In this document: positions 1 to 64,000 of the stretch, one piece after another | Position numbering within the stretch: position 1 is the stretch's first letter | Layout of the letters: each line of letters begins with the position of its first letter | Source: Cyanidioschyzon merolae | Taxonomy: Eukaryota | Assembly: GCA_000091205.1 (NCBI GenBank) | Contig: AP006484.2 | Strand: one strand, 5' to 3' | DNA: 64,000 bases | The notes under the pieces: generated by a model | What the model was told of the DNA's origin: nothing | Database searches by the model: none | The model's input: the letters and a program-made list of their open reading frames with translations, nothing else | Program-made: the position numbers and the translations under genes

Positions 1-606
1 TCGTTGCAGCGGTATCGATCGTTGAACGCCAAAGCTACAGAGAACACTGCGTTCAACAGCACCCAGTTGTTGACCTCGTTCTAGCACGACTTGACCGAAA
101 GCGACGTCGTCGCCTTGGTGGCGCACCTCGGAGCCGGCTGGAACGCTGTAACCGGATGCAACCAGAATATGGAAAGACTCAAACGGTTCGTCTGAGCTTT
201 TCGGGGCGCTTCCTGATGTCTCGTTCTCAAGCACCTGCACCTGCTCGACAGGAACGACAGCGTCTGCCCCTGGTGGTAGCGGAGCTCCCGTGGTGATGTA
301 CCTGCAGGTGCCCGCAGCGAGGCCGTCGACCTTTGGTGTTACCTGCCCAGCCACCTGACAACCTATACAGCGCAGTGTTCGGCTCGAAAGCAAGTCTTGA
401 CTACGGACAGCGTATCCGTCCTTTAGTGCCATATCAAAGCGTGGTACCGGCCAGGGAGCGGTGATAGCGTCCGCCAAAACTGCCGTTCCCGACTGCAGTG
501 CGGCATCATCCCAGTTTGCGAGAACGGGTCCAGCTTGCTGCAGTCGTTCCGCCAAGGCAAGTGCCACTTCTTGGACAGTTCTCCAGGCCTCCTCCATCGA
601 TACCAT
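1..606 (-). CDS. Molybdopterin molybdenumtransferase (MoeA / Cnx1 E-domain), N-terminal part. The gene continues beyond the window start. The start codon is uncertain: in-frame ATGs at 606, 598, 642 and 660.
   Basis: My own minus-strand translation of bases 1-606 gives MVSMEEAWRTVQEVALALAE...PRFDMALKDGYAVRSQDL...ITTGAPLPPGADAVVPVEQV.... The motifs 'D-GYAVR' and 'TGAPLP-GADAVV-VE' are the conserved MoeA N-terminal signature. The ORF is missing from the supplied track, probably because it runs off the window edge. Confidence 0.6.
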   Translation of the reverse strand, partial: MVSMEEAWRTVQEVALALAERLQQAGPVLANWDDAALQSGTAVLADAITAPWPVPRFDMALKDGYAVRSQDLLSSRTLRCIGCQVAGQVTPKVDGLAAGTCRYITTGAPLPPGADAVVPVEQVQVLENETSGSAPKSSDEPFESFHILVASGYSVPAGSEVRHQGDDVAFGQVVLERGQQLGAVERSVLCSFGVQRSIPLQR

Positions 607-3027
607 GGGGTACGGTGACTGACCCTGCCGTCGATCTTGCATCTGGAAGAGGCGTTGCATACAAGTCCAAGAAAATGCCGTGGGCACGTGCTGTGCGGTT
701 GCAGGTCGCCGGCGACGCCTCACAGGTGTCGCGTGAAAACGGAACACTGAACGAACTACCCTAAGTGTGCCTTGTGATGTCGGGGGAATTTTCTCATGCG
801 TACCGTCTTGACATTCGACGTGGAGGAGTCAAGAATTATTGTGGATGCGTACGTCGTTTTAGGATTCTGGATTGTCTTTTGGGAGCTGCTGTTTAGACTC
901 TTGGATACTGACATTCGTACAATCAACGGTATCAAGACAGTTCGTGAAGCGCTCGAACAAGGATTCCTAACGTGCATGGAATCGCTGTCCAATGCATAGG
1001 GGCAGGCTTCTATGCTTCTCGCCTCCTTACGTATGGAACGTTCAAATCCCGGATTCTTCAAACTTCGATCGTTCTGGTGCAAGGCAACGCCTGGGTACAG
1101 TGTTTGGTGCTACTGAAATGCCGAGGAGAAATACTCGACAGCATCCTTCGGCGACTTGATGGCAAGCTCTTGCGAAACGCTTCCCGTACTTTGCACGCCA
1201 AAAAATGAGTTTCGTAACCAAGCCAAATCACCATATCTTTGTAGGCGGAAACAGAACAAGACTCGACAGCTGCATGGTACCGCGTTAGAGGTTCGCTACC
1301 AGAGACTCCGACTCTTCGGTTTGCGTAGACGGAGGTCCTAGATTTGGACCTGAATCCTAGCAGCAAGCTCTTTCAGCGCAAAGGTTGTGACTGCTTTGCG
1401 TGAAGGGATCGTGAACGGATCGAAGTTTCTCGACTTGCTCTCCAGCATGGATTTTGCTTCCAGTACTCGTCTCGTCATGGACAGCATCGCATTCGATATA
1501 TCTTCAATAGCCTAGAAGTGCGGATATCTGCGTGTTCGGCAGCCAATGTACTCACCGTGGACTTTGCCCCGCAGAAGCCCGCGATTCCTGTGCACGGCAC
1601 TGGACCATGAAACGGTGGAGGGCATTCACGATAGCCCGGTGAACCGATCGAGTAGATGAACCGAGCGATACACCAAGCGTTTATGCTCCAGGAGCGGTCT
1701 TCAGACGAGGAAAAATAGGTAGTCATGGTGCGTTATGGTGCACTCCTAAGGAGATACCGCACCATAGCAAATAGTCGGCGCTATCAAGGGCGCTCCGATG
1801 CTGTAAACAAAGAGAATGAACATGGCAAGAAAAGTCGAGAATGCATTCGCTCATAGCCCTCCTGATCATGCTATGCGCGGACAACAGCCAGAGGCGACGA
1901 CATGGTGTCATGAAGCCTGCCATCAACGTCCTCCAAGTGATGCAAACCGAACTGAAGAGACAGGAGACACCCACGAGATTCAAGCCGGAGGTACGAGAGC
2001 TCCGAAGAAAGCAGTCGCAGAAAAAAGATCGCAAAGGCTACCACGAGCACCAGCTGGTAAAAGCTGCAAACTTCACTATGTACACTCGAGTTCGCTAGGT
2101 GTGCGCCCGTCCCACTTTTATTCTACAAGTGTCATAAGCGCGCTTGGACTCAAGTATCCCGGAGAATACAGGACGCAAGATATGAACCGAGTTCTATGGA
2201 TTCCATCGAATCAGGAAAACTCCAGGTCTGTTCAGGCTCAACGATCTACCGGCACAGCGGACACTATAGCTTAACTCCTTTCCGCCGATCCAAAAGCGTG
2301 CAGGAGACAACAACAACAACAACTAGAGCAACAACGCTACCCGACTTTCTATCCCTGGTGCCGTACGCTGCACTGCAGCGCTTTGAGCGGCGTTCCGTTC
2401 AGTGACGTTACCAAGCGCGTTTCGCACCTGCTTTCTTTCCGCTATCGTACTTGTCGGGTACGCTCATAACATTGACTAGGTGCACATTGAACATACTCGG
2501 GTTCCCGCGGAACCCTTCGAAAGGCTTCGCTTTGAAGACAGCGTGCAAGCGAGCCGCAGCTCGAAGAACAGGATCCGTAGCTGCTCGAAGCGAGCACACC
2601 TAGTCCGCTATTCCGCTTAGGCTTGGATAGCTATCGAGTCGTCGTTCGCGTTCGGGTGGAGTCTGTGGGACCAGGAGACCTCCGGCGCTAGTTTAGGTCT
2701 GGTCTCGAACAGGTACTGTGCATATATTTGTCTTGGAGTCCGAATAAGCCGGTGTGTCGTACGACTTTAGAAACTCCGAGACCTACCATTGTTGACGGGT
2801 GGGTGTACGGCGGCTGGTGCCTAGTTGTGCTTAGGAATCGTCAACAAGCGCATCGGAGGTCAAGTTTCTTGCACGCTGTCACAAGACTCGCTGCCCAGGG
2901 GTCTCTTCACGGCACACGGCGGCTCGAAGGAGCGTTTCGTGAACCAGAGAGAACGCGGCTTCTGTGGCTGCGTTTTTAGAGACGCCTGCTCGCCGACTCT
3001 ATTCCAAGTGACCCCGAGAGCACCGCT

Positions 3028-6000
3028 ATGGAGCCCGTTGAACACACAAACAGCAGCGAGGTATCCGCTGCCGCTAGAGCGACCCAAGATCACAACGACG
3101 AACGAGAGGGAGCACCAGTGAGCGGGGCGGTGGTTCCTGCGGAAGCTGATCCGCTATCCCATCTAGTGCAGGAACAGAGTGCCCTACAAGCGCTGCACAA
3201 ACGGGCGCCCCGAATCATGGACGACCCGGATTTCGAAGGGGAATCCCGTGACCCAGTGCTCCAGGTTGACAAAGATGACGAAGGTCCACGACCAGCAGCC
3301 GCTGAGCCTACAACGCTCCAGCGTGTCGCAACCACGTCGGACGAAAGCATACTGGGAAACGCTTCACCGGCCAGCGAGCGCGGACTTGTTTCAGACACAT
3401 TGCCACATGCAACAGATGCAGACGTGACCGATGAATGGGCTCGTCGCCGCAAACGTACGCGTTCGAGTCCAGAACTCGCCGAGGGTGATATCGAACTCCT
3501 GCGTGAAGCCGGTGTTGTGATTCCAGAGCGACAGTTGCATCCAGGAGGTCGTCGGTCTCGCCGGCGTCGACGACTTCGCCAGGCCGCAGACCTGGAGATG
3601 ACCTCTGAGAACGACGATGACGAAAACGACAAGATCGAGGCTTCCCCTGATACGACCTCCGTAGCACCGTTTGGCATGATTGGCGACAGAGACGAAGCCG
3701 ATAGAGCTGCAGGCGCTGTGGACGCTCAAAAGTTCACGTCTGTCGGAGAAAAGCAAGCGTCGTTGCCTGCTAGTCCTCATCAAGCAGCGAATGCCACGGT
3801 GGGTGCTTCAGGCCTGGGTGCCGGCATCGGCGGCACCGATGATCAGAATCTCGCAGATGAGGCGTCGATCGACCAAAACTCTGAAATAGAGGAAGAAGAA
3901 ATCGGCAGCGACGATGATGAGGATGATTTAGCCGACTTCATTGACTATGGTGATGGGGCAGCTGGGCAACGTCGCCGCCGCCTCGCCCGTGAACGAGCGA
4001 GAGCTGCTTTGCAAGCCTCACTCCGAGGCGGGCGCCTGTCCAGCGAACTGGATCCTTACGCTGCAGCACTGCTGCGAGAGCTCTTCGGTGATGCCGATTC
4101 ACTTGAGAACTACCGCGGAGAGCCGCTTCTCTATCACGATGATCCCGAGCAGATTCGCAAATGGCTCCAGAGAATCGGCGTCAATGATCCACGCGATATT
4201 GAGAACGTCTTGTCGCTGGAGTCGTGGGCAGTACCAGAGCCGTCGTCAGCGGAGGAGGATGCATCGACGGGTGCGGAAGCCTCCAAGAGCGCCGGACACG
4301 AGAGCCTCTCCGTCGAGCAGACAGAGCTGCTCGCGGAAATGTATGCAACGCCTCAGGATGATGCGATTCGTGCACTGGATTTGCCGGAGTACACCCAACT
4401 CTATCACTGCGGGCGGGATCAAGCGGGGAATCCACTCCCTCGCGAGCTCATGGACGAGAGCGATATTCGTTACGAGGCAGAGTGGATCGTCACCAACGGA
4501 CTCGTGGACCTGCTTCGGTCGAGTAGACAGGCGGCTCCAGAGTCATCGCTCGTGGATCAGGTCGCGCATTTGCTGCGCTTCCTGCATCTGGAGCACCTGG
4601 ACATCGCCTTTATCGCCATGTATCGACGAGATTACCTGGAACCCGATCTTCTGCCTCCGCTCGAGCGAGGCACTGGCGAGCAACAAGCTCCAGTGCTGGA
4701 GAGTCCGACACATTTCGTGGGCGACTGGACACGCCTCTGGCGAGTCCTCGACTGGGACCGATACTATTTCCAGTTCCTTCAGCAGAAGCGCCGCCTTATG
4801 GACGTTTATGAGGAACAGGGTGAAGAGGAGCTTTTGCAGCTGGCTACGGCAGCATTCCGCCGTGAGATGCTCCAGGATGTGGAAAAATACGCGCGACTGC
4901 GTCGGGAGCTAGCTCACGGGGACAAGAATGGATCGGCATCAGCGTCAGCAGGTCGTGAAGAGGCTGCAAGTCCCGAGTCGCTGCGTCAGGTGGCAGCAGA
5001 AACTCTGCTGGCGCCCAGCACCGACGCCTACCAGCGACAGGAGCACCGCACCGCAGCTGCAGCTGCGGCGGAAGCGGCAAACGGCAGCATCCACCCTGAA
5101 GTCGGCCTTGATTCCGAAGCTGCTGGTACCGTCTCCGACGACGCAATGGATCAGTTGCAGCAAGCAACCGCTGCAGCTGCTTTGCGACACGCGTCAGACG
5201 ACGAAGAGCACCGGGATGCGGCACCTGTGCACTCGACCGAGACCCTAACGCCAACAATTGGGAATGCCGAGGCCATGCAGCCGCGAGCACGCGCGAAGAA
5301 CAGCAACAGCAGTAGCAGCAACAGTCGTAGCGATTTGCAGCGTACCAACGCTGAGATAGCGACTTCAGCGGAACAACCGGGAACACTGCAGCCTCGACAG
5401 GTGCACCCGCAAGCCCCTGGTCGTCGCAGGGCTGGTCGCACTCCGTCGCGTCGTGATGCGCTTCATGTGGCGATATCCTGGGTTGTTGCACACCAGCTCG
5501 ATGTAGAGGCGCTCTATGGCATCAAGGCTGCCGATTTGGCCTCCAACGTGCTCTCGGGTGGCAGTCTCATCACCGAACCTGCTGATCATCCAAACAAGCC
5601 GTCGCTCGAAGAACTGCTTCGATCTACTGATGTTACCGAGAGCACTGCTGCCGTCGGTATCGAACGGTATCTGCGCTACGTTCGTCAGGTAGCTGGGGCG
5701 CTTTATGCGGCACACCCGCGCCTTCGGCACTTTACCCGGACGCGTCTGCGCGAAAAGGCGCACCTCACCGTGAAACCGAGTGCGCGTGCCCTCCAAGACC
5801 TCGATATACTGGATCCTTTGCGTCCGTACTGTTCAGTGGAAGCGCTACCGGTTGCAGCCCTGGACCCAGCAGAAATGGCTCGTTTCATTTACGCTGAACG
5901 CCTTGGCCTGGTGGAGCACATGGAATGCTCGCTAGCGGCGCCTGATGAAGCGGAGCTCGAGTCCATCCTGGAACGCGCGCTCCTCAGCGACAAGTTGTAC

Positions 6001-6443
6001 GAGTCGGCACAAGTCTGGAATGCTGCACGCCGGCAGATGCTCACCGAGCAACTGCTGCGGGTATGGTTGCTACCGCCGCTGCTCGCGGAACTGCTCGAGT
6101 GTCTACGCGAGGAAGCGCGAGGTGCTTGTGCGCTCGCGGCAGTCAGCGCCCTGGAACAGCAACTCGTCATCGGTGGCGCGAGTCCCAGCAGTGCATCGAC
6201 AAACGCACATGAACCTGGTGCGTTCGGTGTCCTCTCTGGTACCGCTGCTGGTGGTGTGCTCGCGTTTGTAGTCTCCGACGAGTCCGAGTACCCGACGACA
6301 CGCTCTCGTTGGATCTTTGGTGTTGCCCTCGATGCCTACGGCCAAGTGCTGGACACGCTGCGTCTGGGTTGCCATGGCTGGCTGCCCGGCGACGAGCGGC
6401 TCTTAGGGCAACTGGTTGCAGCGCAACAGGCAAAAAGTGGTGG

Positions 6444-6477
<34 letters not shown>

Positions 6478-6919
6478 GCGGGCGCTTCAGCGTTGGAGAT
6501 GCCGCCGCAGGTGCGCTCGCGACTGGAACGCTTCCTCCAGCGTCATCCGCACCGGCAATGTGTCGCTATTGGGGTCGCTTCTGGGAGTCCTATTGGCGTG
6601 AATGCGGCAAGTCTCTGGCTCTACGAATGGATACGCGGAATAGAGCAGCGTCTCGGTAGCAGGCGTGAGCAGGCGGTTGGGCGTCAGCCGCATGTGCTGC
6701 GTATCGACGATGATGCTGCTCGCCTGTACGCGAAAACGAAGACTCTGAGCGCTTCACTCGGAGGCATGGTGCCTCCCGAGTGCGACGGTCTGCCCTTGCG
6801 ACGGGCTGTTGGTGTAGCGCGACTCTGTCAGGAACCGCTGGCGGTGTATGCAGCGATTGCAACAGAGGCATCCCTGGGTGCATTGCTGCGCCTCACTGTG
6901 CGCTGTCGTCCGCAACACC

Positions 6920-6953
<34 letters not shown>

Positions 6954-9369
6954 GATGCTGGATTCTACCCGCCGTACGGATGAAACTGGTGATACCACGG
7001 CTACGGCGGACGCTGCAGGCCATGACGCTACAAGCTGGCAGCAAGTCACGGACCCGAGTCTGCATACACAACTGGACCTTGGCCTCGATGGCATGGTGAC
7101 CTCGCCCAGTGATCGTCTGCTGGTCGTGGAACGAGCACTGCGTCATGCGGTCGCCTCACTGGGCCTCGACCTGAACCTCTTGTTGCGCTATCGTCATCTG
7201 CAACCTCTGATGGCGTTTGCGCCCGGCCTTGGGGTTCGCAAAGCATCCCTTTTCATCCAGACGCTGCGAAACCAGTTTTCCAGGGGCGCCACACGACCCC
7301 CAAGCGTCCCGTCACGTCAGGCAGTATTGCGCAGCAAGGCAGCGACTCGGCGGGTGCTCGACTCGCTCATAGCGTATCTGAGGGTTTCGAGCGGGATCCA
7401 CGGGACGACTAGCGGCGGTCCAGGCGCCACAGGCGAAGCGTCGACGACACTTCAGGGTGCTTCGGCGGCAGCGTATGCACGTGAACGACTTGCCCAGTGG
7501 AGACGACGTGCTTCCAGCGTCGATGTGTCGACCTGGCGACCACTAGACGAGACCCGCATCCACCCGGTAGACGAACCGCTGGCGATGAAGATCGTTGTGG
7601 AGTCGTTGCGGGAGCACGATCCACGGTACTGGAATGCAGAGCGTTTAGCGTCGACGCCTGCAGCGGTGTTGGTGTTGCATTTGTTGGAGCATCCCGAAGC
7701 GATCGAGGAGCTCGACTTGCCCGGCTACGCAGCGCACCTGGAACAGGCTGGACACGGTCGTAAGCGGCACATTCTATTCCTGATTGCGAATGAGTTTTAC
7801 CGACCATTTGCGGATTGGCGTCGGACGCGCTCCTCGTTACAAGGCAAAGCGCTCTTCTATGCCTGCACCGACCTGGATGAGTGCCTGTTTGGCTATGGAA
7901 CGCGGGTGCACGCCTTTGACGGACGTCCTGTAGAGCGCGGTAGCGCTTGGCGTTGTCGTGTGGTTCCCGCAACCGCCTCGGTTGCCAGCGACTGGCTTCC
8001 TGGTCGTCTGGAGGCAGCACAAGTGCCGGCAGTCTGGCGACAAGTCCGCCAGGCAGCGACATGGGGCAGCATGTGGCCTGCTTCTGTGCATGCACGGGCG
8101 GAGGAGCGCTACTTCGGAACGCCCTCGGTTGCTGCCCTGGGGCAAGTGCCGCTCTTACCGCTTCGCGTTAAGGCTGTGGACGGAGAGGCGCTCCAGGTGC
8201 AGCTCATGGCGCTGGAGCCGTTACCAGCCGAGCTTGCGTGGTTGGCGGAGCGAATGGCGCACCTGCCGGGTCGAGTGCCGCTGGAGTCGGTGTCGCGAAG
8301 CGCGCCTCCTGGTACCACCGCAGGCACTGCAGGTGTTGACGCTTTTAACACATCGAGTGCTGCTGCTGCTGCTGCTGCTGCTACGAATCATTTGTCCTCT
8401 TCGACGCTGCTATCCCAAAGAGCATCACGTGTGCTTCCCACGGGCCTGTTGCGCCATCCTGCGTACCGTGCGCTTAGTGGGCGTCAGGTGGTGCAGGAGC
8501 TTGCCCAAGCGCCGCCTGGCACCGTCTATTATCGTCCCTGTTCCCGCGATGCCCAAGCGGTATGTGCTTCGTTCAAAATCCACGACGAGGCGCCCATTGT
8601 GCACTTGGACTTGTTGGTGGTGGAGTCTGTGGGGTCCGGTTCCGGTGCGGTTGCCGGAAACGCCACTGGTGCTAGTGCTGGTGCTGCTCCTGCTGCTGCT
8701 GGTAGTGGCGAGCACGTCACACAGCAGTGGCAGCTGCGTCTGGATGCGGAGCTCTTCGACGACTTGGACGAGGTTTTTGCACGCTATATTGAACCGATTG
8801 TTCAGCTCGCCTGGAGAGCGACGCAGCATCCCAAGTTTATGCTTGTTGGTGAACACGACAACGCTGCGGCGGCTACCACGGCACTGGAAGCCTTACTACG
8901 GCAAGAGAAGGCCAAAGCTCCCAGCACCATCCCCTATCGACTCGCGTTTTGTCGACATCGTCCAGCGCATTTGGTGTTTGCGTATCTACCGGGTCGAGCG
9001 ACTGTGCTGTACGAGCCCATTACCCTCACCCCAACAGGTTACCGACTTCGTGATCAGGTGTTCTCGTCAGTTGATGACTTGGTCAGCTGGTTCAAACGCA
9101 ACTGGCAGCGTTTGTTGCGTTCGCAAACCGGACCACCGCGACAACAAGCGACAGAGGCTGATTCAGATGCGGTGCTGGCGTCACTGGGAGCAGGAGCAGT
9201 TGCCGTGGGTGCATCGGCTGGAAACCGTTACCAGAGCGAGGCCTCTGCTGCGTACGGGGCGCAAGTTGGTGTCGACCAACGGGTACCTGTTGTGGGTTCT
9301 TTGGTGCAACTCGCGCAGCGAGCCCTTGAGCGTTCCGGAGCGGGCACTGGTCGGCATGCACCGCGTTAA
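3028..9369 (+). CDS. SPT6: Transcription elongation factor SPT6 homologue (2113 aa) with large low-complexity insertions
   Basis: Single 6.3-kb ORF. The N-terminus is acidic (EIEEEEIGSDDDEDDLADF). A YqgF/Tex-like core region is present (WIFGVALDAYGQVLDT). The C-terminal tandem SH2 starts with the SPT6-typical HPAYRALSGRQVVQELAQAPPGTVYYRPCSRD (compare HPxF...SxxQAExxL...IRPSSKG). Poly-A, poly-Q (12 Q) and Ala/Ser-rich insertions account for the length. Confidence 0.8.
6918..6953 (+). repeat. (CAA)n trinucleotide microsatellite encoding the poly-Q tract inside SPT6. Nearby GCT/GCC tracts at 6448-6477 and 8357-8383 encode poly-A.
   Basis: Perfect caa x12 is visible in the sequence. Confidence 0.9.
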
Positions 9370-10254
9370 GGAGTGTGGAAAAGCGGGTTCCAGGGCTCGG
9401 CGTAGGCGGTTACCCCGGTGCTTATCCAAAGCGTACAGTGAGATAGGTTTTTATTCTAGCTGCGATGCGAGCATCGATTCCATAGCACAATAGCATTGCG
9501 TGGAAGCACGGGGCGAACTGTATCCATGGGAGCCTCTCGAACCGGAACCTGGTGTACTATGCTATGGATGCTAGCCTTGGATTCGTCTAGCTTTCAACGC
9601 ATATCTCAACGCGCATGGCATTGGTACGTTCCAGGCCGATGGTATGGATCCTGGCCTTGGATGTGTGTATCGCTTTTACCATAGGAATAGAAACTTTTTG
9701 CGCAAGTACTTGCAGTCCGACGTTCTCGTGCATGAGCGACACCCGTTTCAGATTCAAATGGAGCACTGAACTGTTCGGTGTGTTCCAGTATTTCGATAAT
9801 TTGCCAGTTATCTTCCGAGGTACAATCGCGACGCAGCAAGTGCATCAATATCGGGGACCAACGGCTTCATATGTCGTTTCTGGCAATCCAGGCGCCATTT
9901 CGGAGTGACTCATTCGACGCTCCGTCACTGGAATTTATTGCTTCTCCGGAATCAAGCGAAATAGCGACGCCATGGAGAAAAGGTTCGTAAAGTAACAGGT
10001 ATCATGATGCAATGAATAGGGGCCTGGCTTCCACGCTTCCCCTTGTGTGCACAATGCCGAAAGTATGTGTGCTTCAACTTTCCGATCTTTGTATTCAATG
10101 ACAACGGGGATGCATGGCAACACAGATTGCCGAATAAGCGACACGTAAGCCTCGACGTCGTGCCTTGGCGACTTCCGCAAAAATTCATACGGATCATTCA
10201 CCGAACATGTCACGTTAAATCATGGATTCCGTTTGACTGACACATGCTCCTTTC

Positions 10255-10560
10255 ATGTACGAAACGCCAATTCATTGCGGCAGGGTACCTCACACACGAG
10301 GTGTGCGCTCAGAGGACCGAGCGCCATCCATTTGCATCGCAAGGTATCTTGGACTCCGACTCTAGTCATCGTAGCGATCGCTTCGAGTGGAGGTTGGATC
10401 GACGCCTGGCAGGACGGCTGCGTCGACGCATCCTCTTTGCTTGCACGGGACGCCTCCTGGGATATTCCCTCGGGCACTTGATTCATCATGGACGACTTCA
10501 CGGCGTTCTGCAAATTCTCTGTCGAATACGACACTGTGCGCTTGTACAAGCAGCGCACAG
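10255..10560. repeat. Dispersed repeat family C, copy 1. It is homologous to 41210-41470 at about 65-70% identity.
   Basis: Shared blocks include ccatttgcatcgcaaggtatcttggactccgactctagtcatcgtagcgatcgc versus ccatttgcacggagcagggtcttggattcggactcgagtcatcgcagcgatcgc. Further shared blocks lie downstream (cctgggatattccctcgggcacttgattcatcatgg / cctggattctcctgccggtgcttggttcatcataaac). The overlapping ORFs on the two copies do not align collinearly as proteins, so this looks like a DNA-level repeat. Confidence 0.7.
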
Positions 10561-11149
10561 TGTACGCTCCGAGCGGATCACCCAGAAGAGGCCCGTCATC
10601 ATCGAGTACAACACGCCGTGCGGAAACAGAGGCGAGCATCGACGAGGAGCCCTCTGTACCCGTCATGGGCGTGTACCGAGCAATAAAGCAAGAGCTCACG
10701 TGCAAAGTGACGGCGCTCAGCGTAGAACGTGTGGTGGAAATAGCTGTACAATGAATCGCAGTCACGTATAATACCGCTGTGAGAAGCGCATCGAAGCTGT
10801 CGACAAACAACATGAAAATGACATGCAAAGCATACATCGCTACCTGCGCCTCTTCATGGAATGCATCGACAGGAGCCGAACGTACCAGAAACCAGTATGG
10901 AACGCCATCATCCATATCCTCCTTCGACCGCTGTCAACAGACCTATCAGGCCAAAAGACACGCGCTTCGTTCAAACCGAAGATATGGAAAGAGAGGGCGC
11001 GTTCGAACGAACGCTGTCACACGAGTATCCCACCAAACCTATTATCGATGACATTGGAATCAGACCCAAAATTTAAACCCTTGTTGGCGTACCTGAGTTG
11101 CATTCTATGCTATTTCACGGGGCTCGATCCCCGCCAGGCCACGCAGTTG

Positions 11150-11482
11150 ATGTGTTCCGTGGGTGCTCCACGATGCGAACTTGCGCACCAACCGCTGCAC
11201 TCGGGATTGCGCGCTGTTCTCTGTGTGGAGCACGTTCTCGGCATGTCGTCTTCGTGTCGAGAGCTTTTCGAGGAAATGGTTCGGTGTCTTTCGGACTCGG
11301 AGTGTGTGCGTTCGCATCCTGACCCAACGCGAGCACTGAGCGACTGTGCTCGACGCGACGCCGCTGGAGTACCGGACACGTGTCGAGGGACGATTGAGGC
11401 CTACGCAACCTGTCGAAGAGCCCAGATCGATCCTGCTCGTCGGATCATGGGTAATCCAGCAGCTCGTGTCAAGCACGAATAG
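11150..11482 (+). CDS. Possible small twin Cx9C (CHCH-domain) protein. Weak call.
   Basis: A 110-aa reading frame starts at ATG 11150. It contains CRELFEEMVRC (C-x9-C) and CRGTIEAYATC (C-x9-C) about 28 residues apart. No other support; it could be a spurious ORF in GC-rich DNA. Confidence 0.25.
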   Translation: MCSVGAPRCELAHQPLHSGLRAVLCVEHVLGMSSSCRELFEEMVRCLSDSECVRSHPDPTRALSDCARRDAAGVPDTCRGTIEAYATCRRAQIDPARRIMGNPAARVKHE

Positions 11483-11607
11483 CATACGGGAATACGCACA
11501 CAGGTCAGGGCGAAAGAGGCTGCCGGACGTGGCCCCGGTTAGAGCGCAGGCCGTTCGGAGGAGCGCTCGCGTCCTCCGAGCTGGTCCCCGAACCAACGGG
11601 ATCGCGT

Positions 11608-13560
11608 TTAGCGATGACTACGCGTACCAAGGCTCATCTTGCCCGCAAAGAGGTGATGCGGTTTGCGCGTACCGATGAAACGATCAGACTCGCCTTGGCG
11701 GTGCTCTCGTCCGCTAAACGCGCGACGCAGCGTCCGCTGAACGAGTTTCTGGGCGTGGCGAGCCTGCACAACATCACGCAGACCAGCAGGAACCAGGGAC
11801 TGATCGCTTACAGCTCGAGTTCGATAGACAACTGGTGCAGAGTGAGCTGCTTTTCTGGTCTGCTGCTTGGTGGTGCTTGGGTCGACAGCGCGCCCCCATG
11901 GTCGCTTTGCAACCGCCTGCGACGTCTTGCGTACCTTGAGAAGCGCTTTGCGCGATAGCTTAGGTCGTTGGGTGCGGTCTCGGGCAGCTTGCTGCTGACG
12001 AAGCCGTCGCTGGTTGCGAGCTTTCTCCCGAATCAGCGCGACATCGGTGTCTGACGGTTGATCAACCGGGACGTCTGCACGCGGCTCGTCACCGACGGCG
12101 TCTGAAAGCATACTCTGACGCATCGTTTCCTCTTGCTCAAGGGCAAGCAGCCTCTGATGAATCTCCGGATCAACATAGTCCGCTATGTTCTTGCCGTCTA
12201 CGATCTCCGGAATGTAGTCATAGCGCCATGCTGGGTCTGTTAGGTCGTAGTGCTTGCGCCAGTCCATGCTGTAGACGCCTGCACCTCCGTGGTCGCGTTC
12301 CAGTTCACGCTCCGTCTTCCGGCCTGCTCGGCTTGTCGACAAGGTGCAGGCCAGTTCAGGTGCGGTGTTTTGGTTAAGTGCATCGTCCGCATCGCGCAGA
12401 GCCTGGCGGCGTTCGAGGACTGAAGCGGGAATCTGCGGTGTGCGAACGAGCTTCGGCTCCGCGACGTGCAGCCGGTTCAGTACAGAGTCCGTTTGTCTGC
12501 CGCTAACTTTGAGAGAGACACGCAGCGCTAAAAGTCGTTCACAAGCGCGATTACGAACCGCGAACACCGATGCATATCCGTCGTCGCCCATCGTGGATGC
12601 CGTCATCAGCTCTGCGCCCACTTGTTCGGCGGTTTCCCGTATCGCCGTCCACGTTGCCGGATCGAGTTGCTGTTCCCAGCCAAGATCCGTCTTATTGCAT
12701 ACCACGAAAAGAGGCTTGTCAGCGAACAGCGGTTGAAGGGAACGAAGCAAGGCCAGTTGCTGGGCTATGGCGTAGCCACAGGTCTCTGACGGGTCCACGA
12801 AGAACAGAATCGCCGCCTGGAGATGTGCCAGCGCTGTAATCGACTGCATCTCGATGGTGTTGCGCTCATCGAGGGCGTGATCCAAAAGACCAGGTGTGTC
12901 GATGACCTGCCAACGCAGGTACTGGTAATCCATATGACCGACAAACAGGGACTTTGTGGTGAACGCATACGGTTGGACGTCGACTTTGGCGTTGGTGACG
13001 CAGTTCAAGAACGATGACTTGCCAACGTTCGGATAGCCCGCAATCAGCAGCGTTCGCGTCATAGGGTCGATACTAGGTAAGCGCGCCATATGTTGGCGCA
13101 CTTGCTCCAGATACGCTAACGCTGGGCGAAGGTGTTTCACCGTTGTGCACATTCGACCCAGAGCGGCTCGTTTGAGGCACTTGGCACGGTAGAGAGAGTC
13201 TGCGTATTTGAGTTGGCGCACGTAGTCGCGTGCAAAGCTGTCCACAAGGCTGCGTATCCGACTTACTTGACCAAGGGCCAGTTTGTAGTGATCTCGGTCA
13301 TACAGCACATTCAAAATATCCGCATAAAAGGGATGTAGTTCCTCTAAAATCGGAAAGTCGCTGAGGATCTTTGTCAGGCGCTCATGAAAACATGACTGAG
13401 CATAGCGCACCTTGCGTATGTAGAACGTCCGAATCCGAGTGATCGCATACCCTGGGTGCACAACGGTGGGGGTTTTGCGCTGTGTCTGAGAGAGTACGAT
13501 ATCGATGAGGTCCAGTGCCTCCGGTACCACCTGGATGTGCTTTAGACCCCCTACAGTCAT
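11608..13560 (-). CDS. NOG1: Nucleolar GTP-binding protein 1 (NOG1)
   Basis: The ORF 11608-13719 contains MTVGGLKHIQVVPEALDLIDIVLSQTQRKTPTVVHPGY...HPFYADILNVLYDRDHYKLALGQV...LIAGYPNVGKSSFLNCVT...FTTKSLFVGHMDYQYLRWQVIDTPGLLD, which is a typical NOG1 N-domain and G-domain. Alignment to NOG1 places the true start at Met54 of the track ORF (ATG at 13560), giving about 650 aa. Confidence 0.9.
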   Translation of the reverse strand: MTVGGLKHIQVVPEALDLIDIVLSQTQRKTPTVVHPGYAITRIRTFYIRKVRYAQSCFHERLTKILSDFPILEELHPFYADILNVLYDRDHYKLALGQVSRIRSLVDSFARDYVRQLKYADSLYRAKCLKRAALGRMCTTVKHLRPALAYLEQVRQHMARLPSIDPMTRTLLIAGYPNVGKSSFLNCVTNAKVDVQPYAFTTKSLFVGHMDYQYLRWQVIDTPGLLDHALDERNTIEMQSITALAHLQAAILFFVDPSETCGYAIAQQLALLRSLQPLFADKPLFVVCNKTDLGWEQQLDPATWTAIRETAEQVGAELMTASTMGDDGYASVFAVRNRACERLLALRVSLKVSGRQTDSVLNRLHVAEPKLVRTPQIPASVLERRQALRDADDALNQNTAPELACTLSTSRAGRKTERELERDHGGAGVYSMDWRKHYDLTDPAWRYDYIPEIVDGKNIADYVDPEIHQRLLALEQEETMRQSMLSDAVGDEPRADVPVDQPSDTDVALIREKARNQRRLRQQQAARDRTQRPKLSRKALLKVRKTSQAVAKRPWGRAVDPSTTKQQTRKAAHSAPVVYRTRAVSDQSLVPAGLRDVVQARHAQKLVQRTLRRAFSGREHRQGESDRFIGTRKPHHLFAGKMSLGTRSHR

Positions 13561-13950
13561 GGTGTCGTCGTAAGCAAATACCAATTGGAAGCGAGCTCTT
13601 CGTGTGAAGTGAGGGCAATGGTACCCAGGGAGTACTGGCTGCTCTCGAACGCCGCGTAGTGTAGGTACGCTGTGAACGGGTACGATAGACGTGTCCCCTG
13701 GAGCCGCCTCGTTGTGCACTCACGAGGAAACAGGTGACCCGATCGCTTCGCTCGATATCGGTATTTGTATGCAGTGGAGGTCCCTTGTTCAAAAAATTCG
13801 ACACCACACCGTCCCTGGTGCACTGCTTTTGTCAGGTACGTTTCCTGAACTCGGCCGGCGACATCGGTATATCCGCAGCCGACGGAGAGTGCGCTGCGGA
13901 CGGCGGCGGCTGCTGCTGCTGCGGGCGGCGCGCCCCAGACGCGAAAGCGG

Positions 13951-15600
13951 GGCAGGTGCCTGGAGGCACTGATCCTCGACACGGGAACTCGAAGCGAAGC
14001 ACGGGGGAACTGTTTTCCGTATTGTGGAAAGATCACCTTGTAGGCAGGTGCCTGGAGGCACTGATCCTCGACACGGGAACTCGAAGCGAAGCACGGGGAA
14101 ACTGTTTTCCGTATTGTGGAAAGATCACCTTATAGGCAGGTGCCTGGAGGCACTGATCCTCGACACGGGAACTCGAAGCGAAGCACGGGGGACCTATTTT
14201 CCGTATTGTGGAAAGATCACCTTGTAGGCAGGTGCCTGGAGGCACTGATCCACTACAGGGGAACTCGAAGCGAAGCACGGGGAAACTGTTTTCCGTATTG
14301 TGGAAAGATCACCTTGTAGGCAGGTGCCTGGAGGCACTGATCCTCGACACGGGAACTCGAAGCGAAGCACGGGGAAACTGTTTTCCGTATTGTGGAAAGA
14401 TCACCTTGTAGGCAGACTGGAGGCAATGATCCTCGACACGGGAACTCGAAGCGAAGCACGGGGAAACTGTTTTCCGTATTGTGGAAAGATCACCTTATAG
14501 GCAGGTGCCTGGAGGCACTGATCCTCGACACGGGAACTCGAAGCGAAGCACGGGGAAACTGTTTTCCGTATTGTGGAAAGATCACCTTGTAGGCAGGTGC
14601 CTGGAGGCACTGATCCTCGACACGGGAACTCGAAGCGAAGCACGGGGGAACTGTTTTCCGTATTGTGGAAAGATCACCTTGTAGGCAGGTGCCTGGAGGC
14701 ACTGATCCTCGACACGGGAACTCGAAGCGAAGCACGGGGAAACTGTTTTCCGTATTGTGGAAAGATCACCTTATAGGCAGGTGCCTGGAGGCACTGATCC
14801 TCGACACGGGAACTCGAAGCGAAGCACGGGGGACCTATTTTCCGTATTGTGGAAAGATCACCTTGTAGGCAGGTGCCTGGAGGCACTGATCCACTACAGG
14901 GGAACTCGAAGCGAAGCACGGGGAAACTGTTTTCCGTATTGTGGAAAGATCACCTTGTAGGCAGGTGCCTGGAGGCACTGATCCTCGACACGGGAACTCG
15001 AAGCGAAGCACGGGGGAACTGTTTTCCGTATTGTGGAAAGATCACCTTGTAGGCAGGTGCCTGGAGGCACTGATCCTCGACACGGGAACTCGAAGCGAAG
15101 CACGGGGAAACTGTTTTCCGTATTGTGGAAAGATCACCTTGTAGGCAGGTGCCTGGAGGCACTGATCCTCGACACGGGAACTCGAAGCGAAGCACGGGGA
15201 AACTGTTTTCCGTATTGTGGAAAGATCACCTTATAGGCAGGTGCCTGGAGGCACTGATCCTCGACAGGGGAACTCGAAGCGAAGCACGGGGGAACTGTTT
15301 TCCGTATTGTGGAAAGATCACCTTATAGGCAGGTGCCTGGAGGCACTGATCCTCGACACGGGAACTCGAAGCGAAGCACGAACGTGCAACAAGGTCGTTC
15401 TATCCTTATGGTAAGCGTTGCACGGGGGAACTGTTTTCCGTATTGTGGAAAGATCACCTTGTAGGCAGACTGGAGGCAATGATCCTCGACACGGGAACTC
15501 GAAGCGAGGCACGAACTTACAACAATTTTGTTTCCATCCTTATGGTAAGCGAAGCACAGGGAACTATTTTCCGTATTGTGGAAAGATCACCTGGTAGGCA
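13951..15600. repeat. Tandem satellite array of about 18 monomers of 92 bp. One 89-bp variant occurs; the distal monomers are irregular and carry about 45-bp insertions.
   Basis: Monomer: ggcaggtgcctggaggcactgatcctcgacacgggaactcgaagcgaagcacggggaaactgttttccgtattgtggaaagatcaccttgta. The phase is visible as the repeated 66-67 aa ORFs in the track at 14024, 14116, ..., 15217 (spacing 92, 92, 92, 92, 89, 92, ...). Monomers at 14024, 14116 and 14208 are identical to those at 14665, 14757 and 14849, which gives a 641-bp higher-order period. The array begins about 390 bp upstream of the NOG1 start codon. Confidence 0.95.
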
Positions 15601-16160
15601 GAAGGTTTCGTGAGCTAGACGAGTCTGCTAGGCTGGTGCTTCACTCTCTAGACAGTGGCAGGTGCTGTGGCGAGCTCTGAGCAGCTCGTCTGCAACGCAA
15701 TTCATTCTGGGACTAGGTGCAGTTAGGCTGAGTCTGGGCTTCGCACTGGTCGTGGTTGACTCCTAGCTTATCGATTCGTGCTGTCGCAGGCAGTCGGTCT
15801 GCCTGTACACTTTACATGCTCCCAGAATAGCTATGTACTCCGACTCCTTGTCGAATGGAGCAGGCATCGAGCCGAAACCCCGCCCCCCCACCAGTGGTGT
15901 GGCAAAGCCGTTCTGGCCCCGTGCTACGTACGCACTACCAGCACAGGCGCTACTGCGGGTGCTCATGGCAAGTACTCGGCGCACGATAGACCGTACGAAA
16001 CAACCAGTATATTCGAGAGGAACTAGGGGTCATGGAACCTGGAGGCCGGATGCTGCATGACGAACTTTTTTTCGAATGCTAATATCCATCCCACAGCCTA
16101 GGAACCATGGCCAATGTAAATGCTTTTTTCAGAGAGAAACACGCGCCCAATGGAGCGATC
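15560..16160. repeat. Dispersed repeat family A, copy 1, about 600 bp, directly following the satellite array
   Basis: Homologous over its whole length to 25801-26410. Examples: cgtctgcaacgcaattcattctgggactagg versus cgtctgcaacccagtttattctgggaatagg; tggcaaagccgttctggccccgtgc versus tagcaaagccgttctgtctccgtgc; aaccagtatattcgagagg versus aaccagtatatccgagcgg; atccatcccacagcctaggaaccatggccaatg versus atccatcccgctacgctggatccatggtccatgg. Confidence 0.85.
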
Positions 16161-18898
16161 ATTACGTTTCAAAATAGAAAACAATTCTTTCATGGGATTC
16201 AACCACGGAGCGCACGGAGGAATAAAAAGCAGCTCTGCCCTTGATAGATTCGGCAAAAGCTCGAACGCGAGTCGAATGGTGAAATACCACGTTGTCCTAT
16301 AGAGGGATGTCGCCAGACGCCAGCGGAAAAGTCTTCAATGATTCGGCAAAGTCGTTGGTGCCATCGTATGAATCCTCTGTACCAGCGAAACCGCGGCCGG
16401 CAAATGAATCCACTACCGCTAGGACAGATGATGTCGTCAGAGTTCTCTTCGAGATCCATCGCGCACACAACGGGCTTCCTGCTCTGCGAGTAGTCACATG
16501 CGCTCCAAAGGTTTCACTTAACGGAGTTCTCATCGACTGAAAAAACCACCCCAAGTCCCAGTGCTTCATACCGATCGCTGAGTTCCAGGAATTCTGTTGT
16601 TGCGATTTCAGTGGAAGATGACTGTGCATAAACTAGGACTTGTTTCTGCGACTTTATGCCAGTGTTTCAGGATCACACGAATAAGACGTTGAGAAGTATA
16701 GACGCACATGACGAATGATATCTTTGCTTTTGCTTTCCGTTAAGTGATCAAAGATTCGCCTTTGACGATGGACCGCAAGCACGCCTTGAGACGATCGGGT
16801 TTTCGCGCGGGGCATATAGTCGTGTTTCTTTCAGGGTTCCGCAGCCATCAGAGTATTGTGTTATGACTGACCTGATTCAGAAATGCAGTCCTTGTTGCGC
16901 TCTTCAGTAAAGCATATATCCTGCAGGCAATTCGACTACGATCTGTCCGGCACGTTGCATCGTGCTTTCGATCAGCTGCTATACCCCGCAGCGGAGGTTG
17001 CACCAACATTGAGTTGAGAGCCCATAAGCGAGCGCTGCGATACCTGGTGATTCATTGATGTGCGTCGGTGTAATTTTTTATCAAAAAGTGTGTGCCATAA
17101 AACCAGGTCATCTATGGGTGTGCGGGCATAGCTTCTGGCCTATCGCAACGCGCCGCTAGTCTTGGTGATGCACTGTTATGTGTTGCGATGTCCTTTCATT
17201 AGTCAGCATGCTTCGTGGAAACCAGGATGGCTGTGAAGAACTTCACCGTGTGCACGCCCTGATGTCTGGTATGTAGTGTAGCGGGTCGTTTGGCGCAGCC
17301 ACGTATGCACACGGAAACATCAGAACGCAGCTCCATACGATTACAGCTCCCGCTTTTTAGAATCAGCGTCGTGTCTGGCGATGCTGCACAGCGCTATGTG
17401 CACAAGGCGGGGCAGTCGCACAGTAACATCGAAAGGTTTGCCTTGTGCCTTGAAGGACTCCGCACGTTGTGTTGCGCTGTTGTAATGCGCGAGACTGGGG
17501 TCCGCGTGCGTCTGTTCTCGACGGATTCAAGGCAGCGCGCAAGCATGAGCGCAAGGCGTCTTCCGCGTCTTCCGCGTGCTTCTGGGAGACTGCGCGCGCT
17601 AGCCTGTTCGTATGGACGAGGCGGATCGTAGACCAAGCCGAACAGCAATGGCAGGTTTTTTCAGAGCTCTCCCGTACTCGGAATCGTGCGCCCTTCGCGT
17701 CTCAGAGGCGTATCTGGTCGATACGCAGCGCCTGCTAAACGGTATAAAACTCGGGTTCGAATCCGTCCATGATTATCGGATGCAGCGCACGCTGCACATC
17801 AGTGGCGTTTCGCGGAGCCCCAGAAGAGCGCCTAGCTGCGTTGCGCCGGGCGAACGATGCTAGATGTTTGCCGCCCAGCGCGTTATTGCCTAATCTGGGC
17901 ATCGTTGACCGCAAAAGGGTCATTCACCGGGGATACTTGCTACCTCGTGATATCTGTGATGACTTTTAGCAGATGCCCAGCGGAGCCAACATCTCGATAT
18001 AGCGATCTGGGCATTACAAATCACAAAAGCCTAAAGTTCGACATGCAGCAGACAACCCCCCGGGTCGATTAAGATAGCGAGCTCTCATACGAACGGGTTG
18101 TACGGCTGGATCAACTCGGGTTTCTCCAGATGAGCAAAACAGACTAGAGCGAAATGGCATGGGATCTGAGAGACATCCACTTGCATTCAAAGAGGGCACT
18201 TGTCTCGCATGATGGGCCGAGCCCTCGAATCATGCTTCCAAACCAAAAACGATATCTACTGAACGGCATCCAAATTTCGCAAGAGAGCTCGTTTCGCTAC
18301 GAAAAGTAGAGCAAAACACCTCTGTGGTCGGTGAAAAACGCCACCAGCTCGATATGGCTGTAAACTGATGCAATCCATGGCCTGCTGGAGAGACACCGCC
18401 CCGCTTCAATTCATCTGCCCGATACTGACTCGGAACGAGTGTTACGGAAGAAAATTCGATTGAGCCGAAGAAGCAACACCTCAAACAATCGCCAAAGAAG
18501 CTCCAGTGCGATCATTGGCGATGGAACAATGAAGATAAGAACATGACTGAGGCTCGCTAGTATCCTGTACCAACTTACACCACTTTTCTGGTGCAAAGAG
18601 ATCGATGCATCATGCTTGAGACGCAGCTACTGCTACCTACCATAGCTGCTGCCGCAGCGAGCACTGCACCCTCTTATGGGACCGCACCTAGTTCGACTCG
18701 AGCGCGATTCACTGAGCTACAGTGCCACTCGCATAGAGTCACCCACAGGTATTATCAAGTCTCTGCGCGTTCCGTTGATTAACTCGAAAACAACGCCACC
18801 TCAGCGGTCCCATTCACCAGGCTCCACTCGCAGCGGTTTATCCGAGTGTCGGCGCCAGCTCGCTGTACGCTGAAAGATCCTCGACGCGCACATACCGC

Positions 18899-19153
18899 CT
18901 ACGACCGTTGCTGTCGCTCTATCATAGCCTTGCTAACAACTCCCATGGACTCAATGTACCTATCGACACACTTGGCTAAACAGGTCTGCTCCCCGGAGGT
19001 CAGCGTAGCGCTTGGTTTGGTCACGCACTTCTCAAAGCACTTTTCCGTCACTCGTTGTACGAGATCCTGAAACGCCTGCCGCAGCATCTCATTTCGAACA
19101 CGATCTTCAAGCTCCGCCCGCTGTGATGGCGTCAGTTGATCTATTTTATCCAT
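18899..19153 (-). CDS. Small Tim protein of the mitochondrial intermembrane space (Tim8/Tim13 family)
   Basis: The 84-aa ORF carries the twin Cx3C motif: ...VTEKCFEKCVTKPSATLTSGEQTCLAKCVDRYIESMG. The segment CFEKC-x15-CLAKC followed by DRY matches the Tim13 signature KCFEKCI-KPG--L---E--C---C-DRY. Confidence 0.7.
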   Translation of the reverse strand: MDKIDQLTPSQRAELEDRVRNEMLRQAFQDLVQRVTEKCFEKCVTKPSATLTSGEQTCLAKCVDRYIESMGVVSKAMIERQQRS

Positions 19154-22100
19154 AGGTAACGGTGGTAAACGTCCAGTGAAGCCGGAATGCGGCGGTTACC
19201 TCGTTGTGTGCAACTGCAGGCACCCAAGGCGACGTAAAGCTATTGAAGTGCATCGGCGGCGCCTGTGGTGCCGGCGCCCGGTGCGACGGCACCATGGATG
19301 CGCTGTCGGAGGTTTGTATGCTCGGGGTCACGGGGGATGCCCTGCTCTTTTCTCCAAAAGTATTGTGGATCGAGTAAAATGCCGGTGACTGGCCCGCAGC
19401 ACGTATGCAGCGCTTATACGGCTGCCAGGATAGAACTGCAACGAGTTCACTGACTCAACGAGGGCGAACACGCGCAAGTTTGCGTTATTTCATATCGTCA
19501 ACTGCACCAGAACTTGGGGGTTGGTTTTTCGGTCTCCTGTGTCGCGTCTCCAACTTTAAATACGCTGGTCTCTCGTTTCGCTCCGATTTCGTGAGCATCA
19601 GTCAGAGGATCGTGATAACAGGGCCAAATTCTCGTTCATAGGATTTCCGGTTGGCATAGACACGTGATAGGCGCAGGCGAAAGTTTCGATCGAATCTTCA
19701 TTGGCCATGCTCACCTATTTGTTTGCGGCATCGGCGTACGCTTTGCAGCGATCACACCCGACTATGGTCAGATGCTGCCTTGTCTCCAGCGTGCTTCCTC
19801 GTACGAGTACTGCCCTCCGGCGCTTGAACTGTTGCTGCATCGCTCTGTACACGCACTAGACGAGTACAGAAGACTCCCCGTCGATGCCCTCGACCGTTTT
19901 CGCGTCTGGTGCCGTACCCGAAGATCACGAGCTTCGTCAGTGGCGATGCCCCCGACGAGTACTCTGTATGCGTCATATGCGAGTGCGCACTGTTCCATGC
20001 CATTGAAGATTTGTGGATTGCGGTGTTCGCCATGGTGGTAGGGATTTGGAAGGAAAATGCAGGTTGGAGAACTTGCCGAGAACTATCGATCCGGTGGCGT
20101 TCTCTTCATGGAAACCTGTGAAGCTTTCCCCATTGGAAGCCGTCTCCGCTATGTGTAGAGTACGAATCCATGAACACTTTTCATGCAAACAGAAGACAGG
20201 GTAGCCTCTCTGGGAGCATATCCCCTGAATTGTATCGTGCTGCGGTTGAATCCGCCGATTCATCGACGGGCACACAGAGAGAAGCACCTGTCTTTCGACC
20301 CGCGTCGAGTATTTGACATGCGCTTGGGAAGAAGTCGTCAAGGAAGGTCGTCGAGATTCTCTCCTCATCGAAGCAGGGACGCGCATAGCTGTGCTCCTCG
20401 GTTACCTTGAAACAGAAAGATCGAGTTCTAGGAAACTGTATGAATTGAGCACGCGATATTTACGGAACGGAGAAGAGTCAAGGCTTGTTGTTCTGCATTG
20501 CGTTAAAATATCGGTTATTATAAGAGCCCTTGTACGAATCTGTCGCATGTCACTGTGATGATGGTGAGGTGACGAATTCTACTGGGACTTTGTCGAAGGG
20601 GCCGTCCCGGAGAAAACAACCGCCGAGAATCGTAAACCAAGGTATGCATCCAAGAACGCCAATTCCCGCACTTCGAAATTAGAGGCGCAATATCAACACA
20701 AGTTCGCAGAGAAAATCGACAGATAGAAACAGAACGAGCAGTTCAGTTCGCGATGGTAGTTCGACACCATTGTGGAGCGCAGCAGCGTATCGCGCTCGTT
20801 CGACTGTACCTGGACGAGTTCGGATAATGTGCAGTCGGGCACACGAACCAGCCCGGGCAGAACTTGGTCCAGGCTCACCTGGGATGCTGGAGTGTCCTGA
20901 GGCGCAACTGGGTATGCCCGTTTGCCGAAACGATTCATTGTCGTTCGTTGGCACTCGTTTAGAGAGACACCCAGCTGCTAGACATGTGTGCACCATGCGT
21001 CCTTGGTGCGTGCGAGCGACGAATATCCCAATGTCGTCGGATCCCGTGGATGACAACCACGCAGCATCGACTCGTTACTCGTTCGACGCACTAGTTGATG
21101 CCGCGGGCGTGCCGCCATCGCGTGCTATAGCGCGTCCTGCGCCAAAGGCGAATACCGCACCACGTGACTTGTCGGTCATGTTCTTTGCCACTTCATTGAT
21201 GAAGCCCGCAAATCTATGCATCTTGCCTCCATGCAACCGATACCGTTGGCGGCCCCAGCGAGGTCTCTCGGAACGCTGTCGAAAATCGTTCGCACGAGCC
21301 ATGTGGACGCTTCTGCTCTGTCCAGTGCTGGGCGCTACGGAATCGATGTTGGCACTGTCACGCCATTTGTTGGTATATACGCTGGCGTCCATAATGCTCG
21401 ACTACCCATAAACGCGAACAATGGAGAAATCAAGCCATATTACATATTCTGTCTGAGCATCAATTACCCTGTCATATGAAGGTTCTATCGAAAATTTCGA
21501 GAGGCATCTGCTCAGCTGGTAGCCCTGCGTCCGGATCGGCTACAGCAAGTCGTTTGACGAGGTGCATCGGGGCGAGAGCGGTGCCTCGCGAGACTTTGTC
21601 GCGTAAGGAGCTATGCGATATCTGTTGGCGTCCTGAATCTATCGATTAGCCGGAGACGAACTTGTTGGCTAGTGATCTATGCGCGTAAAAACCGCGTTTG
21701 CCGATAGTGACAATGCCGTACACTGGATAGAAGCTGGGAGCATGGGCTGGTACGAAGACCAGGTCCAGCCAAATTCCAGCTGTATGCTCCCTGTTTCTTG
21801 TTCAGTCATGGAACGCGACATTGCTAACGAGCAGGACAGACGAATTTGGTAAGGAGGAGCTTGGCAGAGAGACTCGATGAACGACGCGTCGTCGAGCAAT
21901 CCTAACCGTTCGGCGATTTGGGGCCGGCCTCACGCTTGACTCCCCGCTGGGCCTGAAGCCGTTGTCGCACGTGCTTGACTCCTCTTTACGGCCGGAGGTC
22001 TGCCCCTACTTCATCAACGATGCACAGACCTGCCAGTCTTCCCGAATCAAGACTCATCGAATGAGACGAACACCATCCAAACCTGTACTGACAAAAATTC

Positions 22101-22734
22101 GCTTCTCAGTACGAAATCAATCGTGTCTTGTGCAACGCATGGCGCTCTCCCATACAGGCGTGCTTTGCCTCAACGTCCGCCCGTGTCCCTTCGTCACCGT
22201 TCGTATCGAGGGCATAGAGACGTCTCATTCGACGGCATCGTGAACATTGTCTCTTACACATCATATTCAGTAGAATACCTTTCGAAGGAGATCGTCGTCC
22301 ATTTCGTCAGAGTTTGACCGGTTCTCCTCTAGGATGCGTGACGTTCAGAGCCAGCGTCGACGACGAGCAGCGTCATTCGACGTTGCTATGCCCGTTGAAA
22401 TACTGACAAGTAACGCCATTCTATATATGACAGCGATGACACCTTAGAGCCTTTCCAGGACCTCTGTCCAGACATCATCGCCACCACCATCATCAGATAT
22501 TCTATTCATAGAATACCTAGAAGAAAAAAAAACAGCGTGCTCCCGCAGGTATTCCAGCATGGACCGCTCCCGCACTGTAACGGACTCGCGGAGGGCGGCA
22601 GCGCGCGCACTTTGCGCGCCCCCGATGTGCTGTCCGTTTCGCCGCATCCGCCGGTGCCAGGCGCAGAGAAAAACGTTTCGCCTAGCGGAACTCGTACGTA
22701 GAAGCAGCGGAAGCGCGGCCCAGCGGCGAGCGTC

Positions 22735-23469
22735 ATGCTGCATAACGATAATAGTTTCAAGGCGAACAACAACAACAACAACAACAACGAAGCAGGATCG
22801 TCTCGTGGTGGTGTTTACTGGCACGAGGGAAGCGTCTCGCGAGGTGAACGGGCGTCTCTGCTCGGTCAGACAGGCTGCACGGTGTGGCTCAGCGGGCTCT
22901 CCGGGGCGGGCAAGTCGACGATCGCTTGCGCTTTGGAACAAGCGCTTCTGCATCGTGGATACTTCGCCTACCGTCTAGATGGCGACAACGTGCGTCACGG
23001 GCTGAATAAAGATCTCGGTTTTAGTGCCGACGACCGGGCAGAGAACATTCGCCGCACTGGCGAAGTCGCCCGTTTGTTTGCCGACGCGGGCTGTATCTGC
23101 GTTACGGCCTTTATTTCACCGTATGCTGCCGATCGACGTGGCGCTCGAGCGCTGCACGAGGCCAGTAGTCTCCCTTTTGTTGAGGTTTACGTGCGCTGTC
23201 CATTGGCCGTTGCGGAGCAGCGCGACCCAAAGGGTCTCTACAAAAAGGCGCGTGCCGGTCTGATTCACGGGTTCACTGGCATTGACGACCCGTACGAGGA
23301 GCCCGATAGACCAGATGTTATCCTGGATACGGATAAGCTCTCAGTTGGTGAGTGTGTTGAGCGCCTGCTATGCACGCTGCGCGACCTGGGTGTCATCGAG
23401 ACGCCAACGACTCGGGTGTGCGCGACGTGCGTGAATGCGCGCAAAGAGCGTCTCCAGCATATGAACTGA
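22735..23469 (+). CDS. Adenylyl-sulfate (APS) kinase, stand-alone (not fused to ATP sulfurylase), with a poly-N N-terminal tract
   Basis: [23 protein letters not shown]...[52 protein letters not shown]. This contains the P-loop, the DGDN motif and the conserved APS-kinase core. Confidence 0.85.
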
Positions 23470-24984
23470 GCTTCGCATATGGTATATCAGATGGCGGTGA
23501 TGCAGAGGACGCATCGAAATCCTGAATAGATTTCGTTAACGACGGTTGTCTGGGTGCCCTGATTCCGAGGACAAGGCGCTCAAAGGGGATTTTATCGAAG
23601 CATGTTGACACTCTGGAGCCAGTTACGAGAGCCAGCGCACCAGTGACATTCAGAATCGCAGCCTAGTACCTGTTCATGGACGCACAGTGCCGTGCGTCCA
23701 AAAACAAGTGTCACGTGAGCGTCGACATCGATGCCGAAAGCAGACGCTTATCCTTCGAGTCGTTGATGCCCTGTGCCGGCTGCAGCGATCGTCGTAGCGC
23801 TGCGGATGTGTTGCGAGGCGAGCCCAGTACCCTGGTTGCGCATATGCTCCAGTGCATCAGGTATGATGCTGGCAGGCGGTACATGCTCGCTGCAGATACA
23901 CAGGTTGGTGAGTGCGCGACGGACCGACGCTCTGACAATCACTTTCACGTACGTATTGCTTTCGAAGCAGTCCGCTGCGCGACATCGATGGTCCCGGTGT
24001 CGTGGATGCTGATAGCGCCCACTGGGAAGACGCTGCATCTCTCGAACCGCAATGCGCCGAGAGAAAGTTCTTGAAAGCGGAGATACGGGCGCATAAGAGA
24101 CGGCGTGGTCTGCTTGGATAAGCATACATGGATGCTGGCCGGGGTGCCACCTGCTGAACACCAGGATGGTAGAGCTCTTTTCTGACGATGCCTCTGCTGC
24201 TCCTGCTTCTGCTGGAAAAGAGAGCATAGGCCGCCTGTTCGTCTACTGCACGACCTGTTGCATACGTTCGCGATTTGCCTAGCGCCAGCACAGGTCGTGT
24301 AAAGTTCCATAACGGGCGGATAGCCTCCCATTCGGTTGCCGGCCTGTTTGGATGTTATGGATGGCGGCATGCGATCGGCTTGTGGGAGCTCGCAGCACTT
24401 GGCTTTTGGCTCGTCCAACGCAAGGCTCAACATACAATCCACCTAGAGCTCTGGATCGTCCAGAAAAGCTACGAGTCAGGGAGGCGGTGACTTGTCGCCT
24501 ATGTTTGCAGAAGAAGGTCGATCTGCGGTGCGCGTAGCACAGCACTCGATATGAAACTTTGTGCTTTTATCCGTTCCCGCTCCGTTTGGATACGGAGCGC
24601 GCACGACGCAGAGCTCTTTGCGAGCACGCCGAGCCGCCTCATGCGCTCCAAATAGTTTCCACGAAACGGGTCGTTCACACGAGCCGTCTATGACGGCAAA
24701 GAACGCATGTCCACTGCTACTACCTAAGTAAGCATACCTGGTTCTGAAATAATCTCCGTGAAAGCACACGAGAACGTCTTGGTGGTTTTGATACCCGGAA
24801 ATACGTCTCAGCGATCGCCGATGTCCACACAGCATCGGCTGCGTCTCTTCCGGAACGTGCCTGGAGAGTCGGTATGAGCCCAGGAGATGTAGCTTTTGTG
24901 GCGGTGCGGCAACAGAGTACATAAATATACACCCACCCGCAGCAACCTCACAGCATTTTTCGACCCGCAGCCTGTTACTGGTTT

Positions 24985-25700
24985 CAGCCTGTCCGAGTAC
25001 ACTTCTAGCCTGAGAGAGGCTGCGTTACAAAGATAGATTGCCTCGGCTCCTCGGGTCTTGTTTCAGCACCGCTCATCTTCTGATATTCATGGCGGCGTTG
25101 AAGTCTCAGTTCACAAACTCGATGCGTTTCTTACCTCTGGTTGAACTCACCAATGCAAGGAGTCCTATAGCTCGTGCCATGTGTGCCCCTACAGCCTCGT
25201 CAGCGCCTCGCCGCGTAAACCCATTGCTCGCTTATCTCCTGTCTTGTTCTTCTTCTTCTTCTTCGTCGCTTGCGCTTCATCGCGTGACAGTCAGAGAGAA
25301 GGGGATTTTGTTCGTTCCTCCCGGGCAGCCGGCGATGGCGGCCCTCGAGGCTCCTCGGCTTCCTTGTCCACCAGTTTCGTTTTTAGTTTTGAAAACGAAC
25401 GCATTTTAAACGCATCTGCTATAAACCGCGAAGGAGTACTTGAATACACGAATCTGAAGGCCGGAACGCATTTGGGATCAAACATCATATTTTGCTCCGG
25501 CTTCAACGCAAATACAACTTGCACGGTAGAGCAGCGGGCTTGATGACGCCATGCTTTGCGCTTGTCGTGCATTGAGCACGTCACCGGCAACAGTGCACAT
25601 TCCGAATGCAACATCGCTAGTTTTCTGGCAAGTCAACGAGTAATCAGGATCGCGTTTCCCTTCAACAGCAACATGCGCGTCGTGTCTCATGCCCGACAGC
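24985..25700 (-). pseudogene. Deleted, degenerate second copy of the Fanzor/TnpB-like element. It keeps a C-terminal RuvC-III fragment with in-frame stops and an upstream leader homologue.
   Basis: Minus-strand translation of about 25060-25170 gives LALVSSTRGKKRIEFVN*DFNAAMNIRR*AVL. The intact copy reads LALVSTTNDGKKRMEFVNRDFNAAINIRRCAVL. The 3' flank at 24985-25040 matches 49830-49860 (tttttcgacccgcagcctgttactggtttc versus tttttcgaccggccacgcactactggttcc). The segment 25640-25700 matches 52540-52600 (cgtttcccttcaacagcaacatgcgcgtcgtgtctcat versus cgtttcccttcaacggcggcgcgcgcgtcgtgtctcat). Confidence 0.6.
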
Positions 25701-25800
25701 TATGGAGGTACGGATCTCGGCTGCGCTATAGAAAAAAGAACAGAAACGATCCACTCCGTGGCAACTAGATCAAAAGTTCTTTCGCCTCTACTATAAGCGT

Positions 25801-26410
25801 TGAAACGGGAACAGCTTTCCGTATTTTGCAAAGTTCACCTTCTCGGCGGAAAGTCCTGCAGGTCGGACAAGACTACTAGGCTAATACGCTGCACTCTACG
25901 GAGCGAAGGGTACTGTAGTGAGATCTGGGCAGCCCGTCTGCAACCCAGTTTATTCTGGGAATAGGGTCTGGTATGCTTCGTCTGGGCATCGTTTTGGTCG
26001 TAGTGCTCTTCTTGCATATCGCTTCGCGTTGTCGCGGGCAGCAAGTCTGTCTGCACAGCTTGCAAGCTCCCGGAATTACACTGAATCCCGATTCTGTGAC
26101 TAGTGCACCACACCTCGCGCAGACGCCATCAGTGGTATAGCAAAGCCGTTCTGTCTCCGTGCAGCATCCGCACAGGCGGTATAAGCGCTATTGTGAGTGC
26201 TCAGATCACGTTAGGTGCACAGTGGAACGTGCAAAATAACCAGTATATCCGAGCGGAAGTACGAATAATGGAACTTGGACTTGTTGGGCAGCCTGCTTGA
26301 CACTTTTTCGAACGCCAGCATCCATCCCGCTACGCTGGATCCATGGTCCATGGAAACGTTTTGGCAAAGAAAGAAATTCGCCCACCGGCGGCATTTGCCG
26401 TAGCTGGAGC
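25801..26410. repeat. Dispersed repeat family A, copy 2. Its first about 60 bp are one diverged monomer of the 92-bp satellite.
   Basis: Copy 2 reads acgggaacagctttccgtattttgcaaagttcacctt; the satellite monomer reads acgggggaactgttttccgtattgtggaaagatcacctt. The rest aligns to 15620-16160 as described for copy 1. Confidence 0.85.
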
Positions 26411-26594
26411 AGTGCTGGAGCGCTGGGTCGGTGACCACTGCTTGACAAAGTGTCAACGTGCTTCCTTGTTATCTTTATTACTCGCCTGAAATCCAAAGTG
26501 TCTACGTGCGTACGTGCTAGCTGGTTGCGCGGTCGCTAGTTTCATGCTGCGCTTGGACAGAGGCTCAGGATAAATAATCGAGGCGTTCATAGAA

Positions 26595-27692
26595 ATGTTC
26601 CAGGGCCACTTGAGAGCCTTGTTGCGATCAGTAGCGAAACCCAGATTGCTTGGAGAACTTGCGTCGAAATCAACTGCATCACGAGCACTTGGTCGACAGA
26701 GCACGTTTCGGAGTGCGTTCGGTTGCGTCGGCGCAAGCACCTGGCAGCGCGCAGCTCCTGCCTCCACAACAGCAGCGGCGTCGGCTTCGGCTGATGGCAC
26801 CGGCGGTGACCGAGAAGCTCGTGCCTGGGACTGGAAACCGAAGGCAGTACCACCAGCGATCGGGGAGGAGATGGTCAAGTTGCACCGACAAGCCCCGGAT
26901 AAGTGGAGTGCGGTGGCGCTCGCGAAGAAGTACGGATATGATGAGCAGTTTGTGCAGGCCACTTTAGAGTTGGCCGAACTGGAAGCAAGCGTTCGGGCGC
27001 AAGTCAGTGAAAAGGAATGGAACGACGTCTTTGAGCCATTAGCTCGCGTTGCGCAGGAGTTCGAGGCCGCTGCAGCCGAACGTGCTGGACCAGACTGCCT
27101 CGTGCTCGGCATACCAGCACCATGGGAAGTCTTTCCGAAAAAGGCTGTGCGAAGTCGGGCATCGCGTATGATCTTCTACCGCGTTCGACGCGACGAAAAC
27201 GTTGAGACGGCACAAGCTCGTGCCGTTCGAGCCCATCTTGGTGCACCGGACGAAAGCGGCATCGCTGATAAGGCGCTGCCCGCTCCACACGCGAAGGATG
27301 CCGTCGCTGCCTCTGAGGCCTCGGACGCCGGTGGCCGCAGCACGTCATGGCCATCGCAGCCGTCAGTGCGATACGAAGCGAGCGCTGGGGCAGCGACTGT
27401 CCCGAAACCGCGGGTTCCTTTCATTTTCGTGGAGCGCGCGACAAGTCCTGTGTCTGCCAAGACCGGAAAGTTGCAATCCCAGTTGCGTGTCGTGGTGCGT
27501 GATACCGATGGTACCGTGCGCGAACCTCGTCCCGAAGAGAGAAACTTTGCGTTAGCGGCGTTCGGGTATGGAGCATCGGCGGATGACGATCCTCGGACGC
27601 CGTTGCACCCACGGCATCCTGGTGCGCCGAAGACGCCGCCTCCGCCTCCGCCTCCGCAGTCAACTGTAAGCCAGGAGTCGAATGCCGCATGA
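26595..27692 (+). CDS. Hypothetical protein (365 aa). The N-terminus is basic and hydroxylated, like an organellar presequence; the C-terminus is Pro-rich.
   Basis: It is the longest ORF in an otherwise unannotated interval, with no recognisable domain. A 219-aa ORF overlaps it on the minus strand, so the coding strand is not certain. Confidence 0.3.
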   Translation: MFQGHLRALLRSVAKPRLLGELASKSTASRALGRQSTFRSAFGCVGASTWQRAAPASTTAAASASADGTGGDREARAWDWKPKAVPPAIGEEMVKLHRQAPDKWSAVALAKKYGYDEQFVQATLELAELEASVRAQVSEKEWNDVFEPLARVAQEFEAAAAERAGPDCLVLGIPAPWEVFPKKAVRSRASRMIFYRVRRDENVETAQARAVRAHLGAPDESGIADKALPAPHAKDAVAASEASDAGGRSTSWPSQPSVRYEASAGAATVPKPRVPFIFVERATSPVSAKTGKLQSQLRVVVRDTDGTVREPRPEERNFALAAFGYGASADDDPRTPLHPRHPGAPKTPPPPPPPQSTVSQESNAA

Positions 27693-28757
27693 TGTGCACG
27701 CTATGTATGATGAAAAAGGCAAGTGCTATTCGCCGAGACAGTGCGCACCCGTGGAGGATGCGGGCGGCGGCGTCCACGACGCTCAAGCAACTGCGGAACA
27801 CGCTTTCTCGACTACATTGTGTTTTGTAAAATGTCTTTTTAGAAAAAATTCGCGAGATTCGCGCGGCCGATGAAGCGAGGATAGTCGCGTGCTGACAAAA
27901 AGCTGGGATACGAGTGCTGCGCTACTACCACTGAGCTACGAAGGCCCGGCGCTGCGTCTTTGGCAGCTGCTGGGTGAGCCTCCGGCGTGGATCGAACACG
28001 CGACCTCAGCATGGCGCGTCTCACCAGCACATATGCATCAAACTATGAAAAATTTCATATATAAAGACGCGGTGCGATCAAAATCGCCGCGCGCAGTACG
28101 TCCATTGGTCGTTCTATATACTATACAATTCAGAGCATAAAGGACAAGAAAGCCGCGCGCGCAGTACGGTGTCGTTCCCCGAGGCCAATTTCCAGGCGTT
28201 TCTCTGGCACGGGAGGTCGCTGCGCAGACCAAGATTTCCCCGGTTGGACGCGCGATATCCGCACCCATCGAAGCGAAAGGGTCGTAACAGTGCTCCCACT
28301 GAGGCAACTGTGCGTGCGTGCGTATGCCCTTCCAGACTGGTGCCAATAATTAGATTACGCCGTCTTACACCTGCGTTTCGTGCCGAGACGCAAGGCGTTC
28401 TCCGTATAGCGCCCACACAACTGGTGGACGCTGGCCCTAGCGAGCGTTCGGCAGCAGCCTGTACGAGCCGTTCGCATCTGTCGCTCTATGGCAAGGCCTT
28501 GATTTCCAGCCGCCGGGGGCAAGTCCGGCGTTTGTCCTTTGTCATCGATCAACCACAGCATACCAGTCTCCAGCGGGAACTTTTCCATCAAGAAGAGCGA
28601 ATCACCGATTTACTTCACACTCGTCGTTGTCGGTATGCCCGTTCTATGAGTTCGTGCTCTTTCCAGGGCTTGCTGCACTGCCCCGAACCGGCCCATATAA
28701 CCGACGCGCGTTCCCCGCGAACGACATTGAAATGGTAGGCGGATCGACGGCACGCTT

Positions 28758-29975
28758 TCAGGTGCATCTCGCCACATAGTCCTGGTCATTCAGTTGTTGC
28801 TCCAGAGTCCACTCAAAGAATCGCTGTAAATGTGAGCCAATCCAGGAATCGCCGCGCACAGTGGCCATACCTGAGAAAAATCCGCAATGTCCACCATAAC
28901 TGGTATACGCGAGGCATACCATTGGGTTCCGGATCTCTTCCGGGATCGGCAATGAGCTCGGTGCCATGAACGGGTCGTCACGTGCATTAATGATCAAAAG
29001 CGGGGTCCGTACACCCCCGAGAAACTGTCCGCAACTGCACTTTCGATAGTAATCGAAGCGATCCTTGAATCCGTATGTCGGTGCGATGTACGCGTCATCT
29101 ATCTCGCCGATGGTTTCCGCCCGCAGCACTCTTTCGAGATCATAGGGCACCTTAGTTGAAAGGCGGCGATTTTTCAGCTTATTCTGAATGCTTCGGACGA
29201 ATCGACGACTATAGACGTACCGTCTGATGAGACCGGAGTCCAACACTGGCTGACTAGCGAGTGCATCGAATGGAACGCAGTACACAGCAGCCGCTGTGAC
29301 GCCGAATAGACGAGCGTGCTCCACAAACTCGCCCAAGTACTTGCAGATCACGTTTCCGCCAAGTGAGAAACCCGACAAGAGCAGCGGCTGCGCGCGCTCG
29401 TCAGAGGCGACTGGAGCTACTCGCGAACGAAGCTCCTCGATGAGGAGTTTTAGATCGCTTGTCTCCCCGAGGTGGTACGATTTTGGAGTGGCATTCGGTT
29501 CACCCGAACAGCCGCGAAAGTTCATCGCATATACATTCGCACCCAGACCATTATAGAGCATGTTCGCTAGCTGCAGGGTTTGGATGCCTCTGGAGCACGA
29601 CTCCAGACCGTGCAGAACAACTGCCAGCGGACGCGCTGCTCTGGTAGCCGGCAAGCTGTCCTGCACCTCTCCAGGTTCAACGCGTTCGTCGTGGGCGCCA
29701 TGCACAGCGCAGTCGACCTCGAACCAGTCCCCATCCGGGGTATGCAACCGGACCCGGTGGGTATAGTGAAAGCCTTTGGGCGCACGTGTAAGCAGAGCCC
29801 CTGCGATGGTCTGGAAGTGCGCGTTCCGGGCCCAGAGCGGAGGAATAAAATCAGGAACCTTGAAAGTATTCACAGCGAATGCGGCACTCATAACTGCGAC
29901 GCAACCCGTGAACGAGCGTGCGATGTTCTTTCGCCGGTCCTTTGACCACAGTCCCGAAAGCGAAGATCGAGACAA
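28758..29975 (-). CDS. Alpha/beta-hydrolase of the ABHD1/ABHD3/YheT-like family
   Basis: The 405-aa ORF contains ...HFQTIAGALL...LAVVLHGLESCSRG...NFRGCSGEP...LLLSGFSLGGNVICKY.... These are the GxSxG nucleophile elbow and the conserved HGL-E-S block of this family. Confidence 0.75.
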   Translation of the reverse strand: MSRSSLSGLWSKDRRKNIARSFTGCVAVMSAAFAVNTFKVPDFIPPLWARNAHFQTIAGALLTRAPKGFHYTHRVRLHTPDGDWFEVDCAVHGAHDERVEPGEVQDSLPATRAARPLAVVLHGLESCSRGIQTLQLANMLYNGLGANVYAMNFRGCSGEPNATPKSYHLGETSDLKLLIEELRSRVAPVASDERAQPLLLSGFSLGGNVICKYLGEFVEHARLFGVTAAAVYCVPFDALASQPVLDSGLIRRYVYSRRFVRSIQNKLKNRRLSTKVPYDLERVLRAETIGEIDDAYIAPTYGFKDRFDYYRKCSCGQFLGGVRTPLLIINARDDPFMAPSSLPIPEEIRNPMVCLAYTSYGGHCGFFSGMATVRGDSWIGSHLQRFFEWTLEQQLNDQDYVARCT

Positions 29976-32362
29976 CTACGAAAGGCGCACAGGTGATTCG
30001 GCGTGAACTATTCTAAGTGCAACGCCTTGGAACCTCGTATGCCAACGTATGAACGATTCAGAGCTTTCCCATAGCTGGAGTGATTTCAGAGAACATGAAA
30101 GCGCAGGACTTGCTCTTTTCGCGGCAGTCTATGTCGCTGCGTTGCACACTCGAGCCGTTCCAGAACGAAGACGCTGCAGCGTGTCTCGAACCTGCCTCAT
30201 CGCCAGTGTCACTGACGATTTGCTTTCCGATGCATTGCGCTGGAGCGCTCCTGCGGCATGGTGAATGCTGTCCCCGTTGTGCCGAGATTGTGCAACTGCG
30301 CATCATGCCTGGAACCTGCGACAGGTGCTTCGTTGCTTCCCGCGATGCCATTTTCCTTTACGCTTCTGGAGATTGCCAGTTCGATGCATCAAAATCCTCA
30401 GCGGTCTCAAAAATCACCGCATGTCATGAGCGAGCGTACCGGGTACGCGCAGCGCACACGCGCCTGTCGGGGCGACTCTTCGCAGCATTTGACAGGGAGA
30501 CGCAGTGCATCTGTTCCGGTTTTGGTGCTGCTGCTTTCTATTACATTTGCAAATAAAAAAATGACGGAGGACGTCTCTCATTCTTGATTGGCCCCAAAAA
30601 CAGCCTTTCGGGTTTCTTTGAGGCCGAGAGCGCGCACCGAGCGGCAGGGGTGCAGGGCTGTATACCGTACTTGGGAGACCTCCTCCAGCGCAACGCGTTT
30701 CGCTTCCGCCATTCATTGGTCCATGTGTTACTGCGTATGCCTATATCTCTTGGATGCACCGTGGCGGGCGAGTAACACTTTTCCTTGTTGGTGCCTGCGC
30801 AGTCCACAGATGCCACGGATGTCTAGGGTGTCCGTGGCATCGCCCGGTTCATCAGCCTGTGCTGCTGGCATCTATAGCCATGACGCCCTTTCTCAATGCG
30901 TGTCGGACCTTGATGGCATGTTCCAAAGCGCGAAAGGCCTGATGCATACTCTTGGCTGGGTCGTGTTGTCGTCGCTGGCGGCAGCTCGCGTCGATTGTAG
31001 CACCTGACGCGCTCTCCATTTTTCATTGCGGCACGTTCGACGCATTGGACCAGCATATCCCGAATGTGCCACTGTCATAGGCTGTGACGCTAGCCACCGT
31101 CGTGCCTCCTGGGGCACTTTACGGTGCACGGGTCTCGGACCAGTCGACCCGTCGGAACTGCAGCTTGATGGATCCAGTTCTCTTGCGGGTGCCGGGCGTG
31201 CTCTAAAGGCTCACTGCGACGCTGGATGCATCGCTGCAATGCTCGACATGCGAGAACAGCACTGATTTGCGTCGGGTTTACAGGTGTTACATGACAGCGA
31301 GTTACTCGTCTATTCAGTGGATGTGCACATAGCGGGCGTCGATGCCCGTTGCCGGTCTGCGGACCGCAGTGCCCTCAGTACGATCGTTCATGCAACACGC
31401 TTTCCCTGGAGGGCCGGACATAAATTTCGAACAGACGTACCCTGCCCCCTACTCTGAGAGGAAGAGGATTCACCTGCATCTGAGGTCGCTCTTGCCTGAG
31501 ACACGCAGTCCAAGCATTCGCGATGAGTACCCGAACATCGATGATCGAGCGAAGCCCCGGCATCGACACAACGAGCCGCAATCGCTCGAATTCGTGACTG
31601 GTACGCGCTTTTCGGTAGACCCAGGCCGATGTGCAACTATCCGACTATGCGTCCTTGCTTTCACATCAACTGATCGCCCTCGCATCTCTGTGGCATCTGG
31701 ACGCGACTTTTACTTGTTATATATGCTCGTATCTGGGTGCGTTTCCCCGAGAATCGGGACTGCAAGTCTTCCAAGATCTATGCGCAGCATGCCACACATC
31801 CGTAGCATTCGCTACATGCATAAGCATATAGTGATATGAATATGTACTTACGTGTATACTTATGGACGCGTGGGTATGCAGCCCCGAGCGCTCGCGCGAT
31901 CCCCCGCGTCCGTTGGCTGTGCGTGTCGTGGCGCTCGTCGCCCTCCTGAATCTACACCCCGCCGCCGTGCTGCGTCATCCTCGCACAAGAACGCGTTCAG
32001 ATGCGCTCCAGTCGTTGCACGACAATCGAAACACATGCTTCATGGCATGCCGAAGCTCCAGCGTCGATGCATCTCGCCGCCGCCGCCGCCGCCTCCCTCC
32101 AGTACCAGGCCGTACGAGATCTGCGTGCGCCTTTCGCCTGCGCTGCAGCGCCTCGCGATGCTTCCGAGTGCGTGCGTGCGCGCGTGCGTTGCCCGCCACC
32201 GTCCACCACCAGGGGCCGCAGAAACGGCAGCGGCAGCTCTGGAAAAAGCGCGTCCTTCACGAGGCGTACTGCATCTCGCGCTGAACGCGTGCGCAATTTG
32301 CAGTGCAGGCAGCCGATACGTATTAGGAGTACCCGAAGCCTTGAAACCTGTACTTTTACGGG

Positions 32363-32686
32363 ATGTTCGTCGTTTCAAATAGCTTTACAGGTTCATTCCA
32401 AAGAACGAGCAGGGCGAGAGCGTCACGAATCTGCAGCTCGACACGGAGCACGAGTGAATGCCAGGGGATGCGCGTTCTGCAGAGTACCCTCCTGAACGGG
32501 GATCGCAAGCACGAGCCCAAAGAGACCAAGGAGCTGGGTTCAGGTGACAAGTTTCCCGCGTGTCGTTGTTGGCGGAGCAAAAAGTTTCCTATGTGCGACG
32601 GATCCCACGCAGCTTACAACAAAGAAACAGGGGATAACGTCGGTCCACTCGTGGTGTCTGTCAAGTCCGGCGGTGCGAGTTCGTAA
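32363..32686 (+). CDS. CDGSH iron-sulfur domain protein (mitoNEET/CISD-like, single CDGSH domain) with a presequence-like N-terminus. An alternative start is ATG 32468.
   Basis: [32 protein letters not shown] is an exact match to the CDGSH consensus C-x-C-x2-S-x3-P-x-C-D-G-S-H. Confidence 0.55.
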
Positions 32687-33178
32687 CGCGCGTACACTCA
32701 GTGTGCAGCGCAGGGTCCGCAGCGAGTTTGTCTGCTGGTGAGCAATTCATCGAGGCAGCAACGCCAGGAGCTGGAGTTTGTTTGTGTTTCGCAGTATAGC
32801 GGCTCTGCTGCATTGCAATTCGAGAGTGAAAAGCGCTATGGAAAGGCAGTAGAGGGACAGTGACTCGGTCCAAGGAAAGGCTTCTATACAAAAGTTGCAC
32901 GTCTGAAGGAGTGAGCCCGCACGCATGCTTTTAAACCTAAACATATTCGATAGGTCAGCATCTTGATTGCCCAGGGTTGATAGGAAACCCGACCTACCTC
33001 TTGCTGGGGCTGGTCGCGGCTTCCGTGCGCAACCGATGGCCCGCAACGAGCCGACATCAACGCGTAGACGGAAGCTAGCCGGTCTCCAGACCCTCGCACG
33101 CTTGTCGAATCGTCACGGGCATTCTATCATTTGTCGCAAGCTGCCACAGTCATGCTATTCGTCGAAAAGTCTTCGTTT

Positions 33179-35176
33179 TTACGAATGAACGCGGGTGCGT
33201 CCCTTCCGCAGGTGTGCCTCCTCGTCGCACAGGCGGGGTCGATTGACCAAATCAGACCCGTGTCGACGCAAGAGACGATGAGCAGTCAACAGAAATACCA
33301 AACTTGCCACCGTCATTTGCCGTTTTGATTCGAGCAGCGCATAGATAAGAGCACAGATGCTCGCGAGCTCAATCCAGAGCAGCAGCAGGTACCAGCTGTG
33401 CGAGCGCTTCTCCAACAAGCGATGCTGCAGTGCGGTCACGCTCCGATTGAAATTCTGCAGCAAGACATCCACTGCGTCCTGCCGAAGCCCATCATACGCG
33501 TTATTGATGATATAGCGAAGCGCCGCGCTATAGCCGTCTCGGAACACGCCGCTCATCGTTCGACGGCCCGTGCGTGTAAAGTCGGTCTTCAGAGCCGCAC
33601 TGCCCGCGTAGTAGTAAGCCATCGCGTCTGCATGGTCAGCCCACAGGCCATTGAAACGCCGTGCAAACTCGGCGCCCTCATCCAAATCAATGAATCCCAG
33701 CGCGCGGATTTGATCTCTAATCATTCGTTGCGCGATCGCGCTCTGGACAACATTGGTTCGGTCTAAACAGTCGATACAGTTCGTTCGAATGACGCCGCGT
33801 TGGCGTTGAATGATGCAACGGCGCAGCACGTCTGCAGTGAAGACACCCTGGAGGGCAAAAACGCCTTCGAGCTGCGCTACAAGCTCATGAACGCGTTCGT
33901 AGCGCATGCCCCGGCATTCCCGGTGAAAATCCCATGCGATATACGGAATGTGGAATCGGGACGCCTCCATCTCATAGCGACTCTGGAGGGTGTGTTCACT
34001 CCCGTGCTGATTGACGAGATCCACAACCACAACAGGCTCACCGTACCGCGCAGAAAGCCGCTCGAAATGTCGACCAAAGGCTAGTCCCGTCGCCGCGTCA
34101 TCATGACCAACGCGGATCCGCGGCTTGTACTGTAAATTGGGGGTCTGTACCCAGGGTAAAGGTATGCTACCCCGGATCTGTACATAAGAAGTTAGATAAT
34201 CGCCGCTACATACGACAGATTCTATTTCGACAAAGTTCGCGACATAGCCGTCACGATCTGCACCCCGCCGAAAGTACCGCACGCCGGCACGCACGCGACT
34301 GCAGCGGGATATCAGTGCGTATTGGGCCTGGTGAACGGAACCGTCCGGCTTGCGGCATCGCACGGGAATCATCTCCACAAAGCCGAACAACAGTGGACGT
34401 ACGAGCGCTTGCACTTGGGTCTTCGTGATGCCTGCAACTCGAGTGTCATCGAGCAGATTTCGCAGCAAGGAAGCGTTCCACGTGAAGGCGTTCCCCGGGG
34501 CACTCGACTCACGCAGGTCTGTGGGTCGATGCATGGACCGGTGCGGTTTGTCCCATTTGAAACAGGTCTCCTGTAGACGCTGGGTGATATCCCATTGTGG
34601 CGAATAATAAAAGTTTTCGAGTCTGAGCGCTCGATCGAGCAGCCTCCGCAAAGAATCTTCGATGCACCGGGCGACTGGCGTTATAAGTTCTCGCGACTTG
34701 GACAAGTTCCGTATCGGTAACACGCTGAACTTGCGCACGCGTTGCACGCAAATCGGACAGAGCGACATCGTGGCTCGCTCACCAAACAGCTTCCCGACGC
34801 TGACGCTTTCCGCGACGAATACCAGGTACTCGTTCACGCAGAGTTTCGCCACGCCAACAAGGCACTCAGCCCATACGTCAAATAGCACTTTCGCGTACTC
34901 CGCATCTTGTGGTGCTGTTTGGAGAAGCCTCTGACCTAAAGCAGGATGGCTCGTTCCGGTGTTAACGCCGTCAGCAGCTCGGTTCGGCCCCAGCAGGTGC
35001 CCCTGGAGTCGATCCCATACGAGCAAGCACTCGACTACGGCCGGTGTAGCTGCATCAACCAGCCCAAGGGCGATCCAGTCTTCGGTGGCCACACACCGCA
35101 GACGGCGCTCCGACCGGGACACATTCATGGAGCTCGGAGTCGTTAACAATCCAACGCTGGAACCCAACTCGAGCAA
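33179..35176 (-). CDS. SAC1: SAC1-type phosphoinositide phosphatase
   Basis: The 665-aa ORF carries the catalytic CX5R(T/S) motif inside RTNCIDCLDRTNVVQS. It has Sac-domain conservation throughout and two C-terminal hydrophobic helices (WYLLLLWIELASICALIYALL and VASLVFLLTAH), as in SAC1. Confidence 0.85.
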   Translation of the reverse strand: MLELGSSVGLLTTPSSMNVSRSERRLRCVATEDWIALGLVDAATPAVVECLLVWDRLQGHLLGPNRAADGVNTGTSHPALGQRLLQTAPQDAEYAKVLFDVWAECLVGVAKLCVNEYLVFVAESVSVGKLFGERATMSLCPICVQRVRKFSVLPIRNLSKSRELITPVARCIEDSLRRLLDRALRLENFYYSPQWDITQRLQETCFKWDKPHRSMHRPTDLRESSAPGNAFTWNASLLRNLLDDTRVAGITKTQVQALVRPLLFGFVEMIPVRCRKPDGSVHQAQYALISRCSRVRAGVRYFRRGADRDGYVANFVEIESVVCSGDYLTSYVQIRGSIPLPWVQTPNLQYKPRIRVGHDDAATGLAFGRHFERLSARYGEPVVVVDLVNQHGSEHTLQSRYEMEASRFHIPYIAWDFHRECRGMRYERVHELVAQLEGVFALQGVFTADVLRRCIIQRQRGVIRTNCIDCLDRTNVVQSAIAQRMIRDQIRALGFIDLDEGAEFARRFNGLWADHADAMAYYYAGSAALKTDFTRTGRRTMSGVFRDGYSAALRYIINNAYDGLRQDAVDVLLQNFNRSVTALQHRLLEKRSHSWYLLLLWIELASICALIYALLESKRQMTVASLVFLLTAHRLLRRHGSDLVNRPRLCDEEAHLRKGRTRVHS

Positions 35177-37209
35177 CGCTCCGTCAACGGGTGTGCCAAC
35201 GGGTTTCAGACGCAGCTGCTGACCCTAGTACGGCATTGCAGACGCGCACGCGCGCACGAACCGCTGCGCCTTGCTGGAAATGCGCTCATCGGACGGGCGA
35301 TTCGGGGCTCGGGCGCGCTTATCACCTGCGGATCTTGCAGTTTCTTCGGATTCATGTATTGAACCCGAGTTCCTCGGATACGTGAAGGATCTCGGCTGGT
35401 AGAGAAGCCTCCACTGTTCATACTCACATGAGCCTGCTGCCTGTCGGTCTTAGAGCCGTGTTCCTGTAGGGAACAGAAGCTGGATGGGATCCAGCGACCC
35501 CGAAAGCACCAATGAAGGGCGCGTGCAGCATTGCTGAATATTTCGTGATACAGTATCAGCGAATCGTGTGATGTTTTCCTGCATACCCAATTGACGTATT
35601 TGAGCAAGGAAGAGAATTCAATGCCTCTATATACGTTTCTGCGTAAATCACAGTCCAGATCAGTCTTCCTATCACGAATCTACGCTGTAATGGCCAAGAA
35701 ATCTTGGGCAGGGTAACCAGCACACCGCAAACAATCGCTGCAACGCTGATTGCGGAGCTGCTGCTGCTGCTGCTGCTGCCGTTGTGGACAATCATTCGCG
35801 ACTGAACAGTTCTGCGCTGCCTGTATGCGCGTCGACTCGAGGCCGCCGCCGCCGCCGCCGCCGCGAACGCTCGTGCATCGTGGGCGAACGCGCAAAGCCG
35901 TTCGTGAACGGTGAATCATAAGCTGGGCTTTCGTGTCACATGTTTTCGTATAAGTCAGCCAGACACTCATGTCATGCAATACGCGGAAGAGCGCTACTAT
36001 CCTAACTCGAGCGTACGCTGCACAGTTTGGGTCTGCTCCCACTATCATCGATGCCGGTGTTTGCGGGCTGTTTCAGCGACGGCTTTCTCTTCTTCCCTCA
36101 TATACTGGGCGTTACGTACGTCGGTTTCTCCGGTACCTCCAGTTCCACTTTCATCAGTCTTGGGATATTTATGGTTGTGTTCAAGTCCCGATTCCAATGC
36201 TTCTGTCTGTTGTCCATGACTTGCATACACAGGCGCAACTCGCGTTGGACGCTTCGTTTGCCAATTTCATGGACTCTGTATACAGTTTCGGTGAGCCCTC
36301 GGCTGCGCGGACACGTTGCCTTGGTCAGATATTCCCATATGTCCACCAGGCCTCCTCATCTGAAGGTCGATCTGTGAAGCGTGACCGGCTGCTTCATCGC
36401 TTGCAACATGCCCTTGACGAGTACAGAAGGCGAGCCTCGGTACCGCCCTCTGTATCCGCGCCATGAGCTGGGCGCTATGCTCGCGAGCGTCCCCTTAACG
36501 ATTCCTCGGCGAGTACGCTGTCCGCTGCACACGCTGTTCCATTCCATAGCATACTTGTCGGATGCGATGTCGTCCATGGTGAAACGGGTACTGAAAGGAA
36601 GATCCTGGCCGGAGAACAAGTCGTGAAATTTCGTACCGTCTGCACTCTTGTAGTACGAAGTGGAGGCGCACGTTGCGCCGGAACCGACCGCTGCGATGAC
36701 TCTAGTTCGTGTCTACGACGTTTTCCTAGCTTACATAAGATACAAGATCTTCTCTAGGCATATCACTTGCTAGTTATAATGCTGTTGCCGAATGCGTTCG
36801 TCGATTGCCACAAATAGAGGATAATTTGAATTCCGAAGGGATTCAATTATGCGACATGATAAGTTCAGTGACCTTTTCGCATGAGCTTTTGAACAAATCG
36901 CCAACGGACAATGCCGCGTATCGCTTTCCTCGGTAGCCCGGCAGCGCGGATAGCTGCGCCCTCGAGTCGCCATGAAACGGAAAGATCATCCGTTTGAAGC
37001 AGGCATGATTTGAGTCTGCTATACGTAAGGAAATCAGAATCGTGATGCGTTTTACGTATGGGTTGGGTAATGATATCGGTTCGGTTACGAAACCTTATCT
37101 CAGGACGTCACGGAACGTCTTTGTTCCTGTATCGTAACAAAGTCGACGGACGATGCGCCGAAATAGTCTCTCCCGAACGACGACCATGCATCCTAAATTG
37201 ACGATATCA

Positions 37210-37685
37210 TCCGTACGCCCATATCATTGTACTTGGCCTATAGAAACTATGCATCTCCATAAAAGTCTGCATCCCAATCGCGAGACAGGAGCAGAGCATG
37301 CGCTTTGTACGCCCGTATCATTGTACTTGGCCTATAGAAACTATGCATCTCGATAAAAGTCTGCATCCCAATCGCGAGACAGGAGCAGAGCATGCGCTTT
37401 GTACGCCCGTATCATTGTACTTGGCCTATAGAAACTATGCATCTCGATAAAAGTCTGCATCCCAATCGCGAGACAGGAGCAGAGCATGCGCTTTGTACGC
37501 CCGTATCATTGTACTTGGCCTATAGAAACTATGCATCTCGATAAAAGTCTGCATCCCAATCGCGAGACAGGAGCAGAGCATGCGCTTTGTACGCCCGTAT
37601 CATTGTACTTGGCCTATAGAAACTATGCATCTCCATAAAAGTCTGCATCACAATCGCGAGACAGGAGCAGAGCAAACACTTCTGT
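37210..37685. repeat. Tandem array of 5 units of 94 bp
   Basis: Unit: gtacgcccgtatcattgtacttggcctatagaaactatgcatctcgataaaagtctgcatcccaatcgcgagacaggagcagagcatgcgcttt. Unit starts are at 37213, 37307, 37401, 37495 and 37589. There is no sequence similarity to the 92-bp satellite. The array lies about 330 bp upstream of the SAHH start codon. Confidence 0.95.
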
Positions 37686-38018
37686 GCTCCGTCGGCTTCT
37701 GATCTGCTTCGAGTCGATGTCCTGCGTACGCCTGGCAAGCAGCAAGGGTGCGCTTGCGCAGCACTGACCTGCACCCGGCAGGAGCGGATGAAGCTCCATC
37801 GCAACACCACCGCGCCGTCGCCGATGACGCACGCCGGCCGCAGCGCGCATCGCACCGGCGGTGTGCGATGCGGACGCGACATCGACGCGCCTACAGCTGT
37901 GGGGCGTTGCTGCTTCGCAGTGTGAAACGTGAGGCAGGTTCATATCACGCTGCGAACGCTTTTCGTGAGGTGCCTGCATAGATCAATTATTTTTTCTGAA
38001 AGTCTAGTATTCTGAATC

Positions 38019-39563
38019 ATGCAAGAGGGGAGTGTTACGCAAACGCTGGAGAACAAAAAAGCAATAGACGGAACGGCAAGCACGCTGAATCCTGTTGTGG
38101 CTTCCGGTGACTACCGCATCGCGGACCTGAAGTTAGCCTCCTGGGGTCGAGCCGACATCTCGCTCTCTGAATATGAAATGCCTGGGTTAATGGAGCTTCG
38201 GCGTGAGTACGCTCCGCAGCAACCACTGCGGGGCTTGCGCGTGGCCGGCTCCCTACACATGACAGTACAAACGGCTGTGTTGATCGAGACGTTACGCGCG
38301 CTGGGTGCGGAACTCCGTTGGTGTTCCTGCAACATTTTTAGTACTCAAGATCATGCTGCTGCAGCTGTTGTGGCGGCAGGTACTGCGCACGTCTTCGCTT
38401 GGAAAGGGGAATCCTTAGACGAGTACTGGGAGTGCACGGATCGAGCGCTCACGTGGGCCGACCAAGAGGGTCCCGATCTCATCGTTGACGACGGTGGCGA
38501 TATGACGCTGCTTATTCACGAGGGTTTCAAGGCAGAGAAGGAGTACTCGAGCACTGGAAAGTTGCCGGATCCGGAATCCACGACGAATGCAGAGTTCAAG
38601 TGCGTTTTGCGTACTATTCGCGAATCAATCCAGCGTGATCCGACGCGTTTCCAGCGAATCGCGAATCGAGTCATTGGTGTCTCTGAGGAGACGACAACCG
38701 GTGTGAAACGTCTCGTGCGAATGGCACAAGAAGGCACGCTCCTTTTCCCAGCGATCAATGTGAACGACTCAGTCACCAAATCCAAGTTCGATAACATCTA
38801 CGGCTGTCGCCACTCGCTCATAGATGGCATCGCCCGTGCAACGGACGTCATGCTTGCAGGCAAAGTATGCGTCGTCTGCGGGTTCGGCGACGTAGGCAAG
38901 GGCTGTGCAGAGGCACTGCGCGGCGCCGGAGCGCGGGTATTCATCACAGAAGTCGATCCGATCTGCGCCTTGCAGGCATGTATGCAAGGGTACACGGTGA
39001 CAACCCTGGAAGATGTTCTCGACATTGCAGATGTGGTGGTAACTGCCACCGGCAACCGTGACATCGTGATGAAGCACCACATGGAGCGGATGGCGTATGC
39101 TCGGCGACCAGGAGGCGACCAGCCGCCGTCGGTGCCGATCATCTGCAACATCGGGCATTTCGATAACGAAATCGACTGGTCTGGACTCGTGTCGGATCCG
39201 AGCATTGAACGAGTCACCATCAAACCGCAGGTCGACCGTTTCATCTGGCCGCATGGTGGCTCTGTCATCATCCTCGCGGAGGCTCGACTCGTGAACCTGG
39301 GCTGCGCCACAGGCCATCCATCGTTCGTGATGTCGTGCTCGTTTGCGAACCAGACAATGGCCCAGATTGAACTTGCTGCGAATCGGAACACGGGCAAGTA
39401 CCAGAACTCGGTGTACGTACTACCGAAACATCTGGACGAGAAGGTTGCTCGGCTCCATTTGGCAAAACTTGGGGCGAAGCTTACCAAGCTCACACCAGAG
39501 CAGGCTGAGTATATTGGCGTGGATAGCGACGGGCCGTACAAATCAGCGGCATATCGCTACTGA
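38019..39563 (+). CDS. SAHH: Adenosylhomocysteinase (S-adenosyl-L-homocysteine hydrolase), plant/bacterial-type with the approximately 40-aa insertion
   Basis: [24 protein letters not shown]...[31 protein letters not shown]...[20 protein letters not shown]...[14 protein letters not shown]. This is the canonical AHCY sequence end to end, with the NAD-binding GxGxxG and the C-terminal YRY. Confidence 0.95.
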
Positions 39564-41209
39564 GCGGAAAGCGAAAGCCCTGCGAGACGTCGCTGCCGCT
39601 ACGTACATGCGGCACGCTCTCGACGGCTTGGCGTGCCTGTGCTGTGCAAAGCAATGGACGCACGTTTAGAGACATAAATAGCGCCTGCTGCATGGATCTG
39701 CCCGGTGTCCGCTCTGTGCATCCTTGAAAGCTTTTGCGAGGAGGTATGTCCACATCTATTGCTCCAGTAACCCAGTTTTGGACAGCTGTGAGCGCCACTT
39801 GCGCAACGCATATGGCAACGGCTGCCGATACCACCAGTGTCCTGACTGCATGTACGAAGGCCTGGGGCGTGCGCCTAACGTTGCAACCACTGCCGTGCGA
39901 CAGAGCAAGCGGCATCGCGGTGGCATTTCGGTGTATGGCCAGGGATTGTGCTTAAGCACGTGACCGCCAAGTACATGTTCATCGTCAGAAATTCATGCAA
40001 TGGACAATGCGAGCTCTACCTCGACGATAGGGTATCGATCGCATGCGGCCTGTAATGACGATTGTAGCGTATGCGCTAGTCCATTGCCGCTCACCAATGG
40101 ACGCGTTTCGTTCGCCAACATGGGGTAGTGTTTGGCGCCTTTTCGCGTAACGATGATGAGCATTGTCCTGCGACCCGTTGCTCCGGCCGTGCGGCAAGGC
40201 CGCATTTCTTTTCGATCGTCTAGGATCGGTGCATCGAACCAGGGATTCTCCCGGTATGTGCGCGGGCGAATGCCCTGAGCGTCGCTGCATGGCTACGTTT
40301 GGATTGTTCTACAAAATCTATAAATATACAAATTTGAAATGCGTGGGGTACACACGAAGCGTCGCTGCATCGCAATGACCGCCTCGTCCTCTAGAATACG
40401 TAAATGAATGAGAATTCGATGGCGTCGATGGCGAGGCTCTTCCAAGCCGCTGAGGGCACCGATTGCGCGAGGCATCCAGCTTCTGCTCTTGTGCGTCCAG
40501 CTTGCGTCATTGGCGCTGCAGCGAGAATAGTCCATGATGTCTATGGACATGAGGAAACAGGCAGTGGACTGTTCAGCGCTGAGCACCGACGAGCACGTTC
40601 GCTGTCGCCATGACAATGTCCGTTCTGGCACACGAGGCAGCTTGAGGATCTGCGCGAGTGCTGTAACATCCGAGTCAAAATAGAATGGAGCATTGGACTA
40701 TGCGACCGGTAACTGTAGCTCGATTCTCTCAGAACTTTTCTCGCATGTTCAACCTCGATATTCGAAGAGCAGCAATAAAGGCTTGCGGATTCACACGCAT
40801 TTTTTTGGATTCGAGGTTGCTTCTTTGGAATAGCTCATACGAATATCTGATGCTGAATTTGGTCACGTCACCGGAATCAGGATGATTCCCAACGCCCCCG
40901 GAATGAAACTTTCGCAAAATAGCCGAAATCAACTTCGATTTCAAATGTACAAGCCTCCAATCTTCTCCGTTCCGGACGTGACGCATGTCTCAAGTCCTCG
41001 ATCATTCTGTTTCGGGATACATCATGGGTAAAGCACTTGCCGCCGTTGGATTGTCGTGGGAAACATACACGGTATTGACTCTTCAGGAGTCGTCCACAAG
41101 GCCATGCTGAGCGCTCACTGCACTTTTCTCGCCGAAAAATCGATTTCGTTAGAGGCACAAATCCGCCACTTTTTGTGGTCAGCGACGAAATGGCATTCGA
41201 CAGAAGCAT

Positions 41210-41470
41210 GATGCCCGTCACTTGATATGCTCCTAGAGGCTCCAGTCTCTTCCATTTGCACGGAGCAGGGTCTTGGATTCGGACTCGAGTCATCGCAGCG
41301 ATCGCCTGCAATAGATAGTTTGTCATCAATGCGTGCGAAAGGCGCATACACAGATCGGAATTTCTCGACTTGATCTCCATCCTGGATTCTCCTGCCGGTG
41401 CTTGGTTCATCATAAACAATATCACGTTCCAGAGATCCCCTATCGAATGGAAAAATGTGCACTGGCGCGT
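41210..41470. repeat. Dispersed repeat family C, copy 2
   Basis: See the family C copy 1 feature at 10255-10560. Confidence 0.7.
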
Positions 41471-42799
41471 CCAGTGGACGCGGTGCTCGCCGAGGGCATC
41501 GCCGGGAGGAGAGAGTGATCTTCAGGTGCGGCACACGGCGCAGAAAAGAGAAAGGGTATCAGGAGGAGCCCTCTGAACTCGCCAAGGGCATGTACTGAAC
41601 GACGAAGCGAATGTCTACTCGCCACAGAGAGTCGTTTAGAGGAGCAGCAATGGTATACATATGGGGACCTTTGAGCACTGCCAAGTCCTAGCGCCGCGAG
41701 GCTCGCACCAAGCCACCATACAAATACGATGAAAATAGCAAGCGAAGCGTAGATTGCGACTTTCGCCAGTGCAAGAAAAGCGTTGACAATAGCCAGAAGT
41801 GTCTACATCGGGACTTGCGCGTTCATCTGCATCGTTCCGCTGCTGATAACAGTGCTTGGGGGTACAAGAGATCCCTGAGTTTTTAAAGCCGGCGGAAACA
41901 GAAAGGAACCGGAACCAGTCGCAGAGACAGCACGCCAACGCCGGCTTTCATCACAGCAGGAAAGGCTCGAGCTTGAAGGTCTACGTCCGAGTGAGCAAAA
42001 CTTACCCGTACCATTTTTGTCCGAGAAGGGTGTAGTGGTACCCGCAGGCGCGTCCCTCGCAGCGCCAGGAAAATCCCCATGCTGCTGCGGCGGCCGAGTC
42101 GTCCGTAGAGTCATGATATTGACGTCCGAGTCATGCTCCAGCGTCTCTAATGCAGGGTCATATACTGGATGAAGGGTGTCAAAATTAGAGCTGCAGCGGG
42201 TATCGAGATGCGTAAATGCGCCCTTCTTCGTGATAAGGCAGATAAACGCGGCAACACGGAATGTTTATCCCGAGGGTCGCATCTTGCGCCTGTCGGCGCA
42301 CCCGAGTAAACGGAAGCACACACAAGCATTGCTATGGAGAGTAAGCGGCCGCTAGCGACATTTAGAACCGGGAAGACACAACAGGACGGTGAGCCTTGCG
42401 GCGGCGGTGGCGGTGGCGGCGGTAGCAACAGAAACTGCAGCGATCTGTTGCTTCCAAGTTTAATTTCGTTCAGAAAGCTTCGCAAGAGGTATAAAGTGAC
42501 TTCCTTCTCAGGACAGATAGGACGAGTCGGGCTTCACGAACTAAGATCCACGCAAACTAGCGCCAGAGAACGCGAGTCGACCACGTGGCGGTCAGCCGTT
42601 TTGGAGCCCGAGGACTCCGCTTAAAGCGAACGTTGAACATAGCTGGGAACAGAAGCAGTACTGCACTTTGAGGCGCCCTAGGTTCAGCTGCATCGAGTCA
42701 GGCAAGTGTTTCTTGGTTATACACGCTGGGCGGTCGCAAGTGTTTCTGGTGCACGCCGGGTGCCCGCTGTAGCTCCAGCGGACCGAACAGGGCAAGCGG

Positions 42800-45379
42800 T
42801 TGTACCTGTGGGCGGAAACGAGCGGCCTCCAGTGCCGCGCTGTACGTTCTTTTCTGAACCGGACGGCGCTCGGGGTACCGGCTCCGAGAGCTACTGTGGA
42901 AGCTCTGCTGTACGTTTCCGTTGGGTTCGGCTTTGCGTCTCAACGGGGAACGATCGCTCTCCGCGCTAGGGTCTCGCTTTGCATGGAGGCGGAACAGAAA
43001 CCAACAAAGGATGTCACCACTGGTCGCACCGACGGAAGCGCATCCACTGAAGAAAGCGCAACAGCGTCTGTAGCCGGCTCAGCTGAGCGAAACACGAGTG
43101 CATCACGCGCTGCAACTTGTTGTGGAGCGGACGCTTTACCCAGTAGCCGGGCTGTCCTAGCACGGAACGTCTCCGAGAGTCCTGACCAGTCGGCGGAAAC
43201 CTTGGTTGCTCGTCTCGCCGCTACCAAAGCCGAGCTCGAACGAACGCGATCAGAGTATGCGGCATACAGAGAAAGCGTTCAGCGAACGTTGGCGCTCATC
43301 CTACCAGAAAAGCCCTTTGTGATTGCGTTTGAGGCCCTTCGTCGAGGCTACACCACGGTCAGGGACACCCAGATCGTCCGTGATATGTGCCAACGAGTGA
43401 ATGGACCTCAATGGGATGCCATTTTCGAATCGTTCTACCAAGCTGTGCTGTATTACCGCGAGTTACGACCGTCTTCACTTGTCCAACGCGATGCCGACCT
43501 GCCGCAGGACTGGTTTCGCGAGCCTTGGTACTGCCTCTACCCACAGTTCATGGGCACGGAGCAGGATGATGTCCTAGCCAAAGTGCACAGCTTTCGTGAC
43601 CTGATCGATCTTTTACCTTACTGGGAGGCACTCGGGATACGGAATTTGTCGCTGCTTCCTCATTACGACAGCGACTGGGCTGACGGGGGTTACGACGTTC
43701 GTGCGTATCGGCCTCATCCGGCGCTTGGTGGTCTCGAGGCGTTCCAGGAGTTCGTCTCGGCGGCAACGCAACGCGGGTTTCGCCTCATGACGGAGGCTAT
43801 ATTCAGTCATACGGCAACCGATCACGAGTGGTTTCAACGCGCACTTCGCGGCGAGTCGCGATACCTTCGCTACTATCTCCGGCGCGATGGAAGGGAGAAA
43901 ATTGGGGAATACGAGCGCAACGGGGAAGTCATCTGTCGGTATCGAGACCCTGACGGCACCATCACCGAACGCATATGTTTGTTCCCTGATATTGACCGTA
44001 CGCATGGACTTTGGGTGCAGGTTAAGAGACAAAACGGGTCCGTTGCGTCGGAGAAGAACGAAACCAGCACGGAGACGGTTCAGTTCTATCGCACTTTTCT
44101 TCCATTTCAGGTCGATCTGAATCTCCAAAATCCAGATGTTTTGCAGGAATTTTTCCACCTCCTCGGTGAAGAGTTACAGTTGGGAATTCTCGGCAAGCGT
44201 ATAGACGCAGTGGCGCACTGGGTCAAGCGTCCCGGAACCCCCGGCGATGGACTCCCTGAAACCCACACTCTTCTGGCGCTCTTCAAGTCATTCATTCATC
44301 ACCTGTGTCCACGCGCAGTGCTGATGCCCGAGGCCGTACGACCCAACCATATCGCCAGCCAATACGCTGGTATCGGAACGGAGCTTTGCGGAAATACGCG
44401 CAGCTCTGAGGGCGATCTTGTCCTCTGCTTTGAGCTGCAGGCAGCGCTTCGTGAGATGCTCTGGTTCCGTCGAACGGCGCCCTGGTGGCGTGTTGTACTG
44501 CAACTTCCCAAACTACCGGCAGGCGCGGATTGGTGCGTTCCGTTTGCGCACCACGACGATATTTATCTGGGGTTCTTTGAGCCATCGGTGCGTGCTGACG
44601 CAGTCCAGTGGATACGCACATGTGGCGGGCTCGTCTACCGTGGCGGCATCTCGGCGGCGTGTAGTGAGTACGACCTGCTGGCGAGGGATCCGCGGCGCCT
44701 GGGCCTGGCGTTTTTCATCTTGCTCGTGGGTGTCGGCACGCCGTTCCTCTACCAGGGTCTGGAGCTTGGAATGAGTAGTTCCTTTGATTATGCGCGGTTG
44801 CAGATGCAAAGACGCTACGAGCGACTGAAGAAATGCGGCGTGCTGGTAGCAGAGGGCGCCTGTATGGATCCTCGCGACCTTCATCGTGGTCCGATCCCGC
44901 GGGCTCTTCTCTGGGAAGCTCTGGAGCAGAGCGAGGCCCAGGGCTATCAAGTACCGACCAGGCTGGGGTTCGGTGTGGCGATTCTTCGACAACTGAATGC
45001 GCTGCGCTCGGCGCGGCCCAGTTTGCGTTCGGGAAGCATTCAACCGATTGATACCGGTCGTGCGGAGATTATCGCGTTTATTCGGCATCATGGCTCACGG
45101 GACGGTCCATTGTTGTGTGCAGCGAATCTTAGTGATAGCGAGGTCGAGATGGTTACACCGTCGTGGCAGCTAGGGGCTTATTTAGGGACCAACACCGCAA
45201 CCGACTTGGTCTGCAGCGATCTCCTGCGAGATGCTGGCACTTTTGCGGTTCCAGACGGTGAGCGGGAAGCGTCGGGCGCCCAGAAGAGGTTGCGTTTACA
45301 GGGCACCGGTTACGTGCTTCGTCTTGAGCCGCTTGCGATGCAGATTCTAGAGCCGAGCAAGCCCACGCGTCAGAAGTAG
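42800..45379 (+). CDS. Amylosucrase-like GH13 enzyme (GH13_4-type alpha-amylase family) with a roughly 200-aa N-terminal extension. The true start may be the internal Met at about 42983.
   Basis: VLAKVHSFRDLIDLLPYWEALGIRNLSLLPHYDSDWADGGYDVRAYRPHPALGGLEAFQEFVSAATQRGFRLMTEAIFSHTATDHEWFQRA and ...LGKRIDAVAHWVKRPGTPGDGLPETHTLLALFKSF align block-for-block with Neisseria-type amylosucrase. The matching amylosucrase blocks are LFGKVNNLRDLIPYLQELGVTYLHLMPLF...DGGYAVSSYRDVNPALGT...FIFNHTS-EHEW and [30 protein letters not shown]. Confidence 0.8.
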   Translation: MYLWAETSGLQCRAVRSFLNRTALGVPAPRATVEALLYVSVGFGFASQRGTIALRARVSLCMEAEQKPTKDVTTGRTDGSASTEESATASVAGSAERNTSASRAATCCGADALPSSRAVLARNVSESPDQSAETLVARLAATKAELERTRSEYAAYRESVQRTLALILPEKPFVIAFEALRRGYTTVRDTQIVRDMCQRVNGPQWDAIFESFYQAVLYYRELRPSSLVQRDADLPQDWFREPWYCLYPQFMGTEQDDVLAKVHSFRDLIDLLPYWEALGIRNLSLLPHYDSDWADGGYDVRAYRPHPALGGLEAFQEFVSAATQRGFRLMTEAIFSHTATDHEWFQRALRGESRYLRYYLRRDGREKIGEYERNGEVICRYRDPDGTITERICLFPDIDRTHGLWVQVKRQNGSVASEKNETSTETVQFYRTFLPFQVDLNLQNPDVLQEFFHLLGEELQLGILGKRIDAVAHWVKRPGTPGDGLPETHTLLALFKSFIHHLCPRAVLMPEAVRPNHIASQYAGIGTELCGNTRSSEGDLVLCFELQAALREMLWFRRTAPWWRVVLQLPKLPAGADWCVPFAHHDDIYLGFFEPSVRADAVQWIRTCGGLVYRGGISAACSEYDLLARDPRRLGLAFFILLVGVGTPFLYQGLELGMSSSFDYARLQMQRRYERLKKCGVLVAEGACMDPRDLHRGPIPRALLWEALEQSEAQGYQVPTRLGFGVAILRQLNALRSARPSLRSGSIQPIDTGRAEIIAFIRHHGSRDGPLLCAANLSDSEVEMVTPSWQLGAYLGTNTATDLVCSDLLRDAGTFAVPDGEREASGAQKRLRLQGTGYVLRLEPLAMQILEPSKPTRQK

Positions 45380-48300
45380 CGTGGGTACTACTGTTAGGGA
45401 AACTTGTGCAGAATTTCACAGCGGCTAGCGTGGTATCTAAACAATGGATAGAGAAACCAGCTTCGAGGATGCTATGCGCTAATAACTGGGGCGCATTCCG
45501 AAGAGCTGCCTATGCGCGAGCGCGTTGTCTTCTCTGGTGAAGCACCCGGCTGCACTGCAGTGCTGTGCAGCGCGGTGTTGCGGATCCGCTTGGGTACGGT
45601 TCCCGACGTAGCGCGGTACAGAAGCGCAATCACAATCTGCTTTTCATGCAGGTGAGCGCTGGTTGATGCTGCGACTTGATCAGGATCTGTGGGCCGTTTC
45701 ATGAGAAACGAATGACAGGCTCATGGAATTTGCGGTTCCGTCGGTGGTAGCGATGCAACTCGTGAACCACTTACCTCGTAATATGGTGACTCTGAGCGAC
45801 GCTGCCAAATGGTTCGTGAGCATGAACGTCCTCGTCACACGGATGCAGTCGTTCGGAACAGCGGCTTTATGGGACCTGTCCTCGACGATGGTGTCGATCC
45901 TGTGCTTGCAGTGCTTGAAAACAAGGAGCGTAGAGATGGGATCTGCACAGTCCATGGAGCCTCACAGTGATTCCGCGCTGGTCTTCTCCGCAGAGGTACG
46001 CCCAGTGCTTATGCTCATTCACGCTAGCGTCTCTTGGTTCGAACTTGGTTTGAGCGATTGAACGCGGCTGCACGATTCAAACGCCGAACAGGGGCGGATT
46101 CCACTTGGCGATGGCAGCAGCCGGGGGCACGACGCTCGACGACGCCATCTTTCTCCACTGGAACGATGTTTGGAGCTAATCAAGTGCTGTTCCTATCGAG
46201 CGCGCCAGTTCGATGAGATTGACGACGCCCAACAAGTTCATGCGAGTCGTGGAACCTGAGATGCGGAGCTTGCGCTCGCGGTGGCGCTTATTACAACTGC
46301 TTAGCACCAGTCGCTGTGACGAGCCCGCAGCAGCAGCAGCAGCGCCCGACAGGACTCGGGGCGGATCAGTTACCACCCGTGCTGTCTACCGTGGTCAGAT
46401 ATTCCCAAATGTCCGCCAAATTTAGTTTTCCTCCGAGCGCTACCCTGTCGCGCGTGAACGCTCGCCTCATCGCTCGATACACTCTACTGAAACCTACAGA
46501 AAGCTTCGCACCATGCCCTCTTTCGTTCCGTTGCCCGGCGTCGTAGCCCGGAATTACGGGCTTCGTCTGGGAAATCCGATCGGAAAGTACTCTGTCTACC
46601 GCACATACAAGAGCACACTGATCCACGCTACGGAGGATTTGTTGAACGAGATGTTTCTTCCCGATGAAATAACTGCCGCAAGGAGGATCCAAGATGGAAA
46701 AACTCTATCCATCTAGGCTCCGTTCATGCAAAGAGATGTCGAATTCTCCACGGTAGGGGATCGTTGCAATGACTCTGGTCAACGTTTAAGACCCGCTTCT
46801 CATGCATAAAGAAAAGACGGTAACGTCTAGGAACATAATCAGCAGCGCATACCACGCTGCTGTCGAATGGCGTTTCGTGGATGATCACGTTGACGGGAGG
46901 ATTTATCTTTCGAGCGGAATCGATGGGTTGATTTTACAACTTCGTTGAACCGCTCGACGTGATCGTAAGAGCATGTCGTCGACGGACGACGTCCTGTACT
47001 GTTCCTCAACATTCCAGTGACGCGAATCGCTCCGCCCACGAGTTGCCTGGATTCGAAAAGATAAAGAACTTGAAGAAAACCTATTGTCAGTATACCAGGT
47101 GTACCAAACCAAAAGATGGACGTGTTGTGCATATAAAATTCGTTATGATATCGGTTACTTGATGCGAATCTGAGTGCGAAGGCGTTGCGCGTCCTCTTGA
47201 ATCCAGTGGCATAACGAGATCCAGCGGCAAAGCATCAAAGAAACTACTCCAACAAGACAACCAAGAATCCCAATTTTTGCTATGAATCCATAAGGGCTGA
47301 TTACAGCACCTCGTATTCAGGGCCTGTACATCAAAAGCAAGTTTCGAAATACATCGCCAGGCAGCAACAGAGCACGCTCATCATTTTTCCATGTCAAAAT
47401 CAGTCGAGTCTAGAAGAGGGTGCTGCCTGAAACATCCACGTACAATAAGGACAAACGCTCCATGGGTCCATGGACATGCATGCACCCACCTCTTCGTCTA
47501 ATTCCTGAGCGCAGGCATCGTGAACATGTGTGCGCAAGTTACCTGAATAGACCAGCTGGGGGCAGCACTCCCAGTAGCGCGCACGCAGCCTCAGGCCGCC
47601 AACTCCTCAGGACGTCCCAAACCCTTGACATTACCTACGAAACAGATTCAGACGACTCCAACCTGACAAATACTCATATTGTCCAAATCTCGCGTCTCCA
47701 ACAACAAGTTAGAGCAAGCTGACTTACACCAAGAATAGAACGTCCCCGCATACGCTGTGTCTGCTCGAAGCTGCTTCTACGCGCGATCGTGCACCGCGTG
47801 GTTGCGCGCCGCCGCCAGATGATGCAGCGATTCGATCTGGCGCTACGAAGAAGCATTCGTGCGCTCTATGGCAAAGGCGGCCAAAAAGCACCAACGGCAT
47901 CTTAACGATGATCATGATCATCATTAATGTTGACGATATCACCATCAACATCAACAACATCGCTAACAGCATAGGATCCAAGACCTCCAGTACTCGTAGC
48001 AGTCGTAGCATCCTCGCTTATAGCGCACGATCGCTAGAGGCCTTTGCGCATCATCGCCGCCGCCGCCGCAGCTGCTGCCGCCGCCGCCGCCGCCTTGGAA
48101 TCTCCCGACGGGTTGATCCAGAGCGGCTCGGTACCGTAGGGAGGCAGGTACGAGGTTTAGGTTTCGCCTGGAGCGCGCTTTGGGGCAGCCTTTTCAGGGC
48201 TGTTCTCGAACACTCTTGCTCTATTTGCAAAAGTCTTAGTTCACTGTGGTTGCGTGCGCGAGTTGTGTTGGCGCTCTGCTCTGGTGCAGTGGACTTGGTG

Positions 48301-48392
48301 ACAACGTTCACTGGAACGGAAGCGTCACGAGGCGTGAGCAGCGCTGCGCGTGTCGCGAGGCAGAGCGAACCTTCTGGCTTGCTTGGTCCTGA

Positions 48393-49724
48393 ATGAAGCA
48401 GACTGAGCCCATGGAAACTGAGACGCAGTCAGAAACGCCTACAGCACCAAGTTCACGTGAGTCCGTTTCTGAGCAGAGCGGGGCGGTGTCGGCCGAGTCA
48501 CGGAAGGTGTTGCCTCGGATCGCAAGTGCGGGCAATGAGCTCTATCGCGCAGCGGCGCCTGGTGTGCCATCCGCGGTGACTGCTTCGTATTCTGACTTTA
48601 TTGCACAACAGCAGCATTATCAGCAGCAACAGAGAAGTTTAAGCGGCAGTGGTGGCAGCGGTCTTCGTCATAGCTTTTCGTGGGGTTCGTTCGTAGCGGC
48701 ACCACCGTTCGCCGTCGGGTATGGAAGCGGTATCGGAGGCAGCGTCCCTAACCTGAGCTCTGGGGCTGCCCCGTTGGGTGCCGCAGAGATTCTCGCACAA
48801 AACGCATACCTCCACTCGGAACTAAACCGGGCGCAGTCGGAAATACAGGCACTACGGAATCGTATTTACGAGCTGGAGATGCACCTGGGGGTTGCCAGCT
48901 GTGGCGTCCGTTCCCCGACTGAAAGAGCATCAACACCTCCAGCTCCGGCGAGCGCTGGTCAGGGCAAGGCGCCAGGCAGCAGCACTGCGGTCGCTTTGGG
49001 CTCTGGGCCAGTGCTGACTGCGCCGCCGCCCTTGCACGTAGCAACTGCAGTTCCGTTTGGAGGATCAGCTGCGATACCGGCTTCTGGTGTTGGCGCGCTG
49101 TACTCTAACAATCGAGTGATGCCCTGCATGTCAATGCCGCATAGCTCGAGTCCACTGAATTTGCCAGCCTGGCGACCAGATCGGTTTTCGCCGTCTCCAC
49201 CACCCGCCCAGTTTGGCAGCGGCCTCAGCACCAGCGCTACTACTGCATCTGGGCGCGCGGCATCTGTGCCAAACCAACCGTTTTCCTCTGCTGGACCTGG
49301 TAGTAGTCATGCGCGGCCGGGGCTCGCCGCAAAGAGCATGCTCGCCCGACACGATTCTCTAGGTTCCATCAGCAAAGACAGCCATAACAGCCACGCGGAT
49401 GAATACGGAACTGGGGGTTACAGCAGCAGCAGTGGAAGCAGTCTTCGTATTGGAGAACGTAGACGATCTCAATCATCCTCGAAACGACGTGGAAGAGCCT
49501 CATCAGTGGGGTCGGCACCGGAGACCGGAACCCCGCAGCCACGGTACTGGACTCAGGAGGAACACCAACGTTTCCTGGAAGCTCTGGAAAAATTCGGAAC
49601 CCGGAACGTGAGAGCGATCAGCGAGTATGTTGGTACTCGAAACGCAACGCAGGTTCGCACCCATGCACAGAAGTACTTCTTGCGGCTCACTAGAGAGGCA
49701 GAGAGGAAAACCTCGCGACCATGA
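48393..49724 (+). CDS. MYB-like transcription factor (single SANT/MYB repeat, SHAQKYF class) with a long Ser/Ala/Gly-rich N-terminal region
   Basis: The C-terminus has RYWTQEEHQRFLEALEKFGTRNVRAISEYVGTRNATQVRTHAQKYFLRL, which is a canonical SHAQKYF-type MYB repeat. Confidence 0.7.
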   Translation: MKQTEPMETETQSETPTAPSSRESVSEQSGAVSAESRKVLPRIASAGNELYRAAAPGVPSAVTASYSDFIAQQQHYQQQQRSLSGSGGSGLRHSFSWGSFVAAPPFAVGYGSGIGGSVPNLSSGAAPLGAAEILAQNAYLHSELNRAQSEIQALRNRIYELEMHLGVASCGVRSPTERASTPPAPASAGQGKAPGSSTAVALGSGPVLTAPPPLHVATAVPFGGSAAIPASGVGALYSNNRVMPCMSMPHSSSPLNLPAWRPDRFSPSPPPAQFGSGLSTSATTASGRAASVPNQPFSSAGPGSSHARPGLAAKSMLARHDSLGSISKDSHNSHADEYGTGGYSSSSGSSLRIGERRRSQSSSKRRGRASSVGSAPETGTPQPRYWTQEEHQRFLEALEKFGTRNVRAISEYVGTRNATQVRTHAQKYFLRLTREAERKTSRP

Positions 49725-49918
49725 CACCACCGCCTTTCGAAAGTCGAACGACGTCGCCGACGGTATAGCGTAGTGGCGGCAAACGGGCCTTAGACAAATC
49801 GTCTCCAACTGATGTGCAGACGCCTCCCCGTCTTTTTCGACCGGCCACGCACTACTGGTTCCCACTTTTTCTCATATAGTTCGATTTTGAGGGGTTGTCC
49901 TACAAAGGACCTTGTTGT

Positions 49919-50791
49919 CTACTCTGGAGGTCTTTTCTCCAGCACCGCACATCTCCTTATATTGATAGCGGCGTTAAAGTCTCTGTTAACAAATTCCATA
50001 CGTTTCTTGCCATCATTGGTTGTACTTACTAGTGCAAGTAGTCCTCGAACTTTTGCCATCCTTTCCATTTGCTCGTCTGTCAGCGGTCCGTACTTTGCGA
50101 TTTCCTCAGGGCTCCACTGGCACTTTTCCATCTCGACCCTCTGAAGTCTACACCCCAGTTCATGGTGCGTATACGATGTTCGGAACTCATCTACGGATAT
50201 TGTAACGAAACGTCGTGCACACTCTTTGTACACCCTCGTCGTTGGAGAAGACGTATTCTCTTTCTTGGGCGCCCAGCGCCCTGCCCCATACGCTACTACG
50301 AGCCTCTGACTCTCATCCTCCTTCAAGGCGACCAACTGATTGAAAAAGTTGGCAAACGCCCGCTGTTTCCCGCCGTATAGATTCATTCGCAAACGAGCCC
50401 ACCGGGGCTTGGTATCCTCCTCCCACAGCGCATCCCAATGAGCAACACGAATTTCCATGAATTTCCGAAAAGCTTCAAAGTCCGCTCCTCGGCTCGTCAC
50501 CTCGCTCAAAGCTCCCAGGTGATCCTTCATTCCTGAATTCCAAGTCTCGATTTTCTTCCTCGCATTCATCATTCCCAATTCTCGATAGTATCTCGCTCTC
50601 GAGAACCCCAAAAGACGCATGTCTTTCTGACGCAAGTTACCGTCAATGCCATCTTCCGCACGCTTTGGTGCTGCGATGGTTATGATATTCGTGTTCCCAG
50701 GGTCCGCGCCAACGACAAAGTCGTTATCCTGCACTTTCTGTGTCCGAGGGCCCGCCTTCTTGTTTTCTACATGCTTCGCCGCGCCAACCAT
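49919..50791 (-). CDS. RuvC-nuclease segment of a TnpB/Fanzor-like protein (C-terminal 290 aa)
   Basis: RuvC-I: VVGADPGNTNIITIAAP (compare GIDxG). The pre-zinc-finger motif is SVDEFRTSYTHHELGC (compare VDPRYTSQTC in TnpB). RuvC-III: FVNRDFNAAINIRR (compare DxNAAxNI). A CTGGAG-7nt-CTCCAG hairpin at 49924-49942 overlaps the last codons. The stop codon is TAG at 49919-49921. Confidence 0.75.
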   Translation of the reverse strand: MVGAAKHVENKKAGPRTQKVQDNDFVVGADPGNTNIITIAAPKRAEDGIDGNLRQKDMRLLGFSRARYYRELGMMNARKKIETWNSGMKDHLGALSEVTSRGADFEAFRKFMEIRVAHWDALWEEDTKPRWARLRMNLYGGKQRAFANFFNQLVALKEDESQRLVVAYGAGRWAPKKENTSSPTTRVYKECARRFVTISVDEFRTSYTHHELGCRLQRVEMEKCQWSPEEIAKYGPLTDEQMERMAKVRGLLALVSTTNDGKKRMEFVNRDFNAAINIRRCAVLEKRPPE

Positions 50792-51160
50792 AAAGGCGTT
50801 ATCCTACACCTCCTGCATCACAGGATCCGCCTCCTTCTCGTGTTCACCCTTGGTCACGTTAACGACAAAGTCGTTATCTTGCACTATCTGCTTCTCAGAA
50901 CGCGCCTTGTTGTTTTCTTCATGCTCAGACAGGCCAGCGACAAGGTTGTCATCCTCCACCTCCTGCATCGCAGGACCAGCCTCCTCCTTTTCTTCATCCT
51001 TCGTCACGTCAACGACAAGGTCGTTATCCGCACCTCCTGCGTCGCAGGATCCTCCTCTTTGTTTTCTTCATCCTTCGCCACGTCAAGGACGAGGTCATTA
51101 TCCTCCACTTCCTATGTCGCAGGACCAGCCTCCTCCTTTTCTTCATCCTTTGTCACGGGC
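50700..51160 (-). repeat. Internal tandem repeat inside the Fanzor-like gene: about 6 units of 75-78 bp encoding an acidic 25-26 aa module ([25 protein letters not shown]...)
   Basis: Repeats are visible on both strands. The plus-strand ORFs 50646-51248 and 50771-51205 show reiterated DKVVILHLL and TTKSLSCT strings. The minus-strand frames give [13 protein letters not shown](M/T)QEVEDDNLV units. Confidence 0.85.
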
Positions 51161-53832
51161 GCAGCCGAGGGCGCAACTGGCCGATCTCCCTTCAACGGCC
51201 GATAGTGTATACACAAGGCTACTCCATCGGTTTCAATCATCCCGCTGAACAACTTCTGCTTGCTCACTCTCAGAGGTTTGAAATCGAAGATGCTCTTCCT
51301 GTACGTCTCCCGGTTTTTACCAGAGAATTCCTCTGTGCTAACATTGGACTCTGGACTGATCTCCTTCATGATGCCATGAAGGACGCCGGAGTTGATAGTC
51401 ACAAAATGTGACTCGATCTTGCACATTGGAACCACGTTGAAGCGCTTACCCATTAGGACAGACTTCCGTCTCTCCCACTCTTCATTTGTCTCTTCACTCA
51501 GCTTCATCTCCGCTTCGCGTTCGAGTTCACGGTCCAAAAACACAAGATACCGCAGGGAGAGGCGATAGTATTTTTCCTTATCTATTTTCAACTCTGATAC
51601 CTTTTCTGTTGGATTCACCAGCCCCAAGACTGCACGGTGCTCTTGTATAGCCGCACGGGTTACAGAAGCTTCATTCGTGCTCCCTTTTGACGTCTACTTG
51701 TCGACAAATTCGACCTCACCTTGATGCTTGCGATCTCTCGTGATGCCATTGATCATCGCCCATATTCCTTTGCGAGAGATACCTGGGTAGAGTGCAACCG
51801 CGGCGCGTACTATGAAACATTCGAGGATCACTGTCAAATGGTTCTTCAGATTCGTGAGGTACTTCATCGCTCCGTATGTGTAAATACCCTGGCCACCCTT
51901 GTATCGATTACCCTCGAAGCGGAATTCCGCGAAGTTTTCGTGGAGGCCGTCCACTAGCACATTTTCCTTCCGCGCTTCCGCTGTACCAAAGATGAGGTAA
52001 CGAAAAAAGGTCTTTTCGAAAAACTCGTCCGGAATCTCGACCGTTTCCATGTGCGTCACGTCGCGATACATCTCCCTCGCTAAATGCATCAGTCCTGACG
52101 ACGCCTCTATAATACTCTTGGAGTCCGAATCGACACGGTTTCTGATAGCGTCTCGCAAATTTTCTCTGCAGGGATCCTTGACATGTCCAAGAAGAGAGGT
52201 ATTCACAACCATCTCGTTGTACAGTCGTCTTTCTTGCAGCCTTCGACGCAGGACCTTCCCCTTTTGGGTCTTCTTCTCTTCCTTTTCTCCTGGACTCGGC
52301 ACTGTTTTTTGTTTTTTCTGGCAGCCTGCGACCCTGGGCCTCCAGGATCGTCGACTTCCTTTTCATAACTTTTCTTTTCTAGTTTTTTTAAATGAACCCT
52401 CTGTGAACGCTTCTGTTATATACTGCGAAAAATCAATCGAATATTTTCACTTGAGGGTTGAAACACAATCGAACTAAAAACTATACTTGCCTATGAAATT
52501 AACGAAAATACAACTTTTACACGAGAGCTAGACGCTAAAGATCAAGATCACGTTTCCCTTCAACGGCGGCGCGCGCGTCGTGTCTCATATCTGCCCCAAC
52601 TCTCAGGTACGCTCATCGAGCGCGATGCATGCGCTGCGCGAGACGCCTCATCGATCGATGAAGGACACGTGTCCGACACCCCGCCTTGGCATATGCGTGT
52701 TTGTATCGCGCTGCAGCTGAAGTAAAGTATCGTAGATTGGAAACTCACGTAGAGTAATCTCTTGCTATAGGCTCTGTCGCTGGTGCCGAAGCTACTGCCC
52801 ATCGCAGTACCGCCTTGACATACATGGAGATGTAGGGGCCTGGCACGATACCCCTCGACGCTTCTATCAAAAGCGTAGCGTTCTCTGCGGCTTACGCTTG
52901 TCTGGATAAGGTACGCATCACTCTAGCCTTGAAGAGTTTCGTTAGTTTTATTGATCGTAAACAAACAAGGGACGGTAGGATTCCTGAACACGGACATACG
53001 TTTAATTCCTATGCTTGTTATGCATGCCGCACGGACGCTGGAATAAGGACCTGACCTGAATTTTGCTTCTATCCCGCGTCATGGGCTAGAACCGATGATA
53101 GTTCAAGTCATTTCCATGCTATCGTCGTTGTCCAAGTTATGATGCCCGCTACGTCCCCCGGATCCGGTGGTCTCGGCAGAGGCATACCACATATGTGGCG
53201 TCCATATCTGCCACGACGTTTGAGCCTTGCATCTCGCCTGGCACGATCGAGGCATCCGGCAATAGCACATATTGTGTTCTGATCTACTCTATAAGATTGG
53301 TTTCAAGAGCCTAACCCGTACATCGAGCCCGGAAGCGACATAGCCAACAACAAATGCCTTTGAAAAGAAAAACTTTTTCGCCGGCCGTGCAGAGTAGTGG
53401 CGAGTGACCCGCCCCAGACATGACGTGTCCAACTGACGTGCAGACGCTTCCAAAATAACGTAGCGCCGGAGGAAATTCCTTTACACCTCCTCTACGTTAT
53501 TCGTCAGTGAGCTGCTGCGACGTGTCTTCACGATAATTGTGATCTCTGAACTCAGCATCGCGGAGCGCTGACCGACCAGTACTGACGAGATTGTTGCTCG
53601 GAAAACAGCGAGTTTTGCCTAGTTTCTGAGAAATACTTTCAGCGCTTGTGCGGGTTGTGCTCAAAGTTGGACAGTCCAGGGGAGATTGAGGTCGGCATCA
53701 GCACCAATGGACGGGCGATCACACGTGCAGCAACGCAAAAGATGTTTTCGACTGGATATGCACACCTACGCGAAAGACTCTAGCCGGTGACGTGATCGAC
53801 AGCTTTGCACCGGAGAAAATCTAACCGAGAAA

Positions 53833-54891
53833 ATGCAAGCTCTTTTCGTGTCTGTCCCGTTGTACCAGGAAAGACACATTGTTCGCGCGCGCGCTGCAAT
53901 TCGAGCACCGTTCCCGCTGCGTACTGCACGTGATGGGTGCTTCGCAGCTGGACATTGTCAACATTGTCAGCATCCGCTGCCCTTTGTGGTGCAGCGTTCG
54001 CCTGTAGCGCGCCGGCATCGTATGCTGCATCTTCATATGGGCCCGAAACAGTCGCAGATCGCCGTGATCACTGGCGCGTCCTCTGGGGTCGGTCTGTATG
54101 CAGCTCGCGCTCTGATCAACAAGGGCAACTTGCACGTCGTCATCGCATGTCGTGACATCGACCGGGCGGAACGCGCAGCAAACAGCGTGAACCTTCTAAA
54201 GGACGCCTATACCGTGCTGCATTGTAGTCCGGCTGATTTTGCCTTTGTACTAAAGTTTGTGAGAGAGCTATCGAGTGTGGCGCGCATCGATCACCTAGAT
54301 ACCCTGATCTGCAATGCCGCAATCTGGCATCCGCGGGACAAGAAACCGCGTTTCACGGTGGACGGCATCGAGGAAACCATGCAGGTATGCCATCTGAGCC
54401 ATTTGCTTCTATGCCGGGAGCTGTTGCCGAAGCTGAAAATATCGCGCGGGCGCATTGTGTTTCTGACAACTCAGACCCATTCGACGAATTCGCTGCCGGG
54501 AAGGATCCCCCCGCGGGCTCGCCTCGGCGATTTGTCTGGTCTAGCCGCGGGGCTTGATCCGCAGACGACTGGCATGGTAGGCAGTGGTCCGTTTGAGCCC
54601 ACAAAAGCCTACAAAGTCGCCAAAGCCGCTAGCGTGTTGACAATGAAGGCGCTTAGTGATCGATACGGCCGCGATGGGGTGACCTCTGTGACGATTTTCC
54701 CGGGATGTGTCGCCGATAGCAACCTCTACCGCGAAAAGCTTGGCTGGTTCCGCTACGTATTCTTCCCGATTCTTCAGAAGTATATCACTCGGCAATACGT
54801 TCCGAATGATGAGGCCGGCCGCCGTATAGCCGAAGTGGCGACCCAGGGACAGTTCTCGGACTCGGGCTCGTATTATCAGTGGCGTGGCTAA
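53833..54891 (+). CDS. Light-dependent protochlorophyllide oxidoreductase (LPOR)-like short-chain dehydrogenase, with a roughly 75-aa basic N-terminal extension
   Basis: VITGASSGVGLYAARALINKGNLHVVIACRD...YTVLHCSPADFAFV...LDTLICNAAIW...NSLPGRIPPRARLGDLSGLAAGLD...KAYKVAKAASVLTMKALSDRY...VTIFPGCVADSNLYREKLGWFRYVFFPILQKYITRQYVPNDEAGRRIAEV...SGSYYQW. It is collinear with plant and cyanobacterial LPOR, including the LPOR-specific loop ([25 protein letters not shown]) and [24 protein letters not shown]...SGVYWSW. The ORF stops about 40 aa short of canonical LPOR (see findings). Confidence 0.7.
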   Translation: MQALFVSVPLYQERHIVRARAAIRAPFPLRTARDGCFAAGHCQHCQHPLPFVVQRSPVARRHRMLHLHMGPKQSQIAVITGASSGVGLYAARALINKGNLHVVIACRDIDRAERAANSVNLLKDAYTVLHCSPADFAFVLKFVRELSSVARIDHLDTLICNAAIWHPRDKKPRFTVDGIEETMQVCHLSHLLLCRELLPKLKISRGRIVFLTTQTHSTNSLPGRIPPRARLGDLSGLAAGLDPQTTGMVGSGPFEPTKAYKVAKAASVLTMKALSDRYGRDGVTSVTIFPGCVADSNLYREKLGWFRYVFFPILQKYITRQYVPNDEAGRRIAEVATQGQFSDSGSYYQWRG

Positions 54892-57831
54892 TATATGGAA
54901 GGTCGAGAGAAGACGAAACCGCAGGTTATTGAACCAACTTACGTAATCGACAAGGCAGATCAGCTTTACGAACTGAGTTTTGACGATATAGACCAGATGT
55001 TGCGGCGGCGTGGCCTCAAGTCGGATCTCTTGTTCCTGAATAAAGTGTGTTGGCTTCGAAGATGAGAGGCGCCTTTGGTGCGCACACCGCCGCTTCAAGG
55101 ACAGATGTGGGAGCAACGGTGACCAAGGAGGTGGCCTGCGGCAGTTCCGATCGGATATTGAACGAGTGAGATGGCGCTCCTCCTGATGTGAAGAGCGAAC
55201 AATGCTTCGCAAGTCATAATGCGTGATGCAATAGTGATTAATCTAGTGATAGCTATGAACTGCTACCCACTGAATGCACCAGAGAATGCTGAAAGCGGTC
55301 GTCATCGGAGTAGAGCGCGTTTGCTGCAACTGCAGAGAGCGCATTTGTCCTGGAATACAGAATAAAGTTTTCAGAATTGGGGATATCTATTGTTGGAGCT
55401 TATTTTGGGATTTGGTGCATAATATGACATGCATTTGGAGATCCTTCCCGGGCGTAGGACGGATGTATCGCACCAGAGTTTCCGGGGAAAGAAATGGCTG
55501 CATGGGTACAATGGAAAAAATGAGTGGCAACTTCCGAGTATTGACAGGTACTACGAGTTCCGGAGTAGTCTATTGTTTTGCACCAGTGCGTCTTAGCATC
55601 CGGACGCTGTTTCAGGATATATCAGTAGATTGCAAAAGCCGAACGACAGCAACCGAGCGTCGAGAAAGAAGGAGCTGGACTACGAAGGTGCCATGAAGTC
55701 CGTCGGCGCCCTCCCCGTGCGTACAGTGGAAGCAGTGCTGAAGAAGAGCAACGTGGGTCGTGCTTGAACACCGCCATTATGACGAGGAAGCAGGGTGCAC
55801 CATCTCTACAGATTAAAATGGATCGAGGCAGACTCTCCCGAGAAGGTAAATTGTTAAATAAAAGGATGTTTCAGGCATTCATCATCTACTGCCGGGGACA
55901 ACTTGCGAAGATCATGGTGCAAGAACGGACTGAGATTCTGTTTTCGTTCCACACAGAATACAGCAGGGCAAGCAGCTGAACCACTCAAGCAGTCTGCTGG
56001 TTAGATTGCTAATAATATTCCAGAGGCTGAATCGTACCATGAAGAAGCTCTTGATTCCCAAATGCGCCTTCACATGCGAGAAGCACCAAATAACCTCTGA
56101 TGAAGCGGTAGCAGCGTGCCATCGGACACAGATCAGTGTGAGAGGCCCAAGGAATGGATCATGGCTCCGCTCACTGACAGAGCCGGTGAGCGAACCTCGC
56201 GCGAGTACTTCGATAAAAGAGAACAAGGAATCCAGGGCGAGGTATCTGGGTAGAGAGTTCAAGAAAATAGGATGCGTTCCGGGGAACGTGCTTTATGAAA
56301 AGCACACTGCGAGACAAGTGCTGGCATAAATTCCTGAGCGAGGCGGAAATTCGAGATAGAATTGGTCTGTCGACTTGGTCGCTCTGTCTTGCTGTTAATT
56401 CGATAACTATGCGGAGACTTTCCTCGATCTTGCTGGGGAAACTGTTGGGTGTCCAAAGGTATATATGGTACCTCTAAATTGCCCGCTACTCGCCAAAATC
56501 GTTACGGAACGACGCCACCGGGAATATCATTTTTGATGGTACTAGGCACCGTCATGGAAAAGCTGTTGCATATTATGCGACTCCGACCAAGCAGTTACGA
56601 GTGATCCGATCTCGATTAACGAATCCGCAGACTTTCGGGCGTTTTCTTGGCTGCTGTCAAAAGACCAATTCAGACCAATGCCTTTCCGAAGTCCATATAA
56701 GTTCCCACTCCGAGATGCGAGACTAGGTATTGTTCTGTACCGAGAAACCACGGGGTAGGCGCGATACCGTGAGGCTGACACTCAAATAGATAGAGTTATT
56801 TGTAGCACCAGAAAAATGATTGCAGGTCGCAGATGTAAAAACAGACGCCACGGAGCGTTTGTTGGAAAACTTGATGAAACGTTATAAAGTCTCCGATTGG
56901 GCTAGCATCTTCCGCGGACCACCGGTCTGCGCGAGCCTTGAAAATGCTTGTTGGTGTCCGGCTTGCCAGAAGCGGTTGACACACACGTCTCCAAGCTTAG
57001 GCCGAACGAGGTTAGATGAAGAAAACACCTACGAATTCTCGCTTCGTAGGTTGAAGGTCGAAGCATGGGTACGCGTATATGCGTTCCACTTCGAACGATG
57101 ACGGCCTGTCCCTAAAGAGAGACCACTTCCCACGCGAGAAATATTTCTTAGTTTTCCTCGCAATAGAGACGCAGGAGCTCATTATTCGATGTTTTCTGTA
57201 TAAAATAAACACCAATGGTACAGAGGAAGACAAACCTCCCATGTACTCCGCCTGGCTGTCTCCACCAGAAAAGGACTGCTAAACACAAACAGTAAAACGG
57301 AATACTTCCACCACAATCGTCTTGCGAAAACTTAAGATAGATGAATCGCTTTAGGAATACATCTGCCTTTCAGGTGGAAGACGAACCTCAGCAACTGACA
57401 GTTCGTTATTCGCTATCCTTCTTACCCAGAGCCGTGACCTGCTGAACCCTGCTGACTCGCACTTGGAAGGAGCGGTACTCGGGAGTTACTCATTCGAATG
57501 AAATCCCACCAGCCCATATATAGTTTTTAGTACCTCTCCCAACTTGGATATTTCGGGCTATGGGCCCCGAATTCCCTACGTCCGTTGTGGTACAGTCTCG
57601 ACATCAACGTGAATTCTTCATCGCATCATGATGACCCCAATTCAAATTCCTCTGCAATGCGCGCGCGTTTCGCGTTTTTGGCGCTATCACGTTGTGCGTT
57701 GTTGTTCTGGCTTTCACAACACACGGCGGTTACGTTCGTGTTGGCCATAACGAAAAAACAATAGTGAAGATATATTCACGCAAGAAAGAACAAATATCCG
57801 TATTTATTGGACTGAGAGAGCGTCGAACGAG

Positions 57832-60618
57832 ATGTTTCGTGCTCGCTCTCTGGTACGTGCCCTGGGAGTAGCTGTTTGTCTATTGTTGGCGGCGACGTTT
57901 TCCGTGTCGGTTGTGGCTGCGTTGTCGCCTGTGAGTACGGTTAGCTGGACCTGGATAGGTGGAGAGACGGGTATCGATAATCCTGGTAATTATGGAACGC
58001 TGAACCAGACTTCAGCAGATAGTGTTCCAGGAGGCCGTTACTATTCTGCAGCCTGGGTCGGAAGTCCAAGCTTGGTATACTTGTTTTGCGGGGTTGGGTA
58101 TGGAAACCCATTTCCGAGCTACTTTAATGATCTATGGACCTTCAACTTGACCTCACATGAATGGACGTGGATTGGAGGCTCCTTAGACATCAACAATGTA
58201 GGAGTATATGGCACAGTCGGCACAGGCAGCCCAAATAGTATACCCGGCGGCCGTTACGGAAGTGCGTATTGGCAGACGGACGAGCAGCATTTCTGGTTGT
58301 TTGGTGGCTACGGCTTTGATGTGAACGGTAATGTGGGAGACCTGAACGACATGTGGCGGTACGATACTGAAACGGGAATCTGGACGTGGTTCAGTGGGAA
58401 TGATACTATTAACGCCGATCCAGTCTATGGACCGAAGGATATCTACAGTCAAATTTACAACCCCGGAGGCCGAGATAGCGCGGCATTCTGGCTGGGCGCG
58501 GATGGTCTTTTTTGGTTGTTTGGTGGTGAGAGAAATAATGGGCTGGATTATTTGTCAGATCTCTGGTCATTCAACCCTGTTACATTCGAATGGGCATACA
58601 GAGGCGGATCACAACTTGCTAACCAGCCTGGTAACTATAGTGCACCTGGCGTGGCGAGCAACTCAAATGCTCCAGGTGCGCGCGGCTTCTCGCATACGTG
58701 GACAGATTTTGAAGGAAATCTCTGGTTGTTCGGTGGCTATGGCTACGGAAACAGCACAGCACTAGGGCAAGGGGACTTGAATGATCTCTGGGTCTACAAT
58801 ATAAGTCAATCCGTATGGATTTTTATCGCAGGGAATACAACCATCTATGTACCTGGATCATATGGAAGTCTCGGTGATTTCTCGCCAACCAGTTACCCTG
58901 GTGCAAGAGACTCAGGCGTGAGTTTCGTAGATTCATTTGGTAATCTGCAACTGTTTGGCGGTGAAATATTCAACACTACGAATGGCAACTACGTCCTTTT
59001 GAACGATCTGTGGGTGTTCAATATCAAAATTGGTCAATGGGCGTGGATCAACGGAAGTTCAGCGGTTGATTCTTTAGCAGTATATGGAGTTTTGAACGAG
59101 ACCGGCTCGAGTGTTGTACCAGGCGGACGTGAAGGACCAGCCTTATGGAACACCAGTGGAACAGATCCGGTCATGTTTGGCGGATTTGGATACTCAAACA
59201 CTAGCGGACCTGGCTATCTCAATGATGTTTTCGCACTGAGTGAAACGTTCTTTACGCCTACCTCTACGCCTACGCCAACATCAACGCCAACTCCGACATC
59301 GACCGCAACATCCTCGGTAACCGCTTCATCTACGGCTACATCTACGATAACAGCAACCGTGACCTCGACGTTCACACTGACGCCAACGCCTACATCTACT
59401 CCCGTGTGCACCAATGAGATCTGCGGTTCCCCGGGACAGTACACGAACCAGGACGCTTGCGAGCAAGTCGGATGCTGCTTCAATCCCGAGACGAACGCGT
59501 GCACCCTGAAGAGCGTCTCAGCGGCCTGCAGCGCTGTTCCAGTGACGCAGCGCGTCCCCTGCGGCTGGAGCTACATCTACCCCGACGAGTGCACTGCGAT
59601 TCCGGGATGCTGCTGGCAGCCCACAGCGAACGGCATCCTCGCGCCCTGGTGCTACTACGACATCGACCATGCACCGCAGGCTTCTGTAGCGCTGCAGGAG
59701 GTGCAGGCACCGGTGCCCGTCTGCCCATCACCGGGAGCGCATCGCCAGCCGTGCGGCAACGCGGGTATCAACCAGTTTACGTGCTATGCCCAGGGCTGCT
59801 GCTACGACTCGCAGGCGCAGAACCAGTGGGTGCAGAACGGCAAGCAGCAGAGCGACTTTGCGTCGAACCCGTACTGCTTCCAGCCCGAGAAGACGTGCGC
59901 TGTGGGCGAGTTTGAGCGCCAGCCGTGCACGAACGCGGTGAATCAGAACCAGCAGCTGAACAATAACATCAACAATAACCAGTTTGTGCGTCTGCTGAAC
60001 ACGCTTCTGTACGGGGAGCAGCACGGGACGCAGCGCACGAGCTACTCGCCGCAGCAGTGTCTGGAGGCTGGTTGCTGCCTGGGGCTCGGTAACGAGTGCT
60101 TCCAGCCGATGACCGAGTACGTGTGCCAGACCTACGGGTACGTCTCGAACTCGCTGAGCGGCACGACCGGCAACGCGTCGAACTCGAGCTATATTGCTTG
60201 CGGCCCTGAGTGCTGCAACGCCGAGACGCAGAACTGTACGTACAACCCCTTCAGCAACAACAACAACCAGCAGCAGCAGCAGCAATTGCAACAACAGCAG
60301 CAACAACAGGTGCTGCTGCCGTCGTTCTGTGTGTGCAAGGACCCTACGAAGCAGTGCGGGACGTACCTGATCCCTTCGGATAACCTTGTGAACAAGGTGC
60401 GTTGCTGCCGCGCTGACGAGGAGTGCATCAACAACCAGTGTGTGGTGATTAGTCCAACACCGACTCCGAGTCCCGTGGCTGTGACAGCGACACCCTCTGC
60501 GACGGTGTCTGCGGCGGTGTCTGCGACGGTGTCTACGACAGCTTCTGCGGCAGTGTCTGCGACGATGTCTGCGAGAGCGTCAGCATCGGTTTCGGGTTCA
60601 GCTTCAGTGTCTGCTTGA
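57832..60618 (+). CDS. Secreted multidomain protein: signal peptide, Kelch/galactose-oxidase-type beta-propeller, Thr/Pro-rich mucin-like linker, four trefoil(P-domain)-like six-cysteine modules, poly-Q/N tract, and an Ala/Ser/Val-rich tail
   Basis: The N-terminus is MFRARSLVRALGVAVCLLLAATFSVSVVAA. Kelch blades carry reiterated W-x-W-I/F-GG and GG-x(n)-NDLW-x-(Y/F) motifs (WTWIGGE, WLFGGYG, NDMWRYD, WLFGGE, NDLWVYN, ...). The linker is TPTSTPTPTSTPTPTSTATSS.... One cysteine module, C-x8-R-x2-CG-x8-C-x4-GCCW-x10-WCY (CSAVPVTQRVPCGWSYIYPDECTAIPGCCWQPTANGILAPWCYY), fits the trefoil consensus. Three further similar modules follow. Confidence 0.65.
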   Translation: MFRARSLVRALGVAVCLLLAATFSVSVVAALSPVSTVSWTWIGGETGIDNPGNYGTLNQTSADSVPGGRYYSAAWVGSPSLVYLFCGVGYGNPFPSYFNDLWTFNLTSHEWTWIGGSLDINNVGVYGTVGTGSPNSIPGGRYGSAYWQTDEQHFWLFGGYGFDVNGNVGDLNDMWRYDTETGIWTWFSGNDTINADPVYGPKDIYSQIYNPGGRDSAAFWLGADGLFWLFGGERNNGLDYLSDLWSFNPVTFEWAYRGGSQLANQPGNYSAPGVASNSNAPGARGFSHTWTDFEGNLWLFGGYGYGNSTALGQGDLNDLWVYNISQSVWIFIAGNTTIYVPGSYGSLGDFSPTSYPGARDSGVSFVDSFGNLQLFGGEIFNTTNGNYVLLNDLWVFNIKIGQWAWINGSSAVDSLAVYGVLNETGSSVVPGGREGPALWNTSGTDPVMFGGFGYSNTSGPGYLNDVFALSETFFTPTSTPTPTSTPTPTSTATSSVTASSTATSTITATVTSTFTLTPTPTSTPVCTNEICGSPGQYTNQDACEQVGCCFNPETNACTLKSVSAACSAVPVTQRVPCGWSYIYPDECTAIPGCCWQPTANGILAPWCYYDIDHAPQASVALQEVQAPVPVCPSPGAHRQPCGNAGINQFTCYAQGCCYDSQAQNQWVQNGKQQSDFASNPYCFQPEKTCAVGEFERQPCTNAVNQNQQLNNNINNNQFVRLLNTLLYGEQHGTQRTSYSPQQCLEAGCCLGLGNECFQPMTEYVCQTYGYVSNSLSGTTGNASNSSYIACGPECCNAETQNCTYNPFSNNNNQQQQQQLQQQQQQQVLLPSFCVCKDPTKQCGTYLIPSDNLVNKVRCCRADEECINNQCVVISPTPTPSPVAVTATPSATVSAAVSATVSTTASAAVSATMSARASASVSGSASVSA

Positions 60619-60700
60619 GTATGCTCGTTGACGATCACGTCAATTAAGGTCTATATTACGTCTATGCTGATCCTCTGTAAGGACAATGTTCCAGACATGT

Positions 60701-60745
60701 ACACAAGATCGGTGAATACGAATGAATGAACGAACGAACGAATGA
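60701..60745. repeat. Compound tetranucleotide microsatellite (GAAT/GAAC)n
   Basis: gaatgaatgaacgaacgaacgaatgaatgaatg is visible in the sequence. Confidence 0.85.
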
Positions 60746-63700
60746 ATGAATGCGGCTACAGATGTGCGCGAAGAGCGCTCTGAAATCCTGCCCACGAGCC
60801 GTGATTCAGAGGCTATACACACGGAACGACGGGGCAGGAATTCTCTCTCGGAACGTAAAGGAATGATTACCTATGGGCACGAGCGCGCCTATGAATATCG
60901 CTTTTACGGCCACGTCGCTGAGTTGCAAACCTTTGCCTTCGTTGCCCTGGAAACCCGGTGCACAGGTTGCGACTAGCGAGTTTTGCTGCGACGACGCAAA
61001 CGGATGTAAGCATTGTAGGATCGATGTACTAGCTTGCAATCTGTCCACGACTAGAAGTTCCAGAGCAAGTGCGGTTCGATCCGTGCAACTGAACATTTCA
61101 CCAGCATACGGTATCCCTAGGGTAAGCGTATATATCAGTGAATCCATTTCATCTGCTGCAGCGTCGCTGGGTAAGAATGTTTCGGAGGTACTAGCCTCAC
61201 AGCGCTCGTAAAGCTCTAGAATTGAAAGTGCATGTTGCCTGCTCCAAATGCGGACGGGTCGTCTCAGAAGTTCTCAGACTCTTGCCTGCTGTCTGTTATA
61301 CAAAAAGTGTCCAAAATCGACTGTAGCGCACTGTTGGGATCAAGTCCCCGATTTGGGCTTGTTCTCGAGAAAATGACTCCAAGCAGAGGGCGCAAGTACG
61401 CTATAAGACCATGGACATGTCGCAAGCGTGCTAAATCGTAGAGGCAAGATAGAGCGCACAGCGAGATCCAGGGGGCGAATATAGCCAAAGTGAGAGTTAC
61501 CACAGCACGGCGACTAGAATTGAAGGCAACCTGAGAGCTCTCTTTCTGTAACCGTACCTATCGATTATGTGCAAGGTCGTTGCGAGATGCCCTAAGATTG
61601 AATCTACTGCTGATGAATGGAGGCTTGTCCTCCGGCTAAGGAAGAGACCAAGATACACAATATGATGTATCGACTAAAAAAGGTCTCAAGCTTCACGATT
61701 GACATAGACGCGGCTTCTTTTGTGCCATGAAGGCTATCGCAGCAATATTTTAGCAGGGCGGCCACCAACTAATAGTGTAAACGATTGAGGTGCTTTTCGC
61801 GGAAACCATCTTAATAAGCGACGCCAACCTGGATGCTGACCTGAACTAGCGAGACCCTGCAGTGCCGACCAGGATCGCTTTGAGTGTAGACGGAAGGCAA
61901 GAATAGCCGGCGCAATCGGGGCTCTTGGTTGTTGACGGTGTCTTCGTTGGTTGGCTTGGGTCGTATATGTCGAAAGAGACGGCGTGCGTTGTGCTCTGGC
62001 ACGCTTGCGAGCACCGGTGCGACGGATCTAAGATGCAACCCTAGGCAGAAAGGGTACCAGAAGTGTAATGATGATAGCCGAATGATAGTACCAGCTGTGG
62101 ACGGGCGGAGCAGCAAATTTACGCTTCATTCGTGGCGGCCATGAAGTAGGTGCTTGCAGATGTGGCGAATGGATCGCTAACGCAGTAGCTTGTCATAGTC
62201 AATAGACTTGGCATATTGAAAGTGGTCGAAAGAGCTTGTCTGTCTGCATAATGATGGTTGGAATCGTGATTTTGGATCGATAGGGGTACGCCACTAGAAA
62301 ATGAATGACCAGGCATCTTGTGCAGCGATAGCAGCCTGCCATCGAGCACAAACACAAAAACTTGGATAACAGCTTGCAGTCTGGCGATGTAAAGGAGGTT
62401 CTGGTGATGATCCAGTTCGACAGCAGATATCGAGGTATCCCAGGAAGAGGATACCGGAATCGGAGCGAGGATTCCGGATTCTCGAGAAGCGGCGGCCAGG
62501 GAGGCAGATCCAACGATGGTGATGAAGGCTTTCATGACAAGCGAATGAAAGTATACGCCTGTACTGAATGTTCATTTGTGAATTTGGGCGCCCATATTTG
62601 CTGCCACGCATTTTCCTAAGCGGTATGGTAGTGTGCGTTATCCTGCCCATGGAAAGGGTGACACAGTATGTTAACGAGTATATCCAGTCTCAAATAGAGT
62701 AGGAGCCCACGAAGCATTCGATATCTATTCCAGAGATTGGCATCTGAAGCCCGAAAGGCAAAAGATACCTGGTGGTACAGTTTGTCCCCCTTGCAGATTC
62801 CAGAGGCCTACGATGGAGATTATGTGGAAAGCGGAACACAAGCAATATGGATCATCGGTGAGTCGATGGCAGTCGATGCAATACCTGCACTAGTGCGACA
62901 TACGTAAAAGTTCCAATAGCAGCCAATGGACAACAAAGTAGTACACGCGAGTGCAGTATCGTTCCGCAGAGCACTGCAATCGTACACTGTTGCGCAGAAA
63001 CATTAAAGAGAGCGCAATGCGTTGGAGTCCATGATGAATATGAGAAGACGTTCTATACTGAATATACGCCGCGGAACGTACGACATGCTTGATATGATCC
63101 GCAACAGAAAAATGCATATGTTTAGTGCTGCAAAAAAATTTTGGTCGCAAAAACGAGCAAAGACAAAAGTGTACTGAAGCACCGAACAAAGAGATCGCCA
63201 GCTCCAGATAACGCATTGTCATAGGAAAAAAAGTCATCAAAACCGTAAAGCATGGGAGTGCTCGGAGGAGCCTGGGCTCCCCAGGCGGGCCCCAAAGCGT
63301 GCTTGGTGCAAGCCAACAGATAAACCAAAACGTACAAGCCAAATGCTGTCTTTGGCATCGCAGCCCCGGAATTAAAACAGGGCTCACACCAGGCAATGAC
63401 ATTAAAAGAAAAGAAAAATGACACAGACCGAAACCAATCGCTCCACAGCACCCTAATCGAAGAAAATTAGTGACGAGCCGTAGCCCATGGGTAAGGATAC
63501 GTAGAGCCTCGATGAAAATCAGCACAAGGACATATCACCGAACGGGAGTACAAGAAAGGCTAGATAACCAATCGTAAACAAAAACGCCCAAGAAAAGAGA
63601 ACAAGAGATACGAAAGGCGTAAGAAAACAGAATCAAGCGTGGTTATCGTGAGGCAACTGAGACATGTTGGAGTTGCACAAAATAAATACTTTGTGGGTAG

Positions 63701-64000
63701 TAACGGCAAAGGCGCAAGTAAGCTAGAGCTTTGTTTGCGGGCTCGCTACGAAATTTAGGGTCGCGTACAAACAAAGGTAAGCGTTGATTCCAAGTGACCA
63801 CTGTTGCCTATCGAATACAGCTCCAAAGTAACTGGATTGCAAGAATGCGCTAACAACTAACAAAAAATAAACCCAGAAAAGAAAAACATCGAGAAAGCAA
63901 CGCCAACGAGACTGCGGGACATTAAATTAATCAACGACAAGAATCAGCATCGCGACTTGTAGGGGTTGAAGGATATGGGGGGAATGTGGGGAATGGGGGG

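Follow-up and report, generated by a model that had tools for sequence, protein, structure and literature searches.

A probable LPOR pseudogene with an in-frame stop codon in a subtelomeric duplicate of Cyanidioschyzon merolae chromosome 2

The subtelomeric block at the right end of chromosome 2

The window, by which we mean the whole stretch of 64,000 nucleotides analyzed here, is the right end of Cyanidioschyzon merolae 10D chromosome 2. The SAHH and MYB proteins that it encodes are exactly BAM78951.1 and BAM78953.1, both assigned to chromosome 2 (457,013 bp), and the chromosome end is marked by the start of the telomere repeats at 63975..64000 on the plus strand (ATGGGGGG AATGTGGGG AATGGGGGG); AATGGGGGG is the telomere unit of C. 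merolae (Nozaki 2007). An LPOR-like ORF of 352 codons plus TAA, ending in ...SGSYYQWRG, occupies 53833..54891 on the plus strand, and this copy ends about 9.1 kb upstream of the telomere repeats. The preliminary description had taken an LPOR homologue as the mark of a plastid-bearing lineage, and rightly so, the organism being a red alga.

The LPOR-like ORF lies in a subtelomeric duplicated block (49700..60500) delimited by megablast of the window against 48 loci, in which many distinct environmental contigs match the region of about 49.7-60.5 kb at 80-97% identity, often at a contig end. Three collinear ORFs on the minus strand (49919-52302) belong to the same block, and the neighbor of the LPOR copy is a gene with kelch and trefoil domains (the "T" gene; 57832..60618, plus strand), recognized by the Pfam kelch families and Trefoil PF00088. 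One of the minus-strand ORFs (49919-50791) had been suspected to be TnpB/Fanzor-like on account of a motif (NRDFNAAINIRR); sequence searches of Pfam, NCBIfam and PDB gave this candidate no support. Rfam and tRNA scans of the window returned no matches.

Blocks of this kind are known. Subtelomeric elements homologous to one another, as long as 20 kb and carrying P (LPOR) and T (trefoil) genes, are described for C. merolae in Nozaki et al. 2007, where the chromosome end lacking homology to the other ends is 2L, not 2R, and the right ends of chromosomes 7 and 14 are reported to bear P-containing elements; Cho et al. 2023 name K+T (kelch plus trefoil) genes as the most prevalent subtelomeric duplicates of Cyanidiales. 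The window block resembles these published elements in its adjacency to AATGGGGGG, its many homologous loci and its pairing of LPOR with kelch-trefoil, and no essential difference separates it from them. The consulted text of Nozaki 2007 and Cho 2023 gives the gene content of the elements and does not specify disabled P copies.

The LPOR-like gene and the sequence beyond its stop codon

The ORF product is an LPOR homologue by several measures. The SDR Rossmann core is present, with GASSGVG at residues 81-87 and a Pfam adh_short score of 76.1 bits against a cutoff of 26.6. The LPOR family model TIGR01289 scores 270.6 bits for the truncated product (residues 73-351) and 275.9 bits when the stop is read through, the next family reaching 72 bits. 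The top PDB matches are all LPORs, and their alignment is unbroken over residues 215-258, so taking in the LPOR-specific insertion ahead of the catalytic motif. The LPOR/SDR core begins at about codon 73, and codons 1-68 probably form a transit-peptide-like leader; in the model of the close relative P0001 the N-terminal 47 residues have pLDDT below 50. The window copy does not reach the TIGR01289 equivalog cutoff of 331.35 bits, a deficit that is in part lineage-wide because intact Cyanidiales LPORs (295-315 bits) fall below it too; a further shortfall of 35-40 bits, relative to the two intact C. merolae paralogues, is peculiar to this copy. Two elements of an LPOR are defective: the YKDxK motif is not intact, Tyr260 and Lys264 being kept and Asp262 replaced by Val, and the C-terminal strand and helix are predicted from a structural model to be incomplete in the ORF product.

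Past the TAA (codon 353; 54889..54891, plus strand) the same frame reads YMEGREKTKPQVIEPTYVIDKADQLYELSFDDIDQMLRRRGLKSDLLFLNKVCWLRR and closes with TGA at 55063-55065. This stretch (54892..55065, plus strand), codons 354-410 with the TGA, is an untranslated remnant of the LPOR C-terminus, recognized by its similarity to the intact LPOR BAM79708.1: its 57 codons match residues 354-400 of that protein with 40 of 47 identities (E=5e-26). The alignments to TIGR01289 and to solved LPOR structures cross the stop unbroken as far as query residue 382 (...LYELS), and KADQLYELS pairs with KARKVWEIS, KARRLWELS and KAQRMWDLS of LPORs from plants and cyanobacteria. The in-frame LPOR C-terminus behind ...SGSYYQWRG and the identity of KADQLYELS as its conserved segment, both claimed in the preliminary description, are thus borne out; the remnant was given there as reaching 55080 and ends at 55065, and the coincidental match entertained there for a shortened paralogue is excluded by the E value. 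That description had also held that orthologues ending at ...QWRG with no similarity beyond would count against its reading. Four relatives do end at ...QWRG (P0003, P0148, P0152 and P0153), but in the TAA-bearing contigs compared at the DNA level the similarity extends past the stop, so that this objection fails.

In DNA alignments the other copies mostly have AAA (Lys) at codon 353 and three have GAA; the proteins P0001, P0002, P0004-P0006, P0008, P0010, P0145 and P0146 have ...QWRGKYTEGR... there, or something close to it. The intact relatives are collinear with the window at this codon, with no indel, AAA standing there and TAA here, and on these alignments the difference is a single A-to-T change at a Lys codon. 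The proposal of a recent nonsense mutation therefore stands as to the nonsense and needs qualifying as to "recent", because the mutation is older than the split of strain 10D from environmental populations.

TAA and AAA differ by one base, subtelomeric repeats are difficult to assemble and earlier misassemblies have been reported (Nozaki 2007), all of which would favor an error of sequencing or assembly in the reference and a real gene with AAA. Against this, independent assemblies (metagenome contigs L001, L002, L011, L012, L020, L033 and L034) have the identical TAA within the same flanking haplotype, one TAA-bearing contig being 99.1% identical to the window over 3.3 kb. Since the TAA recurs in contigs from six independent metagenome datasets, sequencing error, which had been offered as an option, is excluded, and an erroneous reference is extremely improbable.

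That the TAA lies within an intron, or is a sense codon in this organism, is vanishingly improbable; the open downstream frame is the one point in favor of either idea. The intact paralogues are collinear across the position without extra sequence, by which this reading is already refuted at the level of the alignments, and no frame-keeping GT[AG]AGT...AG span crosses the stop, none of the 63 in-frame GT..AG spans having a canonical 5' splice site. C. merolae has only 27 introns (table in Cho et al. 2023). As for an altered code, three other long ORFs of the window end at TAA, and none of the long genes there contains it in frame.

The AlphaFold2 model of P0001 has a strand at 362-365 and a helix at 372-392, with block-mean pLDDT of 88-97. 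Their equivalents in the window are a beta-strand at codons 362-365 (54916-54927, plus strand) as well as the C-terminal alpha-helix at codons 372-392 (54946-55008, plus strand); judged from this model, the stop at codon 353 would cut both away, and both are still encoded in frame after the TAA. By structure-sequence alignment codon 353 corresponds to position R286 of the Thermosynechococcus elongatus LPOR, so the window stop equals a deletion of 37 residues from that 322-residue enzyme, between the engineered deletions of 44 and 21. T. elongatus LPOR lacking 51, 44 or 21 C-terminal residues showed no detectable Pchlide turnover (Schneidewind et al. 2019, PMC6761149), with poor expression or inactivity of the truncations on either side of the corresponding position (PMC6761149). 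The same C-terminal helix is lost in these constructs and in the window ORF, which suggests that the truncated product would be inactive. The comparison is between laboratory constructs of a cyanobacterial enzyme and a natural stop known from sequence, in a Cyanidiales protein that shares about 45% identity with cyanobacterial LPORs and whose tail is longer.

The stop might be bypassed, either by read-through of the TAA to give the full-length protein or by reinitiation to give the core and a 56-aa C-terminal peptide that assemble. Such a bypass would have 57 open codons to work on, and an ATG sits two codons after the stop (TAA TAT ATG), created by a lineage-private ACG-to-ATG change at 54896 that is linked to the TAA in every copy with this stop except L020. 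The TAA, however, works as an ordinary stop for other window genes, and the ATG is one among several neutral-looking replacements. The remnant (54892..55065) has 6 nonsynonymous and 2 synonymous private changes and a pairwise omega of at least 1; therefore nothing conserves the frame past the stop, and divergence is seen in the tail beyond codon 397. Eukaryotic ribosomes reinitiate inefficiently once they have translated a long ORF. We consider a bypass very unlikely.

Lineage-private changes and lost residues

Pairwise Nei-Gojobori dN/dS between copies is 0.2-0.45 in every comparison, whether truncated or intact copies are compared, and about 0.4 among TAA-bearing copies. Identity profiles show that the LPOR copies are mosaics, and for that reason the pairwise values were set aside in favor of counts of lineage-private changes; mosaic exchange with constrained copies would produce low pairwise dN/dS, and metagenome contigs of a multi-copy family may themselves be chimeric. 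In the mature domain the private derived changes are 12 nonsynonymous and 4 synonymous, which at a site ratio of 3.09 gives an omega of 0.97 (95% CI 0.29-4.1); with all regions pooled it is 0.90 (CI 0.39-2.3), the test resting on 16 to 30 substitutions with intervals that still allow an omega of about 0.3-0.4. The long-term omega of a functional LPOR is 0.13. Omega for private changes is about 1 both upstream and downstream of the stop.

The residues affected include some that are hardly ever replaced. Judged against a reference set of 112 LPORs, the window copy departs at 14 of 78 sites with at least 95% conservation, intact Cyanidiales LPORs at 6-8; D262V, F299Y, N267S and D132S are among its departures. 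In the cofactor-binding half (54130..54231, plus strand) the private-change count identified W100L (54131), I102V, M104I, D132S (54226-54228) and L133P (54230), at positions where the reference LPORs have W100 in 90/112, M104 in 108/112 and D132 in 109/112. A second group at conserved sites (54631..54741, plus strand) consists of N267S (54632), A287T, F299Y (54728) and R303L (54740), with N267 in 111/112 and F299 in 112/112 of the references. F299Y and R303L occur in every TAA-bearing copy covering the sites except L020, and on that account are regarded as linked to the stop.

The catalytic YxxxK motif carries D262V (codon 262, 54616..54618, plus strand; GTC for GAC, turning YKDAK into YKVAK), at a position where all of the reference LPORs (112/112) have Asp. 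Private to the 10D copy, the substitution (at 54617) is missing from the near-identical environmental copies L011, L033 and L034; D262V arose later than the stop.

A genuinely shortened functional paralogue would be a 352-aa protein kept by selection for a helix-independent role such as pigment/NADPH binding or regulation. In its favor, at least four distinct protein variants, drawn from several environmental datasets, share this truncation, and the upstream ORF is without interruption, with the pairwise dN/dS among truncated copies noted above. Private changes giving an omega of about 1 on both sides of the stop point the other way, as do the invariant residues that have gone, including the Asp of YKDxK, one such loss postdating the stop. 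The behavior of the flanking T. elongatus truncations (PMC6761149), the low pairwise values to be expected of mosaic exchange, and sibling copies with assorted frameshifts and stops also weigh against a shortened paralogue, which we judge unlikely.

A probably decaying duplicate among few intact copies

The intact 10D LPORs BAM79708.1 (chromosome 7) and BAM81403.1 (chromosome 14) share about 90% protein identity with the window copy, and all three have a transit-peptide-like leader, the same length register and a location in subtelomeric homologous elements. Unlike them, the window copy has TAA at codon 353 and V, S, S and Y at D262, D132, N267 and F299. The annotated por genes are CMD190C, CMG217C and CMN338C on chromosomes 4, 7 and 14, with none on chromosome 2, and no deposited protein matching the window ORF was found when it was sought from three start codons. 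C. merolae is without the light-independent (dark) protochlorophyllide reductase, and because the dark enzyme is absent the expressed LPOR genes are the only protochlorophyllide reductases of the alga.

The ORF is very probably a non-processed LPOR pseudogene, or at the least a copy whose constraint is relaxed, in the subtelomeric duplicate at the right end of chromosome 2. The features of a duplicated pseudogene come together here: the high identity to BAM79708.1/BAM81403.1, duplicated flanks, the lesions TAA and D262V, and an omega near 1. Counting against a pseudogene are the 352 intact codons upstream of the stop, with GASSGVG and the catalytic Tyr and Lys kept, and a pairwise dN/dS among TAA-bearing copies that is not 1, an estimate confounded by mosaic sequence. 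An A-to-T change at Lys codon 353 created the TAA and cost the copy its beta-strand and C-terminal helix, and since then it has evolved with no protein-level constraint that can be detected, LPOR function being supplied, we propose, by intact 403-aa paralogues at other chromosome ends. The locus itself may be poorly expressed or silenced via its subtelomeric H3K27me3 context; H3K27me3 is found on 36 of 40 C. merolae chromosome ends, the four exceptions not including the 3' end of chromosome 2.

The wide distribution of the TAA haplotype, over several sequence backgrounds, could alternatively be due to retention. It is distinctly unlikely, in our estimation, that the haplotype is an old, widespread allele retained for some function and not by decay alone. 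If it were, the truncated core, perhaps with the 56-aa peptide from the linked ATG, may have a non-catalytic role, or the disabled copies may be a sequence reservoir from which gene conversion feeds the few expressed LPOR genes.

Among the 25 full-length copies (24 environmental and that of the window) only four are uninterrupted to codon 403, and the remaining ones are broken at many different positions by assorted frameshifts and stops; these environmental copies suggest a family of mostly decaying, mosaic members. Decaying subtelomeric families are familiar from yeast, from Plasmodium var genes and from trypanosome VSG pseudogene arrays, and the C. merolae family is like them in being multi-copy at chromosome ends, in a mosaicism that suggests ectopic exchange, and in having many disabled and few intact copies. 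It differs in encoding a housekeeping enzyme of chlorophyll synthesis and not a surface or contingency protein.

The window copy is an ordinary decaying duplicate in an already known subtelomeric repeat, and by itself it has little importance past annotation hygiene: the ORF should carry the label pseudogene and neither LPOR nor "short LPOR", and it is no evidence for an unusual genetic code or a novel enzyme form. The family to which it belongs is a compact natural case of subtelomeric gene birth, exchange and death.

Location of the window and its subtelomeric element

The DNA of the window is eukaryotic and intron-poor, with about 55% G+C. Its adenosylhomocysteinase and MYB-related protein (48393-49724) match BAM78951.1 and BAM78953.1 of Cyanidioschyzon merolae 10D exactly, both on a record of 457,013 bp, the length of chromosome 2 (Nozaki et al. 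2007, Table 1). The 3' end (63975-64000) reads ATGGGGGG AATGTGGGG AATGGGGGG, in which AATGGGGGG is the telomere unit of C. merolae (Nozaki et al. 2007). The window therefore represents chromosome 2's right end, and about 9 kb separate its copy of the light-dependent protochlorophyllide oxidoreductase (LPOR) gene from the telomere repeats. A 94-bp tandem repeat (37213-37674; 4.9 copies, 98% identity) is found some 350 bp upstream of the gene for adenosylhomocysteinase; its copy number varies among environmental contigs otherwise 99.2-99.7% identical. The syntenic environmental contig Ga0080006_1178247 (76,260 bp) carries a cut-off LPOR copy at each end (L026 and L027) in inverted orientation, reflecting either a second copy about 60 kb from the first or a fold-back of the assembly graph at the repeat.

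At most chromosome ends of C. merolae there are subtelomeric elements, up to 20 kb long and homologous to one another, with "T" (trefoil factor) and "P" (NADPH:protochlorophyllide oxidoreductase) among their genes; 2L, but not 2R, is listed with the ends that lack such homology (Nozaki et al. 2007). The window has the layout of the published element, the LPOR copy being followed by a kelch-trefoil gene (57832-60618), and many other loci match the block at about 49.7-60.5 kb with 80-97% identity. Subtelomeric duplications in Cyanidiales have been treated at length (Cho et al. 2023). The kelch-trefoil product has 928 aa, contains runs of Gln/Asn and linkers rich in Thr, Pro, Ala and Ser, and is a member of the family most prevalent among subtelomeric genes of Cyanidiales; exactly this product was not found in the protein collection, so the deposited annotation, if any, has other boundaries. 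Three collinear minus-strand ORFs of 290, 171 and 202 aa (49919-52302) lie inside the duplicated block, and a 75/150-bp tandem repeat (50710-51157) overlaps the junction of the 290-aa and 171-aa ORFs. The 290-aa product is identical in JGI metagenome contigs, labelled "hypothetical protein". The three ORFs had no family match in Pfam, NCBIfam or PDB, and a likeness of a C-terminal motif of the 290-aa ORF, NRDFNAAINIRR, to the RuvC motifs of TnpB/Fanzor was rejected, having no support from these databases.

Nature of the in-frame stop

The LPOR-like ORF (53833-54891, plus strand) encodes 352 residues ending in ...SGSYYQWRG before a TAA at 54889-54891, downstream of which the same frame has 57 open codons (YMEGREKTKPQVIEPTYVIDKADQLYELSFDDIDQMLRRRGLKSDLLFLNKVCWLRR) before it meets a TGA at 55063-55065. 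The read-through translation aligns with the LPOR profile model TIGR01289 across the stop without a break (275.9 bits, residues 73-382), as it does with plant and cyanobacterial LPORs of solved structure (residues 77-382), and KADQLYELS is the homologue of KARKVWEIS/KARRLWELS in known LPORs. These alignments confirm the preliminary description, which had placed a conserved C-terminal segment beyond an in-frame TAA. Its suggestion that the downstream match might be coincidental is not borne out, since the 57 codons match residues 354-400 of BAM79708.1 with 40 identities in 47 positions (E=5e-26).

A search of a large protein collection yielded close relatives, 397-418 aa long, whose alignments span 97-98% of the read-through query and which read ...SGSYYQWRGKYTEGREKTKPQVIEPTYEIDKADQLYELS... 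at the stop region; among them are BAM79708.1 (chromosome 7) and BAM81403.1 (chromosome 14), deposited LPORs of strain 10D, both of 403 aa. In the DNA alignments, with no indel, the TAA of the window faces AAA in the intact copies; the stop is a single-base nonsense mutation in an LPOR paralogue, the first of the readings offered earlier. A sequencing error, also considered then, is ruled out by the same TAA and flanking haplotype in L001, L002, L011, L012, L020, L033 and L034, environmental loci from six metagenome datasets (over 3.3 kb, L011 and the window share 99.1% identity). An intron over the TAA is ruled out by the collinearity of the intact copies at the site and the lack of an available canonical splice donor, and a reassigned TAA codon by the same collinearity and by three other long ORFs of the window that end in TAA.

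Positions 54889-54897 read TAA TAT ATG. The start codon two codons past the stop arises from an ACG-to-ATG change at 54896, private to the lineage, which accompanies the TAA in all TAA copies but L020. The ATG is probably coincidental, because the downstream frame bears no sign of constraint.

Effect of the truncation and constraint on the copy

In the 322-residue enzyme of T. elongatus the position of the stop is R286, which makes it equivalent to a 37-residue deletion of that LPOR. For the intact relative P0001, AlphaFold2 predicts a beta-strand at 362-365 and a 21-residue helix at 372-392 (mean pLDDT 85.8; block means of 88-97 over residues 350-400). T. elongatus LPOR lacking 51, 44 or 21 C-terminal residues had no detectable light-dependent Pchlide turnover in any variant, and the same authors cite activity loss in the pea enzyme when residues of this region are replaced by alanine (Schneidewind et al. 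2019). Because of these deletions, the 352-aa product, if made at all, would by analogy be expected to be inactive.

Pairwise dN/dS was 0.2-0.45 in every comparison among copies, but is uninformative here because the copies are mosaics; the identity of L012 to the window, for example, is 99-100% around the stop and at the 5' end and 89-90% in the middle, although metagenome contigs of a repeated family are possibly chimeric and such mosaicism could be partly an assembly artefact. Private substitutions alone were therefore counted, that is, bases of the window lineage absent from all copies outside the window/TAA haplotype group. The mature domain has 12 nonsynonymous and 4 synonymous private changes, which at a site ratio of 3.09 gives an omega of 0.97 (95% CI 0.29-4.1); a further 6 and 2, respectively, lie after the stop, and the pooled omega is 0.90 (CI 0.39-2.3), a small number of substitutions underlying these estimates. 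If omega were 0.2, at least 12 nonsynonymous changes in 16 would have P = 0.003. The reference omega, between an intact C. merolae-type copy and the Cyanidium caldarium orthologue, is 0.13, with dS near saturation.

Several replacements fall on sites invariant or nearly so among 112 reference LPORs: D262V inside YKDxK (Asp in 112/112), F299Y (Phe in 112/112), N267S (conserved in 111), D132S (in 109), M104I and W100L. The window copy departs from the consensus at 14 of the 78 sites of at least 95% conservation, as against 6-8 in intact Cyanidiales enzymes, and scores 35-40 bits under the two intact C. merolae paralogues with TIGR01289. D262V is unique to the 10D copy, nearly identical environmental copies lacking it, and so arose after the stop was in place. 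Several lines of evidence thus suggest that the truncated copy is no longer a working gene. That the widespread TAA haplotype is kept for some function, or as a donor for gene conversion, seems very improbable. Judged from its sequence, the feature appears to be an ordinary duplicated pseudogene in a subtelomeric element already described in 2007.

The LPOR gene family and its chromosomal setting

Strain 10D has three recorded por genes, CMD190C, CMG217C and CMN338C on chromosomes 4, 7 and 14, and no chlL, chlN or chlB on record in its plastid genome (Hunsperger et al. 2015). Chromosome 2 carries none of the three, and the window ORF product, tried with three possible start codons, has no equal among deposited proteins; the chromosome 2 copy is therefore an extra one, not represented as a protein. 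Only 4 of 25 full-length copies (24 from environmental contigs and the window's own) are uninterrupted to codon 403, the others ending at codons 352, 341, 331, 321, 320, 304, 106, 57, 51 and earlier, so the window copy is one member of a family consisting mostly of decaying copies. Three environmental loci (L014, L018 and L037) have another nonsense codon one codon past the window's TAA position (AAA TAA ACG GAT GGG GGA TAG), which shows that this short stretch was disabled more than once, independently, within the family; L014 and L018 also have an earlier in-frame stop.

Of the 78 strongly conserved sites, 6-8 deviate from the general consensus of LPORs even in the intact Cyanidiales LPORs P0145, P0146, P0005 and P0154, and intact Cyanidiales enzymes read YKDAKAAN for YKDSKVCN, with loss of the conserved Cys. 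Intact Cyanidiales LPORs, including the two C. merolae paralogues, score 295-315 bits with TIGR01289, under its bacterial-trained cutoff of 331; an annotation pipeline relying on this cutoff would miss the LPOR name for them.

H3K27me3 covers 36 of the 40 chromosome ends of C. merolae, the four without a terminal domain being the 3' ends of chromosomes 7, 14 and 16 and the 5' end of chromosome 3 (Mikulski 2017). Chromosome 2 is not excepted at its 3' end, which fits repression, as seen at the level of chromosome ends. Chromosome 7 (584,452 bp; BAM79708.1) and chromosome 14 (852,727 bp; BAM81403.1) carry intact genes, and P-containing "PH" elements are located at 7R and 14R (Nozaki 2007), where the H3K27me3 domain is absent. 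From these published descriptions, intact LPOR copies may therefore sit at the few unrepressed ends, and copies such as that of 2R in repressed ones.
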